Assembly: GCA_021787125.1 (NCBI GenBank)
Contig: JAJYMI010000060.1
Location: forward strand, 950 to 64,949
DNA: 64,000 nucleotides
Origin: Thermoplasmata archaeon
GTDB lineage: Archaea; Thermoplasmatota; Thermoplasmata; Thermoplasmatales; GCA-001856825
Reading direction: 5' to 3'
In this document: piece after piece, positions 1 to 64,000 of the stretch
Layout of the letters: the number at the start of each line of letters is the position of its first letter
How positions within the stretch are numbered: the first letter of the stretch is position 1
Notes under the pieces: generated by a model
The model's input: the letters and a program-made list of their open reading frames with translations, nothing else
Database searches by the model: none
What the model was told of the DNA's origin: nothing
Translations under genes and position numbers: made by a program

Positions 1-2
1 GC

Positions 3-443
3 AAATCGTGCGAGTGTCAAGATATGGAAATAAGTGGCTCAGCCGAAGTGGGGGAGCTGCTCAAAGCATCAAAAGTGGAAATAGCGGGGAAACTCGAAGC
101 GAAAAATATCGAAGCGGGCAAGATAGAAATAGCGGGGAAGATGACCGGCAAGGAAATCAGAGCTTCAGAGATCAACGTCGAGAAGGAGTCGAGAATCAGG
201 GGTACAATTGTGTGTGGAACCATCCACATTGAGAAGGCGGGAGAAGTTGAAGATGTATATGCCAACGTAGTTAACATCGAGAAGGATGCCGACTGTGGAA
301 TGATAGAGTGTAACGAGATCAACGTCGAAAGATATTCTGAAATCAAGGAAGTCAGGTATGTGAGAACCGCCAACATCTCTCCCAATGCAAATGTCGGGAA
401 GATTACCAAGATCGAAAAGTTGTCAAGGGAAATACCGAACTGA
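3..443 (+). CDS. Bactofilin-like (polymer-forming cytoskeletal) beta-helix repeat protein, 5' end outside window
   Basis: Frame is open from base 3 with no upstream stop. Repeated short beta-strand pattern (VEIAGKLEAKNIEAGKIEIAGKMTGKEIRASEINV...) is typical of bactofilin/DUF583. Stop at 441-443. Confidence 0.5.
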   Translation, partial: KSCECQDMEISGSAEVGELLKASKVEIAGKLEAKNIEAGKIEIAGKMTGKEIRASEINVEKESRIRGTIVCGTIHIEKAGEVEDVYANVVNIEKDADCGMIECNEINVERYSEIKEVRYVRTANISPNANVGKITKIEKLSREIPN

Positions 444-485
444 CTATATGGCGGTTGTAGGAGCAAAGATCAAAGAAGGGAATGA

Positions 486-1757
486 ATGACCAACCAAGAA
501 GGGGCATCCATGGATGGGTTGGGCACTACGCCGAGGAGGAAACTTCTAGTTGGTGGATTTGGGAATCTCTTCGCATCTACAACGGCTGCTGCGTTTGGAG
601 GATCAGTTTCAGCAGTAGCAGTGAACTGGATAGTTTACTCCTACACCCATAATGCTCTTTACATAGCTTATCTGGGAATGGCGGGAATCGTACCTGGAAT
701 TTTACTCGGTCTTCTCGCCGGAGTGATCGCTGATAGGTACGATAGAAAGATGCTCATGGTAACTTCCGACGTTGTCAGGATGATTTCCATGGGCTTTCTT
801 GCCTTATTCTTTCACTTTGTTGGATTCTCCTACCCTCTGATACTCGCGATCATGGTTGTCGTGTACACCTTCAGTACTTTTTTCCAGCCCGCCAGTCAGG
901 CCATATTACCAATGCTGGTCGACAAAGAGACACTGGAGGACGCCAACGGTATGCTTCAGGGTTCTTTCTATGTTTTTCAAGCAATCGGATCTGCAGCGGG
1001 AGGATTGATCGTGTATTATCTCGGGGCTGTCTGGGGACTCGGGATTAATTCAATGACTTACGCCATATCTGCCATGTTTCTCTTTCAGATTGTAGGCCAC
1101 TATAAGAGCAGAGCAACTGGCGGAGGGCAATCAAAACAAAACTCCTTTGCGAGCGATTTCAGAATTGGAATGAGATACATGAGAGAGCACCTTCCGATAC
1201 TCGAGGGAACAATAGGAGCTCTTCCTGCGAACTTCTTTGCAAGTCTTTTCTACCCCTTCTTTGTGGTTTACGCAGCCGTCAAATTCAGTTCAAATTCCGC
1301 GTCGTACGGATACCTGGTAGCCGCAATTGGTATGGGCATGGCTCTCGGTGCAATCTTGGTTGGACGCATCAAGGCGAGTAGGTACGCAGGACCACTCATA
1401 TCTTCATCGATTCTAGTCGCAGGGGGAATTGTGATTCTTTTCGGATTTTCCAACACTCTTTATCTTTCTCTGGTTGCGGGTGCAATAGCAGGCATAATGT
1501 TCGGTCTGCTCAATACGACTTATTTATCGACCGTCCAGGCATTAGTGCCTACAGAGTTACTGGCAAGGGTTCTTAGCATAGATTCGGTCGGTTCGTTCGT
1601 TGCAATTCCTGCAGGCCTAGCCGTAGGAGGAATCTTAATTTCTGCCCGTGGAATTGTCTTCGATTACACACTAGCTGGAATAGGTCTACTGTTGAATGGA
1701 ATCCTCCTCCTTTCTCTCAAGGAGTTCAGGAAATTCCGGTTCGTGCGGGAATCGTAA
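486..1757 (+). CDS. MFS transporter
   Basis: 423 aa with about 12 hydrophobic segments. DRYDRK-type loop after TM2 is typical of MFS. Confidence 0.8.
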   Translation: MTNQEGASMDGLGTTPRRKLLVGGFGNLFASTTAAAFGGSVSAVAVNWIVYSYTHNALYIAYLGMAGIVPGILLGLLAGVIADRYDRKMLMVTSDVVRMISMGFLALFFHFVGFSYPLILAIMVVVYTFSTFFQPASQAILPMLVDKETLEDANGMLQGSFYVFQAIGSAAGGLIVYYLGAVWGLGINSMTYAISAMFLFQIVGHYKSRATGGGQSKQNSFASDFRIGMRYMREHLPILEGTIGALPANFFASLFYPFFVVYAAVKFSSNSASYGYLVAAIGMGMALGAILVGRIKASRYAGPLISSSILVAGGIVILFGFSNTLYLSLVAGAIAGIMFGLLNTTYLSTVQALVPTELLARVLSIDSVGSFVAIPAGLAVGGILISARGIVFDYTLAGIGLLLNGILLLSLKEFRKFRFVRES

Positions 1758-1838
1758 CTCTGTTCAAGTCAACCGATCCGGTCTGTTCACTTCAACCTTT
1801 AAGCTTTTATTCAGATTAAATATACGGCAAAGGTCAGA

Positions 1839-2834
1839 GTGAGTTTGGGAAGACTATATGTTGATGGGTTGGGCGTGTTTGAGGGAGAATCTATCGGCAG
1901 GGACGTCGTTTCCAAAGGAGAGCTAGTTTTTACCACCTCGCCCTCAGGATATTTGAAGTCAATAACTGACCCTAGCTATAGCGGTCAGATTCTGGTGTTC
2001 TCCTTCCCATTCATTGGTTCTTACGGGGTCGGAGAAATTGGTGAGAGCGGCCAACCTAGGGTAAGGGGGGTTGTCGTAAATCACGTTCCTGAAATCATGA
2101 AGGAGGAATTCTCGAGCTACTTGGAAAAGTGGGGAATCCCAGGATTGGTTTTGAAGGACACCAGGAAAATAGTGGATTACATTAGGACAAATGGAAACAG
2201 ACTTGGCTCCTTTGGTGCAGACGAGTTTGTGGACCCTTACAAATCCAATCTCATAGATGATACACTGGATAACGAAGTGCCAAGTGAGGGAAATCTTCTA
2301 CTCATTGATCTAGGGTACAAGAGAAACATACTGAAATTCCTGAGCGAATACTCGGTGTCCATAGTCCCCTACAACAGGTTTGATTTGAAACAACTCGAGA
2401 GGGTAGATGGGGTCGTTGTCTCGAATGGTCCGGGGGACCCGACCTACATAGATCTCGCCGGTTTTGTAGGCAAGTTGAAAACGGTCATTGAGAGGAAACC
2501 AACCCTGGGTATCTGCCTTGGGCACCAGCTCATCTCCCTGTCACTTGGGATGAAGACAGAAAAGATGAAGTTCGGACACAGGAGCATCAACCATCCAGTT
2601 GAAGATGTGTCTACCGGAAGGATCGGAATCACAACCCACAACCACGGTTTTACGGTGGTCTTTGACTCATCAAAGGGAGCAAGAGAGAGATATCGTTCAA
2701 TGAATGACGGAACGAATGAAGGGCTCGAAGGCAGGAATTTCCTGACTTCGCAATTTCATCCAGAAGGCGGTCCCGGCCCCATAGATGAAATGAGAATCTT
2801 TGCGGAATTCAAGAGGTTGATGAATGAGCGTTGA
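1839..2834 (+). CDS. carA: Carbamoyl-phosphate synthase small (glutaminase) subunit
   Basis: GATase class I motifs (LGICLGHQL, FHPE). GTG start. Overlaps carB by 11 nt. Confidence 0.9.
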   Translation: MSLGRLYVDGLGVFEGESIGRDVVSKGELVFTTSPSGYLKSITDPSYSGQILVFSFPFIGSYGVGEIGESGQPRVRGVVVNHVPEIMKEEFSSYLEKWGIPGLVLKDTRKIVDYIRTNGNRLGSFGADEFVDPYKSNLIDDTLDNEVPSEGNLLLIDLGYKRNILKFLSEYSVSIVPYNRFDLKQLERVDGVVVSNGPGDPTYIDLAGFVGKLKTVIERKPTLGICLGHQLISLSLGMKTEKMKFGHRSINHPVEDVSTGRIGITTHNHGFTVVFDSSKGARERYRSMNDGTNEGLEGRNFLTSQFHPEGGPGPIDEMRIFAEFKRLMNER

Positions 2835-5811
2835 TCCAGCTCCCAAGAAGGTCCTCATCATTGGCTCAGGCCCTATAGTTATTGGACAGTCTGCAGAATT
2901 TGATTATTCCGGGAATCAGGCGATCAAGGCGATAGTGAAAGAGGGGATAGACGTAGTGGTCGCGAATTCAAATCCTGCAACCATACAGACGGATCGCAGG
3001 GAAGGCATCAAACCAAAGATGGTGCCACTGAACGAAGAGAGTATGACCAGGTTAATCGATGAAGAAAGGCCAGATGCAATTCTCGGAACGTTTGGTGGTC
3101 AGACCGGACTGAACCTACTCGTCGAACTGTGGAAATCCGGAGTCCTTTCTTCTAGGAATGTCAAGATTCTCGGGACTCAACCAGAAGCAGTGGAGATCTC
3201 AGAAGACAGACTGAAGTTCAAGGAGAAGATGCAGGAGATAGGCGAACCGGTACTCGAATCTTACTACTGTTCCACACTTCAAGACTCAATAAAGTTCTCA
3301 AAACAGATTGGTTTCCCGATCGTAGTCAGACCGTCCTTCACGTTAGGAGGTTCTGGCGGAGGGATCGCTCATAACGTCGAGGAACTGAGGTCAATAGTGG
3401 AGCAGGGTATCTACCTGTCAGAGGTGGGGTCCATTCTCATAGAGAAATCCGTAATTGGATGGAACGAGCTAGAAGTGGAAGTTGTCAGGGACTCGTCAGG
3501 AAATAAGATTGCAGTCTGCACGATGGAGAATGTCGACCCGATGGGTGTGCACACAGGAGACAGCATAGTGGTGACTCCCTTCCTCACGCTCAACGACCTT
3601 CACTACCAGAGGATAAGAAGTGCAGCACTCAAGATTGCTGAGAGGCTCAACATTGTGGGTTCATGCAATGTGCAGTTCGCGTTCAATGACGGTACGGGGG
3701 AATACTACGTTATCGAGGTCAATCCTAGGCTGTCCAGGTCTTCAGCGCTCGCATCAAAAGCCACCGGTTATCCCATTGCAAGGGTAGCTGCACTGATATC
3801 TCTCGGGAAGAGACTCAGCGAAATAGAGAACACGGTGACTGGCGAAAGGAACGCTGCAAGGGAACCAGCAATAGATTATGTCGTAGTGAAATGCCCGGTC
3901 TGGCCCGTAGAGAAATTCCCCGAAGAGGACTTCAAGCTTGGGACACAGATGAAGAGTACGGGAGAGGCGATGAGCATAGGTAAGACGCTCTCTGAGGCAT
4001 TCAGAAAATCCCTCAGATCTACAGGAACAATGAACAGAAAGGTGACGTTTGATGAAAGTCTCCTGTCTATACCGAACCCCGAGAGGGAACTGCAGATCTA
4101 TGAGGCATTCAAGAGGGGCTATACGCTGGACAAGATATCCTCTCTTACTGGATGGAAGAAGCTCTTTGTTAGCGAGTTAATCTCCGCGTTCGATGCAGAG
4201 TACACCTCTTCCGGTTTCTCGGTTGTCGACACCTGTGCAGGAGAGTTCGATGTAAAAACTCCGTACTACTATTCTTCGGATCCAGGGAACAAGATTGCTG
4301 GAGACGTGATCGTCCTGGGAGGCGGACCAATAACGATTGGCCAGGGTATAGAATTCGACTACAGCTGTGTGCACATTTCTCAAAGGCTCAGGAAGAAGGG
4401 CTTCAGAGTGATAATGGTGAACGACAACCCAGAAACGGTCTCGACGGATTTCGACGAGAGTGACTTCCTTGTTTTTGACCCCGTGGATTTCGAGACTGTG
4501 AGGAACGTGGTACTGAACTCGACAGCAAGATACCTGGTACCATGGTTTGGGGGACAGAAACCGATAAACATGCTCAAGAGGATACAGCAAGAATTCGGAG
4601 ATAGGTTGAAGATTCTGGGTACGAGCGTGGAGTCTATAGACACACTCGAAGTCAGGGAAAAGTTTGCGGTCCTGATGAGGGAGATGGGCATCCCGTATCC
4701 CGAATACCAGTTCGCTTCGACGGACACATTCATGACCGAGATTGGGAAGCTATCTTTCCCAGTCATAGTGAGACCATCGTACACCATCTCAGGTGCCCAC
4801 ATGGCCGTTTTGAAATCGCAGGAAGAGGCCGAAGAGTACCTAAAGTTCCACGGCAGATTTGTCAAGGAATTTCTTGTTGAGAAATATCTTGAAAATTCCA
4901 TAGAGGCAGAGTTGGATGGAGTATCTGATGGAGAAAGGGTCCTGATTCCAGGGATCATAGAACACATAGAGGAGGCTGGAATACACTCTGGGGACTCCAC
5001 CAGCATATTCCCGTCAAAGAACATACCGAACCACATTCAGGAGACGATGAAGGAATACACGAAACTCATCTGCAGAAGACTTGGCATAGTTGGCCCCATA
5101 AATATACAGTTCGCCATAAAGGACAACATCGTTCACATAATAGAGATAAACCCGAGGTCGTCGAGAACGTTCCCTTTCGTTTCCAAGATTTCAGGAATAA
5201 ACCTCTCTGAGATCGCGGCTGATGTTCTCCTGGGGGAGAAGCTGACTAACAATCCGCCCACCAGAGAACTGGTTGGAATAAAAGTGCCAATATTTCCGTT
5301 TGACAAATTGAAGGGATCGGACGTGATTCTGGGGCCAGAAATGAAGAGCACCGGGGAAGTGATAGGAATGGGAAGAGACTTGAAGAGTGCCCTCCTCAAC
5401 GGCTACGAGGCTGCTGGATACGACATTACCAAGGAGGGAGTGATAATCTCCATTACTTCGACGAAGATCAACGAGTTTCTGGGGATAGTCAAGATAATCA
5501 ACGACTCAGGGAAGGTCATATACAGTACAGAAGGAACTCATGATAAATTATCAAGATACGGCATCAACACCGTAAAAATCAAGAAGATTTTCGAGGGCAG
5601 TCAGAATCCGCTGGACATACTGAAACTGGGAAACATCTCAGGAGTCATAAACATACTCTCTGAAAATTATAAATCGGAGAACGACGGAAAACTCATGAGA
5701 AGAGCGTGCTATGAGAGGAGGGTCCTATACATGAGTACAAGAACACAGGCGGCAGCATTTGCCGAGGTCATTTCCAAAGAATTCGTCGAATCAAAGGCGG
5801 GAAATGACTGA
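2824..5811 (+). CDS. carB: Carbamoyl-phosphate synthase large subunit
   Basis: 995 aa with duplicated ATP-grasp halves (IEVNPRLSRSSALASKATGYPIA and IEINPRSSRTFPFVSK) and a C-terminal MGS-like domain. Confidence 0.95.
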   Translation: MSVDPAPKKVLIIGSGPIVIGQSAEFDYSGNQAIKAIVKEGIDVVVANSNPATIQTDRREGIKPKMVPLNEESMTRLIDEERPDAILGTFGGQTGLNLLVELWKSGVLSSRNVKILGTQPEAVEISEDRLKFKEKMQEIGEPVLESYYCSTLQDSIKFSKQIGFPIVVRPSFTLGGSGGGIAHNVEELRSIVEQGIYLSEVGSILIEKSVIGWNELEVEVVRDSSGNKIAVCTMENVDPMGVHTGDSIVVTPFLTLNDLHYQRIRSAALKIAERLNIVGSCNVQFAFNDGTGEYYVIEVNPRLSRSSALASKATGYPIARVAALISLGKRLSEIENTVTGERNAAREPAIDYVVVKCPVWPVEKFPEEDFKLGTQMKSTGEAMSIGKTLSEAFRKSLRSTGTMNRKVTFDESLLSIPNPERELQIYEAFKRGYTLDKISSLTGWKKLFVSELISAFDAEYTSSGFSVVDTCAGEFDVKTPYYYSSDPGNKIAGDVIVLGGGPITIGQGIEFDYSCVHISQRLRKKGFRVIMVNDNPETVSTDFDESDFLVFDPVDFETVRNVVLNSTARYLVPWFGGQKPINMLKRIQQEFGDRLKILGTSVESIDTLEVREKFAVLMREMGIPYPEYQFASTDTFMTEIGKLSFPVIVRPSYTISGAHMAVLKSQEEAEEYLKFHGRFVKEFLVEKYLENSIEAELDGVSDGERVLIPGIIEHIEEAGIHSGDSTSIFPSKNIPNHIQETMKEYTKLICRRLGIVGPINIQFAIKDNIVHIIEINPRSSRTFPFVSKISGINLSEIAADVLLGEKLTNNPPTRELVGIKVPIFPFDKLKGSDVILGPEMKSTGEVIGMGRDLKSALLNGYEAAGYDITKEGVIISITSTKINEFLGIVKIINDSGKVIYSTEGTHDKLSRYGINTVKIKKIFEGSQNPLDILKLGNISGVINILSENYKSENDGKLMRRACYERRVLYMSTRTQAAAFAEVISKEFVESKAGND

Positions 5812-5921
5812 CTCTCTCGTATGAATATCATCTGGGGATATCGTCACACTATTAATCGGACTTAATCTCTTTAAGCATTTGGTTAAATTATAGAAAAGGA
5901 TTACGGAATCGGTGCTGATCT

Positions 5922-6326
5922 ATGGGAAGCAAACTATCTATAATTGTGTTTAGCGGAACCACAGACAAGATCCTTTCTGCAGGTGTTTTATCTCAGGCAG
6001 CTGCAGCAATGGGATCGGAAGTGAACATCTTTGTGACATTTTGGGGATTGCTTAGCTTTACCAAGGGAGAAAAGAAGATGATGCTCCCTAAAGAATTTGA
6101 ACACATGGGACAAGCCATGATGGAGGGAATGGCCAGAGAGCACGTGAAGCCTTGGTACGAGATGATCAAGGAAGCAAAAGAGTTCGGGGCAAAAGTCTAC
6201 GCTTGCTCTATGGCGTGTGGCGTAATGGGAATAAAGAGAGAGGATCTTGACCCCATCGTTGATGACATGGTAGGAGCTGCATACTTCCTCCAGCAAGCCG
6301 AAGGCGGCCAAACTCTGTTCATATAA
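5922..6326 (+). CDS. DsrE/DsrF-like sulfur-relay family protein
   Basis: 134 aa, DsrE-fold-like N-terminus (LSIIVFSGTTDK), Cys pair in YACSMACGV. Immediately followed by a TusA-like gene. Confidence 0.7.
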   Translation: MGSKLSIIVFSGTTDKILSAGVLSQAAAAMGSEVNIFVTFWGLLSFTKGEKKMMLPKEFEHMGQAMMEGMAREHVKPWYEMIKEAKEFGAKVYACSMACGVMGIKREDLDPIVDDMVGAAYFLQQAEGGQTLFI

Positions 6327-6336
6327 GGTGGTACAA

Positions 6337-6570
6337 ATGGAAGGAGTGAAAATAATCGATTCTAGAGGGGCAGCGTGCCCGGGACCCATAACGGACCTGG
6401 CAAGGGCCTACAGGAATTCCAAGGTAGGAGACGTCTTCGAACTCTGGGCAACGGACAAGGGAGTGAGGGCTGATACTCAGGCTTGGGCTACAAAGACGGG
6501 GAACGAAATAACCGAAGTCAAAGAAGATCCTGAAAAGATAGTCATTAGGATAAAGATAAACAAGAGATAA
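6337..6570 (+). CDS. TusA/SirA-like sulfurtransferase
   Basis: DSRGAACPGP matches the TusA CPxP active-site motif. GGTGG Shine-Dalgarno-like site 6 nt before ATG 6337. The ORF track begins at GTG 6328. Confidence 0.75.
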   Translation: MEGVKIIDSRGAACPGPITDLARAYRNSKVGDVFELWATDKGVRADTQAWATKTGNEITEVKEDPEKIVIRIKINKR

Positions 6571-6581
6571 ACGGGATAGCG

Positions 6582-7772
6582 ATGAAGAAAGTTCTGATAA
6601 TCGGCGGTGGTGGCGGTGGCCTCATCACGGCTAACCATCTGGATACGAACGAATACGATGTGACGGTAGTCGACAAGAGTGACCTGCACTTCTATCAGCC
6701 ATGGTTCCTGTACATCGCTTTTAAGGGCTCTAAGAGAAAGATTTCGCGGCCAATTGGATCGCTCGTGAAACCAGGGGTTCATTTCGTGCAGGATGAGATC
6801 AATACGATCAATCTCGATGAAAGGAAGGTCTACGGATCGAAAAAGGGAATCTACAACTATGACTATCTCGTGATTGCTACGGGAACGACTCCAGATCCGG
6901 ATTCCATACCTGGATTAAGACAGACATACGATGAGTATGGAGACTACCATACCAGCGTCTGGAACTCAGCAAAATTATGGTCACACATAAGCAAATTTAA
7001 GGGTGGAACCATAGCGATAGGTCAGGCTTCAGCGACCTGCAAGTGCCCTCCCTCTCTGCTAGAAGGAGCTTTTCTTCTGGAAGAACATCTAAGGAAAGTC
7101 GGGCTCAGAGAAAAGAGCAAGATAGTTTTCTTTACTCCTTTCCCGAGAGCATATTCTGCAGAACCAATGAACCACGTCGTCGAACCGTTTGTAAAAGAGA
7201 GGGGAATAGAGGTGATGCCTTTCTTCGACGTCGATACGGTCGATGGAGCGAACAAGACAATCAACTCACTTGAAGGGGACTCGCTAAAGTATGACCTTCC
7301 TATAATAGTGCCTCCGTGCAAGGGTCCGAAGATCAAGATCATTCCAGAAACGGTTCAGGATGAAGACAGGTTCATCAAGGCAGACAAGAAGTACATGAAG
7401 ATCGTAGGCTATGATGACGCTTTTGCAGTAGGGGACTGCAACACTCTACCCACTTCAAAGACAGGGGTCACGGCCCATCTGGAAGCCATGGCTGTCTCGG
7501 AAATCATTCAGGGAAGATACGGAGAATTCGATGGCAGAATAAACTGTCCGTTTGATACCGCTTACGGCAAGGCGACTTTCGTGATAGCAGACTACAACAA
7601 CCCGGTCGCTCCATACCCGCCAACAAAGGTCAAACACTTCATGAAGATGACCATGGCAAGAATCTACTGGATGACGTTAATGGGAACTGCTGATCCCATT
7701 TTCGAACAATTCTTCAATTATACCAGACCGGAGAAACTCAACAAGAAGTACGTCATCTCGGAACAATCTTAA
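6582..7772 (+). CDS. Sulfide:quinone oxidoreductase-like FAD-dependent disulfide oxidoreductase
   Basis: N-terminal VLIIGGGGGGL Rossmann motif, CKCPPS and AVGDC motifs resembling the SQR/NDH-2 family. Third gene of the DsrE-TusA cluster. Confidence 0.7.
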   Translation: MKKVLIIGGGGGGLITANHLDTNEYDVTVVDKSDLHFYQPWFLYIAFKGSKRKISRPIGSLVKPGVHFVQDEINTINLDERKVYGSKKGIYNYDYLVIATGTTPDPDSIPGLRQTYDEYGDYHTSVWNSAKLWSHISKFKGGTIAIGQASATCKCPPSLLEGAFLLEEHLRKVGLREKSKIVFFTPFPRAYSAEPMNHVVEPFVKERGIEVMPFFDVDTVDGANKTINSLEGDSLKYDLPIIVPPCKGPKIKIIPETVQDEDRFIKADKKYMKIVGYDDAFAVGDCNTLPTSKTGVTAHLEAMAVSEIIQGRYGEFDGRINCPFDTAYGKATFVIADYNNPVAPYPPTKVKHFMKMTMARIYWMTLMGTADPIFEQFFNYTRPEKLNKKYVISEQS

Positions 7773-7788
7773 TTATTTTTTTCTTTTG
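7773..7788 (+). terminator. Oligo-T archaeal terminator after the DsrE-TusA-SQR unit
   Basis: TTATTTTTTTCTTTT directly follows the TAA stop at 7770-7772. Confidence 0.4.
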
Positions 7789-7813
7789 ATTCCCAAATTT
7801 TGACGGGGCCCAT

Positions 7814-8167
7814 TCATGGGCCAAGGATTTTTATTGCTGCCTCGACAGGGATGACGCATATCATTTTCATATCACTCTTTGCCCTGATGGTGTGTTTGAC
7901 TCCTCCCGGTATGAAGATAAAGCTATCGCTGTCAGCTGAAATGATCTCGCCATTCAATTCCGCTTCTCCTTTGCCTTCTATCACAAATATCTCGTGTTCA
8001 TAATCGTGAGCATGATTCGGTGTCGATTTTCCGTGAGGGATAGTTATCAATCTCATCGAGAAGTTCTTCGCACCGTCTCTGTGAGTGATGAGCCATCTAA
8101 TTTTTCCACCGCCTTCCAGATCAAGCTCTTCCACTTCTGAAGTCCTTTTCACAACGGATCGAGCCAT
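7814..8167 (-). CDS. Cupin domain protein
   Basis: 117 aa with cupin His motifs (HAHDYEHEIFVIEGKG ... IPGGVKH). Confidence 0.7.
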   Translation of the reverse strand: MARSVVKRTSEVEELDLEGGGKIRWLITHRDGAKNFSMRLITIPHGKSTPNHAHDYEHEIFVIEGKGEAELNGEIISADSDSFIFIPGGVKHTIRAKSDMKMICVIPVEAAIKILGP

Positions 8168-8200
8168 AGAGATGAATGATGCCTTGCTATTTCAACATCG

Positions 8201-8755
8201 CTACTTCTGAATCCTTTCGGGATTTGGCCACGGGAAGATCGTCTCTGATATCTTTCTCCTCTTGTTTACAGCGAGTGCCATCATGAAAATCAGAGAAGAT
8301 AGCCTGTTCATATACTGAAGCGAGAGTGGATTGCATTTTTGGTCCACGTTGAGCTCCACCAGTCTTCTTTCGGCTCTTCTGGTCACTGCTCTGGACAGCT
8401 GGAGTGTAGCAGCTTCTTGTGATCCTCCTGGGACAACGAACAACTTGATCTCTCCTATCTCCTTCAGATATGTGTTGATCCTGCCCTCCATCCAAGACAC
8501 CGACTCGTCTCTAAGCTTGCGCCCATTGCCTGAGGTTAAGATCTCTTCGCCAAGGTGGAACAGGTCCAACTGCACCTGGTGGAGATCACTCTTCATGTCA
8601 TCCCAGGACAATTGAACTTTAGAATAGCCTATCTGCGATATCAGTTCGTCCAGGGTACCTTCCCACTCAATGACAGGGGTGTCCTTCGATAATCTCTTTC
8701 CAGATGGAGTATCAGTTTCTCCAGTGTCTCCGCGTCTTGAATACACGTGTTGCAA
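8201..8755 (-). CDS. ATP:cob(I)alamin adenosyltransferase, PduO type
   Basis: N-terminus YSRRGDTGETD...KD..IEWEGTLDEL is the PduO/MMAB signature. Start is TTG 8755 or GTG 8746. Confidence 0.85.
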   Translation of the reverse strand: MQHVYSRRGDTGETDTPSGKRLSKDTPVIEWEGTLDELISQIGYSKVQLSWDDMKSDLHQVQLDLFHLGEEILTSGNGRKLRDESVSWMEGRINTYLKEIGEIKLFVVPGGSQEAATLQLSRAVTRRAERRLVELNVDQKCNPLSLQYMNRLSSLIFMMALAVNKRRKISETIFPWPNPERIQK

Positions 8756-8940
8756 TCATTTTCCCATATTTCTTATTTTAGTGAACTTCGCACCTCATGA
8801 GTCCAGTCTTGGCTCGGGATGAAATTGATACACATCTTGATAACGATGCTAACTCCCACACAACTTCAGATCTCTATTGATGTGCGGGTAAGGGAAGGAA
8901 AGAACTATTCAAAAGGACGTAATTCTATCCTAAGTCTGCA

Positions 8941-9004
8941 GGAGCAGTGTGATGAATTTAGCCTTAACTGAGTATGATGAGTGACAGGCGATCTGATCTG
9001 CTCC
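8941..9004 (+). ncRNA. C/D box sRNA (2'-O-methylation guide RNA)
   Basis: Layout: C box GTGATGA 8949-8955; 12-nt guide 8956-8967; D' CTGA 8968-8971; 3-nt linker; C' TGATGA 8975-8980; 12-nt guide 8981-8992; D CTGA 8993-8996. A perfect 7-bp terminal stem, GGAGCAG 8941-8947 / CTGCTCC 8998-9004, closes it. Confidence 0.8.
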
Positions 9005-9015
9005 TTTGGTTTTCT

Positions 9016-9555
9016 TTACAGCCGGTGCTTGTTCATCGCATCGAAGAACAGATCAAAATTACCATTCTCGAACGCTTCTCTAATCATCCTGTAGAATAGC
9101 GAAGTATCCGTGTCAGGAAGCAGTCCATTGATCGCGAGTAATACCCTCTGTTTGGCAGAGATCAACTCCTTGAGGTTGCCTTCGAGGAGCCTAATCTTGT
9201 TGTCTATATCTTTCAGTTGTACGATGAGTTCCTGTAAGTTTCCTTCAAGACTCTCCGTCTCCTCTTCTTCATTGTCGAAGACGGAAATGCTCTCGATAAA
9301 TTGTAGGAGTGAAAGGAGAGGGTGATTGGCCTTATAGAGGATCCTTGGAGGCCCTTCATCCGACTCTATCTTTCCGACCTTAAAGACAAGACCACTGTCT
9401 TCCAGTAGTCTGATGTGTTTTGCTATCAGTTGCTGTGAGCTTCCGAGGGACCTTGCAAGTTCGAATGTGTAAGAAGGCCTAATCGACAGAATGCTCAGTA
9501 TCCTTCTCCTTATGTCATTGTCTATTAGATCCAGCAGATCGGTCGACATGTTCAC
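9016..9555 (-). CDS. Winged-helix (ArsR/Phr-like) transcriptional regulator with C-terminal coiled coil
   Basis: wHTH region (RRRILSILSIRPSYTFELARSLGSSQQLIAKHIRLLEDSGLV). Start GTG 9555 or ATG 9549, abutting the hsp20 stop. Confidence 0.7.
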   Translation of the reverse strand: MNMSTDLLDLIDNDIRRRILSILSIRPSYTFELARSLGSSQQLIAKHIRLLEDSGLVFKVGKIESDEGPPRILYKANHPLLSLLQFIESISVFDNEEEETESLEGNLQELIVQLKDIDNKIRLLEGNLKELISAKQRVLLAINGLLPDTDTSLFYRMIREAFENGNFDLFFDAMNKHRL

Positions 9556-10112
9556 TCTATTGGAATTCTCCTCCCTTCTCTCTTCTTTGTTGGGGGTTTC
9601 TTTACTATCACATCAAGGACACCATTGGAGTATGAGGCCTTCACGTTTTCCGGAAGGGCATCATTTTCGAGCTCAACTTCCTTGTAATATTTTCTTCCCT
9701 CTTTCTCCACTTTCACGATGAGAACATTGTCGCTCGTTTCGATCGAAATGTCGCTCTTTGAAACACCAGGAATTTCCATGGTGATGTCTGTCTCATCCTC
9801 TCTCCGCTGGATATCTGTAATCGGTTCTCTGTACTCCAAGCTGGGAAGTTCTGCGTGCTCTGAATCCTCTCTAGGAATGTTACCAAATTCCTTGAACTCG
9901 GGTTTTCCATCAGTTCCCAGTCGGTAAGTGAAACCATAAACGTAAGTTCCGGGCTGATCCTGCTCCTTTATATTTTCAATCTCGTCGAAAGTATCAAACC
10001 ATCTCTCTATGAATTTTCTGTATTCTCTGTCACTGTTTTCTAGGAAGTCCTGGATATCGTTCCAGAAGTCATCATCTTTTCTTCTAATCTTTCTATTAAC
10101 CATGTTTACCAC
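9552..10112 (-). CDS. Small heat-shock protein (Hsp20/alpha-crystallin family)
   Basis: Alpha-crystallin domain (ITMEIPGVSKSDISIE...ASYSNGVLDVIV). ATG at 10103 is a possible true start. Confidence 0.85.
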   Translation of the reverse strand: MVNMVNRKIRRKDDDFWNDIQDFLENSDREYRKFIERWFDTFDEIENIKEQDQPGTYVYGFTYRLGTDGKPEFKEFGNIPREDSEHAELPSLEYREPITDIQRREDETDITMEIPGVSKSDISIETSDNVLIVKVEKEGRKYYKEVELENDALPENVKASYSNGVLDVIVKKPPTKKREGRRIPIE

Positions 10113-10145
10113 CTTTGGTTAACAACCTCTTGTTGAGTAGTAATC

Positions 10146-10159
10146 AATAACACGTTATT
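10146..10159. promoter_or_regulatory. Palindrome AATAAC-AC-GTTATT in the hsp20 promoter region
   Basis: Perfect 6-bp arms, 34-47 nt upstream of the hsp20 start, embedded in a TATA-like TTTAATAA on the minus strand. Confidence 0.3.
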
Positions 10160-10278
10160 AAACCTTGCTAATATGAAATTTCTGGAGTTTGCAGCGCTCA
10201 ATTCTGTCAAGGAAAAACGTGAGTCATAATTACTATTTTGAAATTAGATATATTTCTTTGATTTACATATGCGGAGTC

Positions 10279-12078
10279 TCACTTTTGCCTCTTGAGGGCT
10301 CTGTTGTATTCCATTATTGTCGTGATCAAAGATAGGTGACTGAATGCCTGAGGGTAATTCCCGAGATATCTGTGCGTCTTGAACTCCAGTTCCTCTGGAA
10401 GCAGACTTACGTCGTTGAGCAGATCTAGGATCATCATCAGTCCATCGTGAGCGATCTGAAGACGCCCATCCTGGATCAAGTTCCGGATGTACCAGAACGA
10501 CACCATAAGGAATGCGTTATCCTCACCTCTTAGCCCGTCCTGGAGGGTGTACCTTCTGAACAGGAATTTTTCCGGCATTAACCTCTCTTCTATTTCCGTA
10601 AACGTATTCTTGTAGACATTATCTGCCATTGTGCAAAAACCAAAGAGTGGAAGCCTCAGAAGGGCCGAGTCAACGTCGTCTGTCTCGTAGCTCTGCTTGA
10701 AGTATCCACTTGATGAAATCCCCTTCCCGTATATCTCTTCCCTGAGTGACCTTGCTTCGGTCATAACAGTTTTGGCATATTCCTCGTTTCCCATCTTTGA
10801 GTAGAGCCACGACAAGTCAGTCAAGGCCTTCCATGCAAGTGCCTTGGAGTAGACGTAATTCCTCTTGTCCCCCCTGATCTCCCAGATGGAAGAGTCGGGT
10901 TCTCTCCATATGTTGATCAGCGAATTTCCTATGAGGAAGACTTTCTCGGTTGTGTGAACACTCAAAAACCCAGAGTTCTCGAGGAGCATCCGCAGGGAAA
11001 TGATCAATGAAGCGTATTGATCTATCTGGAGCTGATTGCTTGCTCCGTTCCCTATCCTAACAGGAGAAGAATTCATGTAACCGCTTAGATCGAGGGACGT
11101 CTCATCTATGATGGAGTCTTCGCTCACCCTGTAGATGGACGAGAGTTTCCCGTCCTTCTCAAATCTGTCAATAATGGACAGGTAAAATTTTGTAGCTTCT
11201 TCTATGTACCCGAGCTGGACAAGTCCCTCTATGACATAGGCAGTGTCCCTTACCCACATGAATCTGTAATCCCAGTTTCTCTCCCCACCAATCGACTCTG
11301 GAAGGGAAGTAGTAGCTGACGCAACCATGAAACTGTTGGGCTCAAAGAAGAGGCCCTTCAGCGTTAGTAGAGACCTGTTTACTATGTCATAGAATATTCC
11401 CTGATACTTCGATTTCATCAGCCACTCTTTCCAGAATCTCCGAGTTTGCCACAGTCTGTCCTCGCTGAAGAAGAGCTCAGGAGGATACGCCTTCTTCAGA
11501 TTGTGAGTGGTAACCAACCATCTCACTTCGGTCGCAGGAAGGTTTACCGTTCCAGTGACTGAATTCCCTTCCACTTGAAGGTCCAGATCTGTAGAAAGAA
11601 ATTGGCTGGAGTTCTCTGAATAGACCATGTACCCTTTGCTGTCCACTTTCTCTATAGATTTCCTGTTCTTCAGGATGAAGGGGTTGAAGTCTATTTCTAT
11701 GTTCACGTCCGCATAAGTCTCTATCCTCCTATGGATCTCGGAGAAGTAAACTGCATGTTCGAAACTCATCGGTAAGAAATCCATCACGGACATGATCTTG
11801 TTTCTCTTATCAGAAAACATGGTGTGTAGTATGTTTGTATCTGGCTCGTAGTATTGTTTTGCTTCAAGGTTCCTATTGACTGGGTGAATGCTGAAATAAC
11901 CGCCCTTTTCCCTGTCTAATATTGAGGAAAACACCATCTCGGAATCGAAGTTCGGGAAACAGGCGAAATCAACCTCACCATGCTTTGATACGAGGGCGGC
12001 GGTTCTATTGTTTAGGAGTACGCCGTGATCCTCAATTCTTGGAAATTCAGGGTCGTTAGGCACCTTCCATAAACTCAA
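10279..12078 (-). CDS. Glycoside hydrolase family 15 (glucoamylase/trehalase-like)
   Basis: 599 aa with GH15 catalytic-domain motifs (ERNWDYRFMWVRDTAY). TTG start. Confidence 0.85.
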   Translation of the reverse strand: MSLWKVPNDPEFPRIEDHGVLLNNRTAALVSKHGEVDFACFPNFDSEMVFSSILDREKGGYFSIHPVNRNLEAKQYYEPDTNILHTMFSDKRNKIMSVMDFLPMSFEHAVYFSEIHRRIETYADVNIEIDFNPFILKNRKSIEKVDSKGYMVYSENSSQFLSTDLDLQVEGNSVTGTVNLPATEVRWLVTTHNLKKAYPPELFFSEDRLWQTRRFWKEWLMKSKYQGIFYDIVNRSLLTLKGLFFEPNSFMVASATTSLPESIGGERNWDYRFMWVRDTAYVIEGLVQLGYIEEATKFYLSIIDRFEKDGKLSSIYRVSEDSIIDETSLDLSGYMNSSPVRIGNGASNQLQIDQYASLIISLRMLLENSGFLSVHTTEKVFLIGNSLINIWREPDSSIWEIRGDKRNYVYSKALAWKALTDLSWLYSKMGNEEYAKTVMTEARSLREEIYGKGISSSGYFKQSYETDDVDSALLRLPLFGFCTMADNVYKNTFTEIEERLMPEKFLFRRYTLQDGLRGEDNAFLMVSFWYIRNLIQDGRLQIAHDGLMMILDLLNDVSLLPEELEFKTHRYLGNYPQAFSHLSLITTIMEYNRALKRQK

Positions 12079-12314
12079 TCCTCTTTTAAACCCTTTTCAA
12101 GCTAAGTGTAAAAGGGTTGCATTCCTCATCAGATATAATCCCAGGGATTGTTTGATACGGATCCAATAGTAACGAGAGGGCACCTAATGGAACCTTTCGC
12201 AGCAGTAATGCAAGACAGGTGGAGATAGCAGAATATCGGTTGACATTTCTGACGTCAAGAGAACCTTCTGGAAGCATTATCGCCAGTGGTAGAGATTGAA
12301 TTTGTTAAAACGAT

Positions 12315-12341
12315 TATCGATAACGATATCGTTATATATAC
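12315..12341 (+). promoter_or_regulatory. Overlapping perfect palindromes plus TATA box upstream of the PadR gene
   Basis: TTATCGATAA (12315-12324) and ATAACGATATCGTTAT (12320-12335) are followed by TTATATATAC (12332-12341), about 20 nt before ATG 12358. Confidence 0.4.
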
Positions 12342-12357
12342 TGTTGAATTTACGTTT

Positions 12358-12894
12358 ATGGAACCTGGAGAGGGTCGATGGAATAGGGGAATAATCTTCT
12401 TCATAATACTGTCGATGGCAAAGGACGGTCCAATCTACGGTAATCAGGTTGCAAACCTGATCTCTGAAAAAACAGAGGGTGCATGGAAGCCAAGTCCAGG
12501 CTCTATTTATCCAGCACTCGAACGACTGAAACACAGGGGTTTTATCGAACGGTATGAGGAAGAAGGAAAGGTCATGTACAGAATCACTGAGAAGGGTTCT
12601 ACATTCATCGCAAAAATAAAGACGAGACACCTAGAGCGCTCTCCCATGGCCAAGTTCATGGGAAAACTGTGGATGGATGCACAGAATCCCGAAGAGCGGA
12701 TGAGGTTCATACTGACATCTGCTCAGAACACTACGGAGTCACTTGAAGAGAACTTGAGGACAATCAGAGGAGGCTTGGAGAATCCAAAGCAATACGAGGT
12801 GTTTCTGATGACCTACGAACTCGAACTTGAAAAAGCACTGAAGATCCTCAAAGATGCCAGAAGAGAATTGGCTGAAAACCAAGAGGTGAAATAA
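12358..12894 (+). CDS. PadR family transcriptional regulator
   Basis: IILSMAKDGPIYGNQVANLI...WKPSPGSIYPALERL is the PadR wHTH signature. ATG 12358 is preferred over the track's GTG 12286 because the promoter and palindromes lie between the two. Confidence 0.8.
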   Translation: MEPGEGRWNRGIIFFIILSMAKDGPIYGNQVANLISEKTEGAWKPSPGSIYPALERLKHRGFIERYEEEGKVMYRITEKGSTFIAKIKTRHLERSPMAKFMGKLWMDAQNPEERMRFILTSAQNTTESLEENLRTIRGGLENPKQYEVFLMTYELELEKALKILKDARRELAENQEVK

Positions 12895-13892
12895 TGGAAG
12901 GAGCAATTATAGATCGAAATAATCTAACTAAAATATACAACGGCAAAGTGAAGGCAGTTATCGATCTGAATCTGTCTATCAAGGAAGGAGAAATATATGG
13001 TCTTGCTGGTCCTAACGGAGCAGGCAAAACAACCACCATCAACATGCTGATTACTAGGATTTCCCCTACCGGGGGAAAGGCCACCGTTGGTGGATTTGAC
13101 ATCACCAAGAACTCAATGCAGGTAAGGAAGCTGATAGGAGTGGTACCACAGGATTTCACTGCAGACGAGGACCTAACGGGCAGAGAGAACCTGACGATGG
13201 TATCGCAGTTCTACGATGTTCCAAAAGCAAAGGCACAGGAGAACATCAAGACTCTACTCAAGCTGGTGGATCTAGAAGAAGCTGCTGACAGGCTAGTCAG
13301 AACATATTCGGGCGGAATGAGGAAGAGACTTGAACTGATAATCGGGTTGGTACACGAACCAAAGATACTGTTTCTCGATGAGCCCACACTGGGTCTGGAC
13401 GTTCAGACGAGAACTCAGATGTGGAACTATGTCAAGGAGATTCAGTCCAGACTGAATGTGACTATTATTCTGACTTCTCATTACCTGGAAGAGATAGACG
13501 AACTCGCAGCGAGAGTTTCCATCATAGATCACGGAAAGGTCTTGATCACTGGAAGTCCTGCGCAGTTGAAGGAGTCACTAAAGGGAGACATCATCAGCGT
13601 GACACTGACGGATCAGAAGAGTGTGGAGACCATGAAAACGATCCAGGGAGTTGTGGAGGTTACTGACGCAGGATCAAACACAGTTAGAATAAAAGTGGTA
13701 AGCGCAGACAATGATCTTCCCAAGATCATAAATTTCATTTCTCAACACGGACTGTCAACCACCAGGCTGACCGTTCAAAAGCCCACCCTGGATGAAGTAT
13801 TCCTCGAATATACTGGAAAGACCATCAGGGAGGCAGAAGGAGGAGAGGATGCGAGAAAGATGGCAATGAACATGAGGAGGGCAAGACAATGA
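12894..13892 (+). CDS. ABC transporter ATP-binding protein (DrrA/ABC-2 type)
   Basis: Walker A GPNGAGKTT, signature YSGGMRKRL, Walker B ILFLDEP. Start overlaps the PadR stop. Confidence 0.9.
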   Translation: MEGAIIDRNNLTKIYNGKVKAVIDLNLSIKEGEIYGLAGPNGAGKTTTINMLITRISPTGGKATVGGFDITKNSMQVRKLIGVVPQDFTADEDLTGRENLTMVSQFYDVPKAKAQENIKTLLKLVDLEEAADRLVRTYSGGMRKRLELIIGLVHEPKILFLDEPTLGLDVQTRTQMWNYVKEIQSRLNVTIILTSHYLEEIDELAARVSIIDHGKVLITGSPAQLKESLKGDIISVTLTDQKSVETMKTIQGVVEVTDAGSNTVRIKVVSADNDLPKIINFISQHGLSTTRLTVQKPTLDEVFLEYTGKTIREAEGGEDARKMAMNMRRARQ

Positions 13893-14707
13893 GCGGATTG
13901 TGGCCACTGACCGTAAGAGAACTTAAGAAATGGGTCAGAAATCCGACATTCTTCTTCACAGGTCTAATACAACCCATCTTCTGGATCGCACTTTTCGGAA
14001 GTGCGTTCGATATCACGAAATTCCTTTCTGGACCCAGCGGAGGAGCCGCAGCCAGCTACATACTGGATGGTGCTCCAAACTATATAACGTACATAGTTGG
14101 GGGAGTGCTCACAACGATGGGACTCTTCACCGCAATGTTTGCCGGAACTCAGATAATTTTCGATAGAAGGCTTGGTCCTATGGGAAGATTCCTCTCTTCC
14201 CCAATCAGGAGGAGTTCCATAGTTTTCTCAAAGATCATATCTTCAGTAATCAGGATCTTGCCTCAGGTCGTGATTCTGGTAGTAGCGGCCTATCTAATCC
14301 CTAACGGACTAAAGTTCCCACACGGATTCACCATTCTGGATGTTCTGGTGATGGCAACCGCAATCATCCTTATCGCGTTCATCTTCTCGTCAATATTCAG
14401 TGTGATAGCGACCAGAATGACAAACATGCAGTCGATATTCGGAATAGTCAACCTGGTAAATCTGCCACTCATGTTCGTAAGCTATGCAATGTTCTCAAGA
14501 CAGATGATGGCTACCTGGCTCGGTAATGTCGCTCAGTATAACCCCGTATCTTGGTCAGCAGAGGCGATCAGAATGGTCATCATAAATGGGACTTTGACGA
14601 CCTCCCAGTGGACCCAGGTTGGGCAGTGGCTTGGTGCACTAGCCATTCTCGCAATAGGTTTGCTGTCGTTTACGGCATATCTAGTCGAGAAGGAGATAAG
14701 GGACTAG
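13889..14707 (+). CDS. ABC-2 type transporter permease
   Basis: 272 aa, 6 hydrophobic segments, 4-bp overlap with the ATPase gene. Confidence 0.85.
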   Translation: MSGLWPLTVRELKKWVRNPTFFFTGLIQPIFWIALFGSAFDITKFLSGPSGGAAASYILDGAPNYITYIVGGVLTTMGLFTAMFAGTQIIFDRRLGPMGRFLSSPIRRSSIVFSKIISSVIRILPQVVILVVAAYLIPNGLKFPHGFTILDVLVMATAIILIAFIFSSIFSVIATRMTNMQSIFGIVNLVNLPLMFVSYAMFSRQMMATWLGNVAQYNPVSWSAEAIRMVIINGTLTTSQWTQVGQWLGALAILAIGLLSFTAYLVEKEIRD

Positions 14708-14740
14708 ATCTCTTGGAAGTACGCTCAAGGTATCAATTCA

Positions 14741-14764
14741 CTTTTCATTTTTTTCTTATTTTTA
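14741..14764 (+). terminator. Oligo-T terminator after the PadR-ABC operon
   Basis: CTTTTCATTTTTTTCTTATTTTTA lies about 35 nt after the stop. Confidence 0.4.
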
Positions 14765-14818
14765 TGGGTCGTGAGCTTTTCTCAGAATGGTGTCAATTCA
14801 TTGACCCAAACCTATATT

Positions 14819-16027
14819 TTATCTTCCAGCAACATTCGCCAACTGTGTGGGTGAATTCTTCTTCAGAGAGTACTGAAATACGGTAGTAAAGGCAATTGCC
14901 ATTATGACGGTTGCAAATATAGCAATGGAATAATCTGTGTTATTTGTAAACCCTTTTGAAAGAGCAATAGATGCGATGATGATACCCACAGCTCCTCTCC
15001 CTCCAAATAGTCCCAGGGACACGGTGGGTGCAATGCTCTTCATGTACCGCTTGGAAAATATGTACGCAGCGAATCCGCCTATCGAGGTAGTTACAGCAAT
15101 CAGAAACAGCAAATAGGGAAGGTATGAGACGGGTATAATCGTTATTTCAATGCCCGAGATGCTGAAAAATAAAGGAATGAAAAAACTAGAGTTGATGCGC
15201 TGGAACGTTCGCTTAAGAATTCCATAGGCATGTTCACCGATGGTGTTTTGGTGAATAATTAGACCAGAGAAGAATGCCCCCAGAACGAATGTAATGCCTA
15301 TATATTCAAAAAGTACCGACGCGGCTAGCCCCATCAGTATCACTACGGCAAATATGATTCCTTCCTTCTCCCTTCTAGTAAACACATCAAGTCTTCTTAT
15401 CAGAATTTCTGATTTTGATTTGAGTAACATATCAAGGAAGTACAGGCAGACAACGAATGCAGCGAGAGAGGCAGTGTCGACAGCTATTGTTAGGGCCGCA
15501 AGATGTAACGAGACTAGGATTATGAAGGCTATGGTGTCGCTCATGGCGACGCCTCCCAGGAGGCGAAGTCCATCGTCGATCTTAATCAGGCCAGACCTGA
15601 CGAGCAGTACAGACGCTATTGAGATGGAGGGCACGCTGACCGATAGAGAGGTGCTGACTGCCTCGATGTACGGAAGCCTGAAAATGAAAACCGAGCCTGC
15701 AGACATAACTATGAGCGGTACGATGAAAGAGGTCAATGCAAAGCTTGTTATGTATCGCGCGTTCTTTGTGAATATATCCGCTGAGGCCTCAACACCTATC
15801 TGGAGAATAATGAAAAAAAGTGCGAGAACGCTTATTGTAGATAGCTCGGATGAAGGTACTATAATGCCAGTAAGAGCAGGGCCAAGGATAATACCCGCAA
15901 TTATTGCTCCCACGACTTCTGGAAGGGAAAACCTGTTGAATATCTCCCCCAAACCGATTGCTACTATCAACAGGAGCAAAATTGAGGTAATCAAGTCGAG
16001 CATCAGAATCTCTAGATTCAAAAGCAT
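14819..16027 (-). CDS. Cation:proton antiporter (CPA2/Kef-NapA-like)
   Basis: 402 aa polytopic membrane protein with a sodium/hydrogen exchanger family pattern. Confidence 0.8.
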   Translation of the reverse strand: MLLNLEILMLDLITSILLLLIVAIGLGEIFNRFSLPEVVGAIIAGIILGPALTGIIVPSSELSTISVLALFFIILQIGVEASADIFTKNARYITSFALTSFIVPLIVMSAGSVFIFRLPYIEAVSTSLSVSVPSISIASVLLVRSGLIKIDDGLRLLGGVAMSDTIAFIILVSLHLAALTIAVDTASLAAFVVCLYFLDMLLKSKSEILIRRLDVFTRREKEGIIFAVVILMGLAASVLFEYIGITFVLGAFFSGLIIHQNTIGEHAYGILKRTFQRINSSFFIPLFFSISGIEITIIPVSYLPYLLFLIAVTTSIGGFAAYIFSKRYMKSIAPTVSLGLFGGRGAVGIIIASIALSKGFTNNTDYSIAIFATVIMAIAFTTVFQYSLKKNSPTQLANVAGR

Positions 16028-16108
16028 ATAAACTGTTCCAAATAAAAAGAACTGCAGAACCTCTTACGATTCCCTTTCCGGAAAGCTCTCCTGATAGTAG
16101 CGACAGTC

Positions 16109-17455
16109 TTATTTTTGCAATTCTTTTTCTGCGGGACTGAGCGAATTCGCGGCGACACCCGGGGGAACATAGTTGCGAGAGAGGATGGAGAACAGCAGTG
16201 ATCCGACGAGTATTGTGAATATCACCACATAGAATAGGATGTTGCCAAAGAGACCGAAGACGGATGGGTCAGTGGAAAGCAGTATTCCGGCGAGAACGAT
16301 CACGGTCGAACCTCTTTGAATTAGTCCGGACACTATAACCGAATCTTTCCCGAACCACTTGGTGGCTCTCTGGATAGTGAATATCTGTAAGAATCTGATC
16401 GGAACTAAAATAGCGACCAGCAGGAGGGCTACTATTACTCCACCAAAGTCAAATATGTTCACCAAGATTCCGATGTAGACATAGAAGAGAGTCATTACGA
16501 AAAAAGTGATTTCCTGATTGAAATAGCTGAGAGACTCTTTATCAACGACTCCTGAAATCTTCAAAATCTTCGAAATGGGCATGGAATTTGCAATGATTAC
16601 TGAAAATACGAAGATGGTGAGAATTGCAGATGCTCCGATATAATCTGAAACGCCCCATAGGGCAAACAACACGGCAATGGTCGTAATGTAATAGTGGGGC
16701 GCAAGCGCTTGCCGCAAGACTATCAGCCAGACTATCCCGGCGACACCTCCTAGTATCAGGGCTTCGGAGATGCTCCCAAATAGATAACCAGTCAGTCCAG
16801 CGAAACTCATTTGATGATTCATCACGCTCAGAATCAGAAGAACAACAATGATGTTCATTACTGAGTTCATGATAGTTTCGACTTCGATGGTATGTTTGAC
16901 TTTCTCATCCAGATTTATTCTCGATATCAAGGGCACGATAAAGGTAACGGAGGTCTCGCTTAGAACTGCAGAGAGCAGCAGTGAGTCTAGAAGTGGAATC
17001 TTGAGAAAGTAATAGAATATTGGGGTCGATATTCCCATTACAAATATGAGATCAGCAGCCGCAACTGCAATCCCTCTTGAGACAGAGTTGCCATACTTCT
17101 TCAGATCAAGCTTAAGCAGTCCACCAAACACTATCAGGATTAAGGCTACTGTTCCCACGAATCCAAGAAGCTCCCTCATGATTGAGAGGTAAACTCCCGG
17201 GATAACGCCCGTATAGTGAATGGCTACTCCTATGAGCAGTAGAAGCAGCATGTCTGGGATCTTCTTCTTTCTGAATGCAATTTCGCCAATGAACCCTAAG
17301 AACATAATGCCCGCAAGAAGTAACAGCAGCTCGTTGAGATTGATCAACGAAGTCGCATACCGTGGCTCATTATAATTCTTTTCAGGTAAAAAATACGCAA
17401 CATCGAGCGGGAGACTGTTCAACAGAGAACCCTTCAGCCTAGGAGGATGGGTCAC
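16109..17455 (-). CDS. Na+/H+ antiporter (CPA1/NhaP-like)
   Basis: 448 aa polytopic membrane protein, in tandem with the previous antiporter. Confidence 0.75.
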   Translation of the reverse strand: MTHPPRLKGSLLNSLPLDVAYFLPEKNYNEPRYATSLINLNELLLLLAGIMFLGFIGEIAFRKKKIPDMLLLLLIGVAIHYTGVIPGVYLSIMRELLGFVGTVALILIVFGGLLKLDLKKYGNSVSRGIAVAAADLIFVMGISTPIFYYFLKIPLLDSLLLSAVLSETSVTFIVPLISRINLDEKVKHTIEVETIMNSVMNIIVVLLILSVMNHQMSFAGLTGYLFGSISEALILGGVAGIVWLIVLRQALAPHYYITTIAVLFALWGVSDYIGASAILTIFVFSVIIANSMPISKILKISGVVDKESLSYFNQEITFFVMTLFYVYIGILVNIFDFGGVIVALLLVAILVPIRFLQIFTIQRATKWFGKDSVIVSGLIQRGSTVIVLAGILLSTDPSVFGLFGNILFYVVIFTILVGSLLFSILSRNYVPPGVAANSLSPAEKELQK

Positions 17456-17518
17456 GAATTGGCCATCTTTGGTCTAAAATAAAACACCTCCACGGATGGG
17501 TGTGGCAAATTTCACCTA

Positions 17519-17593
17519 CGGGCGCAGAGGGATTTGAACCCTCGACCTACGGCTTAGGAGGCCGTTGCCCTATCCATACTAGGCCATGCGCCC
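17519..17593 (-). tRNA. tRNA-Arg (anticodon CCT)
   Basis: Hand-folded cloverleaf. Acceptor GGGCGCA/TGCGCCC, D stem GCCT/GGGC, anticodon stem ACGGC/GCCGT with loop CTCCTAA, T arm GAGGG-TTCAAAT-CCCTC, discriminator G. No encoded CCA. Confidence 0.9.
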
Positions 17594-17684
17594 CTGTAAC
17601 TCCCGTATCTTCTCCTCGTTTTAATGATTGCCGAGCAAGTGAAAGGTTTTTGCACTGTTCAAATATTATGGAGCGTGATCTAAG

Positions 17685-18656
17685 ATGTCCTTACCAAAAG
17701 TCTCTGTTATTGGAGCTGGACAAGTAGGAGCAATGGTTGCGGAACACATTGCAATCAAAGGGCTTGCCGATGTTAATCTGTTTGATGTAGTAGATGGAGT
17801 TGCAAAGGGGAAGAGCCTCGACATAATGGAAGCGATGCCCCACTGGAATTCTGACTCTTATCTAGACGGATTCACGGTCGGACCTAATGGAGAAAACTAT
17901 GAGAATCTGAAGAATTCAGAAGTAATAGTGATAACTGCAGGGCTGGCAAGAAAGCCTGGGATGAGCAGGGATGATCTGCTGTACAAGAATGTAGACATAA
18001 TCAAGAGTGCAGCGGAAAACGTGAAGAAGTATTCTCCCGATGCTACGATAATTGTCGTTACGAACCCGATGGACATTATGACATATGCAACCTATAGAAT
18101 TGTCTCTCCAAAGAAAAACAAAATAATGGGAATGGGAGGCACACTCGACAGCGGTCGATTCAGAACGTTCATAGCCAAGGAACTTGGTGTTTCGGTGGAT
18201 GATGTTGTGGCGTTCGTCATAGGAGGCCACGGTGATGATATGGTCCCGTTTGTGCGTTACTGTACGGTCGGAGGGATCCCAATCACGGAGCTCCTGTCTA
18301 AGGAAAAGATCGACCAGATCGTGACCAGGACAAGAGGCGGCGGGGGAGAGATCGTGTCCTACTTGAAGACTGGATCTGCTTACTACGCTCCGGGGATATC
18401 TTCTACGGTCATGGTCGAATCGGTACTGAAAGACAAGAAGAGGGTAATCACCTCGCCCGCTCTACTTGATGGAGAGGTGGGAAAACATTACGGTGCAGAT
18501 GGGCTGTTCGTAGGTGTTCCCATAAAAATAGGCAAGTCCGGTGTAGAACAGATCTACAAGATGTCTTTCAACGAAGAAGAAAGAAAGCTCTGGGACGTAA
18601 CGGTCGGCCACGTAAGGGAGAGCGTCCAGAAGGTCAATGCGTACCTCCATCTCTGA
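17685..18656 (+). CDS. mdh: Malate dehydrogenase (LDH-like MDH family)
   Basis: VSVIGAGQVGA Rossmann motif, ITAGLARKPGMSRDDL, GGHGD motifs. Confidence 0.9.
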   Translation: MSLPKVSVIGAGQVGAMVAEHIAIKGLADVNLFDVVDGVAKGKSLDIMEAMPHWNSDSYLDGFTVGPNGENYENLKNSEVIVITAGLARKPGMSRDDLLYKNVDIIKSAAENVKKYSPDATIIVVTNPMDIMTYATYRIVSPKKNKIMGMGGTLDSGRFRTFIAKELGVSVDDVVAFVIGGHGDDMVPFVRYCTVGGIPITELLSKEKIDQIVTRTRGGGGEIVSYLKTGSAYYAPGISSTVMVESVLKDKKRVITSPALLDGEVGKHYGADGLFVGVPIKIGKSGVEQIYKMSFNEEERKLWDVTVGHVRESVQKVNAYLHL

Positions 18657-18680
18657 GTACAATTCTCTATAACTTTCCTA

Positions 18681-18689
18681 TTTTTTTTT
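18681..18689 (+). terminator. T9 run after mdh
   Basis: Nine consecutive T, about 25 nt after the mdh stop, in a convergent intergenic region. Confidence 0.45.
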
Positions 18690-18853
18690 GAATTTCCAAT
18701 TATTTTAATGACAGCATTACCTGCAGATTTTCGGTCTCGTGAAACGCTGACCAGAGGATATGGTAGCCGAATGAGGCAACCATACCCACATCTGATTGCG
18801 TTGCGTTCTTAGGCTAAATCAAGTCGGATACCTGACTCTCGTTCGGTCTATGA

Positions 18854-20017
18854 CTACCTCTGCTCTATTGGTTTGTAAGGTACATCCAGCGGTCCCGTGT
18901 AGTATTCCAGTGGTCTGACCAGCTTGTTGTTGTGCCAGTACTCGACGATATGAGACCCCCAGCCTGACATCCTTGAGGCCACAAATATGGGGGTGAAAAG
19001 CTTGCTGTCTATTCCCAGGACTCTGTAGAGTGGACCCGCAAAGAAGTCAATGTTTGGCCAAATTCCTTTCGCATTCCCTAGTTTGTCTATCATTAACTTC
19101 TCCGCTCTGAGAGCAATCTGGAGCAATTTCTTGACCTCGTCGGAAGGTTCCTTGGTAAGACTCTCCTCAAGGTAACTCCTCACTAGCTTTGCTCTGGGAT
19201 CGTACGCCTTGTATACTCTGTGGCCAAATCCCATGATTCTCTGCTTCCCTTCCAGAGCCTCTTCTATGTATTTCTCTGTGTTGTCAGGATTACCAATCGC
19301 ATTTATCATGTTAAGGGCAGACTCGTCAGCCCCTCCGTGGAGTGGTCCCTTCAGAGTCCCAATTCCTGTCGTCGTAGCAGCATAGACGTCGGCCAACGTT
19401 GACGCGGTAACGAGTACCGAGAATGTCGAAGCATTCGTGCTGTGCTCAGCGTGTAGTATGAACATCAGGTCAATGAGTTTACTTTCAAACTTGTTCGGTC
19501 TCTTTCCGGTAAGCATGTAGAGGAAATTTTCAGAAAGTCCAAGGGAGTTATCTGGTGGAATGAAGCTCTTCTTTTCTCTGAACCTTCCTGTTGCAGCGGC
19601 GATGGTTGGAAGCTTTGCAATCAGTGTAATCACTTTGTCAACTGTTGCGTCTAGGTCTTTGTTGCTAGGATCCTTATCGAACATAACTAGCATCGAAGTA
19701 GCAGTTCTCATCACGTCCATCGGATGGGCGACGGGTGCCATTGCTTTTATGACCTTCTTGACTTCCTCCGGCAGATCCATTCTCTCTTTGAGTTTTGTCA
19801 CAAACTCTTCGTATTCTGTCTTCGTGGGCAGTTTTCCGTATATCAGAAGATATGACACTTCTTCGAAGTTGGATTTTTCGGCAAGGTCTTCAATTGAGTA
19901 GCCCCTGTACCACAGTTTCCCGTTTTGTCCATCTACCTTAGAAATTGCACTTTCGTCTACATAGATCCCTTCTAATCCATAGTTGATGGTGGGTTTGGTA
20001 TTCATCACATAGGTCAC
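18854..20017 (-). CDS. gltA: Citrate synthase
   Basis: 387 aa with catalytic motifs GPLHGGA and MGFGHRVYK. Confidence 0.95.
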   Translation of the reverse strand: MTYVMNTKPTINYGLEGIYVDESAISKVDGQNGKLWYRGYSIEDLAEKSNFEEVSYLLIYGKLPTKTEYEEFVTKLKERMDLPEEVKKVIKAMAPVAHPMDVMRTATSMLVMFDKDPSNKDLDATVDKVITLIAKLPTIAAATGRFREKKSFIPPDNSLGLSENFLYMLTGKRPNKFESKLIDLMFILHAEHSTNASTFSVLVTASTLADVYAATTTGIGTLKGPLHGGADESALNMINAIGNPDNTEKYIEEALEGKQRIMGFGHRVYKAYDPRAKLVRSYLEESLTKEPSDEVKKLLQIALRAEKLMIDKLGNAKGIWPNIDFFAGPLYRVLGIDSKLFTPIFVASRMSGWGSHIVEYWHNNKLVRPLEYYTGPLDVPYKPIEQR

Positions 20018-20288
20018 CAGTTAAACAGGTTGAACGATTATAAAAGAGTGTTCGAGAGTTTAGTAAATTTATGATTTTTTAGTCTGTATGAACATGTCGT
20101 TCAGGACTCAAAGCCAACCGTGCTGGATTGATTCTATCTTAACTACCTACAACCAAATCTAGAACTGTCCAATATGTAAGCAGACTAGTTGTCTAGAGAT
20201 GTTTGATAGACTCCACAGAGGATGCCCTAGAGTACCTTTACTATGCGGATCGAGATGAACGATCTGAGCACCGACCGTAACGTCGAAT

Positions 20289-20681
20289 CTAAGCTGGAAG
20301 CTTTATCTTGCTGTCCTTGACCTTGTTTGTAAATGACCTCATTTTATCTGACAGGTCTTCGTCAATAAAGTGCTCAAAAAAGCAAGCTCTTTCTCTAGCA
20401 GTCTCCTCGTCGCATCCCATCAATTTCAACAGTTCATAAATGGAACTCTCTTTCTTGCTTAGATTGTCAAGGAGCTTTTTTCCCTTGTCCGAGAGCGTCA
20501 TCCCTCTGTACTTCTGGTAGTTTATAAGTCCATCGTCGGCCAGTTTACTGAGCATCTGCGATACGGAAGCAGGTGTCACTTTCAAGAACTCGGCAATCTC
20601 AAGAGGTCGTGCGTATCCTTGTTCCTTTATGAAATGATCGATGGATTCGAGATATTTTTCCCTATCCTCGTTCGTTTTCAC
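20289..20681 (-). CDS. DtxR/MntR family metal-dependent transcriptional repressor
   Basis: 130 aa: N-terminal wHTH (ARPLEIAEFLKVTPASVSQMLSKL) plus dimerisation helix. GTG start. Confidence 0.8.
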   Translation of the reverse strand: MKTNEDREKYLESIDHFIKEQGYARPLEIAEFLKVTPASVSQMLSKLADDGLINYQKYRGMTLSDKGKKLLDNLSKKESSIYELLKLMGCDEETARERACFFEHFIDEDLSDKMRSFTNKVKDSKIKLPA

Positions 20682-20684
20682 TTA

Positions 20685-20699
20685 CCTAAATTGTTTAGG
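20685..20699. promoter_or_regulatory. Palindrome CCTAAA-TTG-TTTAGG abutting the DtxR-family gene start
   Basis: Perfect 6-bp arms, 4 nt upstream of the GTG start, at the edge of a 283-bp AT-rich divergent intergenic region. Confidence 0.3.
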
Positions 20700-20964
20700 G
20701 AGTATTACCCTTTTTCGCATAAATTTAAATATATAAACGTTAATCGCGTTAATTCTTGAAGGAGCCCCATAAAATACGGGTACTTTTATTTTTTATTTAG
20801 AGGGTACTCGCAGTCAAGAACTGGGTGGATAATGATCATTCAATGCAGTTATTTTATAAATCAACTTTATTTTAAGAGATAAACCGTTTCAAGTTATTAT
20901 ATACGTTAAATATAAGAAAGAGAGTTGACAAAAAATTGAATAAGACAGATGGTAATTTGGGAAG

Positions 20965-21789
20965 GTGCATGGTTCAGTGGAATCGGCAAATCTAGAGGAA
21001 ATAGCTAGAGAAGTTAGAAAATCTATTGTAAAAATGACCTATGAAGCAAAGAGCGGCCATCCGGGGGGGTCTTTGAGCGCGACTGAAATTCTTACATATC
21101 TCTATTTTAGTGAAATGAACATCGATCCAGCCAACCCAAATTGGCCAGAAAGGGACAGGTTTGTCCTCTCAAAAGGACACGCCACTCCGGCACTCTATTC
21201 AGTCCTTTCGATGAGGGGGTTCTTCGATCCGAGTCTACTCCATGGTTTTAGAAAGATCAACTCACTTCTCCAGGGGCACGTCGTGAATCACGTGCCGGGA
21301 ATTGACATCACGGCCGGCTCTCTCGGTCAGGGATTGAGTAATGCGGTCGGGCTTGCACTTGCTGCCAGAATAGACAAGAAGAATTACAGGGTCTTTGCAA
21401 TGATAGGTGATGGTGAAGCAGACGAGGGTAGCATATGGGAAGCGGCCTTGTCAGCTGCACACCTCAAGCTATCGAATCTGATCGTTTTCCTTGACAGGAA
21501 CATGATTCAACTAGACGGTTTCACCGAAGAAATACTGACCCTCGGTGATCTGGAAGCAAAGTTCAGATCATTCGGCTGGGCTGCCACTACTATAGACGGT
21601 CACTCCTTTGCAGAGATTAGAAAAGCCATCGAATGGGCTAAGACAGGGGAGGGACCAAAGATGATCATAGCCAGAACGGTCAAGGGAAAGGGAGTAAAGT
21701 TCATGGAAAACAATCCAGAATACCACGGTAAACCTGCGCCTAATGAAGAGAAACTAAAAGAAGCGCTGAGGGACATCGAGGGGATGTAA
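20965..21789 (+). CDS. Transketolase, N-terminal (TPP-binding) subunit
   Basis: GHPGGSLS and GDGEADEGSIWEA motifs. Split-gene form typical of archaea. Start is uncertain (GTG 20965 or GTG 20977). Confidence 0.9.
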   Translation: MHGSVESANLEEIAREVRKSIVKMTYEAKSGHPGGSLSATEILTYLYFSEMNIDPANPNWPERDRFVLSKGHATPALYSVLSMRGFFDPSLLHGFRKINSLLQGHVVNHVPGIDITAGSLGQGLSNAVGLALAARIDKKNYRVFAMIGDGEADEGSIWEAALSAAHLKLSNLIVFLDRNMIQLDGFTEEILTLGDLEAKFRSFGWAATTIDGHSFAEIRKAIEWAKTGEGPKMIIARTVKGKGVKFMENNPEYHGKPAPNEEKLKEALRDIEGM

Positions 21790-21792
21790 CTT

Positions 21793-22773
21793 ATGATGAT
21801 GTCCAGCGAACTAAATTGGCAACCAGACCTAATCAACAAGCTCGAGAAAAAGAGCGTAAGGGAAGCCTACGGAAATACGCTTGTCTCTATCGGCTCTGAT
21901 AAGAGTGTTGTGGTTCTGGATGCTGATCTATCAACTTCCACGCACACATCCATGTTCCAGAAGAAGTACCCGGATAGATTCTTCAACGTTGGAATTTCCG
22001 AAAACAATATGATGGGGGTCGCATCCGGTCTTTCTTGGACGGGGAAGAAAGTATTCGTCTCTTCTTTTGCAATATTTGCAACCGGAAGGGCTTACGATTT
22101 CGTTAGACAGAGCGTGTGCTATTCCGACAGCGACGTACGAATAGTCGCCACTCACGCGGGACTTACTGTAGGAGAAGATGGAGCGACACACCAGATGCTC
22201 GAGGACATAGGACTGATGTCGGGGCTTCCAAGAATGCGGGTGATGGTCCCCGCAGACGCACTGGAAACAGAGCAGATAATCAGGTACGTTTACGACAACA
22301 GAGGACCGTTCTATGTGAGACTGTCGAGGGAGAAAGTTCCAGTTGTACACGATTCCGAGACATTCAGATATGGGAGAGCCGAAACGATCGTTGATGGCTC
22401 TGATGTTACCATAATAGCGGCGGGTATCCTCGTTTCAGCAGCAAAGGTGGCAGCCTCCTACCTGAAGAAAAAAGGCATTTCTGCAAGGGTACTGAACATG
22501 GCGACAATCAAGCCAATCGACAGGGACGCTATCGAAAAATCTGCGAGAGAAACTGGAAGAGTTGTCACAGCGGAAGAGCACAGTATTTACAACGGGCTTG
22601 GCAGCAGAGTTGCAGAGGTGGTTGCCGAGAGGTATCCCGTACCCGTGAAGAGGTTGGGCGTTAATGACGTGTTCGGCGAATCTGGAAAATCTTGGGAGCT
22701 GATGGACAAGTATGGGTTGAGTCCGATGGGAATTGTGAATAAGGTAGAGGAGATAACGAAGGTGACGATATGA
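21793..22773 (+). CDS. Transketolase, C-terminal (pyrimidine-binding) subunit
   Basis: [14 protein letters not shown] and EDGATHQ motifs. 3-nt gap after the N-terminal subunit gene. Confidence 0.9.
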
Positions 22774-23438
22774 AATTCTTTCTGGACACTGCAAACATAA
22801 AAGAAATCGAAGAGGGTGTTTCCTGGGGATGCGTAGATGGCGTCACCACGAACCCTACGTTGATTTCTAAGGAACTCGTTGGGAAGACAGATTTCAAGAC
22901 ACTCGTTAAGAAGATCCTGACTATTGTTGAAGGACCGGTCTCACTTGAGGTAACATCGATAACGGCGGACGGGATGGTAGAAGAAGGAAAAAAACTGAAG
23001 AAACTTGGAAACAATGTGGTCGTAAAGATTCCAACGACCATCGAGGGACTCAAGGCCCTCAAGGTTTTGAAGTCACTGAACATAAAGACGAACGCAACTC
23101 TCGTTTTTTCCGTTAATCAGGCACTGATGGTCGCGAAGGCTGGAGCCACTTACGCTTCGCCATTCGTCGGCAGACTTGATGATATCAGTGAGGATGGAAT
23201 GTCGCTGATAGAGGACATAAGGGAGGCCTACGACAATTATGACTTTGAGACAAAAATACTGGTCGCGTCGGTAAGACACCCCATCCACGTAAAAGAGGCA
23301 GCTTTAATCGGAGCTGACGTTGCAACAATGCCATTCGACGTGTTCAAGAAACTCATCAATCACCCTAAAACGGAAGAGGGGCTCAAGAGATTCTTGGAAG
23401 ACTGGGCAAAGATCGACAAGAGCAAACTGATGTTTTGA
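22770..23438 (+). CDS. tal: Transaldolase / fructose-6-phosphate aldolase (short type 3B)
   Basis: [13 protein letters not shown]...VTTNPTL...VVKIP motifs, 222 aa, 4-bp overlap with tkt. Confidence 0.9.
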
Positions 23439-24253
23439 TGGCGAAAGTACTCGCAATAGCCAGCCCAGCAGATCTGGATGCGGTCGCATCGATCTACCTT
23501 CTGAAGAGAGCGATCAAGGACGATGTAGAGGTTAAGTACCTTGACCACAGCGTAATAGATACCTCCGAGGCCGACTACATTCTCGACTCTCCGCACGGAA
23601 GGGCACGGATAATGAGGTTCGACCATCACGATACAAAGGACTGGACGTGCTCGGCCATGAAAGTCGTAGAACACTTCGGAATGGGAGAACCGGAGAGACG
23701 GCTCGCAGAAGCAGTCTGCTGGCAGGACAACGCAGGATGGCGATCTCTGGGAAGGGATGGTATGGACAACCTCCTGGACACGGCCTTGAAGAGTCTTATG
23801 GTTGCGGGGCATAAACCAGATGAGTTCGACAGAGTCTTCAAGACCATTTTTGATGCGATGTTAACGAAGTTCGAGGAGGATGGAAGAGTGGTAAAACAGA
23901 TCGGAGATAGCATAATCTTCCGCAGCGAGAACAATGAGGTCCTCACCATCCGCGGAGATTTTCCAAAGGATGTCGTATTCCAAGAGTTCTCGCCCCAGTT
24001 CCTGGTGAAAGTATCGAAGTGGGGAATTTCTGTCACCAGAACGGCAAAGTTACAATCTCCAGACCTCAACGATTTTAAGGAACACATAGGAAAGTTGGAC
24101 AAAAAACACCTTGATAAGTGGTTCTTCCATCCTCAGGGTTTCTATCTGGGATACGCGACGGATCCAGACAAGAATGAAAGAGTTCCAGTGGATCCCATAA
24201 CATTCTCAAGAGACCTTTTTTCCTTTGTGAATGGAAAACAAAATCCCGCATAG
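23438..24253 (+). CDS. Uncharacterised protein with DHH-like motifs
   Basis: 271 aa. ATG 23438 shares one base with the tal TGA (TGATG). Contains the D-L-D and FDHHD motif order seen in DHH phosphoesterases; otherwise unrecognised. Confidence 0.55.
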   Translation: MAKVLAIASPADLDAVASIYLLKRAIKDDVEVKYLDHSVIDTSEADYILDSPHGRARIMRFDHHDTKDWTCSAMKVVEHFGMGEPERRLAEAVCWQDNAGWRSLGRDGMDNLLDTALKSLMVAGHKPDEFDRVFKTIFDAMLTKFEEDGRVVKQIGDSIIFRSENNEVLTIRGDFPKDVVFQEFSPQFLVKVSKWGISVTRTAKLQSPDLNDFKEHIGKLDKKHLDKWFFHPQGFYLGYATDPDKNERVPVDPITFSRDLFSFVNGKQNPA

Positions 24254-24305
24254 TTTTGCCAGAAAAACAAAGAAAAGCTTGATAATTAACGAACACTACA
24301 CCGCC

Positions 24306-25181
24306 ATGCAAAAATTCAAGGACGTACAGTCTGAGGCTCCGGAGAGCAACTACAGACTGGACAGGGTAGGTCTTACAAATGTTACGAGACCGATCACCGT
24401 ACAGAGGAAGAAGAAGACCATAACACTCATCCCCACGTTCAGAGTGTTCGTGGATTTGCCCCCATCAAGGAAGGGTAGCGATCTTTCAAGAGATATAGAG
24501 GCAGTGGAAGATGTTGTTGAGGGAGAAGTTGAGGGGAGAACGAAAGGTATAGAATATGTTGCAGAACTGATAGTTGAAAAATTGCTTGCAAGACACCCCT
24601 ATGCTACGTCTGCAGAGGCAGAGCTCACAGCTGATTATTTTCTAGAAAGGACTAACCCGAAGGGAAGGAAGACTACCGAAAGATACCTGATCAAGGGGAA
24701 AGCGATAAAAAGGGATGGTGAAAAAGCAAAGCGGTACATAGGAATTACTGCAACCGGTATCACCGTTTGTCCGTCTGCGATGAAAACGGTTTCCGCACTG
24801 ATGAACAGGAAGGTAGATTCGCCTCCATACATTTCTCACAATCAGAGGAACGACGTATCAATTCTCATGGAAGTTCCGCATGGGTGGGACGTCGAAGTGA
24901 ATGAACTCATCGATATCGCAGAACAATCAATGAGTGCCCCAACATATGAGCTATTGAAGAGAGAAGAGGAGGGGATGCTCGTGCTTCAAGCACATCAGAA
25001 TCCAAAGTTCGTTGAAGATGCGGTACGGGATGCAGTCAAACTGATCGTGAAGAGATATGCGAAGATGCCGGATGATGTCTCCGTGAAAGTCACAAGCGAG
25101 AGTTACGAAACAATACACAAGCACAATGCATTCGCGGAAAAATCTGGTACACTGGGTGCCCTGAGGAGCGAACTTAGCTAA
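24306..25181 (+). CDS. mptA: GTP cyclohydrolase MptA/FolE2 (type IB) family
   Basis: N-terminal DVQSE...YRLDRVGLTNVTRPI pattern typical of COG1469. ATG 24306 is preferred; the track ORF begins at 24231. Confidence 0.7.
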   Translation: MQKFKDVQSEAPESNYRLDRVGLTNVTRPITVQRKKKTITLIPTFRVFVDLPPSRKGSDLSRDIEAVEDVVEGEVEGRTKGIEYVAELIVEKLLARHPYATSAEAELTADYFLERTNPKGRKTTERYLIKGKAIKRDGEKAKRYIGITATGITVCPSAMKTVSALMNRKVDSPPYISHNQRNDVSILMEVPHGWDVEVNELIDIAEQSMSAPTYELLKREEEGMLVLQAHQNPKFVEDAVRDAVKLIVKRYAKMPDDVSVKVTSESYETIHKHNAFAEKSGTLGALRSELS

Positions 25182-27883
25182 GACCAGAATCTTCTGTTCT
25201 TTGCAAATTCCACTTCATTTATCAGTATTTTTTCCAGCAGTTCATTCTCTGATTTTGAAGGGACTTCCAGTATCCTGGAAGCACTCTCTGGTCCAATTCC
25301 ATGGGCCGCGAGGACTAGCAGAGCCCTGTCCTCATACATTCTCAACAGGTGGTAGGAAGTTCTGATCTTCCTCAGCGTTTCAGCGGACATCTTATGCATG
25401 TTCTCTATCTCGTATGGTTTTATGGGTGCAATTCTGGGGCTGCTGCAGAATATGCACCTGCGCTCCTTTAGGTCTTGAACTCTATTCTTGAATGTTCTGT
25501 GACAGCTGAGACAGTAGAAAGCCATCTCTTCAGAGAGGAGCCTCCTCCTGACCGCAGAAAGTATGGGGGCGGTAGGTCTGATAGGCATCATCTTCTCCTT
25601 GAGGCTGCTCATGTAGAGCTTGGAAGAACTGGAGAAGGCACCGCTCGTTTGGATCTTCATCTTTCCGGACGAGATCAGACCACTCACCCTTGAGAGGCCG
25701 TCGATATCCAGGTAGTCCCATTTGAACTTCTCAAGCGCTTCTGTGAAAAAGGGGGTGTCTCTGTGGAAGGCAAAAATCCTATCAACTCTGATCCTGCTAA
25801 AGTCACTCTCTTTTGAAATCACACCGAATTTCTTAGCAACGTTTATGGTGCTGTACTGAAACGTTTTTGACTTTTCCACATATCTCTCCAGATTCGGAAA
25901 TTCATCCTCGATGTGTTCTAGGATGTCTACGATCTCGTCCACCCTGTATCTCATATTGCCCTGAATGACTATGTGATAAGGAGAATTGTCGAAGAGGAAT
26001 GATTCTCCGTACTTCTCAGAGAGTCTGAAAGTTATCATGAGCGCAAGAGTGTAGTTCGCTTTTGTTCCAGCCGTTAGTTGTATGATCGTAGTGACACCCT
26101 CTTTTTCCACACGCAGTAGGAGGTCGTTGGCCGTGGTCTTTCTAAAATCCCTGATCTTCTCCTTGGTGAAATCGTCAAGGTTGTCGTTGAGTACCTCTTC
26201 CCTCCTCTCCCTTCCAACCTCCATTGCTATCTCGAACGGGACAGGTATCTCCTCGCCAGACCAACTGGGAGGGACGGATATACCCTGGATAAAGTCAACG
26301 TAGATGTAGCGCTCCTTGATTCCGAGAACCCTCCACGTGCTTCCCTTCAGCGTGAATGTAGATCCAACGTCTATTTCTGTAGCAACGTATCCCTCATCAA
26401 GGAAACCTATAATCTTGGCCGTGCTTGATTCCTTGACTACATACCTCTTCTCGTCGGGTATCATGGAGATGTTCTCTATAAAGTACTTCAGCGTCCTCCC
26501 GCTCTTCCGGATCACCCTCGATTCGGGATCATATCTTATGACGTAAATCGAGGACAGGAATGTGACCAGTGATTCCAGCTCCTCACTGGTGAGAGAGCTG
26601 AAATTGTTGACCCTCCTGAATATCTCGAGGGCCTTATCCAAGGTGACCTGTCTTTCAGAGTGAACCAGTGCCATAATCTGATTTGCAACCACAATCAGTG
26701 GTTTTTCCCTGATCTCGACGTTCTCTATCTCATTTCCCTCTGCGAATTTAGAGATTACAGACCCCTCTTCGGATTCTATCTCGTTCATTGCTACTATCTC
26801 GCCTCTGGAGGTCTCCGCTAGCCTGTGCTTTCCTCTACCCACCCTCTGAACCAATCTGATGACCTGTCTGGGTGAATTTACCTGGGCTACAAAATCAACG
26901 GATCCAACGTCTATTCCCAGCTCCATGCTCGATGTGCATATGATGCCCCTTACCTTTCCCCTCTTGAAATCTTCCTCAATCTTTGTCCTTATATCCTTTC
27001 CCAGGGATCCGTGGTGGACCTCTACAAGTATCTTCTCGTCGACCAACCTGAGACGCATGACGATGTCCTCTGCGGTTGCTCTCGTGTTTGAGAACACGAT
27101 GAACTGCCTGCCTGAATTGTAGAGCTTCATAATGTAGTCCACAATCTGCGCATAATTTTCATCAGAACCAATTGTGTCCTTGAATGATGCTAGAGCTCCG
27201 TTCGGCATGGACACACTGATGTCATATCTCTTCGATGTTCCAGCCCTGAGTATTTTGTAATTCCCGTCAAAGAAGAGGTTCTTTGAGACTTCCTCAGGAT
27301 TGCCTATAGTTGCTGAGATCGCTATGATCTTGAATTCGGGCGATATCTCTCTCATCCTGGAAAGACCGATCATGAGCTGCCAGCCCCGCTCGTCGTTCAG
27401 GAGCTCATGGACCTCGTCTATTATCACGTACCTGACGCTCTGGAGATGATTCCTGATCTTCTTCCCACTGACTATGAGCTGCAGGGTCTCTGGAGTGGTG
27501 ATCAGCACCTGTGGTGGGTGAAGCAGCTGATATCTTCTCTCGCTCTCACTGCTATCGCCGTGCCTTACTCCAACCTCTAGGTTGAAAGCCTTTCCATAAA
27601 ATTCAATCCTAGACAGAACATCGCGGTTGAGAGCCCTAAGGGGCGTGATGTAAATGGCACCAAATCCATGGATCTTTTCCTTGGCTTCACTCAGTCTGTA
27701 AAACACTGGAAGGACTGCGGCTTCTGTCTTTCCGCTTCCGGTTGGAGAGGTGAGAAGAACGTTCTGGTTCTTCAGGATCTCCGGGATTCCAATCTTCTGC
27801 GGTTCAGTAAATTCACTAAACCCCCTCTCCCTAAGGACCTGCAGTAGCCTCTGTTCCACTGATACATCTGACCGCTCTACCAT
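25178..27883 (-). CDS. lhr: Lhr-type large DEAD/DEAH-box (SF2) helicase
   Basis: 901 aa. Walker A SPTGSGKTEAA, DEVH box, helicase C motifs, long C-terminal Lhr-like extension with a CxxC..CxxC cluster. Confidence 0.85.
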   Translation of the reverse strand: MVERSDVSVEQRLLQVLRERGFSEFTEPQKIGIPEILKNQNVLLTSPTGSGKTEAAVLPVFYRLSEAKEKIHGFGAIYITPLRALNRDVLSRIEFYGKAFNLEVGVRHGDSSESERRYQLLHPPQVLITTPETLQLIVSGKKIRNHLQSVRYVIIDEVHELLNDERGWQLMIGLSRMREISPEFKIIAISATIGNPEEVSKNLFFDGNYKILRAGTSKRYDISVSMPNGALASFKDTIGSDENYAQIVDYIMKLYNSGRQFIVFSNTRATAEDIVMRLRLVDEKILVEVHHGSLGKDIRTKIEEDFKRGKVRGIICTSSMELGIDVGSVDFVAQVNSPRQVIRLVQRVGRGKHRLAETSRGEIVAMNEIESEEGSVISKFAEGNEIENVEIREKPLIVVANQIMALVHSERQVTLDKALEIFRRVNNFSSLTSEELESLVTFLSSIYVIRYDPESRVIRKSGRTLKYFIENISMIPDEKRYVVKESSTAKIIGFLDEGYVATEIDVGSTFTLKGSTWRVLGIKERYIYVDFIQGISVPPSWSGEEIPVPFEIAMEVGRERREEVLNDNLDDFTKEKIRDFRKTTANDLLLRVEKEGVTTIIQLTAGTKANYTLALMITFRLSEKYGESFLFDNSPYHIVIQGNMRYRVDEIVDILEHIEDEFPNLERYVEKSKTFQYSTINVAKKFGVISKESDFSRIRVDRIFAFHRDTPFFTEALEKFKWDYLDIDGLSRVSGLISSGKMKIQTSGAFSSSSKLYMSSLKEKMMPIRPTAPILSAVRRRLLSEEMAFYCLSCHRTFKNRVQDLKERRCIFCSSPRIAPIKPYEIENMHKMSAETLRKIRTSYHLLRMYEDRALLVLAAHGIGPESASRILEVPSKSENELLEKILINEVEFAKNRRFWS

Positions 27884-27970
27884 GCCTTAGGGTGATGCCA
27901 AGAGAACTTAAAACTAATTGCCCAGAGGTTCCTCAGGAAATTATTTAAATCGTGTACAACTTGCGCCTTG

Positions 27971-28702
27971 ATGCTAGGAAAGATGGGTCTTAGACCCTAT
28001 TCGATCTATGAGATTAGAGACCTAACAAGGGGTGAACCAGATAGCCCCAGAATAGCGAGTTTCAAGCTAAGACCCAAGGACGGTTCAAAATTCAGTTTTG
28101 TTCCGGGGATGTTCTCATCCCTCTTTCTGAATCCGGATGACAAGCTGTTCCGTTCTTATTCCATTGCCTCGTCTCCAACGGACGATCAAATGGAATTCAT
28201 GATAGAACTCATAAACGGAAGATTCACCAGTCAACTCGCCAATCTAAAAGTCGGGGATGAAATATTTGTCTCTGAGCCAAGAGGGGCATTTCTGTATGAA
28301 CCCACTGACGCACACAGCGACCTCTTCTTAGCTGCTGGAATAGGGATCGCTCCATTCTTCTCTATGCTGAGGTACCTAAAGGGCAAGGAAATGAAAAGGG
28401 ATGTCTATCTGTTTTACAGCGTAAAGCACAAGGACGATATCGTCAATCCATCCGAGCTCGAAGGATTCAAGGAGCTGGGACTTAACATAATCTATACCGT
28501 AACCAGGGATCCAGAGAATGCGCTATGGAAGGGAGAAAGAGGAAGAATCAACACGCAGATGATTCAGAATCACGTCAGTGATTATGTATCGAGGACCGTC
28601 TATCTCTGCGGTGGCATAAAGTTCGTTAAGGATATAGTTACGGAGTTGAAGGACAGGGGAGTAAAAGACGAGGACATCAAGAGAGACATCTGGGGAGAAT
28701 GA
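27971..28702 (+). CDS. Ferredoxin-NADP reductase-like FAD/NAD(P)-binding oxidoreductase
   Basis: RSYSIAS FAD-binding motif, GIGIAPF NAD-binding motif. The track ORF starts at TTG 27968, ATG at 27971. Confidence 0.8.
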   Translation: MLGKMGLRPYSIYEIRDLTRGEPDSPRIASFKLRPKDGSKFSFVPGMFSSLFLNPDDKLFRSYSIASSPTDDQMEFMIELINGRFTSQLANLKVGDEIFVSEPRGAFLYEPTDAHSDLFLAAGIGIAPFFSMLRYLKGKEMKRDVYLFYSVKHKDDIVNPSELEGFKELGLNIIYTVTRDPENALWKGERGRINTQMIQNHVSDYVSRTVYLCGGIKFVKDIVTELKDRGVKDEDIKRDIWGE

Positions 28703-28870
28703 ATTAGCAAACTTCTTTACCAATATCGATTAGTTAGATAACGAGTGCAGAACGATTATTAAAAATCTATTGGGGAGTCTGAGTAAATTGATTCATATTC
28801 AGAACAGGAAACCTGAAGCATAGAATATCCAAAAGTCATAAAGCAAATCTCTCAGAAAAACGCATTAAAA

Positions 28871-28907
28871 GGAAAATTAAAGAAAAAAATAAAAAAAGGG
28901 AAAAATT
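28871..28907 (-). terminator. Oligo-T tract after the binding-protein gene
   Basis: The minus strand reads AATTTTTCCCTTTTTTTATTTTTTTCT immediately after the stop at 28911-28913. Confidence 0.4.
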
Positions 28908-28910
28908 AGT

Positions 28911-31748
28911 TTAAGCGTACTGTAGAGCCGAGTATATCACGAAGGACCATCCAACTGCAACATTCTCTGTAGGCAATAGAGAGCTTGGGACGAATGAAGA
29001 GCTGTAGTATGCTGGTCCAACACCCTGAACAGTTCCAACGTACAAGAACATGTTTATGTCCGCCTTCATTGCTATATAGTTATCCAGAGTCACTTGAGTA
29101 TTTCCTGCTGCCGTAGGTGGCTGCGTATTGGCATTATCAAGGGCGTTCCACATCGTCGTTATCATGCCCCACTGCGCGTTCATATCAGCTATCTGGGCTG
29201 TACTCATTCCCTGTGAGGTAAACCATGCTGTGTTGTTGAACACTGCTGGGTCTACTCCATCGGGGTAGGAATAGATTCCAAGGTGGCCGATTATAGGTGC
29301 AGTGAAATCAGCAGCTGCTGGATAGTCATCGATCCATCCCAGGTAGTATATTGGCATCGGATTTGATCCGGGTCCACCTAGTGATGTATCAGTAACTTCT
29401 TGACCGAACGGAATGTCCACAAGATCGATCTGTACTTTTCCTCCAGTTACTGTGTTGAGCACAGATGCCCATACACCTACCATTGCATCCTGTGATACTG
29501 ATCCGGACGCATCAACAATTGGGATATGGTAGACGGTGCTCGACTGGGAATAGTTGGTCTGGTTCCAGTAGTGCTCTGCAAGGGCAACATCTGCATTCAT
29601 CTGGTTCGCTGGATTCGGTCCAATGTTCGTTATGTTCGCGGGGAAGTTCCCTATGCCTGTTGGCAGTATACCAGACTCTGCCGCAAGTAATGGAATACCA
29701 TCAGCGGAGTTGAGGTCATTGATATAGTAGGAGAAGTTGAAGGCATAAGTGAATGCTGCTCTCACGCTCAGGTTGTCGAAGAAGCTTGCTGGTGCATTGA
29801 ACTTGCTGTCCAGTGTTTTTGCTCCAGTGACGTTTATGTCAAAGTTAAACGCCCAGAAGAAAGTATCCATCTGAGTTGCTATCTGTGAGGACAGCGTTCC
29901 AGACGATACAAGCGATTGCATCAGTGGAATCTCGGTGACGGTTGCTGTTCCTAGTGCGAATTGAGCGTATCCTGACTGTAGCTGACTTACCGCTTCCTGT
30001 TGATTACTCAGATATTCCAGAATGATCTTTGGTATCAGATTTGCTGCAGCGACTCCATTCTGGGTCTGGTCATAGTATGTGTTCAGAGTCAGTACGATTT
30101 CTCCAGGCTCGTTCAGCGTGAGCTGATATGGCCCGGTTCCCATAGGATTGTTCTTGATGAATTGGTTCCAGTTGGGTACTGAGCTCGGGGTAGTTGCACT
30201 GTTCGAGAAGTACTGGAATGAAGTGGTGCTGTTTCCTGGGGCTGCTCCATGGGCTGCTAGGTAACTAGCATCCTGGATCATAGAAACGGTTGGTCCTGCC
30301 AGGAACTGGAAGAATATTCCAGTGACTCCGTAGTTGTAAACTTTCACCGTTGGGACTCCGGTCTCGTTCATGAAACCTGCTAGCTCGTTCGAGAACTGAG
30401 CAGTTACATTCTGAGAGCTTGAGCCCACATAGCTAACGTTAGCAATAACTGGTGTCGAGGGCAGTAGGTGGAATGTCACTGTCTGAGTTGAATTGTCGTA
30501 TGTTATTGCGTGGTGGATCCAGAAGTAGCTCGTATCGAATGGACCGTATATGCTGAGTCCAGGCAGTAAGCCCTGGTCAAGTATCCAGGCCGCAGTAGCA
30601 GAATTGTTACCGAAGAGCATGGACCTTGCAAAGCTCTCGAACACGTCGTATGCGTTTACGTTGTCTCCGTTAGAGAACTTTATGGATGTGTTGACAAAGA
30701 ACGTTATGTTCGTGAAATTTCCGCTTGTGACTATTCCTCCGTTGGCCACTGAAGGAACATACGAGGCTATCTCAGGATGGTATGTGCTGGTTGATGTGCC
30801 ATTGTATCCCAGTAGGAATTGGTATATCTCGTACACGACTTCGTAGGACTGAGTATCGTAGGACAAGCTCGGATCTAGTGTTCTCGGATTTCCAGGTAGG
30901 AATTCAGCATTCACGACTTGGCTCTTATCAACAGTGACTTTCGAGATTGTCTTTGAAACGCTGTAGTTACCCGCATAAACTGTCATCTCGTATGTACCAT
31001 TTACGGTCGCACCAGATGAGTCGTTGCTGGTCGTTGTCAGCGCTACTGTGTGCAGTCCCGATGCGAATGTCAGATTTACCGTTTCAGGATATGCACTGGA
31101 GTTCGTGTTGCTGTTGGTAATGATGCTGGTTCCGTTGTCTACATTCCATGTGAAGGAATGTATCGTGTAGGATACATCGCTTGGAACTTCTGATCCAACT
31201 ACCAGTGGAACCGAGTCATAGAATCCTTGGAAGGTCATGTTCACGAATCCGCCAGCTGGAATTGTTTGGTTTCCAGATGTGGAAGACCACTCGATCGGTC
31301 CGTATATTGCTCCAGGTGTTGGAGTTAGGGGTGGCTGTATTGTGATTTGCTGCAAAGAAGAGTTGCCCGAGGCAGTTACGTTAGGACCAACTGCGTATAC
31401 AGACACAAGGTAGCTCCCTGGGTTTTTGAATGAATGGGTTACTGCTGATGCGTTGCTTGTCGTCATTGTTGTTCCATCACCAAAATTCCAGACTACTTTT
31501 GTCCAGGTGTACCCGGACGGAGTTCCAGGGAAGAAGGTTATGCTCGACCCTGCAAGTGCTGCTACTCCACTAGCCGATGGCGCTAAGGCCAGCGTCTGTT
31601 TTGTTGGGGTTGTAGGTGCACGGTATGTCAACGCGATAGCTATTCCGGCTATTATGACTATCACGATGACTGCAACCACTACCCATTTCACAGCTGAGCC
31701 CTTCTTTGGTGGCGCGGGGCTAGGCTGCGAAGTTGTCGGTTGTGTCAT
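28911..31748 (-). CDS. Membrane-anchored ABC substrate-binding protein (family 5, Opp/Dpp type) with N-terminal PKD-like extension
   Basis: 945 aa. N-terminal TM anchor, PKD-like motif WNFGDGTTM...HSFKNPGSYLVSVYA, then an SBP_bac_5-like body. Very many N-x-S/T sequons. Confidence 0.85.
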   Translation of the reverse strand: MTQPTTSQPSPAPPKKGSAVKWVVVAVIVIVIIAGIAIALTYRAPTTPTKQTLALAPSASGVAALAGSSITFFPGTPSGYTWTKVVWNFGDGTTMTTSNASAVTHSFKNPGSYLVSVYAVGPNVTASGNSSLQQITIQPPLTPTPGAIYGPIEWSSTSGNQTIPAGGFVNMTFQGFYDSVPLVVGSEVPSDVSYTIHSFTWNVDNGTSIITNSNTNSSAYPETVNLTFASGLHTVALTTTSNDSSGATVNGTYEMTVYAGNYSVSKTISKVTVDKSQVVNAEFLPGNPRTLDPSLSYDTQSYEVVYEIYQFLLGYNGTSTSTYHPEIASYVPSVANGGIVTSGNFTNITFFVNTSIKFSNGDNVNAYDVFESFARSMLFGNNSATAAWILDQGLLPGLSIYGPFDTSYFWIHHAITYDNSTQTVTFHLLPSTPVIANVSYVGSSSQNVTAQFSNELAGFMNETGVPTVKVYNYGVTGIFFQFLAGPTVSMIQDASYLAAHGAAPGNSTTSFQYFSNSATTPSSVPNWNQFIKNNPMGTGPYQLTLNEPGEIVLTLNTYYDQTQNGVAAANLIPKIILEYLSNQQEAVSQLQSGYAQFALGTATVTEIPLMQSLVSSGTLSSQIATQMDTFFWAFNFDINVTGAKTLDSKFNAPASFFDNLSVRAAFTYAFNFSYYINDLNSADGIPLLAAESGILPTGIGNFPANITNIGPNPANQMNADVALAEHYWNQTNYSQSSTVYHIPIVDASGSVSQDAMVGVWASVLNTVTGGKVQIDLVDIPFGQEVTDTSLGGPGSNPMPIYYLGWIDDYPAAADFTAPIIGHLGIYSYPDGVDPAVFNNTAWFTSQGMSTAQIADMNAQWGMITTMWNALDNANTQPPTAAGNTQVTLDNYIAMKADINMFLYVGTVQGVGPAYYSSSFVPSSLLPTENVAVGWSFVIYSALQYA

Positions 31749-31799
31749 AAAACATCACCCCAGTACTCATAAATCGTACTTAAACGTTTCTCACTCTCG

Positions 31800-31820
31800 A
31801 ACACGTGTATTTCACGTGTT
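31800..31820. promoter_or_regulatory. Inverted repeat AACACGTG-TATTT-CACGTGTT upstream of the binding-protein gene
   Basis: Perfect 8-bp arms, each containing CACGTG, 52-72 nt upstream of start 31748. A TATA-like AT-rich tract lies at about 31845-31870. Confidence 0.35.
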
Positions 31821-31877
31821 TTCAAGCGGCTGAGAATTAACCCTGCTTAAATATTGCAGATATGAATAAATAAGGTC

Positions 31878-32159
31878 CTACGAATCGAACCTAAAGAGTC
31901 GTTTGTATATCGCATATTCGATGTACACAATTGGAATGAGTGCGATGATAGTTCCAATCGAGAGTATCAGATCAATTCTGTCCTTATATCTGAAGTAACC
32001 CTCCACGAACTGAAGGTTCAGAAACAGGTCGGCAAGCATGCAAAGTATCACGTACCAGTACCTTGCAAGGTCTTCTTTCGCCCACTGTCTCCAGCTCTTG
32101 CCGGGCTGCTCTACGAGTTCCTTCCTCTCTGAGCCAGTTACTTTCTTTGGAATCAGCAA
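31878..32159 (-). CDS. Small two-TM membrane protein inside the opp-like operon
   Basis: 93 aa with two hydrophobic helices, located between the ATPase and binding-protein genes. Confidence 0.45.
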   Translation of the reverse strand: MLIPKKVTGSERKELVEQPGKSWRQWAKEDLARYWYVILCMLADLFLNLQFVEGYFRYKDRIDLILSIGTIIALIPIVYIEYAIYKRLFRFDS

Positions 32160-32189
32160 CTAATCTCCTATACTCCAAGGGGAATTTGT

Positions 32190-33365
32190 CTATTTTGCAG
32201 TTTCTCTAGTTTTCTTGATGCCGCTGCTTGAGGTCTCAGTCTTCAGTATTTCCTCTGCAAAGTGGCACGCAACTATGTGTCCTGCCCTTATCTCCTTGAG
32301 TTTTGGTTCCTCAGTACTGCATATCTCCTTTGCAAACCTGCATCTGGTATGGAATCTGCACCCTGAGGGTGGATTTGCAGGTGACGGCACGTCACCGCTG
32401 AGCACGAGTCTCTGTCTCTTGAACGTCGGGTCGGGTATGGGTATGGCACTTATGAGAGCTTGAGTGTATGGATGGATCGGAAACTCGAAGAGCTCGTCGG
32501 TCAGGGCCTCTTCCACAATTTTGCCGAGGTACATTACTATGACCCTGTTGCTGACCGCCCTTATGACCGCGAGATTGTGCGTGATGAACATGTAGGTCAC
32601 GTTGTATTTCTTCTGTAGGTTCTTCAGAAGACTCAAGATCTGTGCCTGCACCGACACATCGAGCGCAGAGGTTGGCTCGTCCAGCACTATGAATTCAGGC
32701 TTGACGGCTATTGCCCTTGCAATGGCTATCCTCTGTCTTTGGCCACCACTGAATTCGTGAGGGAACCTGTAGAGGTGGTCCTCGTTAAGTCCCATCTCCG
32801 TTACGATATCCAGTACGTACTTGTTTGCCACCTCTCCTCTTAGTCTGACCCTTGCTCCTGTGCCATCGTTCGTTCCATCCTCCTTTGGAACTCCATTGAT
32901 TCTTATTGGTTCCGCTATGACATCCTTTATCAGCATCCTCGGGTCTAGGGAAGAAACTGGGTCCTGAAACACTATCTGTACTCTGCTCCTGAAATCCTTT
33001 CTCTTGCTTCTGCTCTTGTAGATGTTGTCCTTGGTCGTGCCAAGGATCTTCTTCTCTTCTTTCTTTAGCTCTCTAGCTCCGTTTGCTGTCAGTTCAGTGT
33101 AGAGTCCTTCCAGTTGGTTTACGCTGGCCTCATCTGGCTTGTAGAAAAGAGCACCGGTCGTTGGTTCGATGAGATCCAGGATCACTCTACCGAGTGTGGT
33201 CTTACCGCATCCGGATTCTCCCACTACTCCAACGGTCTCTCCCTTGTAGATGGTCAGGTTGACGTCATCCACGGCATGTACATAGCCTAGAGTTCTTCCG
33301 GATATACCGCCCTTGATGGGGAAATACTTTCTGACTCCAATTGCCTTCAGCAGAATCTCACTCAT
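32190..33365 (-). CDS. Oligopeptide/dipeptide ABC transporter ATP-binding protein (OppF-like), with insertions
   Basis: Walker A GESGCGKTT, signature FSGGQRQRI, Walker B VLDEP, C-terminal Cys cluster CRFHTRC...C...C. Confidence 0.9.
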   Translation of the reverse strand: MSEILLKAIGVRKYFPIKGGISGRTLGYVHAVDDVNLTIYKGETVGVVGESGCGKTTLGRVILDLIEPTTGALFYKPDEASVNQLEGLYTELTANGARELKKEEKKILGTTKDNIYKSRSKRKDFRSRVQIVFQDPVSSLDPRMLIKDVIAEPIRINGVPKEDGTNDGTGARVRLRGEVANKYVLDIVTEMGLNEDHLYRFPHEFSGGQRQRIAIARAIAVKPEFIVLDEPTSALDVSVQAQILSLLKNLQKKYNVTYMFITHNLAVIRAVSNRVIVMYLGKIVEEALTDELFEFPIHPYTQALISAIPIPDPTFKRQRLVLSGDVPSPANPPSGCRFHTRCRFAKEICSTEEPKLKEIRAGHIVACHFAEEILKTETSSSGIKKTRETAK

Positions 33366-34808
33366 TTATCTGACCTCCTTTCCCGTGAACAGATGGCACG
33401 CCACTGTATGGCCCTCGGACGTCTCAATTGTAGGCGGCACTTCCACTAGGCACCTGTCAAATGCAAACTGGCACCTGGGATTGAACCTGCATCCCGCTGG
33501 CGGAGTGATGAGATTCGGAACCGTACCGCGTATGATGTTGAGCTTCTTGGTGGGATCGTCTACCCTTGGTATCGACTGAAGTAGACCGATGGTGTATGGA
33601 TGCTTGGGGTTGTGGTAGAGTTCAAGTGAAGGTGCAGTTTCCACAACGTTTCCCGCGTACATCACCACGACTCTGTCCGCCATTTCAGCGATCACTCCAA
33701 GGTCGTGCGTTATGAGAATAATCGAGGTGCCCCTATTCTTCTTTAGGTCCCTCAGCAGCTCCAGTATCTGGGCCTGTATCGTAACGTCCAGAGCAGTCGT
33801 CGGCTCGTCCGCTATAAGTATCTGCGGATCATTGGAGAGTGCGATAGCTATCACGACCCTCTGAAGCATTCCTCCAGAAAGTTCGTGAGGATAGTTCTTC
33901 AGGATCTGGAATGCGTTCGGGATGTTGACCGACTCAAGAAGTGCGAGTGCCTCCCTTCTGGCTTCACTTACGATCGGATCGGGATTCTTCTTCTTGAGCT
34001 TCTTCGTCAGTCTGTTGAGTTTTGTTTTCTTCGCTTCTTTTGTCAGAACTGATATTATACTGTCTCTCTCCTGCTCACCTACCTCTCCCAGTAGTTTCTC
34101 CTCCAGGTCATCTATTTCTATTGAGTGTTTGAGCAGTTCCTCGTACTTTTCCTTCTTCTCAGAAAACTTGGTTGCTTCATCAATAAGCATATCAAGATGT
34201 TTTTCTACGGAATCTTTCCCCTTTTTCAGATTCTTTATCTTGGACAACTCCGTTCCAACTTCGTCGTTGAATTCTGCCCCGATCTCACCACTTTCCCTGA
34301 ACGACTTTAGGTCCGGTAGGTGCTCTGATGCAGACTTTATGACCTTGAGAATCTTTGTCATGCTGTGGAGGTATATCGACTCAATTATCTGATCCTCAAC
34401 AGTGTAAACCGGATTCAGAGCGGCCATTGGTTCCTGGAATATCATTGAGATGTATCTTCCTCTTATCTTGTTGTAGAAGTGCTCGTTCTTTTTGATCACA
34501 TTGTTGTGGTGTTTTATCTTTGGCCTCTTCTTGAGGATAATCTCTGCTTCCTGATCTATTCCCCTCATCAGATCGTAATTGCCCATCCTTATCTGACCGG
34601 AAATGATTCTTCCTGGTGGATCTGGTATTAGCCTCATTATGCTAAATGCAGTGACAGATTTTCCACACCCTGTTTCGCCAACTATTCCTAGGACCTCACC
34701 CTTGTTCAGAGTGAACGTAACATCTTCAAGCGCTTTGACTACTCCGTCGTAGATAAAGAACTGTGTCTTTAGATTCTTCACAACTAGTGCTTCTTCCATT
34801 GAGCTCAC
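33366..34808 (-). CDS. Oligopeptide/dipeptide ABC transporter ATP-binding protein (OppD-like), with ~130-aa charged insertion
   Basis: Walker A GETGCGKS, Q-loop SMIFQEP, signature LSGGMLQRV, Walker B IADEP, C-terminal CRFNPRC...C...C. 480 aa in total. Confidence 0.9.
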   Translation of the reverse strand: MSSMEEALVVKNLKTQFFIYDGVVKALEDVTFTLNKGEVLGIVGETGCGKSVTAFSIMRLIPDPPGRIISGQIRMGNYDLMRGIDQEAEIILKKRPKIKHHNNVIKKNEHFYNKIRGRYISMIFQEPMAALNPVYTVEDQIIESIYLHSMTKILKVIKSASEHLPDLKSFRESGEIGAEFNDEVGTELSKIKNLKKGKDSVEKHLDMLIDEATKFSEKKEKYEELLKHSIEIDDLEEKLLGEVGEQERDSIISVLTKEAKKTKLNRLTKKLKKKNPDPIVSEARREALALLESVNIPNAFQILKNYPHELSGGMLQRVVIAIALSNDPQILIADEPTTALDVTIQAQILELLRDLKKNRGTSIILITHDLGVIAEMADRVVVMYAGNVVETAPSLELYHNPKHPYTIGLLQSIPRVDDPTKKLNIIRGTVPNLITPPAGCRFNPRCQFAFDRCLVEVPPTIETSEGHTVACHLFTGKEVR

Positions 34809-35749
34809 CTTCTCATCCTAGGATCTAGTACATCCCTCAGTCCGTCACCAAACAAGTTGAGAGACAGAACGAATAGCAGTATCACGAGTCCCGGAATAGT
34901 GATTGTCCACGGATAGTTGTATAAAGCTGCTCCAGCATAGGCCGAATTGGACGCAGCCGATATGATGTTTCCCCACTCGGCAAAACCCGGGCCTGCGAAT
35001 GTGAACCCAAGGAAAAAGAGTGCTGCAAGCGTGAGTATGACATTTCCATAGTCTAGGGACATCTGAACGAAGATCGGATAGATTGAATTCGGGATGATGT
35101 GTTTGATCACAGTTCTGAGAGACGAAGAACCGGCAGCCACAGAGGCTTCCACGTACTTCTGTTCCCTCACGGTAAGAACTTGTCCACGCACTACTCTCGT
35201 GTAGGTGGGCCACCATATGATAATGAGAGCACCTATCATCACGTTTTCATATCTTCCCAACACCGTCAGGAATGCAAGTGCTATAACAATGGTTGGCAGT
35301 GAGAGAAAGATATCCGTAACCCTCATTATGGCCTCTCCCAGCACCCCACCCTTGTAACCAGCTATGCTTCCAAGAACTACACCGATCAGGGCTCCGCTTA
35401 TTACAACGGCTGAAGCGAGTATTAGATCGTTCCTTGCCCCCTTGACTATTCCTTCGTATATGCTGTACCCTCCGAAAGTGGTACCAAGAGGAAATTGACT
35501 GTACTTGAAGGGCGGGAGAGGATTGAAAACTATCGAATGACCCTGAAAGAGATAGTACTGTTTCATCATCAGAGGATTCCCTCCAATGATCTCAGGCCCA
35601 ACTATGGCAATTAAGACGTACGCAATGACAACGGCAAGTCCTATTGTAGCCAGAGGGCTCCTGGTCAGGAAATAGAAACTCCTCTTGGTTGATTCGAGAC
35701 GCTTTTTGAGGGCCCTCGAAAGAGGGGTACCAACAGTTTGAGTGGTCAT
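34805..35749 (-). CDS. Opp/Dpp-type ABC transporter permease (OppC-like)
   Basis: 314 aa polytopic protein with an EAA-like loop (YVEASVAAGSS). 4-bp overlaps on both sides. Confidence 0.9.
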   Translation of the reverse strand: MTTQTVGTPLSRALKKRLESTKRSFYFLTRSPLATIGLAVVIAYVLIAIVGPEIIGGNPLMMKQYYLFQGHSIVFNPLPPFKYSQFPLGTTFGGYSIYEGIVKGARNDLILASAVVISGALIGVVLGSIAGYKGGVLGEAIMRVTDIFLSLPTIVIALAFLTVLGRYENVMIGALIIIWWPTYTRVVRGQVLTVREQKYVEASVAAGSSSLRTVIKHIIPNSIYPIFVQMSLDYGNVILTLAALFFLGFTFAGPGFAEWGNIISAASNSAYAGAALYNYPWTITIPGLVILLFVLSLNLFGDGLRDVLDPRMRR

Positions 35750-36906
35750 TCGAGCCTCACCCTCGGATCCAGGTAAGAATACATGACATCAACTATTAGA
35801 TTCGCGGCCACTATGATTAGCGTGAAAACGAAGGTCGTCGCCATAACCGAAACCATGTCATTATTGTAAGCTGCTTCGTACAGCCATCTTCCCATGCCTG
35901 GCCAGTTGAACACAGTTTCCGTGACGACAACACCGGCAAGAAGACTTGCAAAAATCAGGCCCAGTACGGTCGTAGTCGAACCCAGCGCATTTCGTCTGGC
36001 GTGCTTCTTTATGACGAATTGTTCTGGAACACCCTTAGATCTGGCGGTTCTTATGTAATCCTGTCCGAGGTTTTCCAGCATGCTCGATCTCATGAACCTG
36101 ATGATAACTCCAAAGGTCGTGAGGGCAACCACGAGGGCAGGCCAGAAGACATACCAAAGTGCATTGAGGAAGGCAGCAATGTCTCCATAATACAACGTAT
36201 CAATAAGCAAGAATCCAGTGGGACGTGAAAGACCACCTGTCACATAGAATGGCGCAGGGGTCCCAGCGCTGGTAAGGCCATAGACAGACCAGTTGAGCTG
36301 ACCATTACCATACAGCGTCAACCAGTGCGGTATCGGGCTGGTAGGGGCAAGCATGATCAGTACCAAGAGCCCCAGCCAGAAAGTGGGCATCGAAACAGCA
36401 GCCATTGCACCCAGTCTGGTCAAGTGATCCGGTATCCTGTCCTTCCTTACAGCACTCAGAACTCCGAGTGGGATTCCGAGGGCCAGAATGATTAGAGTAG
36501 CTATTAGGGCTAGCTCTGCAGTTGGTGGGAACCTCTTCATAAATTCTACAACAACAGGAGTTCCCGGATCAATGTCACCCGGAGATACAAAACCCCAATT
36601 ACCTGTAAATAGAGCTCCAAGATAGTAAAAGTACTGAACGTATATAGGTCCGTCGAGGTGAAGTTCTTTCCTAATCTTAAGGTACTGAGCATATGTGTGT
36701 ATCTTCCCTTCATATTCAGTAATGAGAAGATTTATGTTAATGTGTGAAAGATAGAAAGTTATGAGGGTTACCCCGATGATAACGGGAATGAGTAAGAGCA
36801 GTCTCCTGATGATATAGATGTAGAGCTTCAAACCTCTTCCACTCCATTTCGAGGATTGAAATGCCCTTATTATATTTTCTTGCCAAAGAGAGAATGGATT
36901 GCACAA
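35746..36906 (-). CDS. Opp/Dpp-type ABC transporter permease (OppB-like)
   Basis: BPD_transp_1 pattern (YIRTARSKGV). The true start is probably TTG 36831 (MKLYIYIIRRLL), preceded by GGAAGAGG. Confidence 0.85.
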   Translation of the reverse strand: MCNPFSLWQENIIRAFQSSKWSGRGLKLYIYIIRRLLLLIPVIIGVTLITFYLSHININLLITEYEGKIHTYAQYLKIRKELHLDGPIYVQYFYYLGALFTGNWGFVSPGDIDPGTPVVVEFMKRFPPTAELALIATLIILALGIPLGVLSAVRKDRIPDHLTRLGAMAAVSMPTFWLGLLVLIMLAPTSPIPHWLTLYGNGQLNWSVYGLTSAGTPAPFYVTGGLSRPTGFLLIDTLYYGDIAAFLNALWYVFWPALVVALTTFGVIIRFMRSSMLENLGQDYIRTARSKGVPEQFVIKKHARRNALGSTTTVLGLIFASLLAGVVVTETVFNWPGMGRWLYEAAYNNDMVSVMATTFVFTLIIVAANLIVDVMYSYLDPRVRLE

Positions 36907-37178
36907 AATCTCACTCTCGCAAGTTCCGGATGCGGATATGGAGTTCTTCGAAAGTCCTCGTATCTAGTCCAACTTTTGAATTCAAATCATTGACGAAAAT
37001 TTTCTGCTTTTGCACTCCTTCCGTATCCATTCAGAATGCACAGGATGAACGTTTATGTTCTGACCTTGTTTCGACCGTCTCCACTTTCAAAGTCTCAATC
37101 GATGCGTCAACACTCAACCGTTTGAACCTCTCTTTGGATTCGTTAATTTCTTCCACGCGCGGAAGCGGTAACCATTTC

Positions 37179-37185
37179 AAAAAAA
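37179..37185 (-). terminator. T7 run after the 169-aa membrane-protein gene
   Basis: The minus strand has TTTTTTT 4 nt after the TGA at 37189-37191, followed by a small CTTCC/GGAAG hairpin at 37150-37165. Confidence 0.4.
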
Positions 37186-37188
37186 CAA

Positions 37189-37698
37189 TCAGGTTGAGAA
37201 AGTGATCGTAAAGGGACTGGTCACACGGACGTTGGCAAGCTTGGATGCGTTCCCGTTAAAGAATTCCAAGTAATAGACTCCGGAAGGAAGATAGATGTGG
37301 ACAGAAGTGCCTGTGGTCGCCCCTGTCGTATAAATGTAGTTCGGCATTCCGCTAGAGTTTTGGGAGAGCAGTTCTGTCTCGTTGAAGACATAGAAGGTTA
37401 TTGGATAAGTCGATACAAACGCTCCAACCAGAGTAGAGTTGTAACTCAAGCTCTCCTTGTACACCGCATAGCTGCTAGGGTTGACATACACCGTTGAGTT
37501 GTTCTGAATGAGTGTTTCCGTAAGGTCGCTTAGATTGACGGTCACACTTGTACTCTGAACGCCCCTATCGTAGTTGTGTGCGACAGCGAACATAAGAATT
37601 ATGACTATTGTCCCGGAGATTATGGCCGTTAAGATTTTTGCCCTCTGGCTCCTCCTCTCCGCTCTTGTCAGCAGGGACTGGCTCCGGTCTCCACTCAC
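37189..37698 (-). CDS. N-terminally anchored extracellular protein, unknown function
   Basis: 169 aa with one TM (ILTAIISGTIVIILMFAVA), then a sequon-rich beta-type domain. Confidence 0.5.
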   Translation of the reverse strand: MSGDRSQSLLTRAERRSQRAKILTAIISGTIVIILMFAVAHNYDRGVQSTSVTVNLSDLTETLIQNNSTVYVNPSSYAVYKESLSYNSTLVGAFVSTYPITFYVFNETELLSQNSSGMPNYIYTTGATTGTSVHIYLPSGVYYLEFFNGNASKLANVRVTSPFTITFST

Positions 37699-37835
37699 GG
37701 TAACTAATACAAATTAAGCGTAATAAACTTTGACTCGCTGCAAAAGCAAAATAATGTCTCTAAATCATCACTCCAGATTGAAACCAATGGACGCAGAGAG
37801 GTCCCGTCAAAACCCATCGCTTCCTAAGATGGATG

Positions 37836-38822
37836 TCACAATACATACTCTCCTATCTTCTTGGGAAACAGCACTACTTGAGAAATGTCTTCTGAGCCTG
37901 TCAGGAATCTGACAAATCTCTCTATTCCAATCCCAAATCCTGCAGAAGATGGTATACCCCTCCTTGCTGCCTCCAGAAGAAGAGAATAGTCCTGTTCCCG
38001 CTGTCCCTTCCTGTGGATCCTGCTCACGATTCTTTCGTACTCATATTCTCTCTCTCCTCCGCTAATTGCCTCTCCGTAACCGTGCGGATAGACCAGGTCC
38101 ATATCCATCAATATCCCTGCCTCCTCATCCTTTTCTCTGTCGTAGAATTCTCTCTCTTCTAAGGGTATATCAATAATCCAGAAGGGTTCCTTCGCCTCAG
38201 AACTCATTACAGTTTCGAAACTCTTGCCATATTCACTTACAGCATCAAGGAACTTCATTCTCCGGAACGGTCTCTTGTATTTCCTCAGGTACGGGTTCAG
38301 TTTTTCAGAATCGATCGATCCCTTGACTCTCACTATGGCATCATCTATCATCCCTTCTGCGAGTGCCATTACGAAGTCTCTGCCCTTTCCCTTTACCTCA
38401 AGGTCCAACTGGGTGAACTCTGCGAGGTGTCTTCCAGTGTTCTTTCTCTCTATGGGTTCGATTCTAATGTTAGGCGAGAAGGAATAGATCCTGTCAAAGT
38501 GGACTAGGGCCAGCTGTTTGTGAAAGATCATCGACTTAGTCAGCCTGTACTTGTGGCCATAATAACTGAGAGTTGGATCGTCAACTGGATGGTTCAGGGG
38601 ATCAGAAATCGGTGAGATTATCACCGGATTGATTTCGAGAAAGCCTCTCCTGTCAAGATAACGCTTCATGCTTCCCCGTATCAGAGTGTTCACCTTTGTC
38701 CCCGTCAGAATTCTGTCCCTATCTCTTCCAAAGAAATCGGCAATCGGACTCACATCAGTCATGCGTCCACTATTTGACCTTAGCGGATTACCTTTTGTCA
38801 TATTTTTATGAACAAAATGCAT
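37836..38822 (-). CDS. Asparagine synthetase A-like protein (class II aaRS catalytic core without anticodon-binding domain)
   Basis: Class II motifs: FLEINPVIISP, IYSFSPNIRIE (motif 2-like), GFGIGIERFVRFL (motif 3). No OB-fold N-domain. The true start is probably ATG 38801 or 38762. Confidence 0.75.
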   Translation of the reverse strand: MHFVHKNMTKGNPLRSNSGRMTDVSPIADFFGRDRDRILTGTKVNTLIRGSMKRYLDRRGFLEINPVIISPISDPLNHPVDDPTLSYYGHKYRLTKSMIFHKQLALVHFDRIYSFSPNIRIEPIERKNTGRHLAEFTQLDLEVKGKGRDFVMALAEGMIDDAIVRVKGSIDSEKLNPYLRKYKRPFRRMKFLDAVSEYGKSFETVMSSEAKEPFWIIDIPLEEREFYDREKDEEAGILMDMDLVYPHGYGEAISGGEREYEYERIVSRIHRKGQREQDYSLLLEAARRGIPSSAGFGIGIERFVRFLTGSEDISQVVLFPKKIGEYVL

Positions 38823-38857
38823 AACAAAAGTTATATATTTTAATTATTACCAACATT

Positions 38858-39301
38858 ATGAAAGAATTTGACAAAATTGATAATCAAATTGTCGAATATC
38901 TTAGGGAGAATGGAAGAGACCGTGTCACGGAGATAGCCGATGAGCTTGATCTGAACCGAGTAACGGTTGCTCAGCGAATAGAAAAACTGGTAAGTTCGGG
39001 CGTTATCGAGAAGTTCACGGTCAAGCTGGACTATGAATCGATGGGATTGGACGTTCTTGCATACGTGTTCATATCTTTCAAGAAGACGGGCAAAACTACA
39101 CAAGAAGAGCTCGCGCACATAATATCAAAACTGGATGGCGTGGAAGAGGTACACATAATTGCGGGCGAATTTGATATAATAACAAAGGTTAGAGCAAAGA
39201 ACCTTAGAGAACTTGGGGAGAAAGTGGTGAACAAGATACGAGGATATCCGGGAGTGGAGACAACATTTTCTCACCTAGTCTTCCAGACGATAAAGGACTG
39301 A
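38858..39301 (+). CDS. Lrp/AsnC family transcriptional regulator
   Basis: 147 aa: HTH (IVEYLRENGRDRVTEIADELDLNRVTVAQRIEKL) plus a RAM/ACT-like C-domain. Confidence 0.9.
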   Translation: MKEFDKIDNQIVEYLRENGRDRVTEIADELDLNRVTVAQRIEKLVSSGVIEKFTVKLDYESMGLDVLAYVFISFKKTGKTTQEELAHIISKLDGVEEVHIIAGEFDIITKVRAKNLRELGEKVVNKIRGYPGVETTFSHLVFQTIKD

Positions 39302-39329
39302 ATTGGAGAGGAGATTTTTGCCTTGGGGT

Positions 39330-40421
39330 CTAAGTGGATGCTGACCTTGACACAAATTCCATCAGCGTCAGTGGAAAACGCAGCGGAAGAGAGTACAGCA
39401 TGTACAGCAGTGTCTTGGAGGGGTAGTCCACGTCTCCTATCTTGTTGATTCCTGAAAGACTGGAACTGACGATGGGTACCCACACTCCATAGTGCTTTTC
39501 GTACCTATCAAGGAGCTTCCGGATCTTATAGTCCCTCCTAACCTCAGCACCAAAAGAGCTGGACCAGTTTTTTTCGTATTCATTAAGGACATTGTCCCCT
39601 CTCTCTATCGCACTTGAAAGGGCATCTCCAGACTTGATGGCAGCATAGAGTCCGCCACCGGTAGTAGCCTTGCTCAGGCCGGCAGCATCACCGATCAGAA
39701 ATGCGTTTCCTCTTCCAAGCTCTGTTGGCCCGATTGGAATGAGTCCTCCCCTCCTTCGCACAACGGTATCATTTCCTACCATGCCTTTGACTACAGCTTC
39801 GCTGTTCACTCCTGAAGCACCAATCTCGACTTCTTTCCCGCTCGGTATTTCCCAAGAGAAAAAGTCCGGTGTCTTTCTCCGATCGAGGCTTATCTTCACT
39901 CTATCCGATCTTCTGGATAAATCGAACTGGAGGGAACTGAGCAGTTTGGGAGCTCTTATGCCAAGGCTTCTCCTTACAGAACTAGCGGGTCCATCGGCTC
40001 CGATGACGTATTTAGCCTCCACTCTTTCAAAGCCCCTCTTGGATTTGATCGTCGCCAAAATACCATTATCTCGTTCGTGGAGTTCGGTCAGCATGGTCAT
40101 GAGCGACAAATCGGCGCCTTCCGACATTGCTATGTCTGCAAGTTTCTGGTCCAGGGACACTCTATCTACGACTCTCATTCGTTGGGAGTTCAAGGAAAAA
40201 GATCCGAGTGGGGTGGATATCTCAGCCGCTGATGGTCTATCAATAACCAAATCCTCTCCGACTATGTCGACCACTCTCTTGTCAACGAGTCCAGAACAGT
40301 GGTTGGGGACTCCCACTCTCTCTTTAAGGTCGACCATTTTTACCCTGAATCCCCTCCTGGAGAGTTGACAGGAAACGTTGGATCCTGCAGGTCCAGCGCC
40401 TATCACGAGAACATCGTACAC
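39330..40421 (-). CDS. Geranylgeranyl reductase family flavoprotein (digeranylgeranylglycerophospholipid reductase-like)
   Basis: MYDVLVIGAGPAGS FAD motif, GDAAG motif, about 360 aa. Confidence 0.85.
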   Translation of the reverse strand: MYDVLVIGAGPAGSNVSCQLSRRGFRVKMVDLKERVGVPNHCSGLVDKRVVDIVGEDLVIDRPSAAEISTPLGSFSLNSQRMRVVDRVSLDQKLADIAMSEGADLSLMTMLTELHERDNGILATIKSKRGFERVEAKYVIGADGPASSVRRSLGIRAPKLLSSLQFDLSRRSDRVKISLDRRKTPDFFSWEIPSGKEVEIGASGVNSEAVVKGMVGNDTVVRRRGGLIPIGPTELGRGNAFLIGDAAGLSKATTGGGLYAAIKSGDALSSAIERGDNVLNEYEKNWSSSFGAEVRRDYKIRKLLDRYEKHYGVWVPIVSSSLSGINKIGDVDYPSKTLLYMLYSLPLRFPLTLMEFVSRSAST

Positions 40422-40475
40422 CGAGTCTTATTAAAACTTAAGTATTAAAATTAAATGGACGGGAAAGGTGCAATA

Positions 40476-40931
40476 ATGGCGAGGATGCATACTAGGAAGA
40501 GAGGAAGATCGGGGTCAAAACGTCCAGTCAGAGAAGGAAAGCCTGCTTGGGTTACTATTAGCAACGACGAACTGGACCAACTCATAGTCAAACTAAAGAA
40601 GGAGGGTCTCACTAAATCAAAACTGGGTATGGTGCTGAGGGACCAGTATGGCATCCCAAAAGTGAAGGAAATCAGAGGAAACAGGATTTCCAAGATCCTT
40701 GAAGCAAATGGCGTAAAGGATCAGGTGCCCGAAGATCTTGCAGCGTTAATATCAAAGGCCGTTAACCTGAACAAGCATCTTGGTGTCAACCCCAAGGACC
40801 TGAAGAACAGGAGAGGACTGGAACTGGTCGAGGCAAAAATCAAGAGGCTTAGCGACTATTACAAGAGAAAGAGTAAACTCCCTGCAGTGTGGACTTACTC
40901 TAGGGCCGCGGCAGAATCAAGCATCAAATGA
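40476..40931 (+). CDS. rps15: 30S ribosomal protein uS15 (S15P/S13e)
   Basis: MARMHTRKRGRSGSKRP is the archaeal S15 N-terminus. GGTG lies 6 nt upstream of ATG 40476. Confidence 0.9.
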   Translation: MARMHTRKRGRSGSKRPVREGKPAWVTISNDELDQLIVKLKKEGLTKSKLGMVLRDQYGIPKVKEIRGNRISKILEANGVKDQVPEDLAALISKAVNLNKHLGVNPKDLKNRRGLELVEAKIKRLSDYYKRKSKLPAVWTYSRAAAESSIK

Positions 40932-42244
40932 TCTCGCTCAACGAGAAGTATTCATCTAAGTTTGAGGAAGCCAGGAAGCTACTGGAGAAAGAGGTTTTTT
41001 TCAGGATATTTAGCCACTATGATGCAGACGGAGTTTCGTCTGCCCTTATTTTGGCAGAGACGCTCAGAAGACTGAACAAGGGGTTTCATCTCTCTTTTCT
41101 CAAGTCAATGGACGTCGAGGTGATCAAAGAGACCGGGGGCTATCCAATAATACTAAGCGATCTTGGCTCTGATCTGAACGATAATCTAGGATCGAGTCCA
41201 GTAGTGATAGTCGATCACCACATGATTTCAGGTCCTAGCAACGCTAGAGCAATAAATCTGAACCCCAGGGAATATGGCTATGATGGGACGAAAGAGGCGT
41301 GCTCTAGCACCGTTGCATTTCTTCTGTCAATGGCAGTGGATGGATCCAATCAAGACCTTTTCCCTGCGTTCATTGCTGGTGTGATAGGAGACAAACAGAA
41401 CGTAGGCGGTTTCAACGGAATAAACGGAAAAATTGTGGACGAACTAAGGGGCAGGTACCAGTTCTCGAAGGACCTGAACCTCTCTGGAAAATCAATATCT
41501 GAAGCGATCTACCTTTCTATAGAACCCTACTTCGAGGGACTGAGTGGAAATCTGGAAGCATCACGTTACTTTCTCGAGAAAGAGGGAATAGACCCAGATG
41601 CATCCGTTTCCAGTCTGAGAACGGATGAGAAGGAGAAGATAGTAGATCTGCTGACTGTTTACCTTATCAGACAGAACGCAGCAAGAGAGGGGTACGAGAC
41701 CCTGGTCTCAGACGTTTTCAATTTCAAGAGTATCGGTCTCACCGGAAATCAACTCAGCGATTATTTCGACGCTGCTGGAAGAAACGGAAAGATGGGTCTT
41801 CCCACGTCATGGTTCATGGGAAACGAAGAGGCTCTGGATGAGATGGACAGCCTTTCCACAAGGCTTAGGAAGGAGGCACTGGAACAGATAAGGAAGTCGT
41901 ACGATTCCAGGAAGGAAATGAGGTCATTCCATCTGACCTACGTAGAGAACCCATATCTCGCCGGTGTGACTGCAGGCATAATGATGCTATATCTGGTCAA
42001 GAACGATAAGCCCGTCGTTGCTCTATCCAGGAACAAGGGTACCAAGATTTCCGGAAGAGCAACGAGGGAACTTGTCTCAGGCGGAGTAGATCTTTCAAGA
42101 GCGATAGGAGATGCTGCATCCAAGGTCGGAGGACACGGCGGTGGACACAACATCGCAGCCGGCGGAGAGATCCCCTTCGACAGAGAGGAAGAGTTTCTAG
42201 AGTACCTGGATAAAGGATTGGGCGACCAGATTGGAAGTTCCTAA
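40928..42244 (+). CDS. RecJ-like DHH/DHHA1 phosphoesterase (archaeal RecJ/GAN family)
   Basis: DHH motifs are intact (HYDADG, SDLG, VDHH, GGHGGGH). ATGA overlap with rps15. Confidence 0.8.
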   Translation: MISLNEKYSSKFEEARKLLEKEVFFRIFSHYDADGVSSALILAETLRRLNKGFHLSFLKSMDVEVIKETGGYPIILSDLGSDLNDNLGSSPVVIVDHHMISGPSNARAINLNPREYGYDGTKEACSSTVAFLLSMAVDGSNQDLFPAFIAGVIGDKQNVGGFNGINGKIVDELRGRYQFSKDLNLSGKSISEAIYLSIEPYFEGLSGNLEASRYFLEKEGIDPDASVSSLRTDEKEKIVDLLTVYLIRQNAAREGYETLVSDVFNFKSIGLTGNQLSDYFDAAGRNGKMGLPTSWFMGNEEALDEMDSLSTRLRKEALEQIRKSYDSRKEMRSFHLTYVENPYLAGVTAGIMMLYLVKNDKPVVALSRNKGTKISGRATRELVSGGVDLSRAIGDAASKVGGHGGGHNIAAGGEIPFDREEEFLEYLDKGLGDQIGSS

Positions 42245-42968
42245 GGGTCACCCAAGATATGAGAGCCTGAAGAAGAGGGAAGCTCTCCTCGATTTTTATG
42301 AGAGAGGGATAGTCACAGTTTCTGGTCTGATATCCCAGGGGAGGGGAGAGGCATTCGACTACCTGATCGGAGAGAAGAGTCAGGATTTTGCGCTCGACGC
42401 CGAGAAGGCTGCAGTAGCTAGAATGGCTCAGTCCAAGAGGCCTGTTATATCAGTGAATGGGAACGTCGCTGCTCTCGCAGGGCCAGAGGTTGTGAAATTT
42501 GCCAAGAGGTACAATCTGACCGTCGAAGCCAACATATTCTACTGGTCTAAGGAGAGGATCGAAAGAATCGTCGATCACTTCAGGGGACTCGGAATGGACG
42601 TTTTGGGACTTAACCAGGACGCAAGGATCCCCGGACTTGAAAGCGATAGGGGAAGGTGTGAGAGGGAAGGCATATTCTCTGCAGACACTGTCTTAGTACC
42701 CCTAGAGGACGGAGACAGGGCAGAGGCACTAAAGAGGATGGGGAAATTTGTCATAACGATCGATCTCAATCCGCTCTCCAGAACTTCAAGGTTCGGCGAC
42801 ATAACTATAGTGGACGAAGTTCAGAGAGCCTTCGCGAATTTCGCCAACTTTGATGAAGGTGACTGTGCAAGATTACTCAAATCATTCGACAATTCCAGTA
42901 ACGTCAGAAGGTCCATAGCGCGCATAAGTGAGAGGCTCTCTTCAATGAAAGAGTGGCCCGAGCTATGA
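42231..42968 (+). CDS. 4-phosphopantoate--beta-alanine ligase (archaeal phosphopantothenate synthetase)
   Basis: GRGEAFDYLIGE motif characteristic of COG1701. TTG start overlapping the RecJ-like gene end. Confidence 0.75.
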   Translation: MEVPKGHPRYESLKKREALLDFYERGIVTVSGLISQGRGEAFDYLIGEKSQDFALDAEKAAVARMAQSKRPVISVNGNVAALAGPEVVKFAKRYNLTVEANIFYWSKERIERIVDHFRGLGMDVLGLNQDARIPGLESDRGRCEREGIFSADTVLVPLEDGDRAEALKRMGKFVITIDLNPLSRTSRFGDITIVDEVQRAFANFANFDEGDCARLLKSFDNSSNVRRSIARISERLSSMKEWPEL

Positions 42969-43382
42969 CCTTGTCTTCAGCATCTTGATTATCTTTCGCG
43001 TTCCATTGAATTCGGTCTCAGAGTATTGTGATATTCTAACAACCTTGAGATCGATTCCTCTTTTCTTCCCTTCCCTCATTATCTCATCTGCGTCAAATTC
43101 CTGGTCATAACCAAGTACAACTATGTCCGGTTTGACTTCCGTCAGGATGTCGTATATGTTTCCCTCGACCCCCAGGATTGCTCTATCGACTGGTTTGAGA
43201 GAACCGACCATAGCGACCCGTATGTTTTCGGGTATGAAGGGTAACCGCTTCATTTTCTGTGCGACTGAGTCCCTCGCAACTACCACAACCAGCTCATCTC
43301 CGAGCTTCCTCGCTTCTGTCAGGAAGTGCACGTGTCCAGGATGAAGTATGTCAAAAACTCCGGTTGCAAGAACTCTTACCAT
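42963..43382 (-). CDS. ribL: FAD synthase RibL-like cytidylyltransferase-fold protein
   Basis: 139 aa. VLATGVFDILHPGHVHFL nucleotidyltransferase motif. Confidence 0.75.
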   Translation of the reverse strand: MVRVLATGVFDILHPGHVHFLTEARKLGDELVVVVARDSVAQKMKRLPFIPENIRVAMVGSLKPVDRAILGVEGNIYDILTEVKPDIVVLGYDQEFDADEIMREGKKRGIDLKVVRISQYSETEFNGTRKIIKMLKTRS

Positions 43383-43416
43383 TCTGTACGAAATTCAACT
43401 TGAATAGATAACCATT

Positions 43417-43890
43417 TCAGTGGAGAATCTTTTCAAAACGTATCGCGTTTTTTGATCCATCATATGGCACGTGATAGTAGTCAGGGACCACTTCTTTGAT
43501 CGAATAACCGCTATGCTCATACAGTTTCAGTGCCGAAACGTTCTTCTCAAAGGTCTCTAGTACGATCTTCGTGCAGTTCTTTTCTTTGGAAATCTTCTCC
43601 ACCTCTTCTATGAGTATTCGTCCTATTCCAGAACCCTGATAGTCCGGATCGACAGCGATACTCTCCAGATGAGAAATCCTAGAATTCTTCCTGAAGAAGA
43701 CGGTCGCATATCCAACAACCCTGCCATTGATCGTGGTGACAGCGGTGATTGAATTGGCTATCCCCAGCATGTACCTTAGGGCAGGATAGTCATAGGCGTG
43801 GTCTCCGAAGGCCCTATTTTCGATGCTCGTTATTTCTTCAATGTCTTTGATAGAACCCCTTCTCACTTTTGGTTCAGAAATCTTCATCAT
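43417..43890 (-). CDS. GNAT family N-acetyltransferase (RimI-like)
   Basis: Acetyl-CoA motif QGSGIGRIL. Start placed at the MMKISEP methionines; the track ORF extends to 43944. Confidence 0.75.
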   Translation of the reverse strand: MMKISEPKVRRGSIKDIEEITSIENRAFGDHAYDYPALRYMLGIANSITAVTTINGRVVGYATVFFRKNSRISHLESIAVDPDYQGSGIGRILIEEVEKISKEKNCTKIVLETFEKNVSALKLYEHSGYSIKEVVPDYYHVPYDGSKNAIRFEKILH

Positions 43891-44084
43891 CCTCGTCGTC
43901 TTCGTCGTTATCGTCTGGTCTTCTCTTGATGTACGTAGGCACACCTCCTCGTTTGGGGGATGGAAACCGATTTATAAAAATATTTCTCATTTTTAGCAGT
44001 GAATTAAAGCCGGTCTCTTCACCAATAATTCAGCCGGAGTCAGGACCCAAAAAAGAATTAATAGTCCGGGAAATTAGATAATTC

Positions 44085-45230
44085 ATGGCCGAAGACACGG
44101 TTACCTGTCCCAAGTGTGGCGCAGAAATCCCCGTAACGACTGCACTGAGGGAATCTATAGAGTCAAAGGCAAGAGAACTCTATGACAAGAGATCGAGAGC
44201 AGAACTGGAGAAGAGGATCGAAGCCGAACGAGAGAAGCTGAAGGAGAAGATCAACGAAGAGTTCAACACTAGATATCAAGAGCTGGAAGACAAGATTTCG
44301 ATCAAGGAAAAGTACCTTCAGGAAGCAAGGAAAATGGAGAGTGATGAGAGGAAGAGAAGGATCGAAATGGAGGAAGTGGTGAGGGACCAGAGACTGGCTT
44401 CCGAAAGGCAAATGGAGGAAGAGAAGAAAAAAATCCAGGAGAAGCTGAGTAAAGATTTCGACGAACAGTACAACCTCGAGAGAAGGGAAAACCAGGAGAA
44501 GATAGACGGCCTTGTGAAAAAGGTCAAGGAGTTGAATCAGAAACTTGAACAGGGATCGCAACAGATTCAGGGAGAGGTACTGGAGGAGGAGCTTGAGGAC
44601 CGAGTAAGAAGTGCGTTCTCTCTGGACTCCATATTCCCCATCCCACAGGGGACAAAGGGACCGGATCTGATTCAAACCATCAGGACACCGAGCGGGATAG
44701 AATCAGGCAGGATTGCATGGGAGGCAAAGAGGACGAAGGACTGGAACGATGAGTGGATAGGGAAACTGAAAGAGGACCTGGTGAAGCACAGTGCAGAAGT
44801 GGGTATAATCGTAACGAAATCTCTGCCCAGAGACATTTCAGCATTCGGCATGAAGAACGGAATCCTGGTCACAAACTTTGACAATGCAATACCGCTTGCG
44901 ATAATTGCCAGGACGAATCTGATTGAGCTCGCTCGTCAGAAGAGACTGGGGGAGAGTGGTAACGAAACCAGAGACATTCTCTACAGGTATCTCACCAGCA
45001 CTCAGTTCAGGCAGAGGGTAGAGGCCATTGCTGATGGGATAGTGAAGATGAAGGGCGATATAGATTCTGAGAGGAGATCGATGGAGAGACAGTGGGCAAA
45101 GAGATCAAAGGAGATTGAAAGAGCCATGAGCAACTTTTCAGGCATGTTTGGGGATCTCCAGGGAATTATTGGCACAAGTCTACCGGATGTGAGGTTCCTC
45201 AGCCTTTCGGAAGATAATAGGGACGAATAG
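44085..45230 (+). CDS. Zinc-ribbon / long coiled-coil / PD-(D/E)xK-like protein (DUF2130-like, RmuC-like architecture)
   Basis: N-terminal CPKCGAEIP, about 150 aa of E/K-rich coiled coil, C-terminal GPD...WEAKRTK nuclease-like motif. Confidence 0.7.
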   Translation: MAEDTVTCPKCGAEIPVTTALRESIESKARELYDKRSRAELEKRIEAEREKLKEKINEEFNTRYQELEDKISIKEKYLQEARKMESDERKRRIEMEEVVRDQRLASERQMEEEKKKIQEKLSKDFDEQYNLERRENQEKIDGLVKKVKELNQKLEQGSQQIQGEVLEEELEDRVRSAFSLDSIFPIPQGTKGPDLIQTIRTPSGIESGRIAWEAKRTKDWNDEWIGKLKEDLVKHSAEVGIIVTKSLPRDISAFGMKNGILVTNFDNAIPLAIIARTNLIELARQKRLGESGNETRDILYRYLTSTQFRQRVEAIADGIVKMKGDIDSERRSMERQWAKRSKEIERAMSNFSGMFGDLQGIIGTSLPDVRFLSLSEDNRDE

Positions 45231-45294
45231 AGGAAAGTTCTCTCTGGCTCAACTCATTTGCAGCGGGTCGCTCAATCTCCAGAGTCAGGTCTTC

Positions 45295-45873
45295 TCACTT
45301 GTAGGAAAGACCCATCAGGAAGGCACCGTACCCTACTCCCCAAAGCAGGAATGGATAGACTATCATTCTCTCCCATCCTCCAACTCCTAGGGCAGGACTA
45401 CCGCCTACCATAAACTCGAATATTGCCAGGTATGACAGTACCCCCAGAGCTACTGAGATGTACCTGAAGGGTGAAGTCTGGTACCTGTAAGCGTATATGG
45501 CTGTCAGCGGTCCTAGGATGAAAGTGAAATCGGACACATAACCGTGAATGGCGCCGAAATTCTCGTTGAAAATTCCCACAAGAAGCGCACCAAGGCCCGT
45601 CAGTCCCATGAGTATTGGGAACACTTTGGCGTCGAAACCCCGGTAAAGGAAATAGGCAGATGCTATGACTGCAAGTCCTAGCAGAGAGATTGAGGTATCG
45701 AACAGAAGACCTGTCGATCCCACGCCCAGGTCACTTATGTAATTGTTTGCAATGCTGTAGGTGGGCCTATACAGAGCTTCGGTAACGAACATCATGATGA
45801 CGAACTGAACAGAGAAGACAAAAAGGAGAACGCCTGCGGTGTTCAAACTCTTCCTCGATGCAACCTTTTCCAT
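45295..45873 (-). CDS. Polytopic membrane protein (DUF998-like)
   Basis: 192 aa, about 6 TM segments, ISDLGV motif. Confidence 0.6.
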   Translation of the reverse strand: MEKVASRKSLNTAGVLLFVFSVQFVIMMFVTEALYRPTYSIANNYISDLGVGSTGLLFDTSISLLGLAVIASAYFLYRGFDAKVFPILMGLTGLGALLVGIFNENFGAIHGYVSDFTFILGPLTAIYAYRYQTSPFRYISVALGVLSYLAIFEFMVGGSPALGVGGWERMIVYPFLLWGVGYGAFLMGLSYK

Positions 45874-45953
45874 GATAGCGTATATTCTTATCCCCTAATA
45901 AAAGTACTGGAAGCAGAGGAATAATGATTTATTGACAGAATACCTACTCTCTC

Positions 45954-46661
45954 GTGCTCAGAAAAAATTTCAAGTCCTCGTATGGAACCATATCATATCT
46001 CGTTCGAGAGGGTACCGTCCCAGTCGTCTTCCTTCACGGTCTAGGAGGCACCGGAAACTCCTGGATAAAGATCGACCAATTCATGGATGGCAACCTCGGT
46101 TTGTATTTCCTGGATATGCTTGGACACGGAAGATCTGACAAACCGGATTTGGAATACACGATCTCAATTCAGGAAGACATAATCGCTGAGTTTGTAGAGC
46201 ATCAGGGTCTTGATAGAATATCATTAATGGGAAACTCCTACGGAGGGTGGGTGGCCGCTCGTTTCTCGATCGATAGGAGGGAGCCCGTCCATCTAGTTCT
46301 TGAGGACAGTGCAGGCGTGAATAGGACATTTGGAGAACTGGGAGACGAGCACAGGAATCAGTTTGTGAAAATGGTCCTGAGAAGCAACTCACTGAACACG
46401 GAGGCGGTCATTGGAAACATAGTGAAGAACAATGCGGATCCTATGTGGAAGCTCAAGGATGAGGAACTGAGAAAACTCACTGCCAAAACCCTGATCATAT
46501 GGGGGAAGGAAGACGGTCTGATCTCAATAGAGAATGGAAGGAGACTGAGAGATATCATTCCAGGAAGCAGAATGGAGGAGATAGAGCAGGCAGGTCACGT
46601 CCCTCACGTAGAGCAGCCCGAACGAATCGCTGCCATTCTGAACGAGTTTTTGAAATCGTGA
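45954..46661 (+). CDS. Alpha/beta hydrolase fold protein
   Basis: HGLGG oxyanion motif, GNSYGG nucleophile elbow, C-terminal GH. GTG start. Confidence 0.85.
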   Translation: MLRKNFKSSYGTISYLVREGTVPVVFLHGLGGTGNSWIKIDQFMDGNLGLYFLDMLGHGRSDKPDLEYTISIQEDIIAEFVEHQGLDRISLMGNSYGGWVAARFSIDRREPVHLVLEDSAGVNRTFGELGDEHRNQFVKMVLRSNSLNTEAVIGNIVKNNADPMWKLKDEELRKLTAKTLIIWGKEDGLISIENGRRLRDIIPGSRMEEIEQAGHVPHVEQPERIAAILNEFLKS

Positions 46662-46708
46662 TTTCTAGTTTTCCAGAAATCTTATATCCCAGATAACCAT
46701 TACTCATT

Positions 46709-47167
46709 ATGACGGATGACAAAGGGAAGAATGGAAGCAGCGACACGGAAAATATCTCAATAAAGGGAGTCCAGAAAAAACTCTATAACAGGGTGAAGGG
46801 ACTCGCAACTGACACGGGAAGGACGGTTGGGGAAATAACAAACGACGCGTTCAAAGTCTTGCTAGCTGCAGCCGGTGAAACCAAGAAAGTGGGAGAAGAA
46901 TTTATTCAGGCAGTGAGGGATTCCAAGTCCGCGAACGTTCAGGATCTAAAGTCCATTGAGATAACGGGACCGGAGCTGGTAAAGAATAACAAGAAGGTGT
47001 CGTTCAGGAACATAGAGAATTTGGTATTCAGAGACATGACGGAATCGGACTTTGATAGCTATATTGAATCCATTGTGAACGTAAAGAACCTCGAAGTTCC
47101 AAAGGGAGTATCGAAGTTCAAGGTCCTTGAAAAAGCGAAGTACGTGGACAACATAAAGTTCAGTTAA
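46709..47167 (+). CDS. Hypothetical protein with possible N-terminal ribbon-helix-helix
   Basis: 152 aa with coding-like composition. ISIKGVQKKLYNRVKGLATDTGRTVGEITNDAFKVLL resembles a strand-helix-helix unit. Confidence 0.5.
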   Translation: MTDDKGKNGSSDTENISIKGVQKKLYNRVKGLATDTGRTVGEITNDAFKVLLAAAGETKKVGEEFIQAVRDSKSANVQDLKSIEITGPELVKNNKKVSFRNIENLVFRDMTESDFDSYIESIVNVKNLEVPKGVSKFKVLEKAKYVDNIKFS

Positions 47168-47208
47168 AGTTAAGCAAAGTTAATGCCGTTTGTCTAAATA
47201 AACCAATA

Positions 47209-48060
47209 ATGGATTTAACCATTTACTATATCCTATTAATTTTAATTGCAGCAGTTTTTGCTGGAATCATTGGATCTATGGCGGGATTGGGGGGAGGAGT
47301 CTTGATCGTCCCATTCCTGACGCTATACTTCCATGTCCCAATTTCGCTGGCAATAGGTGCGTCGATAATATCAGTTATTGCGACGTCAAGCGGAGCCGCA
47401 TCTGCCTACGTCAAGGACAAGATTTCAAACATAAGGGTCGGAACCTTTCTTGTCCTGTTCACGACCTCAGGCGCCATAGCCGGAGCATTCCTTGAACACA
47501 TCGCTCCGAAGCAGATCATTTACATCGTTTTCGGCGTCGTGCTCCTGATATCCGTCATCCCTCTTATCAGGAAAATAGGGGAAGTAAATCAGCCGCCAAC
47601 CGTAAAGAATGATCCCATCGCGGAGAAACTCTCACTCAATTCCCACTATCCAAACTATGAAATGAAAAAGGAGATGGACTACAATGTCACCGGGGTGAAG
47701 AGCGGATCCGCAATGATGTTGGTCGCGGGGATACTGTCTGGTCTGCTTGGAATCGGTTCGGGCGTCTTCAAGGTCATTGCAATGGATACGTTCATGAAAT
47801 TGCCAATAAAGGTGTCAACAACCACATCCAATTTCATGATAGGAATGACCGCTGCTGCTAGCGCAGGCATATATTTCTTCAACGGGGAAGTGAACCCGAT
47901 CATAGCAGCACCCGTAGCAATAGGCGTCCTAATCGGAGCCGTCGTTGGGGCGAGACTTCTCGTCAGAACGAAGGGGTCGACGGTCAGAATCATCTTTGGA
48001 ATCATAATCGTGGTCGTGGCCGTTGAAATGCTGTTGAGCGGGGTGGGGATAAGCCTATGA
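47209..48060 (+). CDS. TauE/SafE family anion (sulfite) exporter permease
   Basis: 283 aa with duplicated 4-TM halves and Gly-rich helices (GGGVLIVP). Confidence 0.85.
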   Translation: MDLTIYYILLILIAAVFAGIIGSMAGLGGGVLIVPFLTLYFHVPISLAIGASIISVIATSSGAASAYVKDKISNIRVGTFLVLFTTSGAIAGAFLEHIAPKQIIYIVFGVVLLISVIPLIRKIGEVNQPPTVKNDPIAEKLSLNSHYPNYEMKKEMDYNVTGVKSGSAMMLVAGILSGLLGIGSGVFKVIAMDTFMKLPIKVSTTTSNFMIGMTAAASAGIYFFNGEVNPIIAAPVAIGVLIGAVVGARLLVRTKGSTVRIIFGIIIVVVAVEMLLSGVGISL

Positions 48061-48509
48061 GTCCAGAAGACAGGATGATAGAAATAGAGAGAGAAAAGGA
48101 AGAAGAGGAGGACATTTCTTCAAGGATGCTGTCGGTATACCTGATCTGGAGTGTGCTGATCTCTCTCGGTGTGATTGTGATTGGACTGGTGGCATATCTT
48201 GTAACTTCTTCATCGGGCTACATAAGAGTCCCTCTGGATATTCTTCTCAAGTCTGGTGGACCGACTACGACTGTCTTTCCACACTACCTGAATTCAATCA
48301 CAAACGGAGTCATAATGCTGAAATCATTCGCATTTATTCAGCTAGGAATTCTCCTCCTGATACTTTCACCAATCGGCAGAATATTCCTGCAGATCCTGAT
48401 ATACGTAAAGGAGAGGGACAGACCATTCATCGCCATCGCAACGGTGGTTTTCGTAATACTCGTCATATCGCTGTTCCTGTCCAAGGTCGTGCTGTCTTTC
48501 AAAATTTAG
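48057..48509 (+). CDS. DUF1634-like membrane protein
   Basis: 150 aa, 3-4 TM, ATGA overlap with the TauE gene. This pairing is commonly seen. Confidence 0.65.
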   Translation: MSPEDRMIEIEREKEEEEDISSRMLSVYLIWSVLISLGVIVIGLVAYLVTSSSGYIRVPLDILLKSGGPTTTVFPHYLNSITNGVIMLKSFAFIQLGILLLILSPIGRIFLQILIYVKERDRPFIAIATVVFVILVISLFLSKVVLSFKI

Positions 48510-48614
48510 GGGTGTATGAGGTACCGTTGACCGATCGGGTCACACGAGCTGGCTGAACTCAGCTGACGGAGTTGAATTGCGTATGGCTTGCTGTTAACTT
48601 CGGACCCTGCAAAT

Positions 48615-49091
48615 CTATAGCTTCTTGCCGTATATCGACAGGATGGATCTCATTCCCAAGCCTGTGTAGAATTTGTGGGCGAGAAGATTTTCCGAAGGGA
48701 ACTCGACGGTTATGATGTTACAGCCCTTCTTGCCCTCTTTCGCTACAAGTGCGTCGAGCATTTTCTTTCCCAACCCTCCCTTCCTGAATTCGGGGAGTAG
48801 ATATATCTCCGTTATCCTGAGTTCCTTCTCGGGTTGATAGAAGGGTCTGTCCAGGATCTCTCCCATGACAGCTCCCACGATCTTTCCCTTGAAGTCAGCA
48901 ACTAGCACATCTCTTGTCTCGAGTTTTATTGCGCTTTCGAGGTATTCAAGAACGTTCTTTTCCAGATCCGGAGACACACTGAAAAGGGGATCGTGTTCCG
49001 AGTTGAATTTCTTGAGCCTCATCACCAGATTCGACGCATCTCTTATGTCTTCTTTTTTCAAGTCTCTTATTTTTATTTCTTCCATCATCAT
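48615..49091 (-). CDS. GNAT family N-acetyltransferase
   Basis: RKGGLGKKML acetyl-CoA motif. ATG 49091-49089 overlaps the malic enzyme TGA (ATGA). The longer track ORF would run into the malic enzyme gene. Confidence 0.8.
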   Translation of the reverse strand: MMMEEIKIRDLKKEDIRDASNLVMRLKKFNSEHDPLFSVSPDLEKNVLEYLESAIKLETRDVLVADFKGKIVGAVMGEILDRPFYQPEKELRITEIYLLPEFRKGGLGKKMLDALVAKEGKKGCNIITVEFPSENLLAHKFYTGLGMRSILSIYGKKL

Positions 49092-50422
49092 TTCACCTTC
49101 TTTATAAGCCCCTGGTCCATCATTTTTTCTATCATGTCCCTGTTTCCAGAGATGATTTTCTTGGCACGATCGTAGTATTCTTCCCTGCTCATCTTCACCC
49201 TTGCCTGGTTCTCCTTCACTCCCTCGTCTGCGATTGCTGCTGCGATTCTCGGGAACACTTCCCACTCCTGCATTGTCGGAATGATGTACTGGTCACTGAT
49301 GCCTTTCTCCTCGGCAAATAGTGCCAATTCCTTTGAAGCTCTCACTATCATCGGCTCGTTGATCTTCTTCACTCTTGCATCGAGCGCTCCTCTGAAAACA
49401 CCTGGAAACACCAGGCTGTTGTTGACCTGGTTAGGGAAGTCCGATCTCCCAGTTCCAACTATTTCCGCGCCGTATTCTTTTGCCTCGCTCGGCCATATTT
49501 CCGGTACCGGATTCGCCAAGGCGAAGACGATTGCCCTCTTCTCCATCTTCCTTATCCACTCCCCCTTAATGACCCCCGGTCCGGGTTTAGAGGCTGCTAT
49601 GAGCACATCTGCACCTTCCATTGCGTCCTGGATTTCTCCAGTTATTCTCTTACCGTTTGTCCTTATGCCAAGGTCGTACTTCCATGGATTGGTTTTCATC
49701 AGGACATCCATATCTTCCCTCTCTGGATGTAGGATTCCATGCGAGTCAACCGCCACAATGTTTCCGATATCAAATCCGGCCGCCTCAAACAGTTTTATGG
49801 TCGCAATGTTGGCCGCTCCTGATCCAACCACGACTATCTTAGTGTCTCTCTCGTTCCTTCCAGTTAGCTTTAGCGCATTAAGCAGACCCGCCAGCGTTGC
49901 ACCTGCGGTTCCGAGCTGATCATCGTGCCACACGGGTATGTTCATTTCGTTTCTCAGCGTTTCCAGCAGATAGAAACACTTCGGCGATTCGATGTCTTCC
50001 AGGTTTATTCCTCCGAAGGCGGGCTCGATAGCCTTCACTATGCTCACCATCTGTTCTTTCTCGTGAACGTTTATGGGAATAGGAATGGCGTCCACTCCTC
50101 CAAGGTACTTGAATATCAGGCCCTTGCCTTCCATCACGGGGAGAGAGGCCTCTGGACCAACATTGCCGAGGCCCAGGACTCTTGTACCATCCGTGACTAT
50201 GGCTACGGTGTTCCACTTCCAGGTCATATCATATGCTAGATCCTTGTCCTTGGCTATCTCGAGTGATACCGCTGCAACTCCCGGAGTGTACCACACCGAA
50301 AAGTCATTGAGGCTCCTAACAGGAACTTTGGGTATCGTCTGAATTTTCCCTAGATAATCCTTGGAGTACTTGATGGCAAGCTCAGAGAAATTCTTACCAC
50401 CGCTTTCCCCCTCATTTCTCAT
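49088..50422 (-). CDS. NAD(P)-dependent malic enzyme
   Basis: 444 aa with motifs SVWYTPGVA, VTDGTRVLGLGN, VVVGSGAANIA. Confidence 0.9.
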   Translation of the reverse strand: MRNEGESGGKNFSELAIKYSKDYLGKIQTIPKVPVRSLNDFSVWYTPGVAAVSLEIAKDKDLAYDMTWKWNTVAIVTDGTRVLGLGNVGPEASLPVMEGKGLIFKYLGGVDAIPIPINVHEKEQMVSIVKAIEPAFGGINLEDIESPKCFYLLETLRNEMNIPVWHDDQLGTAGATLAGLLNALKLTGRNERDTKIVVVGSGAANIATIKLFEAAGFDIGNIVAVDSHGILHPEREDMDVLMKTNPWKYDLGIRTNGKRITGEIQDAMEGADVLIAASKPGPGVIKGEWIRKMEKRAIVFALANPVPEIWPSEAKEYGAEIVGTGRSDFPNQVNNSLVFPGVFRGALDARVKKINEPMIVRASKELALFAEEKGISDQYIIPTMQEWEVFPRIAAAIADEGVKENQARVKMSREEYYDRAKKIISGNRDMIEKMMDQGLIKKVK

Positions 50423-50521
50423 ATTACCGTATGGCGAACGAGATGTTAAATGTTGTCAGGATGCCACGCTGGGCACGATTTTAGGCTAATATAACATTTA
50501 TAGAATGGGAACCATACAAAG

Positions 50522-51127
50522 TTGGAATTTATTGACACTGCAAGGCCTCTCGAGTGGAAAAAGTCAGGTAGAAAGTTTTTAGATTACGTTTCCTATCACA
50601 AACCCATGGCCGACTTAAGGGATCAAGTCGTAGAGGATAGAGGTATAATCAAGAAGATTCAGATTGTGTTCCCAGGCTATCACGGTTACAGGGTAAACGA
50701 GGACCTTCGAGATGCTGATGTGATTTTAAAGGACGAATTGTACAAGAAGATGCTCGACGTTATTACAAACTTGAAAGTGGGCGAGAGCTCTCTCGTCAGC
50801 AGTGGCCAGTTCAAGGGATTGGAGTCTATCGGAGTACTGAGGTCCAGGGTGCAGACTGCTGCGGAAGACGTAAAGCACCACGGTGCAGGATATTCGGGTA
50901 TTTCCGCACCCATCAGAGTGGACGCAAAGAAGATCTCCGCACTTTACGATTTGGACATGAAAATATTCGAGCAAATCCAGAATCTCCAGAAGGCAGTCAA
51001 CGCATTCGTTCAGGATTGCACGTCTGGAAATTTAAACCAATCGAGGATTCAGGATGTAAATGCTTCAATAGCAGCCATTACCGATCTCAACAATAGCAGA
51101 GAGACGCTACTGTACGGAGGGGTCTAA
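50522..51127 (+). CDS. Hypothetical protein, first gene of the SPFH/zinc-ribbon module
   Basis: 201 aa, no family recognised. Start is uncertain (TTG 50522 or ATG 50606). The stop TAA abuts the next ATG. Confidence 0.55.
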   Translation: MEFIDTARPLEWKKSGRKFLDYVSYHKPMADLRDQVVEDRGIIKKIQIVFPGYHGYRVNEDLRDADVILKDELYKKMLDVITNLKVGESSLVSSGQFKGLESIGVLRSRVQTAAEDVKHHGAGYSGISAPIRVDAKKISALYDLDMKIFEQIQNLQKAVNAFVQDCTSGNLNQSRIQDVNASIAAITDLNNSRETLLYGGV

Positions 51128-52291
51128 ATGCCTTTCGGTAAGAAAGGAGCTGGCGTTCCCTCTCAGGGAGGGAGCGTCTTTGGTTCCACCACATTCGAAT
51201 GGGAGGATCAGTTCAAACAGGGAAACATAATGTGGAAAGTTCCAAGACTGATAAGACTGAACGACAACGCGGTCGTTCGAGAGGACGAAACAGCTGTCTT
51301 CTTCAGGGACGGTAAGGCCATATGGTACATCGACAAACCGGGTAGATACGCACTTACGGATCTCAATGCTCCCATAGTCGGTGGACTAGTTAAGGCCCTG
51401 ACGGGAATACAGCAGCAGGCATACGTTTACTATTTGCAGAGAAGGATATTTGATGGAAAATTCGGCTCAAAGGAGCCGTATGCATTCAGGGACAAGGATT
51501 TCGACATTGTCATGCTGAGGCTCTTCGGAGACATGAGGTACAGAATATCCGACCCGTCAATCTTCATAAATCAGTTTGTGGGTACGTTCAACATTGAGAC
51601 CAGTGCGGATGTTGAGGACAGGATAAGAGACCAGGTGGTCCTATTGATCTACAATGTACTCGGAAAGATGAAGGACCAGGGGACCTCGGTACTCGATCTT
51701 CCGTCAAATCTGATGAACATCGAAGAGGCAGTGCTTGCCTCGGCCAAGGCTGCGTTCGATCAGTATGGAGTCGAGCTGAACAAGATATCCGGACTAAACA
51801 TCTCTCTTCCGGACACGGTGCAGAAGGCAATAGACACTCGTTCTAGTATGAAGGCGGTCGGGGCGAATTATCTTCAGTATCAGGCCGGTCAGGCCATGGT
51901 GGACGCTGCAAAGAATCCAAGTGGAACTGCAGGAGCGGGAGTAGGACTTGGAATGGGTATGGGAGCGGGCGCAGGAATGGCATATCCGATGGCTTCCAAC
52001 ATTGCTCAGGGCATGAATCAACAGCAACCTCCTCCGGTGGAAAAGAGGGTGAAGAAGTGTCCCAAGTGTCAGACTGAGGCCGACGAGAATGCAAAGTTCT
52101 GTCCATCCTGTGGATTCGATTTTTCCTCAGAGGGACTTATGAAGTGCCCGAACTGCGGGAAGGACATCACAAAGACCTCAAAGTTCTGTCCAGAGTGCGG
52201 TAAATCGATAGTAACAAAATGTCCAAAGTGTGGTACAGAAATTCCCTCTGGCTCCAAGTTCTGTCCCAACTGCGGTGAAAAGGTGAATTAA
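51128..52291 (+). CDS. SPFH (band-7) domain protein with Gly/Met-rich linker and three C-terminal zinc ribbons
   Basis: 387 aa. The N-terminal ~300 aa resemble the COG4260-type SPFH family. Three CPxC-x11-CPxCG units at the C-terminus. Confidence 0.8.
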   Translation: MPFGKKGAGVPSQGGSVFGSTTFEWEDQFKQGNIMWKVPRLIRLNDNAVVREDETAVFFRDGKAIWYIDKPGRYALTDLNAPIVGGLVKALTGIQQQAYVYYLQRRIFDGKFGSKEPYAFRDKDFDIVMLRLFGDMRYRISDPSIFINQFVGTFNIETSADVEDRIRDQVVLLIYNVLGKMKDQGTSVLDLPSNLMNIEEAVLASAKAAFDQYGVELNKISGLNISLPDTVQKAIDTRSSMKAVGANYLQYQAGQAMVDAAKNPSGTAGAGVGLGMGMGAGAGMAYPMASNIAQGMNQQQPPPVEKRVKKCPKCQTEADENAKFCPSCGFDFSSEGLMKCPNCGKDITKTSKFCPECGKSIVTKCPKCGTEIPSGSKFCPNCGEKVN

Positions 52292-52292
52292 A

Positions 52293-53222
52293 ATGTACTG
52301 TAGGAAGTGCGGATCCCAGATCCCAGACGATTCAGAATTCTGTCCGAAGTGCGGGACTTCCCAGAAGCTAGGCTCGTCCGCTCCATCTGAGAGCGGGAAT
52401 GAGAAGTCACAAAACCAAGAACAGATCCTGAAGGAAATGAAATGCCCGAACTGCGGTGCTCCCCTCAACCCGGCATCTGGAGAGGCTATGGTGGTTTGCA
52501 GTTACTGTGGAACTTCTGTCTCACTTGGATCCCTCGGATGGAGCCGGGTGGAGAAGCACTTCATTCTCGACATCAAGGTCCAGATGAAGGATCAGGCGGA
52601 GCAGATTTCCAAGGCATTCCTTGACAACAGCATTTTTCACAGGCATCTATTCGAAAAGAGTGAGCTGAAGAAGATCGAACTCGACTACCTTCCATACTGG
52701 ATAATGGATGCTGGCTATTCCGCACAGTATCAGTATAAGAGAGAACAGGTAAATCCAGGAGGGTTCGTTGCAGTAGGTATGGGAGGAAGGGGTGGATTCG
52801 GCGGCCCAACGGTCAACGTTCAGACCATAGTGGAGTCTGGGTCGGATGTGAACGAAGTGAATTACCCCGTAATTGCCATTGAGAACATGAATCAGTACCA
52901 ACCCCCAGATTATGTGTTCAACCTCGCGGATAAGAGACCGATTGGACAGAGTGACGTGAACGGTCCGATAAAGCTAATGAACGGGAGCCTGGGTGAGGAG
53001 AAGGCGAGAATGGAAGGAAAGATCAGGATTCAGCAGTGGGAGATTAGGAGATTGCAGAGGAGCGTCCACGGCTTCATGTCAGCTAACGTGAGCGTCGATA
53101 TAGCAGACATGTTTTTGGTCCATATTCCGGTGTGGTCACTTCAGTTCCAGCACAAGGATGAGTCAATATTCCTTCTCATAGATGCTCACAACTCTAGGGT
53201 CATGGAAGAAACAAAGGCGTGA
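52293..53222 (+). CDS. Double zinc-ribbon protein with uncharacterised C-terminal domain
   Basis: 309 aa. CRKCG...CPKCG and CPNCG...CSYCG ribbons followed by an unrecognised ~230-aa domain. 1-nt gap after the SPFH gene. Confidence 0.7.
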   Translation: MYCRKCGSQIPDDSEFCPKCGTSQKLGSSAPSESGNEKSQNQEQILKEMKCPNCGAPLNPASGEAMVVCSYCGTSVSLGSLGWSRVEKHFILDIKVQMKDQAEQISKAFLDNSIFHRHLFEKSELKKIELDYLPYWIMDAGYSAQYQYKREQVNPGGFVAVGMGGRGGFGGPTVNVQTIVESGSDVNEVNYPVIAIENMNQYQPPDYVFNLADKRPIGQSDVNGPIKLMNGSLGEEKARMEGKIRIQQWEIRRLQRSVHGFMSANVSVDIADMFLVHIPVWSLQFQHKDESIFLLIDAHNSRVMEETKA

Positions 53223-53238
53223 ACTGGTTGGTCCGAAC

Positions 53239-53287
53239 TTCCCGCTTCTGATACTTGGACTGAAAGGGAGCTTGAAGCGGGAATTTT
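53239..53287 (+). terminator. Strong hairpin plus TTTT after the three-gene module
   Basis: Perfect 10-bp stem TTCCCGCTTC (53239-53248) / GAAGCGGGAA (53274-53283), 25-nt loop, then TTTT (53284-53287). Confidence 0.5.
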
Positions 53288-53352
53288 GAAACAACTTTCA
53301 ATCAATTGAAAACCGCCACAATATTTTTTTTGTATGTCAAATTATCTATTTT

Positions 53353-55062
53353 ATGTCGGTACAATTTATGGTTGACTTATCTGAGGCTCATTCCGGAATT
53401 TTAAAAGTACACATGGAATTCCCTTCTTCTGGGAAGGAAGAGATAGTAATGCCCGTCTGGGCGCCCGGATCTTATCTTGTAAGAGACTTCTCTAGACACG
53501 TTTCGAATGTGAGGTCGAATGGAACAGTTGAACAGATGTCCAAGAACAGGTGGTCCATAGTTTCCAAGGGAAAGACTGCTGTGGTGGATTATGATGTCTA
53601 CTGCGATGAACTGACCGTCGACACATCCTATTCCGATAACTCATTCGTGTTGATCAACGGAACGGGTCTCTTCTTCTATGCCGAGGGCGGGAAGGACTGC
53701 GAATTTGTCGTAAAATTCAAGAACGCTGGAAAGTGGAAGATCGCGACTGGGTTGCCAGAGAACAGGGGACAGTATACCGCTGAGGACTACGATCATCTGG
53801 TCGATTCCCCTTTCCTGATCGGAGACCTTCAGATCATAGAGTTCACCGTGAAGAACAAGAAACATTTCATCGCCTGGCAGGGGAGAATGGTCAGAGACAA
53901 GAAAGTCATAACCGAAGATTTCAGGAAGATAGTCGAGGCTGAGGGCAATCTGTATGGTAAATTGCCCTATGAAAATTATTTCTTCTTGATAATGACCGTT
54001 CCGGACGAGTATTATGGTGGTCTAGAACACAAGAACAGCACTGCAATACTCTATCCAGAATACAAGCTAATGGACGACTTTGAGTACAAGATGTTCCTGA
54101 CCACAGTCGCACACGAATTCTTCCACACCTGGAACGTGAAGCGGATAAGACCTAAGGAGCTGGGACCATTCGACTATACAAAAGAGGTTCACACGAACCT
54201 TCTATGGCTGAGTGAAGGTTTCACATCCTATTACGAGTGGGTAGTGCTATGGAGGGCAGGTCTGGTCACCGAGGATGAATACATGAAACACCTTGGCAAG
54301 TACATCGATTTTTACAATCTCCAGCCTGGCCACACACTTCCAGCCGATTCCTCATCATTCAATACCTGGATCAAACTCTATAAGCCAGATGGTAACTCAT
54401 TCAACACGTATATCTCCTACTATCTGAAGGGTGAACTCATGGCATTCGCTCTCAACAGCGAGATCATAAAGGCCACCAAGGGGAAGAAATCTTTGGACGA
54501 TGTTTTCAGGGGTCTCTTTTCAGACTTCAACGCAACGGGAAAGGGCATCGATAAGAAGGACCTGATTGATCAGGTAAAGAAGCTCATTGGGCCAGACGCA
54601 CAGAGGATAGTATCCAGGCTCTCCGAAACACGATACGAAATCAATTTCGATCAGTACCTTAGGGACATGGGCTACAGAGTGAGTCACAGGTATACGGACA
54701 AGAAGACCGGTTCTAGGGGATTCTTGGGGATAATCCTCTCAACGGATGGGGGGAAGCTGGTCGCAAGAAACGTAGTCAAGAAATATCCCGCATATGAGGC
54801 AGGCGTTTTGCCAGGAGACGAACTGGTTGCGATAAATGGACAGCGGTTCACCGAAAACTACACTAGGATCTTTGCCAAGGAACTGAGGTCCAGGAAGCTG
54901 GATTGCATTAAGGATGCGAAACCCGGTGACGATGTGGATCTATACGTGTTCAGGAAACATAACCTGCTCCACTTCAAGATGAAGGCGGCGGATGAGTTGA
55001 AGGAGACGGTCGTTGTCAAGGACAAGGGTTCGAAGATAAAATCAAAGATGATGTCAGGATAG
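53353..55062 (+). CDS. M61 family glycyl aminopeptidase with C-terminal PDZ domain
   Basis: 569 aa. HEFFHTW zinc motif, PDZ-like GVLPGDELVAING. Confidence 0.85.
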   Translation: MSVQFMVDLSEAHSGILKVHMEFPSSGKEEIVMPVWAPGSYLVRDFSRHVSNVRSNGTVEQMSKNRWSIVSKGKTAVVDYDVYCDELTVDTSYSDNSFVLINGTGLFFYAEGGKDCEFVVKFKNAGKWKIATGLPENRGQYTAEDYDHLVDSPFLIGDLQIIEFTVKNKKHFIAWQGRMVRDKKVITEDFRKIVEAEGNLYGKLPYENYFFLIMTVPDEYYGGLEHKNSTAILYPEYKLMDDFEYKMFLTTVAHEFFHTWNVKRIRPKELGPFDYTKEVHTNLLWLSEGFTSYYEWVVLWRAGLVTEDEYMKHLGKYIDFYNLQPGHTLPADSSSFNTWIKLYKPDGNSFNTYISYYLKGELMAFALNSEIIKATKGKKSLDDVFRGLFSDFNATGKGIDKKDLIDQVKKLIGPDAQRIVSRLSETRYEINFDQYLRDMGYRVSHRYTDKKTGSRGFLGIILSTDGGKLVARNVVKKYPAYEAGVLPGDELVAINGQRFTENYTRIFAKELRSRKLDCIKDAKPGDDVDLYVFRKHNLLHFKMKAADELKETVVVKDKGSKIKSKMMSG

Positions 55063-55731
55063 GAAGTTGTCCTTAATCTCCTGAAGGACGTTGATGAACT
55101 GTTCCCTGGTTAGCCTACCAGTGTTAACGTTCCTGGGGCTCGGATGATAGGACCCGTAGAACTGGATTTTTCCAACCCTGTATCCAACGCCGTGCTTGAA
55201 TTGCATTTCTGATACGTCAAAGCCTTTCCCCTTCAGGTATCCCTTGAACGTGTCAAATGCAATCTTTCCAAGCGCAAGAACGACCCTCAGGTTCTTCATA
55301 TTCTCTATCTCAAACTCACGATAATCTCTGCAGTTTTCCAGCTCATCAGGCAATGGTTTGTCGCCTGGTGGAACGCACTTCAGGACCGCAGTAGTGTACA
55401 GCTGATCCAGCTTAAGTCCGTCATCTCTTGATGTGGAATCGGCCTTGTTAGAGAGGCCCACAGCATAGAGGCAGGAGAAGAGGAACGAGGCGCTCTTATC
55501 GCCCGTAAACACTCTACCGGTCCTGTTGCCTCCGGTAGCAGCCGGTGCCAGTCCAAGTATCAGAAGACTTGAATCAATACTTCCGAATCCAGGAACGGGT
55601 TTGCTCCAGAACTTTTCGCCCAGAAATCTGGACCTTCGATCAGCAACCTCCACTCTGAACTTTACAATCCTGGGGCACCTTGTGCAAAGTATCAGCTTGG
55701 AATTCATCTGCTCTATAGACTCGAATCTCAT
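55054..55731 (-). CDS. Uracil-DNA glycosylase, family 4/5 (UDGb-like GLAPA motif), Fe-S type
   Basis: CTRCPR Cys cluster, GLAPAATGGNRTGRVFTGD motif A, HPSPRN motif B. Confidence 0.85.
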   Translation of the reverse strand: MRFESIEQMNSKLILCTRCPRIVKFRVEVADRRSRFLGEKFWSKPVPGFGSIDSSLLILGLAPAATGGNRTGRVFTGDKSASFLFSCLYAVGLSNKADSTSRDDGLKLDQLYTTAVLKCVPPGDKPLPDELENCRDYREFEIENMKNLRVVLALGKIAFDTFKGYLKGKGFDVSEMQFKHGVGYRVGKIQFYGSYHPSPRNVNTGRLTREQFINVLQEIKDNFLS

Positions 55732-56558
55732 CTTACCTTCCTAAACGCTTCATCCGGATTTTCGACAAACCTAGACAGCAGCATCTTCATGCTAGTAGGG
55801 GAGTCTATTCTAAATCTTGCTGTCGTTTTTCCCTCTCCCACCTTTATGGTGACCTGTCCATCGAGTTGTCTAAAAGCTTCCTCATCAGTTCTGTCGTCCC
55901 CAGCAAAGAGAATGAAGTCATTTTCATTGATGTACCTCGACATCGCCTTGCCTTTGTCAACTCCCTTCACTCTCAATTCGAATACGTACTTGCCGCTGTA
56001 CATCTCAAACCCTTCTTCTCTCACTTGCGAAATGACACGTTCCAGATCACTCATCTGTCTTGCGCTGACTCCGTAATAGTGAAACTGAAGACCACCCTTC
56101 TTGTCTATTATCCTCAGTCCGGGAAACTCCTTCTCGAGATGGAGGTACTTTGAATAAAGTTCCAGAGTCCTCCGTTGATAGAGTTCAAAATTGTCAATGT
56201 ACCACTTCTTGCCTTCCTCGCCTACAAACTCTGCACCGTGCATCGCTATTGTGTTGAAACCTTCTCCGACAAGCGCAATTATGCTGTCCAGATCCCTTCC
56301 AGTTACCAGGTAGAGTGGAATCTCTCTTTTCAAGTGGCTGAGGAGGTCCAGCAACTCTCGATCGGGAACCGCAGATTCGGGTCGTTCGGTCAGGTCAACC
56401 AGAGTTCCATCATAATCGAGGAACATCTTGGTCAGGCCATTCTTATCGTTGATCGCGTCCATTATTTTTTCAAACATGAGCAGCATTCCGGGATTCGGAT
56501 CGAAACAGTCATTGATGGAAAATTTATCTAATTTTCTGTTGGATATGAATGGAAACAC
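55728..56558 (-). CDS. otsB: Trehalose-6-phosphate phosphatase (HAD superfamily)
   Basis: FLDYDGTL motif I, VTGR motif II, GDDRTDE motif IV. 4-bp overlap with the UDG gene. Confidence 0.8.
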   Translation of the reverse strand: MFPFISNRKLDKFSINDCFDPNPGMLLMFEKIMDAINDKNGLTKMFLDYDGTLVDLTERPESAVPDRELLDLLSHLKREIPLYLVTGRDLDSIIALVGEGFNTIAMHGAEFVGEEGKKWYIDNFELYQRRTLELYSKYLHLEKEFPGLRIIDKKGGLQFHYYGVSARQMSDLERVISQVREEGFEMYSGKYVFELRVKGVDKGKAMSRYINENDFILFAGDDRTDEEAFRQLDGQVTIKVGEGKTTARFRIDSPTSMKMLLSRFVENPDEAFRKVR

Positions 56559-56579
56559 TCAGAATCTAGTAGGTGCGAA

Positions 56580-58142
56580 TCAGTGAAAACTGTCAAACGT
56601 TGTCTGCACGTTCTTCTTTCCATCTCTCAGGATGTTCTTCATCTTCTTTTCCTTCCTTCCAGCAGCGTAGTAGTACGACAAGTCCCTCGTGTTCTCCATC
56701 GTGAGGACGTAGACCTTACCCTTTCCAAACCTTCCAGTTCTTCCTCTCCTCTGAATAGACCTGACCTCACTCGGGACTGGTTCGTAGAAGATCACCGTGT
56801 CTGCAGCCGGCACATCCAGACCCTCCTCGCCCACCTGAGTGGCGACAAGGACCTTTATCAGTCCTTCCCTGAACAGCTGAATGGTGGTGGCCTGTTCTTT
56901 CTGGGTCATTCCCTTCCCCTCCTTTCTTGAGCTCTGACCTATGAATTTTTCGCACAGGAACCCCTCCTTCTTCAGGATGTCAGAGAGTATGTTCGCCGTG
57001 ATCCTGTAGTGACAGAAGACTATCGCCTTTTCATTTTCTCTTTCCTTCAGGATCTCAATAATCTTTGCCATCTTTGGAGTGTGTTCGCTAAGAGGTTGTG
57101 TCGAGAGCTTTTCTGCCTTCTTCTCGATGGAAATCATCCGGGGGTCCGTAACTATCTTCTTGGCCTTGCTGTTCTCCCTCTTCATATCCTGAAGATATTC
57201 ATAGAACGGTAACACTCCCTGGGTCTCCGCAAACTCGAGGAGATAGTCGAGAAGTATTGCGTATGTCCTAAAGCGGGCTGCGGAATAGAAATACTTGTTC
57301 CCGCGCTTGATCTGACTGAAGATATAGTCACCCAGACTGATCAGCTCCTTCCTGGATCGCCCCTGAATTCTCAAAGAAAATGACTGCAGTTTGTTGATCA
57401 TCTCCAAGAGCATATCCTTGATCCCTTCTATTATCTCGGTCGGACCGGGAGGTGTGAGGATCTTCACCTGTTCGGTGTCTATTCCCTTTATGTATGCCAC
57501 GACATCTGGAGAGCTCTCATCCCTGATCTCCAGCTCTTCTATTCTGAGGTTCTTAATGATCTGGTCAATCTTGGAGCGATCGCCTCCGGGAGATGCTGTC
57601 GTTGCAATTACTCTGGAGTCTGCAAAGTAATTGGCCACTTCTACGTAGGAATAATTCCCAATTGCCCTGTGTGCCTCGTCGAATATGACCACCTTCACCT
57701 CATTCTTGAGGTCATAGAAGAGAGATGAGTCGTTGTCAATGACCTGAGGAGTTGAGACTATTACCCTGGCCGAACGGTAGAGTTCCTTTCTCATCGATTT
57801 CTTTATCTCCCCGGTAACTTCCACTATCTCTTCCTGAGGAAGATTCAGAAATTTTCTAATGTTTGCTGCGTGTTGATGCACCAGGGGTCTGGTAGGCGCG
57901 AGAAAAATGCACTTCCCCCCATCCCGAATAAGTACCGAGAGCGCTATGATCGCAATGATGGTCTTGCCCAGTGCAGTGGGTATGACTATCAGAGTATTCT
58001 TGTCAACCGACTTCAGTGCAATGTTGTCCTGATACTCTCTGAACTCGATTAGGTCATCCCTAAGCAGTTCAGAATATTTGGGCACAATGGATAATCTCTG
58101 ATTGGTTTTAACCTTAGTGCAAGTCAGGGATCGCGAATCCAT
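56580..58142 (-). CDS. hef: Hef/ERCC4-related SF2 helicase, helicase domains only
   Basis: TALGKT Walker A, FDEAHRAIGNYSY (DEAH box in Hef-like context), QRRGRTGR motif VI. 520 aa, no nuclease domain. Confidence 0.8.
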   Translation of the reverse strand: MDSRSLTCTKVKTNQRLSIVPKYSELLRDDLIEFREYQDNIALKSVDKNTLIVIPTALGKTIIAIIALSVLIRDGGKCIFLAPTRPLVHQHAANIRKFLNLPQEEIVEVTGEIKKSMRKELYRSARVIVSTPQVIDNDSSLFYDLKNEVKVVIFDEAHRAIGNYSYVEVANYFADSRVIATTASPGGDRSKIDQIIKNLRIEELEIRDESSPDVVAYIKGIDTEQVKILTPPGPTEIIEGIKDMLLEMINKLQSFSLRIQGRSRKELISLGDYIFSQIKRGNKYFYSAARFRTYAILLDYLLEFAETQGVLPFYEYLQDMKRENSKAKKIVTDPRMISIEKKAEKLSTQPLSEHTPKMAKIIEILKERENEKAIVFCHYRITANILSDILKKEGFLCEKFIGQSSRKEGKGMTQKEQATTIQLFREGLIKVLVATQVGEEGLDVPAADTVIFYEPVPSEVRSIQRRGRTGRFGKGKVYVLTMENTRDLSYYYAAGRKEKKMKNILRDGKKNVQTTFDSFH

Positions 58143-58243
58143 TCCTTATGGCACATATCTTTTATTTTTCATCTTCAAAAGCTGGGCTCCAGTGATCGCT
58201 AGACAAGACGCAGTAATCAGGTCTACACATCTAATATCAGCAA

Positions 58244-59539
58244 TTGTATAATTATATCTCAATTTTAAAACCAAGATTTATCTACAGCGATGTAATACAA
58301 CTGTCAGTGTTATTGATCTATAGATACCTAATACTAATCTCGGCCTTTACAACTTTAATCTACTTTCTATACTATGCGTTAAACGCATATTACCTAATGA
58401 AGCACACACCAGAGTACTTCGTTAATGAGAGCTCCGGGGCTAAAGACGTCACGATCCTTGTCCCAGTGTACAACGAAAGAGTGGACGTTTTCGAGAGGGT
58501 TATTCAAGGGATCAAGAACCAGGGCACCAGATTTGTCGTCGTGGGAGATTCAAGCAACGAGCCCTACAGGTCAATCGTCGAACGAAACGGAGGAACCTTC
58601 GTTTACTTGAGTGAAAGAGGGGGAAAGAGAATAGCAATCTCCGAGGGAATGAAATACGTAGACACAAAATTCGTACTATTCGTTGACAGCGACACATCGA
58701 TACCCGTCGCAACTGTCAACGAGATGTTGACTCACTTCAAGGATAATGTAGGCGGAGTCGGTGCTAACGTCTCGATAAGAAGAACGGATAGCGGTGCGTC
58801 TTACAGTGCTGAATTCCTGGAGAGAACCAGAGAGGTCATCCTGAAAGCGATGACGGTCAGAGGTGGAAGTGTGATGGTGATAGACGGCAAGTGTGCTATG
58901 TACAGGACATCCATCGTTAAGCCTCTCCTCACATCTGATAAGTTCAGATATCACAAGGTTGCAGGTAAGATAGCCACCATGGGCGATGACCAGCAACTTA
59001 CAGCGTACTTAATAAAGAAGGGCTACAAGGCAACCAAGTGCTTTGAAGTAGTCGTTGAAACAGAACCACCCGAGAACTTCAAGCAGTTCGCAAAACAGAG
59101 CATTAGATGGGCCAGAAGTTCTTACTATTATTTTCTAAAGAACTTGACGGATGGTACCGCAATTAAAGCGGGCGGTTTCTATGCCTTTGAAGCCATCAGT
59201 ACTTTTGCCCTCCCGATACTCACTCTAGGATTAGGTGCTTTCAGGCTCTATATTAGTCTCGACCTCCTGGGGACGTTTGCTGGGAATAGCTTCGACACGG
59301 TATTGGATCTCGTGATGCATCCGGCAATCCTCCTTACCGACAGAGCAATAATCCATCCAATGCTCGACCTTCTGAGTCTACCAGGACCGCTGATCTTTGG
59401 ATCTGCAGTTGTGATGAATGTCAGGAGGGAGAGAGTTAGAACGCTTGCCTACGGCGGACTGGCTCTAATCATAATATTCTTCACCTCTATCTATGGCTTT
59501 TTGACGTGCTGGAAGCAGTCAAAGTGGATGACGAGATAG
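58244..59539 (+). CDS. Family 2 glycosyltransferase, processive synthase-like (hyaluronan/chitin/NodC-like motifs)
   Basis: VTILVPVYNE, DSD, GDDQQLT and QSIRW motifs. N- and C-terminal TM segments. TTG start is uncertain. Confidence 0.8.
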   Translation: MYNYISILKPRFIYSDVIQLSVLLIYRYLILISAFTTLIYFLYYALNAYYLMKHTPEYFVNESSGAKDVTILVPVYNERVDVFERVIQGIKNQGTRFVVVGDSSNEPYRSIVERNGGTFVYLSERGGKRIAISEGMKYVDTKFVLFVDSDTSIPVATVNEMLTHFKDNVGGVGANVSIRRTDSGASYSAEFLERTREVILKAMTVRGGSVMVIDGKCAMYRTSIVKPLLTSDKFRYHKVAGKIATMGDDQQLTAYLIKKGYKATKCFEVVVETEPPENFKQFAKQSIRWARSSYYYFLKNLTDGTAIKAGGFYAFEAISTFALPILTLGLGAFRLYISLDLLGTFAGNSFDTVLDLVMHPAILLTDRAIIHPMLDLLSLPGPLIFGSAVVMNVRRERVRTLAYGGLALIIIFFTSIYGFLTCWKQSKWMTR

Positions 59540-59619
59540 GTTACCATTGCTGGAAGGTAAGTCCGAATTTTCCGACAGAATAATTAATGGAAGAGAATTT
59601 AAAACTTGAACTCCTCAAT

Positions 59620-61250
59620 TATTTAGGCACATAGTTTGTCATCTGTTTCAATTTGTTTGGTATTTTCCTTATATTTCTAATGTAAATCCTTACATTCCAT
59701 ATGTGCCTACTTAACTGCATGAAGAGTTTCGATAGGACTAAGTTTATCCACGGGAAACCCTATCTCTACCGTATCACACCCTACTATGACATGGAGAGGA
59801 AGAGGATATGCCAGAAATCCGAGTACATAGGACCGGTGAAGGGTGGAAAGGTCGCGCAAAGAACAGCAGTGACCTACAGCTATGGTGACCTCCTATCTGT
59901 AATGAAGGCTGTCAGGGATCTGAAGCTTGCAGGACATACTCAGCAAGATATTGGGTGAAGAAGCAACCACAGTACTGATCCTGGCCATGAATCGAGAGAT
60001 CAGGCCGGAGGAATGGTATGATGACTCATACATAAGCACGATATACCCGGCGAGTTTGTCATCGTCAACGCTGTCGAGGGTAATGAAGGCGGTGGGATCT
60101 ATGGATGCTAACCACTCCTACCTGAATGAAATACTCAAGGTTACGGGCAAGTCCAGAGCTACGTCCTACGATTCACGTCCTACTCATAACAGTCACGTAA
60201 CGTGGAGTTCCTCGAGTACGGATACCCTAGGTCGGAGTACGATCTCCCACAGGTGAACGTGTCTCTGGTTGAATCGTCAAAATCAGGTATACCATATTCT
60301 ACGACATCTATCCGGGTTCTGTTGTGTACGTGACCACTGTCCATAACACAGTGGATATACTGAAATGGGTTGGTGTGAAGGACGTGACTCTCTTCATAGA
60401 CAGGGGCATGTTCTCCTCCCCCAACATAGAATATATGTTAGACAGCGGCGTTGGTTTCATCGTGCCCACGTCCTATTCAGTAAAGGAGGTCAAGAGGATA
60501 GCTCTTCTGTCCACGAGGAGTATAGAGAAGGGAGGGAATTTGATACGCATGTCCTGCGATATCATATTTGCCCAGAGACGGGAGATAAGGATAGGGAAGT
60601 CCATGGTCAATGCATGGGTATACTACTCTCCCGAGAGGGACAGGATGGAGCGGGTATCGTTCTACTCCGCACTCCACGACAGGATGGACCAGTTCTCACG
60701 GAGGAAGGTGAGGAGATGGGAGAAGCCTCGTGAGATAGCAGGAGAGATCACAGGACCGTACCTGTCATTCATCTCATGGAGGTAAGACGGTTCCTTTCAT
60801 GTTAGGGTGAGGGACAACGCAGTGTCGCAGAGGGTGAACCGTTGAGGAATCACAATCATAACGTCCACGGGCGATCACGACTCACATTACGTGTCGTCTG
60901 AGTACAAAAAGAGGGATTCAGTGGAGAAACTGTTCCTCTCGTCAAAATCGTTCGCGGGCGGCGAACCGCTGAGGAACCACGGAATGGAAACACTCAGGGG
61001 AGAGATGTTCGTGAACCTCATTACGCTCGCCATAAGATCGAGAATGCTCCATGACATGAGGACATCCGGTCTCCTGAAGAGTTACTCTGTGGAGAAGATG
61101 CTCCTAGAGCTTCACAAGTTGAGGAAGGCAAAACTGCAGGACAGGAACGAGATAACCACGGAGATCACTGGGAAACAGAAGGACATCCTTGAATCATTCT
61201 CAATAAAGCCGGAACACGTGCCTACATTTCTAACGAGTTAAGGTGGTAAT
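59620..61250 (+). mobile_element. Decayed IS element (IS4 superfamily, IS1634-like); boundaries approximate
   Basis: Contains a four-piece transposase reading frame. Candidate ends share a GTGCCTA core (inverted at 59624-59634, direct at 61218-61225). Confidence 0.55.
59701..61241 (+). pseudogene. DDE transposase pseudogene broken into at least 4 frames
   Basis: ORF pieces are 59701-59958, 59927-60256, 60324-60785 and 60891-61241. Motifs: N-terminal GKPYLYRI...KSEYIGP, SYDS (D1), FYDIYPGSVV..V in a third frame, FIDRGMFS (D2), YKKRDSVEKLF...K (E/K). Confidence 0.65.
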
Positions 61251-61272
61251 CCTCAAGATTCCATTTGGATCC

Positions 61273-62142
61273 CTACTGATACCTCTTAATTGCCTTTCTT
61301 CTTCTGACGACCAATACTGAGACGGAGACACCTGCCACAACTATCAGTGCAATCAGAGCTGTTAGCAACGTAGAGGTGGCCGTCCAAAATATGTTTTCAA
61401 CCTGAATATTGGTAGAACGAAGTCCCATAGAATAGTTTAGAAATTCTGTGATTCTTTCATTATCTGGTGAGCGAATTGATTCAATACTAGTATACCCCAA
61501 CACTAGACCACTACTTGCTGAAAGATAGACAGTCTCGTATAGTGCTTCCCTATAACCGGAAGAGTTTGTAGCAGTCAGTCTCACATAGCCTTTGATAGTT
61601 TTCATTTCTGTTCCATTATAATCGTACAGGGTCTGAGATATCTTTATTGGAATATTGAGCGGTCCGCCGGCGAAAAACAAGACTGTGGTGTTCGAAATCA
61701 GGTCTCTCAGGATGGAAGAGTTGACGGCTGGCATTGTGCCGAGATAAGGTTCTAACTGATTATATGAAGTATTTTGCATTACAATGAAACTAGAGTTTTC
61801 CGGCATTGTGGTTTTTAAAACCAAAATACTGTAAGGAGGGATTATCGAAGGGTACTGAACGAAGTAGCAAGAATAATTTCCATTTTCCAGTGAGGAAATT
61901 TTTGACATCTCATATCCAGTTATATTGTTCCATTTACTAAAATTAGAAGATTTATCAAGCGAGTAAGCGGAATAGTTGTAAGTGTAATTTGCATACGCAC
62001 CTTTAAACTCCCACGTCGGAAGACCTGAAGATCCATAAGATGGAATGGCAAAGAATGATGTGAATATGAGGTAGATTACTACCGCTATTAAAACGTCCTT
62101 CTTGCTCTTTTTGGTTATATGAATATTCCTAATCTTCATCAT
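61273..62142 (-). CDS. Sequon-rich surface protein with signal/TM and C-terminal TM anchor
   Basis: 289 aa. N-terminal hydrophobic segment, at least 12 N-x-S/T sequons by hand count, C-terminal TM followed by RRRKAIKRYQ. Confidence 0.55.
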   Translation of the reverse strand: MMKIRNIHITKKSKKDVLIAVVIYLIFTSFFAIPSYGSSGLPTWEFKGAYANYTYNYSAYSLDKSSNFSKWNNITGYEMSKISSLENGNYSCYFVQYPSIIPPYSILVLKTTMPENSSFIVMQNTSYNQLEPYLGTMPAVNSSILRDLISNTTVLFFAGGPLNIPIKISQTLYDYNGTEMKTIKGYVRLTATNSSGYREALYETVYLSASSGLVLGYTSIESIRSPDNERITEFLNYSMGLRSTNIQVENIFWTATSTLLTALIALIVVAGVSVSVLVVRRRKAIKRYQ

Positions 62143-62258
62143 AGCTTTCCTCCTTTAGATCAGTGAGTAGAATGAGCTGCATTCCCCTCACTCACATGGT
62201 AATCGTACTCATGGCGCATCAATTCCCCGATCAACTATTTCTCCCCAAATCCTTTATC

Positions 62259-63311
62259 TCACAGGTCGTTCGAAGGAACTTCGATATCTGCTTTAAGAGG
62301 TGGAGGGCCTTCTAAACCATTGTAGCCATACAGGAAACTGTCGTTTTCCCAGATATTTCTGCCCAGCGGGTTGTTATTATTTTCGAACGCATTCCACGTG
62401 AAAAATAGCCATTCCAGTGCCTGCCCACCTACGGCAACTGTATAATTGGCTTCAGTAACAACAAAGCTCAGTCCGTAAGGTACGACTCCTAGATTGATGA
62501 AAATTTGGGCCTCACCCAAGCCGTACTCCTCGCCAAAAGAGTTGGTATAATAGGCAGATGCTTCTCCAGTGTTATTGAGCCACGCTTCTATAAATGAAGC
62601 CGAAGTCCCGGCTGAATTTTCCGACCAATATATAGTCACATTTTCCCATTCTTGTATTTCCTGATTGCCTTGGAACACTTCAGAGGAGTGATTGTAAGCA
62701 AACCAGATGTCGTAAGTCCCGGTTGGAGGCGGAGGGAGTGCATCCGTATAGGTTTGGTAGTATATCCTCGCTAGGGCAAACGTTAGATAACCAGCAATGC
62801 GCATAGCGGAATTTGATTCATTTGTAGCAGAAATGCCGTACATACCAGTCGTCTGACCTATGTAGTTTGTAATGCTGTAATGGTATCCATTAGTAGAGTT
62901 TAAGAGTAGGGTAGTCACATTCGGTGTAGAGAATTGATCTTGAAAGTAGACCAACTCATATTGGAAGCTGCTGGTCTTCCCGTAGAGATTTGAAACAATT
63001 ATTGAATCGCCGTTAGAAGAATCATATATATCGACGGTACCTCTCGCTGAAATTACAGTGACATTGTTGGATATTTGAAATATCCCTGGATTATTTTCGA
63101 GATACTCTATGGAATTGATAAGTATTACGGGAGGAGACACTATGTAAATGTTGTTTTCTGGATTCGAACTTGTTTCTGGTCTTTGAATCCCACTCATTTC
63201 ACGTCCAGAGTGGCCTATGCTCACCAAAGGGGCAGCTGTGGCACCTGAAAATACTGTAAAAACCATCATTAGTCCAGCAACTATTGAGAATGCAGCTAAA
63301 ATCCTTTTCAT
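62259..63311 (-). CDS. Secreted sequon-rich protein, unknown function
   Basis: 350 aa. N-terminal signal-like segment (ILAAFSIVAGLMMVFTVFSGATA) and many N-x-S/T sequons. Confidence 0.55.
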   Translation of the reverse strand: MKRILAAFSIVAGLMMVFTVFSGATAAPLVSIGHSGREMSGIQRPETSSNPENNIYIVSPPVILINSIEYLENNPGIFQISNNVTVISARGTVDIYDSSNGDSIIVSNLYGKTSSFQYELVYFQDQFSTPNVTTLLLNSTNGYHYSITNYIGQTTGMYGISATNESNSAMRIAGYLTFALARIYYQTYTDALPPPPTGTYDIWFAYNHSSEVFQGNQEIQEWENVTIYWSENSAGTSASFIEAWLNNTGEASAYYTNSFGEEYGLGEAQIFINLGVVPYGLSFVVTEANYTVAVGGQALEWLFFTWNAFENNNNPLGRNIWENDSFLYGYNGLEGPPPLKADIEVPSNDL

Positions 63312-63534
63312 TGTGCATTACCTCGGCTAATTATTTTGTAGTGACTAATAACCTTAACTCTTCCGTCAGTCTCCCCGATTTGAGCTAAGCACATAGCCTA
63401 CCTATGCTAGGGAATTCTTGAGAATGGGGAGATCAGTGAGCTCGCCGTTGATAGACCCAAGACATTCTACAAACGGGCTGACCTCCTCTTCTCTTCGCTG
63501 TCCACAAAACTTACTCAGCTCGGAGATACTATCT

Positions 63535-63572
63535 GAACGTGTGCCTAACTTTCTGAAGAACTAAGGTTAAAA
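63535..63572 (+). repeat. Relic of a second copy of the IS transposase 3' end
   Basis: 27 of 38 positions are identical to 61212-61249 in an ungapped hand alignment, with the TAA at the same offset. It translates to ...SERVPNFLKN*, against ...PEHVPTFLTS*. Confidence 0.4.
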
Positions 63573-63577
63573 AGTCG

Positions 63578-64000
63578 TCAGAAAGTTGCTGACCTAGCTC
63601 CTACCTGATCAAATGAGATTCGCGTAACAAACTCGGAATGCTCCATCATCTTCTTCTGCAATCCCCATATCTCCTTCGGATCGCTCAGTATCAAAATGAA
63701 ACCGGCCGAACCTCCCCCCATGAGTCTGGCCGCACCCGCACCGTTTTCCTTTGCTAAGTTTATGAGTCCATCAACCGTGGAATTGGTTATGTTCTTGCCG
63801 AGGCCTTTCTTGAGTTTCCACCCGAAATCTATCAGCTTGACAAATCTCTCAAAGTCGTTCTCCCTGATGGAATCTCTGGCTTCCTCCGTGTTCTTCTTTA
63901 TTTCAAGCAAGTTGGCGATCAGACCTTCAGAGCCCTCTTTGAGTTTGCTAACTTCTTCCTGCAGTTCATCGGTGCTGTTGTGGGTAGAGCCAGTATATGC
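63578..64000 (-). CDS. GHMP-family sugar kinase, C-terminal part (5' end outside window)
   Basis: GHMP C-terminal motif (GAGAARLMGGGSAGFILIL). The frame stays open to base 64000. Confidence 0.7.
   Translation of the reverse strand, partial: AYTGSTHNSTDELQEEVSKLKEGSEGLIANLLEIKKNTEEARDSIRENDFERFVKLIDFGWKLKKGLGKNITNSTVDGLINLAKENGAGAARLMGGGSAGFILILSDPKEIWGLQKKMMEHSEFVTRISFDQVGARSATF

Follow-up and report, generated by a model that had tools for sequence, protein, structure and literature searches.

An unannotated box C/D guide RNA conserved in Thermoplasmatales, with 16S rRNA C1402 as the predicted target of its D guide

The DNA analysed here is a stretch of 64,000 nucleotides (the window) from the contig JAJYMI010000060.1 of a Thermoplasmata archaeon MAG. 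Between two genes of the minus strand lies a 260-nt gap, and positions 8941-9004 of its plus strand carry the layout of a box C/D RNA, with boxes C, D', C' and D, two 12-nt guides, a 3-nt linker and a terminal stem of 7-8 bp. A Cob_adeno_trans gene is found upstream of the sRNA, and an ArsR-type HTH gene followed by an HSP20 gene downstream. The initial annotation had named these neighbours in the same way, and a Pfam search confirmed the ArsR-type HTH and HSP20 domains. The features of the locus are as follows.

8201-8755, minus strand: Cob_adeno_trans gene, upstream of the sRNA, with its start toward the gap
8897-8914, plus strand: candidate BRE/TATA-like element GGAAAGAACTATTCAAAA, a block conserved within the genus whose end lies 27 nt upstream of the stem, with a putative promoter function
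8940-8947, plus strand: 5' strand of the terminal stem, (A)GGAGCAG, pairing with 8998-9005
8949-8955, plus strand: box C, GUGAUGA, of which UGAUGA is invariant in 33 aligned orthologs
8956-8967, plus strand: D' guide AUUUAGCCUUAA, 12 nt, with the family-conserved core AGCCU, predicted to pair with 16S 900-908 or 1486-1495
8968-8971, plus strand: box D', CUGA, from the sequence reading and the ortholog alignment
8972-8974, plus strand: D'-C' linker GUA, 3 nt (K-loop), varying freely in orthologs
8975-8980, plus strand: box C', UGAUGA, invariant in the ortholog alignment
8981-8992, plus strand: D guide GUGACAGGCGAU, 12 nt, predicted from pairing and covariation with 16S 1404 to be directed at 16S C1402
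8993-8996, plus strand: box D, CUGA, invariant in the ortholog alignment
8998-9005, plus strand: 3' strand of the terminal stem, CUGCUCC(U), pairing with 8940-8947
9005-9017, plus strand: T-rich tract UUUGGUUUUCUUU, a possible oligo-T terminator, abutting the stop codon of the ArsR-type gene
9016-9555, minus strand: ArsR-type HTH gene, with its stop (codon 9016-9018) toward the gap, convergent with the sRNA
9552-10112, minus strand: HSP20 gene, next after the ArsR-type HTH gene

Read along the plus strand, 8941-9004 has the order GGAGCAG-U-GUGAUGA-AUUUAGCCUUAA-CUGA-GUA-UGAUGA-GUGACAGGCGAU-CUGA-U-CUGCUCC, and the pairing of A8940 with U9005 lengthens the terminal stem to 8 bp. Every box, guide and stem strand stands where the initial annotation had placed it when it described a full C/D architecture on the plus strand, and both guides are exactly 12 nt long, matching the archaeal spacing rule that it had invoked. 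We conclude that 8941-9004 is a genuine, unannotated archaeal box C/D guide RNA.

The sequences on either side of the RNA suggest how it may be transcribed. There is no gene on the plus strand close upstream, and the RNA therefore needs a promoter of its own. A canonical TTTAWATA motif is not present upstream of the sRNA, in agreement with the initial annotation. The same annotation had suggested that the RNA may be processed from a longer transcript; this idea finds no plus-strand gene upstream that could serve as a source, and the conserved A-rich block at 8897-8914 stands where a BRE/TATA element would be. Among loci of the same genus the block GAAA(A)GARCTAWKCAAR is conserved, while the adjacent bases drift, and orthologs from other families have purine-rich and A/T-rich tracts at the same distance from the sRNA. 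Directly 3' of the stem, a T-rich run is kept in the group-A loci of the genus.

This canonical layout occurs once in the genome. A strict four-box pattern with spacers of 10-13 nt matched once in the 1,402,476 bases of the MAG, both strands included, and a looser scan for box C, box D and a terminal stem of at least 5 bp returned the same single match; neither search gave a match in the reversed-genome control. By a back-of-envelope estimate, chance alone would produce the strict pattern about 1e-5 times per genome. When Rfam was searched with permissive thresholds, the matches to the sRNA were almost only to C/D-box families, all on the plus strand and all below gathering, the best scores being those of snoPyro_CD (33 bits, E = 2e-5, gathering 45) and sR2 (27 bits); at gathering thresholds the sRNA had no match. 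Since the RNA is unannotated and falls below every Rfam threshold, a covariance model built for it would improve the annotation of many MAGs. The minimum-free-energy fold of the sRNA is unremarkable (z = -1.3), as expected because the structure of a C/D RNA consists mostly of its terminal stem and k-turns. Elsewhere in the window, 5187-5221 on the plus strand matched the S4-Bacteroidia ribosomal-protein leader just above gathering (35.2 bits against 34.7, E = 0.0014). The host being an archaeon, this match is probably a false positive.

Searches of related genomes indicated that the RNA is widely conserved. A 141-nt query found a match in all 24 sampled genomes of the family ("I-plasma" Thermoplasmatales), and in the distant genomes of the family only query positions 42-106 aligned, which is exactly the sRNA. 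The core made of C' box, D guide and D box matched 21 records among GTDB representative genomes, and a pattern search across the order recovered orthologs in most families. Phylum-wide, the D guide was found in 36 of 36 genomes of another family of the class, in 3 of 4 genomes of a second family and sporadically elsewhere. Conservation of the locus was a check that the initial annotation had proposed, and the boxes are indeed conserved in relatives, both in the family and in the order. Across 33 aligned orthologs no box position changes; drift is seen in the D'-C' linker and at the outer ends of the guides. The linker reads GTA, TCA, ACA, TAA, GGA, AAT and others, with a length of 3-5 nt, and this free variation is what an unconstrained loop should show. 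The 12-nt spacers are found in all listed orthologs, with the exception of the f4-g4 genomes, where the D' spacer is 11 nt.

The terminal stem is kept in all 45 distinct orthologs. It has 5-9 bp (mean 7.1) and occurs in 29 different sequences, among them GGAGCAG/CUGCUCC, GAAGCGG/CUGCUUC, GCCCC/GGGGC, GCCAC/GUGGC, ACCGC/GCGGU and AUCAC/GUGAU; a control with the 3' flank reversed gave a mean of 1.8 bp. Judged from the aligned sequences, the stem is maintained by compensatory changes. Synteny with the ArsR-type gene is kept in genera g1, g11 and g13 and more weakly in g12, and the identity of the ArsR-type protein goes down to 44-65% where the adjacency to the sRNA is kept. The D guide is identical in all 17 listed genomes of genus g1. 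In f4, f7 g10 and f7 g28 the D' guide has been replaced altogether while the D guide is kept, which argues that the predicted C1402 function is the conserved core of this RNA.

One part of the order departs from this distribution. In f7 g7 and in six near-complete f7 g8 genomes the pattern search found no ortholog of the C1402 guide; either the guide has been lost there or its boxes are variant. A BLAST match in one of these genomes (G024, locus L129) lies within an apparent coding sequence and was rejected as an ortholog. The 16S of f7 g7/g8 (e.g. G024, G027, G051, G054, G057, G066) retains the target, and its helix 27 reads GCAAGACUGAAAC (G903A).

The target search was carried out on the rRNA of congeners because neither a full 16S nor a full 23S could be detected in the MAG; a 3' fragment of its 16S is found on contig C3 of the MAG. 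All 16S numbering is that of E. coli and was fixed by alignment to E. coli rrsH. The first clue came from a distant ortholog (G038), whose D guide GAGACGGGCGGG is complementary to the universal 16S stretch that surrounds E. coli C1402. The initial annotation had considered the 16S segment CCGCCCGUCAC for the D guide and set it aside for its 2 mismatches. That region is, on the present evidence, the target after all: the 16S of the genus reads ACACCGCCUGUCAA, with U where the near-universal C1404 stands, so the central mismatch disappears and nine contiguous Watson-Crick pairs remain. Position 1 of the D guide pairs with A1398 and positions 3-11 with C1400-A1408, which places C1402 opposite guide position 5, that is, at N+5. 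The target ACCGCCUGUCAA is present on the genome's own contig (C3:76-93) with the same sequence as in the congeners, and the duplex predicted for the genome's own D guide has an energy of -17.7 kcal/mol on the U1404 target versus -13.0 kcal/mol on a C1404 target.

Complementarity of this length is not decisive. Shuffled guides reached the score of the 9-bp pairing in about 6% of trials in 16S and in about 16% of trials in 16S and 23S together; because the match is not significant by itself, the assignment of the D target rests on covariation and orthology. Position 7 of the D guide and 16S 1404 form an A/U pair in 18 genomes and a G/C pair in 19, with no discordant case among the 37. Three additional f4-g4 genomes, which had escaped the pattern search because of their 11-nt D' spacer, were recovered separately and have the A/U pair as well. 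A/U is the state seen in family f1 (four genera), within f4 in g4 only, and within f7 in g16; it is also seen in f7 g22, where guide and 16S were read from two different genomes. Since G/C sister genera stand beside each A/U lineage, the state switched at least three times. The partner of 1404, 16S 1497, switches from G to A in the same lineages, which implies that a base pair of the decoding helix and the guide changed together. The replacement of C1404-G1497 by U-A in several lineages, accompanied each time by a G to A change in the guide, is a clean record of co-evolution, and illustrates that covariation can assign the target of a short guide where complementarity alone cannot. Collectively, these data make 16S C1402 a well-supported predicted target of the D guide.

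Some 16S sequences of the order are unusual in this region. U1404 replaces C1404 in family f1, in f4-g4 and in f7 g7/g16/g22 (loci L034, L035, L037, L036, L038 and L032; C3:1-200 in the MAG itself). A1497 replaces G wherever it could be read, namely in f1, f4-g4, f7-g7 and contig C3. Family f1 also has G1410-C1490 where others have A-U.

Other candidates for the D guide were tried and rejected. The initial annotation had recommended aligning both guides with rRNAs and tRNAs, and what this yielded was the 16S match with its nine contiguous pairs; the 23S target and the tRNA-Asp and tRNA-Ala candidates did not hold. For the anticodon arm of tRNA-Asp(GUC) (from ...GCCUGUCAC), no perfect 12-mer beyond the gene's own antisense was present in 41 relatives, and the arm of the tRNA-Asp-like gene that the MAG itself carries on contig C89, CGAGUCUGUCGAGCUCG, does not fit the D guide. 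The 8-mer AUCGCCUG shared with tRNA-Ala(UGC) is at about chance level and leaves the conserved guide positions 9-12 unexplained; this candidate was superseded by the 16S site. A site near 23S position 2115 (GCAGCCUGUCGC) is at chance level and has no support from ortholog guides.

The D' guide of most orthologs, xTTCAGCCTTxx, forms 9-10 Watson-Crick pairs with GCAAGGCUGAAA (16S 898-909, helix 27), with G902 at N+5. The energies of these duplexes range from -12.8 to -16.8 kcal/mol, versus about -8 to -9 kcal/mol at alternative sites, and the helix 27 segment of the 16S is identical in all four genera of the family. This part of the 16S is missing from the MAG itself, and the target was read from congeners. 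In the genus studied here position 9 of the D' guide is U and not C, so that the pair with G906 becomes G.U, and the duplex of the MAG's own guide with 16S 900-908 has 9 pairs, one of them G.U, at -11.5 kcal/mol, no better than at 16S 1486-1495 (-11.8 kcal/mol) or at a 23S H35-like site (-10.7 kcal/mol). We take 16S G902 as the probable target of the D' guide; for this genome it is the candidate favoured by orthology. A site near 23S position 857 (UAAAGGCUAAUC, 8 Watson-Crick pairs) was also considered for D' and rejected, being at chance level and without support from ortholog guides.

Two other targets have been weighed against G902. In the initial annotation the D' guide was aimed at the 23S domain I segment CCAAGGCUAAAUAC, where a G would be methylated. 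E. coli 23S does have AAGGCUAAAU at 422-431, complementary to 10 nt of the D' guide; the lineage itself, however, reads CCAACCCUAAAUA and not CCAAGGCUAAAUA. The homologous segment is CCAACCCUAAAUA or CCAACUCUAAAUA in the genus (G001, G010, G013, G015), in genus g13 and in family f5 (one 23S each for the last two), so that the GG is replaced in relatives, including the very nucleotide predicted to be methylated. Eight loci with 23S genes were scanned, and none has GGCUAAA or GGCUGAA at this position. On these rRNA sequences the domain I target is refuted for the relatives examined, and we regard it as having almost no chance of being correct. Better placed, though still unlikely, is a shift of the D' guide within this genus, whole or partial, to 16S 1486-1495 (AGGGCUAAGU, which includes A1492/A1493), leading to Gm1488; the two guides would then address both strands of the same decoding-centre helix. 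The MAG's own guide forms 10 pairs with this 3' strand of helix 44, two of them G.U, and at -11.8 versus -11.5 kcal/mol it ties with helix 27 in predicted energy; the site is present on contig C3 of the MAG. The C to U change at guide position 9 is specific to the genus, and it both weakens the helix 27 duplex and creates a U-A1492 pair. Against such a shift, the other genera of the family have identical 16S at both sites and their guides, xxTCAGCCTTAA, fit only helix 27; the guides of subgroup B of the genus (CCTAAG, CCTAGG) lose pairs equally at both sites, and matches as good as this one arise by chance. By orthology, G902 stays the favoured D' target.

A box C/D RNA would act together with proteins, and fibrillarin and L7Ae are both encoded in the MAG. 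A Nop domain (Nop5) was not found in this genome; the gap is attributed to incompleteness because the MAG is 83% complete and Nop5 is present in most relatives (16 of 18 congeners, 37 of 41 relatives). The fibrillarin gene (contig C37:13313-13873, L089) abuts an AAA ATPase gene (proteasome-activating-nucleotidase-like, 345 aa) and not its usual partner nop5.

Starting from what was observed (the anatomy of the RNA, its conservation, the covariation in the stem and between guide and target, and the presence of fibrillarin and L7Ae), we infer its transcription, its assembly into an RNP and the methylations as follows. An sRNA of about 65 nt would be transcribed from its own promoter on the plus strand. 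Boxes C and D with the terminal stem would fold into a k-turn, and boxes C' and D' with the 3-nt linker into a K-loop; these elements would bind L7Ae and recruit a Nop5 dimer and two copies of fibrillarin. The D guide would pair with 16S A1398 and C1400-A1408 at the top of helix 44, so that C1402 faces guide nucleotide five, counted upstream from box D, and fibrillarin would make Cm1402 in the decoding centre. In the ancestral arrangement, found in most of the order, the D' guide would pair with 16S A900-A908 in helix 27 and lead to Gm902. We consider this overall explanation, a C/D sRNA of about 65 nt with a D guide for Cm1402 and an ancestral D' guide for Gm902, to be likely, and hold it with good confidence. 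The dual guide may also hold the h27 and h44 segments together during assembly, a role that is possible because helices 27 and 44 line a common cavity of the 30S.

The most sceptical alternative is that short motifs have come together here by chance, or that the locus is a dead, unexpressed relic. The lack of a canonical TATA box would fit this view. It is nevertheless hard to reconcile with one match in the genome against none in the control, with boxes that are invariant across an order-wide alignment in which the linker drifts, or with compensatory changes both in the stem and between the guide and the 16S; its probability is negligible. An RNA that is real and functional could still serve as a folding chaperone of pre-16S, or as an assembly checkpoint, bridging h27 and h44 without methylation at either. 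For C/D sRNAs of archaea, dual guides that bridge rRNA segments and chaperone roles are under discussion (PMC7994747), N. equitans sR13 has been proposed to act as a similar RNA-based checkpoint at 16S A1408/A1534 (PMC5389701), and h27 and h44 are neighbours in the 30S (PMC7005279). This reading is, however, difficult to square with the strict retention of the boxes and of the 12-nt spacing that sets the N+5 geometry, with the retention of fibrillarin, and with the Cm observed at this position in P. abyssi (PMC7005279). Methylation and a chaperone role are not mutually exclusive, and we judge a purely structural role to be very improbable.

A related proposal concerns this genus, where the sRNA is predicted to pair with 1398-1408 (5' strand of helix 44, at its top) through its D guide and with 900-908 or 1486-1495 through its D' guide. 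It could serve as a clamp or checkpoint made of RNA, preventing the decoding helix from zipping up until late 30S assembly, besides or instead of making Cm1402. It would then be the sole rRNA-directed guide for which the whole C/D RNP is kept in the lineage, since tRNA-Met and tRNA-Trp are what the two other guides address. We regard this as doubtful, and Cm1402, with Gm902 in the ancestral arrangement, stays our preferred reading.

The predicted D target is a nucleotide whose modification is known from bacteria, an archaeon and eukaryotes. The 2'-O-methyl group at the equivalent of C1402 is shared by E. coli (m4Cm1402), T. thermophilus, P. abyssi (16S Cm1376, an observed archaeal case), yeast (Cm1639) and human (Cm1703) (PMC7005279 Table 4). 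Bacteria use a protein for this purpose and eukaryotes a snoRNA. In E. coli, m4Cm1402 is made by RsmH and RsmI (PMC11551388; PMC11542601), of which RsmI methylates the same ribose at the P-site/decoding centre as a stand-alone protein, not guided by RNA. Yeast Cm1639 is made by snR70 (PMC5199042), and snR70 and the plant U43-type snoRNA guide this same nucleotide (18S Cm1639 and Cm1645, respectively), the human site being the same (PMC5199042; PMC11542601; PMC7005279 Table 4); these are eukaryotic snoRNAs, and a likeness to the sRNA is claimed for the target only. The RNA described here is a conserved predicted archaeal guide for C1402 in Thermoplasmatales, and its D guide is also found elsewhere in the phylum, in other families. 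At the equivalent of 1404, P. abyssi has hm5C (PMC7005279), a modification that is impossible in this lineage because its base there is U.

The D' target can be compared with a eukaryotic site as well. By our count, yeast Gm1126, the snR41 site, would be the first G of GCAAGGCUGAAAC and hence the equivalent of E. coli G902. The guiding of 18S Gm1126 by snR41 is documented (PMC5199042; PMC8307265), and the site belongs to an intersubunit bridge (PMC8307265). In archaeal 16S, helices 3, 18 and 27 are conserved hotspots of predicted methylation, and Dennis et al. 2015 found sparse predicted helix 44 sites (E. coli A1408, G1494) and no C1402-directed guide in seven archaea (PMC4644070). The helices h27, h44 and h45 line one cavity in the 30S of P. 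abyssi (PMC7005279), and a dual guide toward h27 and h44 fits the bridging idea (PMC7994747) because those helices share this cavity. The sR13 RNA of Nanoarchaeum equitans is likewise a dual guide to the 16S 3' minor domain beside the decoding centre (A1408, A1534), with a proposed role as an assembly checkpoint (PMC5389701); its target nucleotides are different and there is no sequence relation.

With known archaeal box C/D sRNAs (snoPyro_CD, RF00095; sR2, RF01139) the RNA shares the four boxes, two 12-nt guides, a short K-loop linker, a terminal stem, a length of about 60 nt and the L7Ae/Nop5/fibrillarin machinery of the lineage. It differs from them in reaching no Rfam gathering score (33 versus 45 bits) and in its host group, moderately thermophilic or mesophilic acidophiles with very few guides, in contrast to hyperthermophiles, which have dozens of guides. 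Our literature search found no description of Thermoplasmatales C/D sRNAs.

Scans of the MAG found three C/D guides, namely this sRNA, an sR-tMet-like RNA and a tRNA-Trp intron, and such a near-minimal set lends itself to asking which functions make the C/D RNP indispensable. The second sRNA lies at C89:28428-28482 on the minus strand and reads GTGATGA-GAAGAGGGTCAG-CTGA-GCTAAGGCTG-TGATGA-CCCCTATGAGTG-CTGA; its linker is 10 nt long and its terminal stem weak. The sequence ACUCAUAGGG, which spans the exon-intron junction of a tRNA-Met gene, is complementary to the D guide of this sRNA and has C34 at N+5, and the RNA looks like an sR-tMet ortholog. The intron-containing tRNA-Met gene itself is on C8 (about 9436-9535), with a copy on C59, and was miscalled by Aragorn as Ser(aga). 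The third guide is the 66-nt intron of tRNA-Trp (C18:14957-15097, minus strand), which has degenerate boxes (C = UUGAUUA, D = AUGA) and a D guide, UUAACUGGAGCG, complementary to GCUCCAGUUA at the exon-intron junction (C34). Orthologs of this intron guide with canonical boxes form a second order-wide family.

Two further observations concern tRNA genes of the MAG. The tRNA-Asp(GUC)-like gene on C89 (about 770-843, minus strand, 73 nt) has normal acceptor, D and anticodon arms, but its T arm is aberrant (CGGGA-CACUGCAGCGAC-UCCCG). The gene is missed by Aragorn, and the MAG yielded no further tRNA-Asp. Near-duplicate tRNA clusters (Ala-UGC, Ser-CGA, Thr-UGU) are present on C21 and C90, and tRNA-Val(GAC) and tRNA-Gln(CTG) each occur twice. 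The duplicated clusters suggest strain heterogeneity or redundant contigs in the MAG.

Follow-up and report, generated by a model that had tools for sequence, protein, structure and literature searches.

What does a compact set of three genes, one of them encoding an SPFH protein, provide to a Thermoplasmata archaeon? The locus lies on contig JAJYMI010000060.1, within a stretch of 64,000 nucleotides that was analyzed as a whole and is called the window here. On balance, we favor the reading that it is an operon for a PspA-less archaeal SamG/SamI sub-membrane SPFH scaffold or stress module with a conserved third partner, and we hold this to be somewhat probable. The third component, gene 1, is the most conserved of the three.

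The three genes form one tightly coupled operon (Table 1). The TAA of gene 1 (51125-51127) directly abuts the ATG of gene 2, and the ATG of gene 3 lies 1 nt past the stop of gene 2. The 0-nt and 1-nt junctions given in a preliminary description of this DNA are therefore real, and the open reading frames and their coordinates at these junctions are confirmed. Shine-Dalgarno-like sequences are found upstream of gene 2 (GGAGGGG, 51116-51122) and gene 3 (GGTGA, 52282-52286). In 84 related loci, the gap between gene 1 and the SPFH gene is mostly -4 to +3 nt, and that between the SPFH gene and gene 3 is mostly 0, 1 or -4 nt. Because the same short gaps recur across these loci, the tight junctions are not a product of chance. 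An ORF check of the window found no fourth gene in the operon. At the 3′ end, the perfect 10-bp hairpin followed by TTTT, which had been pointed out before, is also real, with a folding energy of -21.4 kcal/mol (z = -3.3) that none of 200 shuffled sequences equaled. It is the probable end of the transcript, and a run of eight T residues (53324-53331) lies 3′ of it. Since archaeal termination depends mainly on oligo-T, we only infer a part for the stem.

Table 1. Features of the three-gene operon. Nucleotide positions are those of the window; residues are those of the protein named.
Feature	Position	Strand	Details
25-nt intergenic element TTTTAGGCTAATATAACATTTATAG	50479-50503		Upstream alignment; close relatives only
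BRE/TATA-like core promoter AGAAAGTTTTTAGATT	50570-50585	+	Upstream alignment, 20 related loci
Gene 1	50606-51127	+	173 aa; start ATG 50606
Gene 2	51128-52291	+	387 aa; SamI/YdjI-type SPFH protein
Gene 2, Band_7_1 domain	residues 42-242, nt 51251-51853	+	Pfam PF13421, 113.3 bits, 1.6e-32
Gene 2, Gly/Ala/Met-rich low-complexity linker	residues ~262-300	+	Sequence; carries GAGVGLGMGMGAGAGM
Gene 2, three zinc ribbons	residues 309-385, nt 52052-52282	+	Zn_Ribbon_1 x3 (Pfam)
Gene 3	52293-53222	+	309 aa; SamG/YdjG homologue
Gene 3, zinc ribbon 1	residues 3-21	+	Pfam
Gene 3, zinc ribbon 2	residues 51-73	+	Pfam
Gene 3, YdjG-type beta-rich domain	residues ~80-309	+	hhalign to YdjG
Hairpin + TTTT	53239-53287	+	10-bp perfect arms 53239-53248 / 53274-53283; TTTT 53284-53287

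The start of gene 1 and its promoter had to be revised together. Gene 1 had been read as 201 aa from TTG 50522, and this start is rejected because its N-terminal extension is not conserved. In the close relatives L013, L015, L016 and L017, stop codons break up the 28 additional codons, and nearly all homologues have 173 aa. Therefore, the true start is ATG 50606. The putative core promoter sits inside the discarded extension. Here, the element GAAAGTWTTTAGA (50571-50583) is kept at a constant distance from the ATG in close and distant relatives alike, taking the form AAAATATTTAAAT in the distant ones (20 loci). Because the TATA centre lies ~26 nt upstream of the ATG, the sequence suggests that the gene 1 transcript is leaderless or near-leaderless, which would place the transcription start at or close to the start codon. 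The AT-rich promoter proposed earlier at ~50483-50508 corresponds to a separate 25-nt tract, shared by close relatives (L013-L021, L015 and L016) only; the broadly conserved promoter-like element is the one just described. As candidate functions of the 25-nt tract, we consider the promoter of the malic enzyme gene, which runs divergently, a second promoter and an operator.

Gene 2 is, by its domain content, a SamI/YdjI-type Band_7_1 protein. Its SPFH domain, which we take to be of the COG4260 type, scores 113 bits where the Pfam gathering cut-off for Band_7_1 is 24 bits. The linker and the three ribbons reported for this protein are likewise present, with a ribbon spacing of CPxC-x10-CPxCG instead of the x11 first read. 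YdjI (locus L008) scores 146.9 bits on Band_7_1 and has the same Pfam architecture, and gene 2 matches B. subtilis-type YdjI over its full length (BLASTP, 8e-11). A hydrophobic-window scan of gene 2 found no transmembrane helix or hydrophobic segment. The absence of an intrinsic anchor, the low-complexity linker and the C-terminal zinc ribbons agree with the architecture of SamI, in which an SPFH domain is followed by a low-complexity linker and a zinc finger (PMC8581546; bioRxiv 10.64898/2026.02.06.704340).

Gene 3 is, as judged from profile comparison, a true SamG/YdjG homologue. Pfam confirms its two N-terminal ribbons, and the ~230-aa domain that the preliminary description could not place proves to be a YdjG-type domain. 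The gene 3 family profile (A3) aligns with B. subtilis YdjG over 275 columns with an hhalign probability of 98.7% (E 2.5e-16; query 2-331, YdjG 5-307), and thus over the YdjG-type central domain, which is marked by the motifs YxPFW ... hhPhW ... xDGxxG. The profile also matches YdjG-like proteins from Clostridia (97.7%), Comamonas (98.1%) and Methanocella (96.2%). No transmembrane helix is found in gene 3, and the alignment stops short of the C-terminal hydrophobic tail of YdjG. The YdjG-like relatives from Clostridia and Methanocella do have transmembrane helices. The AlphaFold2 model of gene 3 (pLDDT 84, pTM 0.72) has no meaningful match in the PDB (TM < 0.15), where hits to pore-forming toxins reflect long beta-strands only. 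Gene 3 is also unrelated to the DUF4178 part of a gene 1-DUF4178 fusion protein.

These assignments make the proposed analogy with the B. subtilis pspA-ydjGHI (pspA-samGHI) operon stronger than it was when first drawn. That operon encodes PspA, the SPFH protein SamI/YdjI, the zinc-ribbon membrane protein SamG/YdjG and the TPM-domain protein SamH/YdjH, and the genes stand in one operon in both systems. SamI and gene 2 share the Band_7_1 domain, a Gly/Met-rich low-complexity linker, C-terminal zinc ribbons (one in SamI, three in gene 2) and the lack of a membrane anchor, while SamG and gene 3 share two N-terminal zinc ribbons and the central domain. Unlike its Bacillus counterpart, the window operon has neither PspA nor the TPM-domain SamH, its gene 3 lacks the C-terminal transmembrane segment of SamG, and its SPFH gene precedes the SamG-like gene. 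Conversely, the Bacillus operon has no counterpart of gene 1, the additional and closely coupled gene at the head of the window operon. B. subtilis SamI depends on SamG/SamH for its membrane localization, assembles into higher-order oligomers and keeps stress signaling in check; such oligomers and the recruitment by partners are reported only for this protein (PMC8581546; bioRxiv 10.64898/2026.02.06.704340). The earlier remark that no functional description exists applies to the archaeal triad and to gene 1. It does not extend to the pair of genes 2 and 3, since experiments on their homologues in Bacillus are described in these two reports.

The loss of SamI in B. subtilis leads to global transcriptional changes via unrestrained SamG/SamH signaling (bioRxiv 10.64898/2026.02.06.704340), which agrees with another reading of the module as a signaling or sequestration device. 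In such a device, the SPFH oligomer would hold DNA- or RNA-polymerase-binding modules off their targets and free them on stress, so that the output would be transcriptional. The part of these modules would fall to the zinc ribbons of genes 2 and 3, for which some homologues have a helix-turn-helix instead. Indeed, HTH_17 stands in place of the ribbons at the C-terminus of some Band_7_1 proteins (L011; the Comamonas 'SPFH and helix-turn-helix domain-containing protein'), and YdjG-like partners are annotated by NCBI as TFIIB-type zinc-ribbon proteins. However, the ribbons are of the generic PF13240/PF12773 types and at most putative nucleic-acid binders, none of the ~90 loci examined links the module to a transcription factor or kinase, and gene 1 would be left unexplained. 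We regard a device of this kind as unlikely, and the casting of the ribbons as its modules as doubtful to the same degree.

Gene 1 belongs to a large uncharacterized family. It had been called unplaceable, and this is not so as to family: an exhaustive HMMER search collects 1062 representative clusters at E <= 1e-3 and 482 at E <= 1e-10. No Pfam family matches gene 1 or 31 diverse family members (DUF5798 at E 0.1 is noise). The family consists of helical proteins of ~175 aa with the motifs PGYxGY...E.(R)R.AD..LR and GYSG...LY.FD; gene 1 has both and matches the family profile over its full length. The motif PGYHGYRVNEDLRD highlighted earlier is confirmed in gene 1 and is the most conserved stretch of the family, in which P23, D38, Y96, G98, D117 and R165 are invariant (alignment A4). 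AlphaFold2 predicts a bundle of five helices in which two loops carry the invariant motifs PGYxGY and GYSG (pLDDT 78, pTM 0.71). Gene 1 also matches NCBIfam NF047596 (LIMLP_15305_fam), the family of a Leptospira hypothetical protein, at E 1.7e-7 and 31.3 bits, where the equivalog cut-off is 210 bits. The match covers nearly the whole model, as it does for each of the 31 diverse family members (best E 2.4e-23), which also stay below the cut-off. Because the scores fall far short of 210 bits, the Leptospira family is a distant branch only, with kinship to gene 1 at the superfamily level. The only paper found to mention LIMLP_15305 tabulates it among genes that flank a small RNA (PMC7567364). No member of the gene 1 family was found on plasmids at E <= 1e-5. 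In some members, transmembrane anchors at the N- or C-terminus, zinc ribbons or DUF4178 are attached; DUF4178 is known from operons linked to PspA (PMC11237479). These additions are consistent with a cytoplasmic site near the membrane.

Gene 1 holds the first position in its operon, as pspA does in pspA-ydjGHI. It is all-helical in the AlphaFold2 model and of broadly PspA-like size, its best fold match in BFVD is a phage PspA/IM30 protein, and none of the archaeal loci examined has a linked PspA gene. Gene 1 could on these grounds be a functional PspA/ESCRT-III stand-in, recruited by the SPFH scaffold to damaged membrane and polymerizing or opening on lipid. We consider this very unlikely, and there is just as small a chance that the module is a complete PspA-independent membrane-repair system of that design. 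Gene 1 is unrelated to PspA: the BFVD match is not significant (E 0.088, TM 0.30, rmsd 30 Å), the gene 1 profile reaches an hhalign probability of 0.2% against B. subtilis PspA, and a PDB profile search with gene 1 returned no PspA, Vipp1 or ESCRT-III chain. ESCRT-III proteins are built on a long alpha1-alpha2 hairpin, and the predicted order of helix lengths in gene 1 is unlike it. In addition, the invariant loop motifs resemble a binding site more than a polymer interface. Fold searches with gene 1 gave nothing significant in the PDB or BFVD, the PDB matches being generic helical bundles (Tar sensor domain, talin, vinculin; E >= 0.09, TM <= 0.4). Gene 1 was also rejected as YdjH, a TPM-domain (TPM_phosphatase) membrane protein (hhalign 0.2%). 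As for PspA itself, phmmer with a single B. subtilis PspA sequence, a search of limited sensitivity, finds none in the window or in ~90 related loci, in line with the earlier statement that no PspA-like gene is adjacent. Archaeal 'Meth_adaptin' ESCRT loci carry SPFH, coiled-coil and zinc-ribbon proteins, which have been discussed as an ancient functional link between SPFH proteins and ESCRT-III/PspA (Makarova et al. 2024, PMC11188069). Both these loci and the window module have archaeal SPFH proteins with zinc ribbons, but the Meth_adaptin SPFH genes are linked to Vps4 and ESCRT-III, whereas the module is linked to neither in ~90 loci examined.

The constant companion of gene 1 is the SPFH gene. 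A Band_7_1 gene directly follows gene 1 in 79 of the 80 archaeal genome loci, which come from Thermoplasmata, Methanocella, Methanocorpusculum, Methanomicrobium, Methanoperedens, Methanomassiliicoccales and Nitrososphaerales. The same order is seen in Bacillota (L012), Planctomycetota (L097) and an untyped metagenome contig (L011), and three Chloroflexota homologues of gene 1 do not adjoin an SPFH gene. Since the genome scan with alignment A5 gave only archaeal genomes, the bacterial distribution of gene 1 rests on six metagenome or MAG contexts. The module had been proposed to be archaeal. However, the very large gene 1 family has members in both domains, archaeal and bacterial, and the module is therefore not confined to archaea. 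The pair of Band_7_1 and YdjG-like genes occurs in Bacillus (L008), Clostridia (L005), Vibrio and Comamonas replicons, Methanocella and Thermoplasmata. A synteny check confirms that the three genes travel together across Thermoplasmata while their flanks vary: flanking genes are kept only within the closest clade (17 loci), and elsewhere the module persists among other neighbors.

A further reading is an antiviral or abortive-infection module, an antiviral role having been suggested in the preliminary description. SPFH proteins and zinc ribbons are known in some defense systems, and one SPFH/YdjG-like pair on a Vibrio plasmid adjoins a TIR-domain gene. However, within its clade the locus is stably kept and passed on vertically, and its neighbors in the window have housekeeping roles (malic enzyme, M61 peptidase, UDG and trehalose phosphatase). 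PADLOC-DB gave no matches for genes 1 and 2 and a best E of 0.03 for gene 3, which is zinc-ribbon noise; 50,697 phage records contain no match to the SPFH domain; and the module contains no nuclease, protease, NTPase or toxin domain. A defense role is thus extremely improbable.

Pairing with a dedicated partner is a known trait of SPFH proteins, as in stomatin/QmcA-NfeD (YbbJ), flotillin YqiK-YqiJ and HflK/HflC-FtsH (bioRxiv 10.64898/2026.02.06.704340). In these systems, as with gene 1 and Band_7_1, an SPFH gene is accompanied by a gene for a small dedicated partner, and the pair is widely conserved. NfeD and YqiJ proteins are membrane proteins with a beta-barrel domain, and these descriptions set them apart from gene 1, which is predicted to be all-helical and soluble. 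The Band_7_1 protein, in turn, has neither the N-terminal membrane anchor nor the long coiled-coil wall of the stomatin, flotillin and HflK/HflC classes. A bolder reading would make the gene 1 family a partner of Band_7_1 SPFH proteins that is ancient, almost obligatory and so far unrecognized, comparable to NfeD for stomatins. The Thermoplasmata triad would then be a self-contained, PspA-independent membrane-maintenance machine with gene 1 as the effector or client delivered by the SPFH cage, or else a membrane-independent cytosolic SPFH assembly. We give this reading a low probability.

In the PspA-less SamG/SamI scaffold that we favor, gene 2 would be a soluble Band_7_1 protein that, like other SPFH proteins, is expected to oligomerize beneath the cytoplasmic membrane into a scaffold shaped like a ring or a cage. 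The SamG homologue, gene 3, would bind this scaffold. The zinc ribbons and the Gly-rich hairpin loop of gene 3, together with the Gly/Met-rich linker of gene 2, could make protein contacts and possibly membrane contacts. Translational coupling would ensure that gene 1 and the SPFH protein are made in fixed proportion, and gene 1, a predicted helical bundle with an invariant two-loop surface, would be the dedicated adaptor, regulator or client of the scaffold; its role is a guess from gene context. The assembly may sense or buffer membrane stress. Such a role is plausible for Thermoplasmata because several of their cultured members have no cell wall. Since no transmembrane helix is predicted for any of the three proteins, membrane association is not evident from the sequence. 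Against the scaffold, SamH and PspA, which are important in Bacillus, are absent here.

SPFH proteins are universal, yet their mechanism is poorly understood, and studies of the SamI/YdjI class are confined to B. subtilis, in which this class is entangled with PspA. Our analysis shows the SamI-SamG pair from Bacillus to Proteobacteria, Clostridia and Euryarchaeota, commonly without PspA. In archaea, the most constant companion of the pair is an unnamed helical family of more than 1000 sequence clusters, and this family thereby gains its first functional context. As a minimal three-protein system without a transmembrane helix, the module should suit expression and cryo-EM, and it would help to explain the assembly of SPFH scaffolds that lack an anchor and to show what such scaffolds hold. 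For the Thermoplasmata, it is a candidate membrane-integrity module.

The triad is one tightly coupled operon that encodes a SamI-type SPFH protein (gene 2) and a SamG-type protein (gene 3), together with a co-inherited third partner (gene 1). The three ORFs lie on the same strand, and their coordinates confirm the junctions reported in the preliminary description: the stop codon of gene 1 is followed by the ATG of gene 2 with no gap, and gene 3 starts 1 nt beyond the stop codon of gene 2. Shine-Dalgarno-like GGAGGGG is located upstream of gene 2 and GGTGA upstream of gene 3, and the junctions across related loci are mostly -4 to +3 nt. The hairpin 3' of the triad is also real. It is a perfect 10-bp stem followed by TTTT, with a folding energy of -21.4 kcal/mol (z = -3.3 against shuffles).

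Coordinates of the features in the window
Feature	Position	Strand	Basis
TauE/SafE exporter gene and DUF1634 gene	47209-48509		
GNAT acetyltransferase ORF	48615-49265	-	as listed
Malic enzyme gene	49088-50422	-	
Element TTTTAGGCTAATATAACATTTATAG	50479-50503		
Promoter-like element GAAAGTWTTTAGA	50571-50583		
Gene 1 ORF	50522 or 50606-51127	same as genes 2, 3	ORF listing
Gene 2 ORF	51128-52291	same as genes 1, 3	ORF listing
Gene 3 ORF	52293-53222	same as genes 1, 2	ORF listing
Stem arms	53239-53248 and 53274-53283		

Gene 1 had been thought to start at TTG 50522. Nearly all its homologues are 173 aa long, and in close relatives stop codons interrupt the 28-codon extension. Therefore, TTG 50522 is ruled out and comparison with the homologues places the start at ATG 50606. 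The promoter-like GAAAGTWTTTAGA, kept in close and distant relatives, lies ~26 nt before this ATG, suggesting a leaderless mRNA. The AT-rich tract formerly taken as the promoter, TTTTAGGCTAATATAACATTTATAG, is a different, 25-nt element in the divergent intergenic region, kept in at least 10 close relatives and not conserved in those further away. Candidate roles are malic enzyme promoter, second promoter and operator. Further upstream, the GNAT ORF and the 3' end of the malic enzyme gene share 178 nt; the ORF has a GTG start and its first ~57 residues are low-complexity. Its true start is probably at the MMMEE methionines, in which case the overlap would vanish. Another translationally coupled pair consists of the TauE/SafE and DUF1634 genes, which share 4 nt (48057-48060).

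Gene 2 matches Pfam Band_7_1 (PF13421; 1.6e-32, residues 42-242), and a Gly/Ala/Met-rich linker joins this part to three PF13240 zinc ribbons. No hydrophobic segment was found in the protein. B. subtilis SamI/YdjI is reported to be built in this way: it has an SPFH domain, a region of low complexity plus a zinc finger but no membrane anchor (PMC8581546; bioRxiv 10.64898/2026.02.06.704340). In a B. subtilis-type pspA-ydjGHI locus, located by means of a published ydjG primer sequence, YdjI also matches Band_7_1 and aligns with gene 2 over the full length (BLASTP 8e-11).

Gene 3 can likewise be placed, although it had been called unplaceable. Word-indexed searches retrieved only Thermoplasmata relatives and one Clostridia protein (P0108). 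A profile of 34 family members matched B. subtilis-type YdjG with an hhalign probability of 98.7% (E 2.5e-16, 275 columns), from both zinc ribbons through to a C-terminal motif (LLPVW...NGQTGKV in YdjG, HIPVW...IDAHNSRV in gene 3). The profile also matches YdjG-like proteins of Clostridia, Methanocella and a Comamonas plasmid, the last annotated as a 'TFIIB-type zinc ribbon-containing protein', and YdjG itself matches a YdjG-like neighbour protein in Vibrio at 3e-37. In all these cases a Band_7_1 gene adjoins the YdjG-like gene. Therefore, profile and neighbourhood together identify gene 3 as a SamG/YdjG homologue. YdjG has a C-terminal membrane segment beyond the end of the alignment, and the Clostridia and Methanocella relatives have transmembrane helices, whereas a search of the gene 3 protein found no hydrophobic stretch. 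The AlphaFold2 model of gene 3 is confident (pLDDT 84, pTM 0.72) and contains many long beta-hairpins; it has no significant match in the PDB. The YdjG domain is described as YpeB-related and NTF2-like (Ravi et al., PMC11237479). In more distant Thermoplasmata homologues, one hairpin tip carries an insertion of 60-80 aa, rich in Gly/Ala/Met and moderately hydrophobic, which could be a membrane-contact loop.

The triad travels as a unit across Thermoplasmata: it is kept in three distant Thermoplasmata loci at ~30% identity with different flanking genes, and malic enzyme and M61 peptidase flank it in the 17 closest loci only. We scanned a genome collection and annotated 80 archaeal gene 1 loci with local HMMs. 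A Band_7_1 gene lies directly 3' of gene 1 in 79; the remaining locus ends at a contig edge. A strong gene 3 homologue is next in line in the Thermoplasmata subset. Some Methanocellaceae and deeper Thermoplasmata loci have a weaker YdjG-like match, placed one gene further downstream, and in Methanocalculus and Methanomicrobium-type loci such a match lies upstream. In Methanocella sp. PtaU1.Bin125 (L010, 3075-5467), the gene 1-SPFH pair is followed by three tandem YdjG-like paralogues (255, 341 and 197 aa), each with one zinc ribbon at its start; C-terminal transmembrane helices are present in two, and the other is soluble. Among bacteria, Band_7_1 comes after gene 1 in Bacillota, Planctomycetota and an untyped metagenome contig (L011), and gene 1 was absent from the bacterial SPFH-YdjG pairs examined. 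Therefore, two overlapping conserved pairs exist, gene 1-SPFH and SPFH-YdjG-like, and the window has both. On three Chloroflexota contigs (L095 4001-4519, L096 4001-4525 and a third), gene 1 has no SPFH neighbour; in all three it immediately precedes a xanthine-dehydrogenase/CO-dehydrogenase-type operon (FAD_binding_5/Fer2, a 138-aa protein, MoCoBD).

Gene 1, too, had been considered unplaceable, and it belongs to a large family. An exhaustive HMMER search gave 1062 representative clusters at E <= 1e-3, of which 482 reach E <= 1e-10, from Thermoplasmata, Methanocella and other methanogen lineages as well as Bacillota, Planctomycetota and Chloroflexota. Neither the window protein nor diverse members match a Pfam family. 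The protein gives a weak, nearly full-length match, far under cut-off, to NCBIfam LIMLP_15305_fam (E 1.7e-7), common to all 31 diverse members tested; no published function was found for the Leptospira gene LIMLP_15305. P23, D38, Y96, G98, D117 and R165 are invariant and fall in the motifs PGYxGY...E.RR.AD..LR and GYSG...LY.FD, which the AlphaFold2 model (pLDDT 78, pTM 0.71) places in loops between five helices. An unlikely reading makes gene 1 an analogue of PspA; its top BFVD match is a phage PspA, at a non-significant E of 0.088 (TM 0.30). Foldseek against the PDB returned generic helical bundles only, sequence-profile searches of the PDB found nothing, and profile comparisons with PspA and YdjH of B. 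subtilis were negative; gene 1 as YdjH was rejected, and kinship with PspA is not supported. Some family members carry N-terminal zinc ribbons. Others are fused to DUF4178, a domain of PspA/polyamine operons, to one transmembrane anchor at either terminus, or to long disordered tails (examples: P0177, P0248; P0186, P0200; P0166, P0185, P0190). PspA-linked operons include DUF4178 as an intracellular domain (PMC11237479). These partners fit a cytoplasmic protein acting near the membrane. The Chloroflexota tails are 200-260 aa and Gly/Ser/Pro/Thr-rich. In one Thermoplasmata MAG (L004, 5489-5998 and 6001-6678), the gene 1 protein has an N-terminal zinc-ribbon fusion (P0049), and the triad is preceded by an additional ORF of 169 aa that matches no Pfam family significantly.

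No PspA-like gene was found in the window or related loci at single-sequence search sensitivity, upholding its reported absence next to the module. The suggested antiviral role is unsupported. PADLOC gave no match for genes 1 and 2 and a non-significant best E of 0.03 for gene 3, the SPFH domain matched no phage genome, plasmid matches are mostly on very large replicons, and housekeeping genes surround the module (TauE/DUF1634, GNAT, malic enzyme, M61 peptidase, UDG, trehalose phosphatase, helicase). The sole defence-like neighbourhood seen is on Vibrio coralliilyticus plasmid NZ_CP048695.1 (L094 48-917, 3956-6109), where an SPFH-YdjG-like pair is divergent from a cluster with a TIR-domain protein.

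From the Bacillus work and general SPFH biology, the gene 2 protein would oligomerise under the membrane, docked via the SamG-like protein and Gly-rich segments, and gene 1 may be an adaptor, regulator or client in fixed ratio to this scaffold. The main weakness is that all three window proteins lack a transmembrane helix, which makes their attachment to the membrane hypothetical. A less likely alternative is that the triad is a transcription-linked sequestration device. In some Band_7_1 proteins a C-terminal DNA-binding HTH_17 replaces the ribbons (L011 5598-6656; L093 3932-5032 on Comamonas plasmid NZ_CP083452.1), a hint of possible nucleic acid binding by the C-terminal modules.

The analogy drawn earlier to Bacillus pspA-ydjGHI was right: with a YdjI-type gene 2 and a YdjG-homologous gene 3, the pair is a member of the known SamI/SamG system, which has been characterised in B. 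subtilis only, where comparative genomics had noted it. Within the literature searched, an archaeal form without PspA, SamH and transmembrane helices is new, and so is the near-obligatory pairing between Band_7_1 and the gene 1 family.
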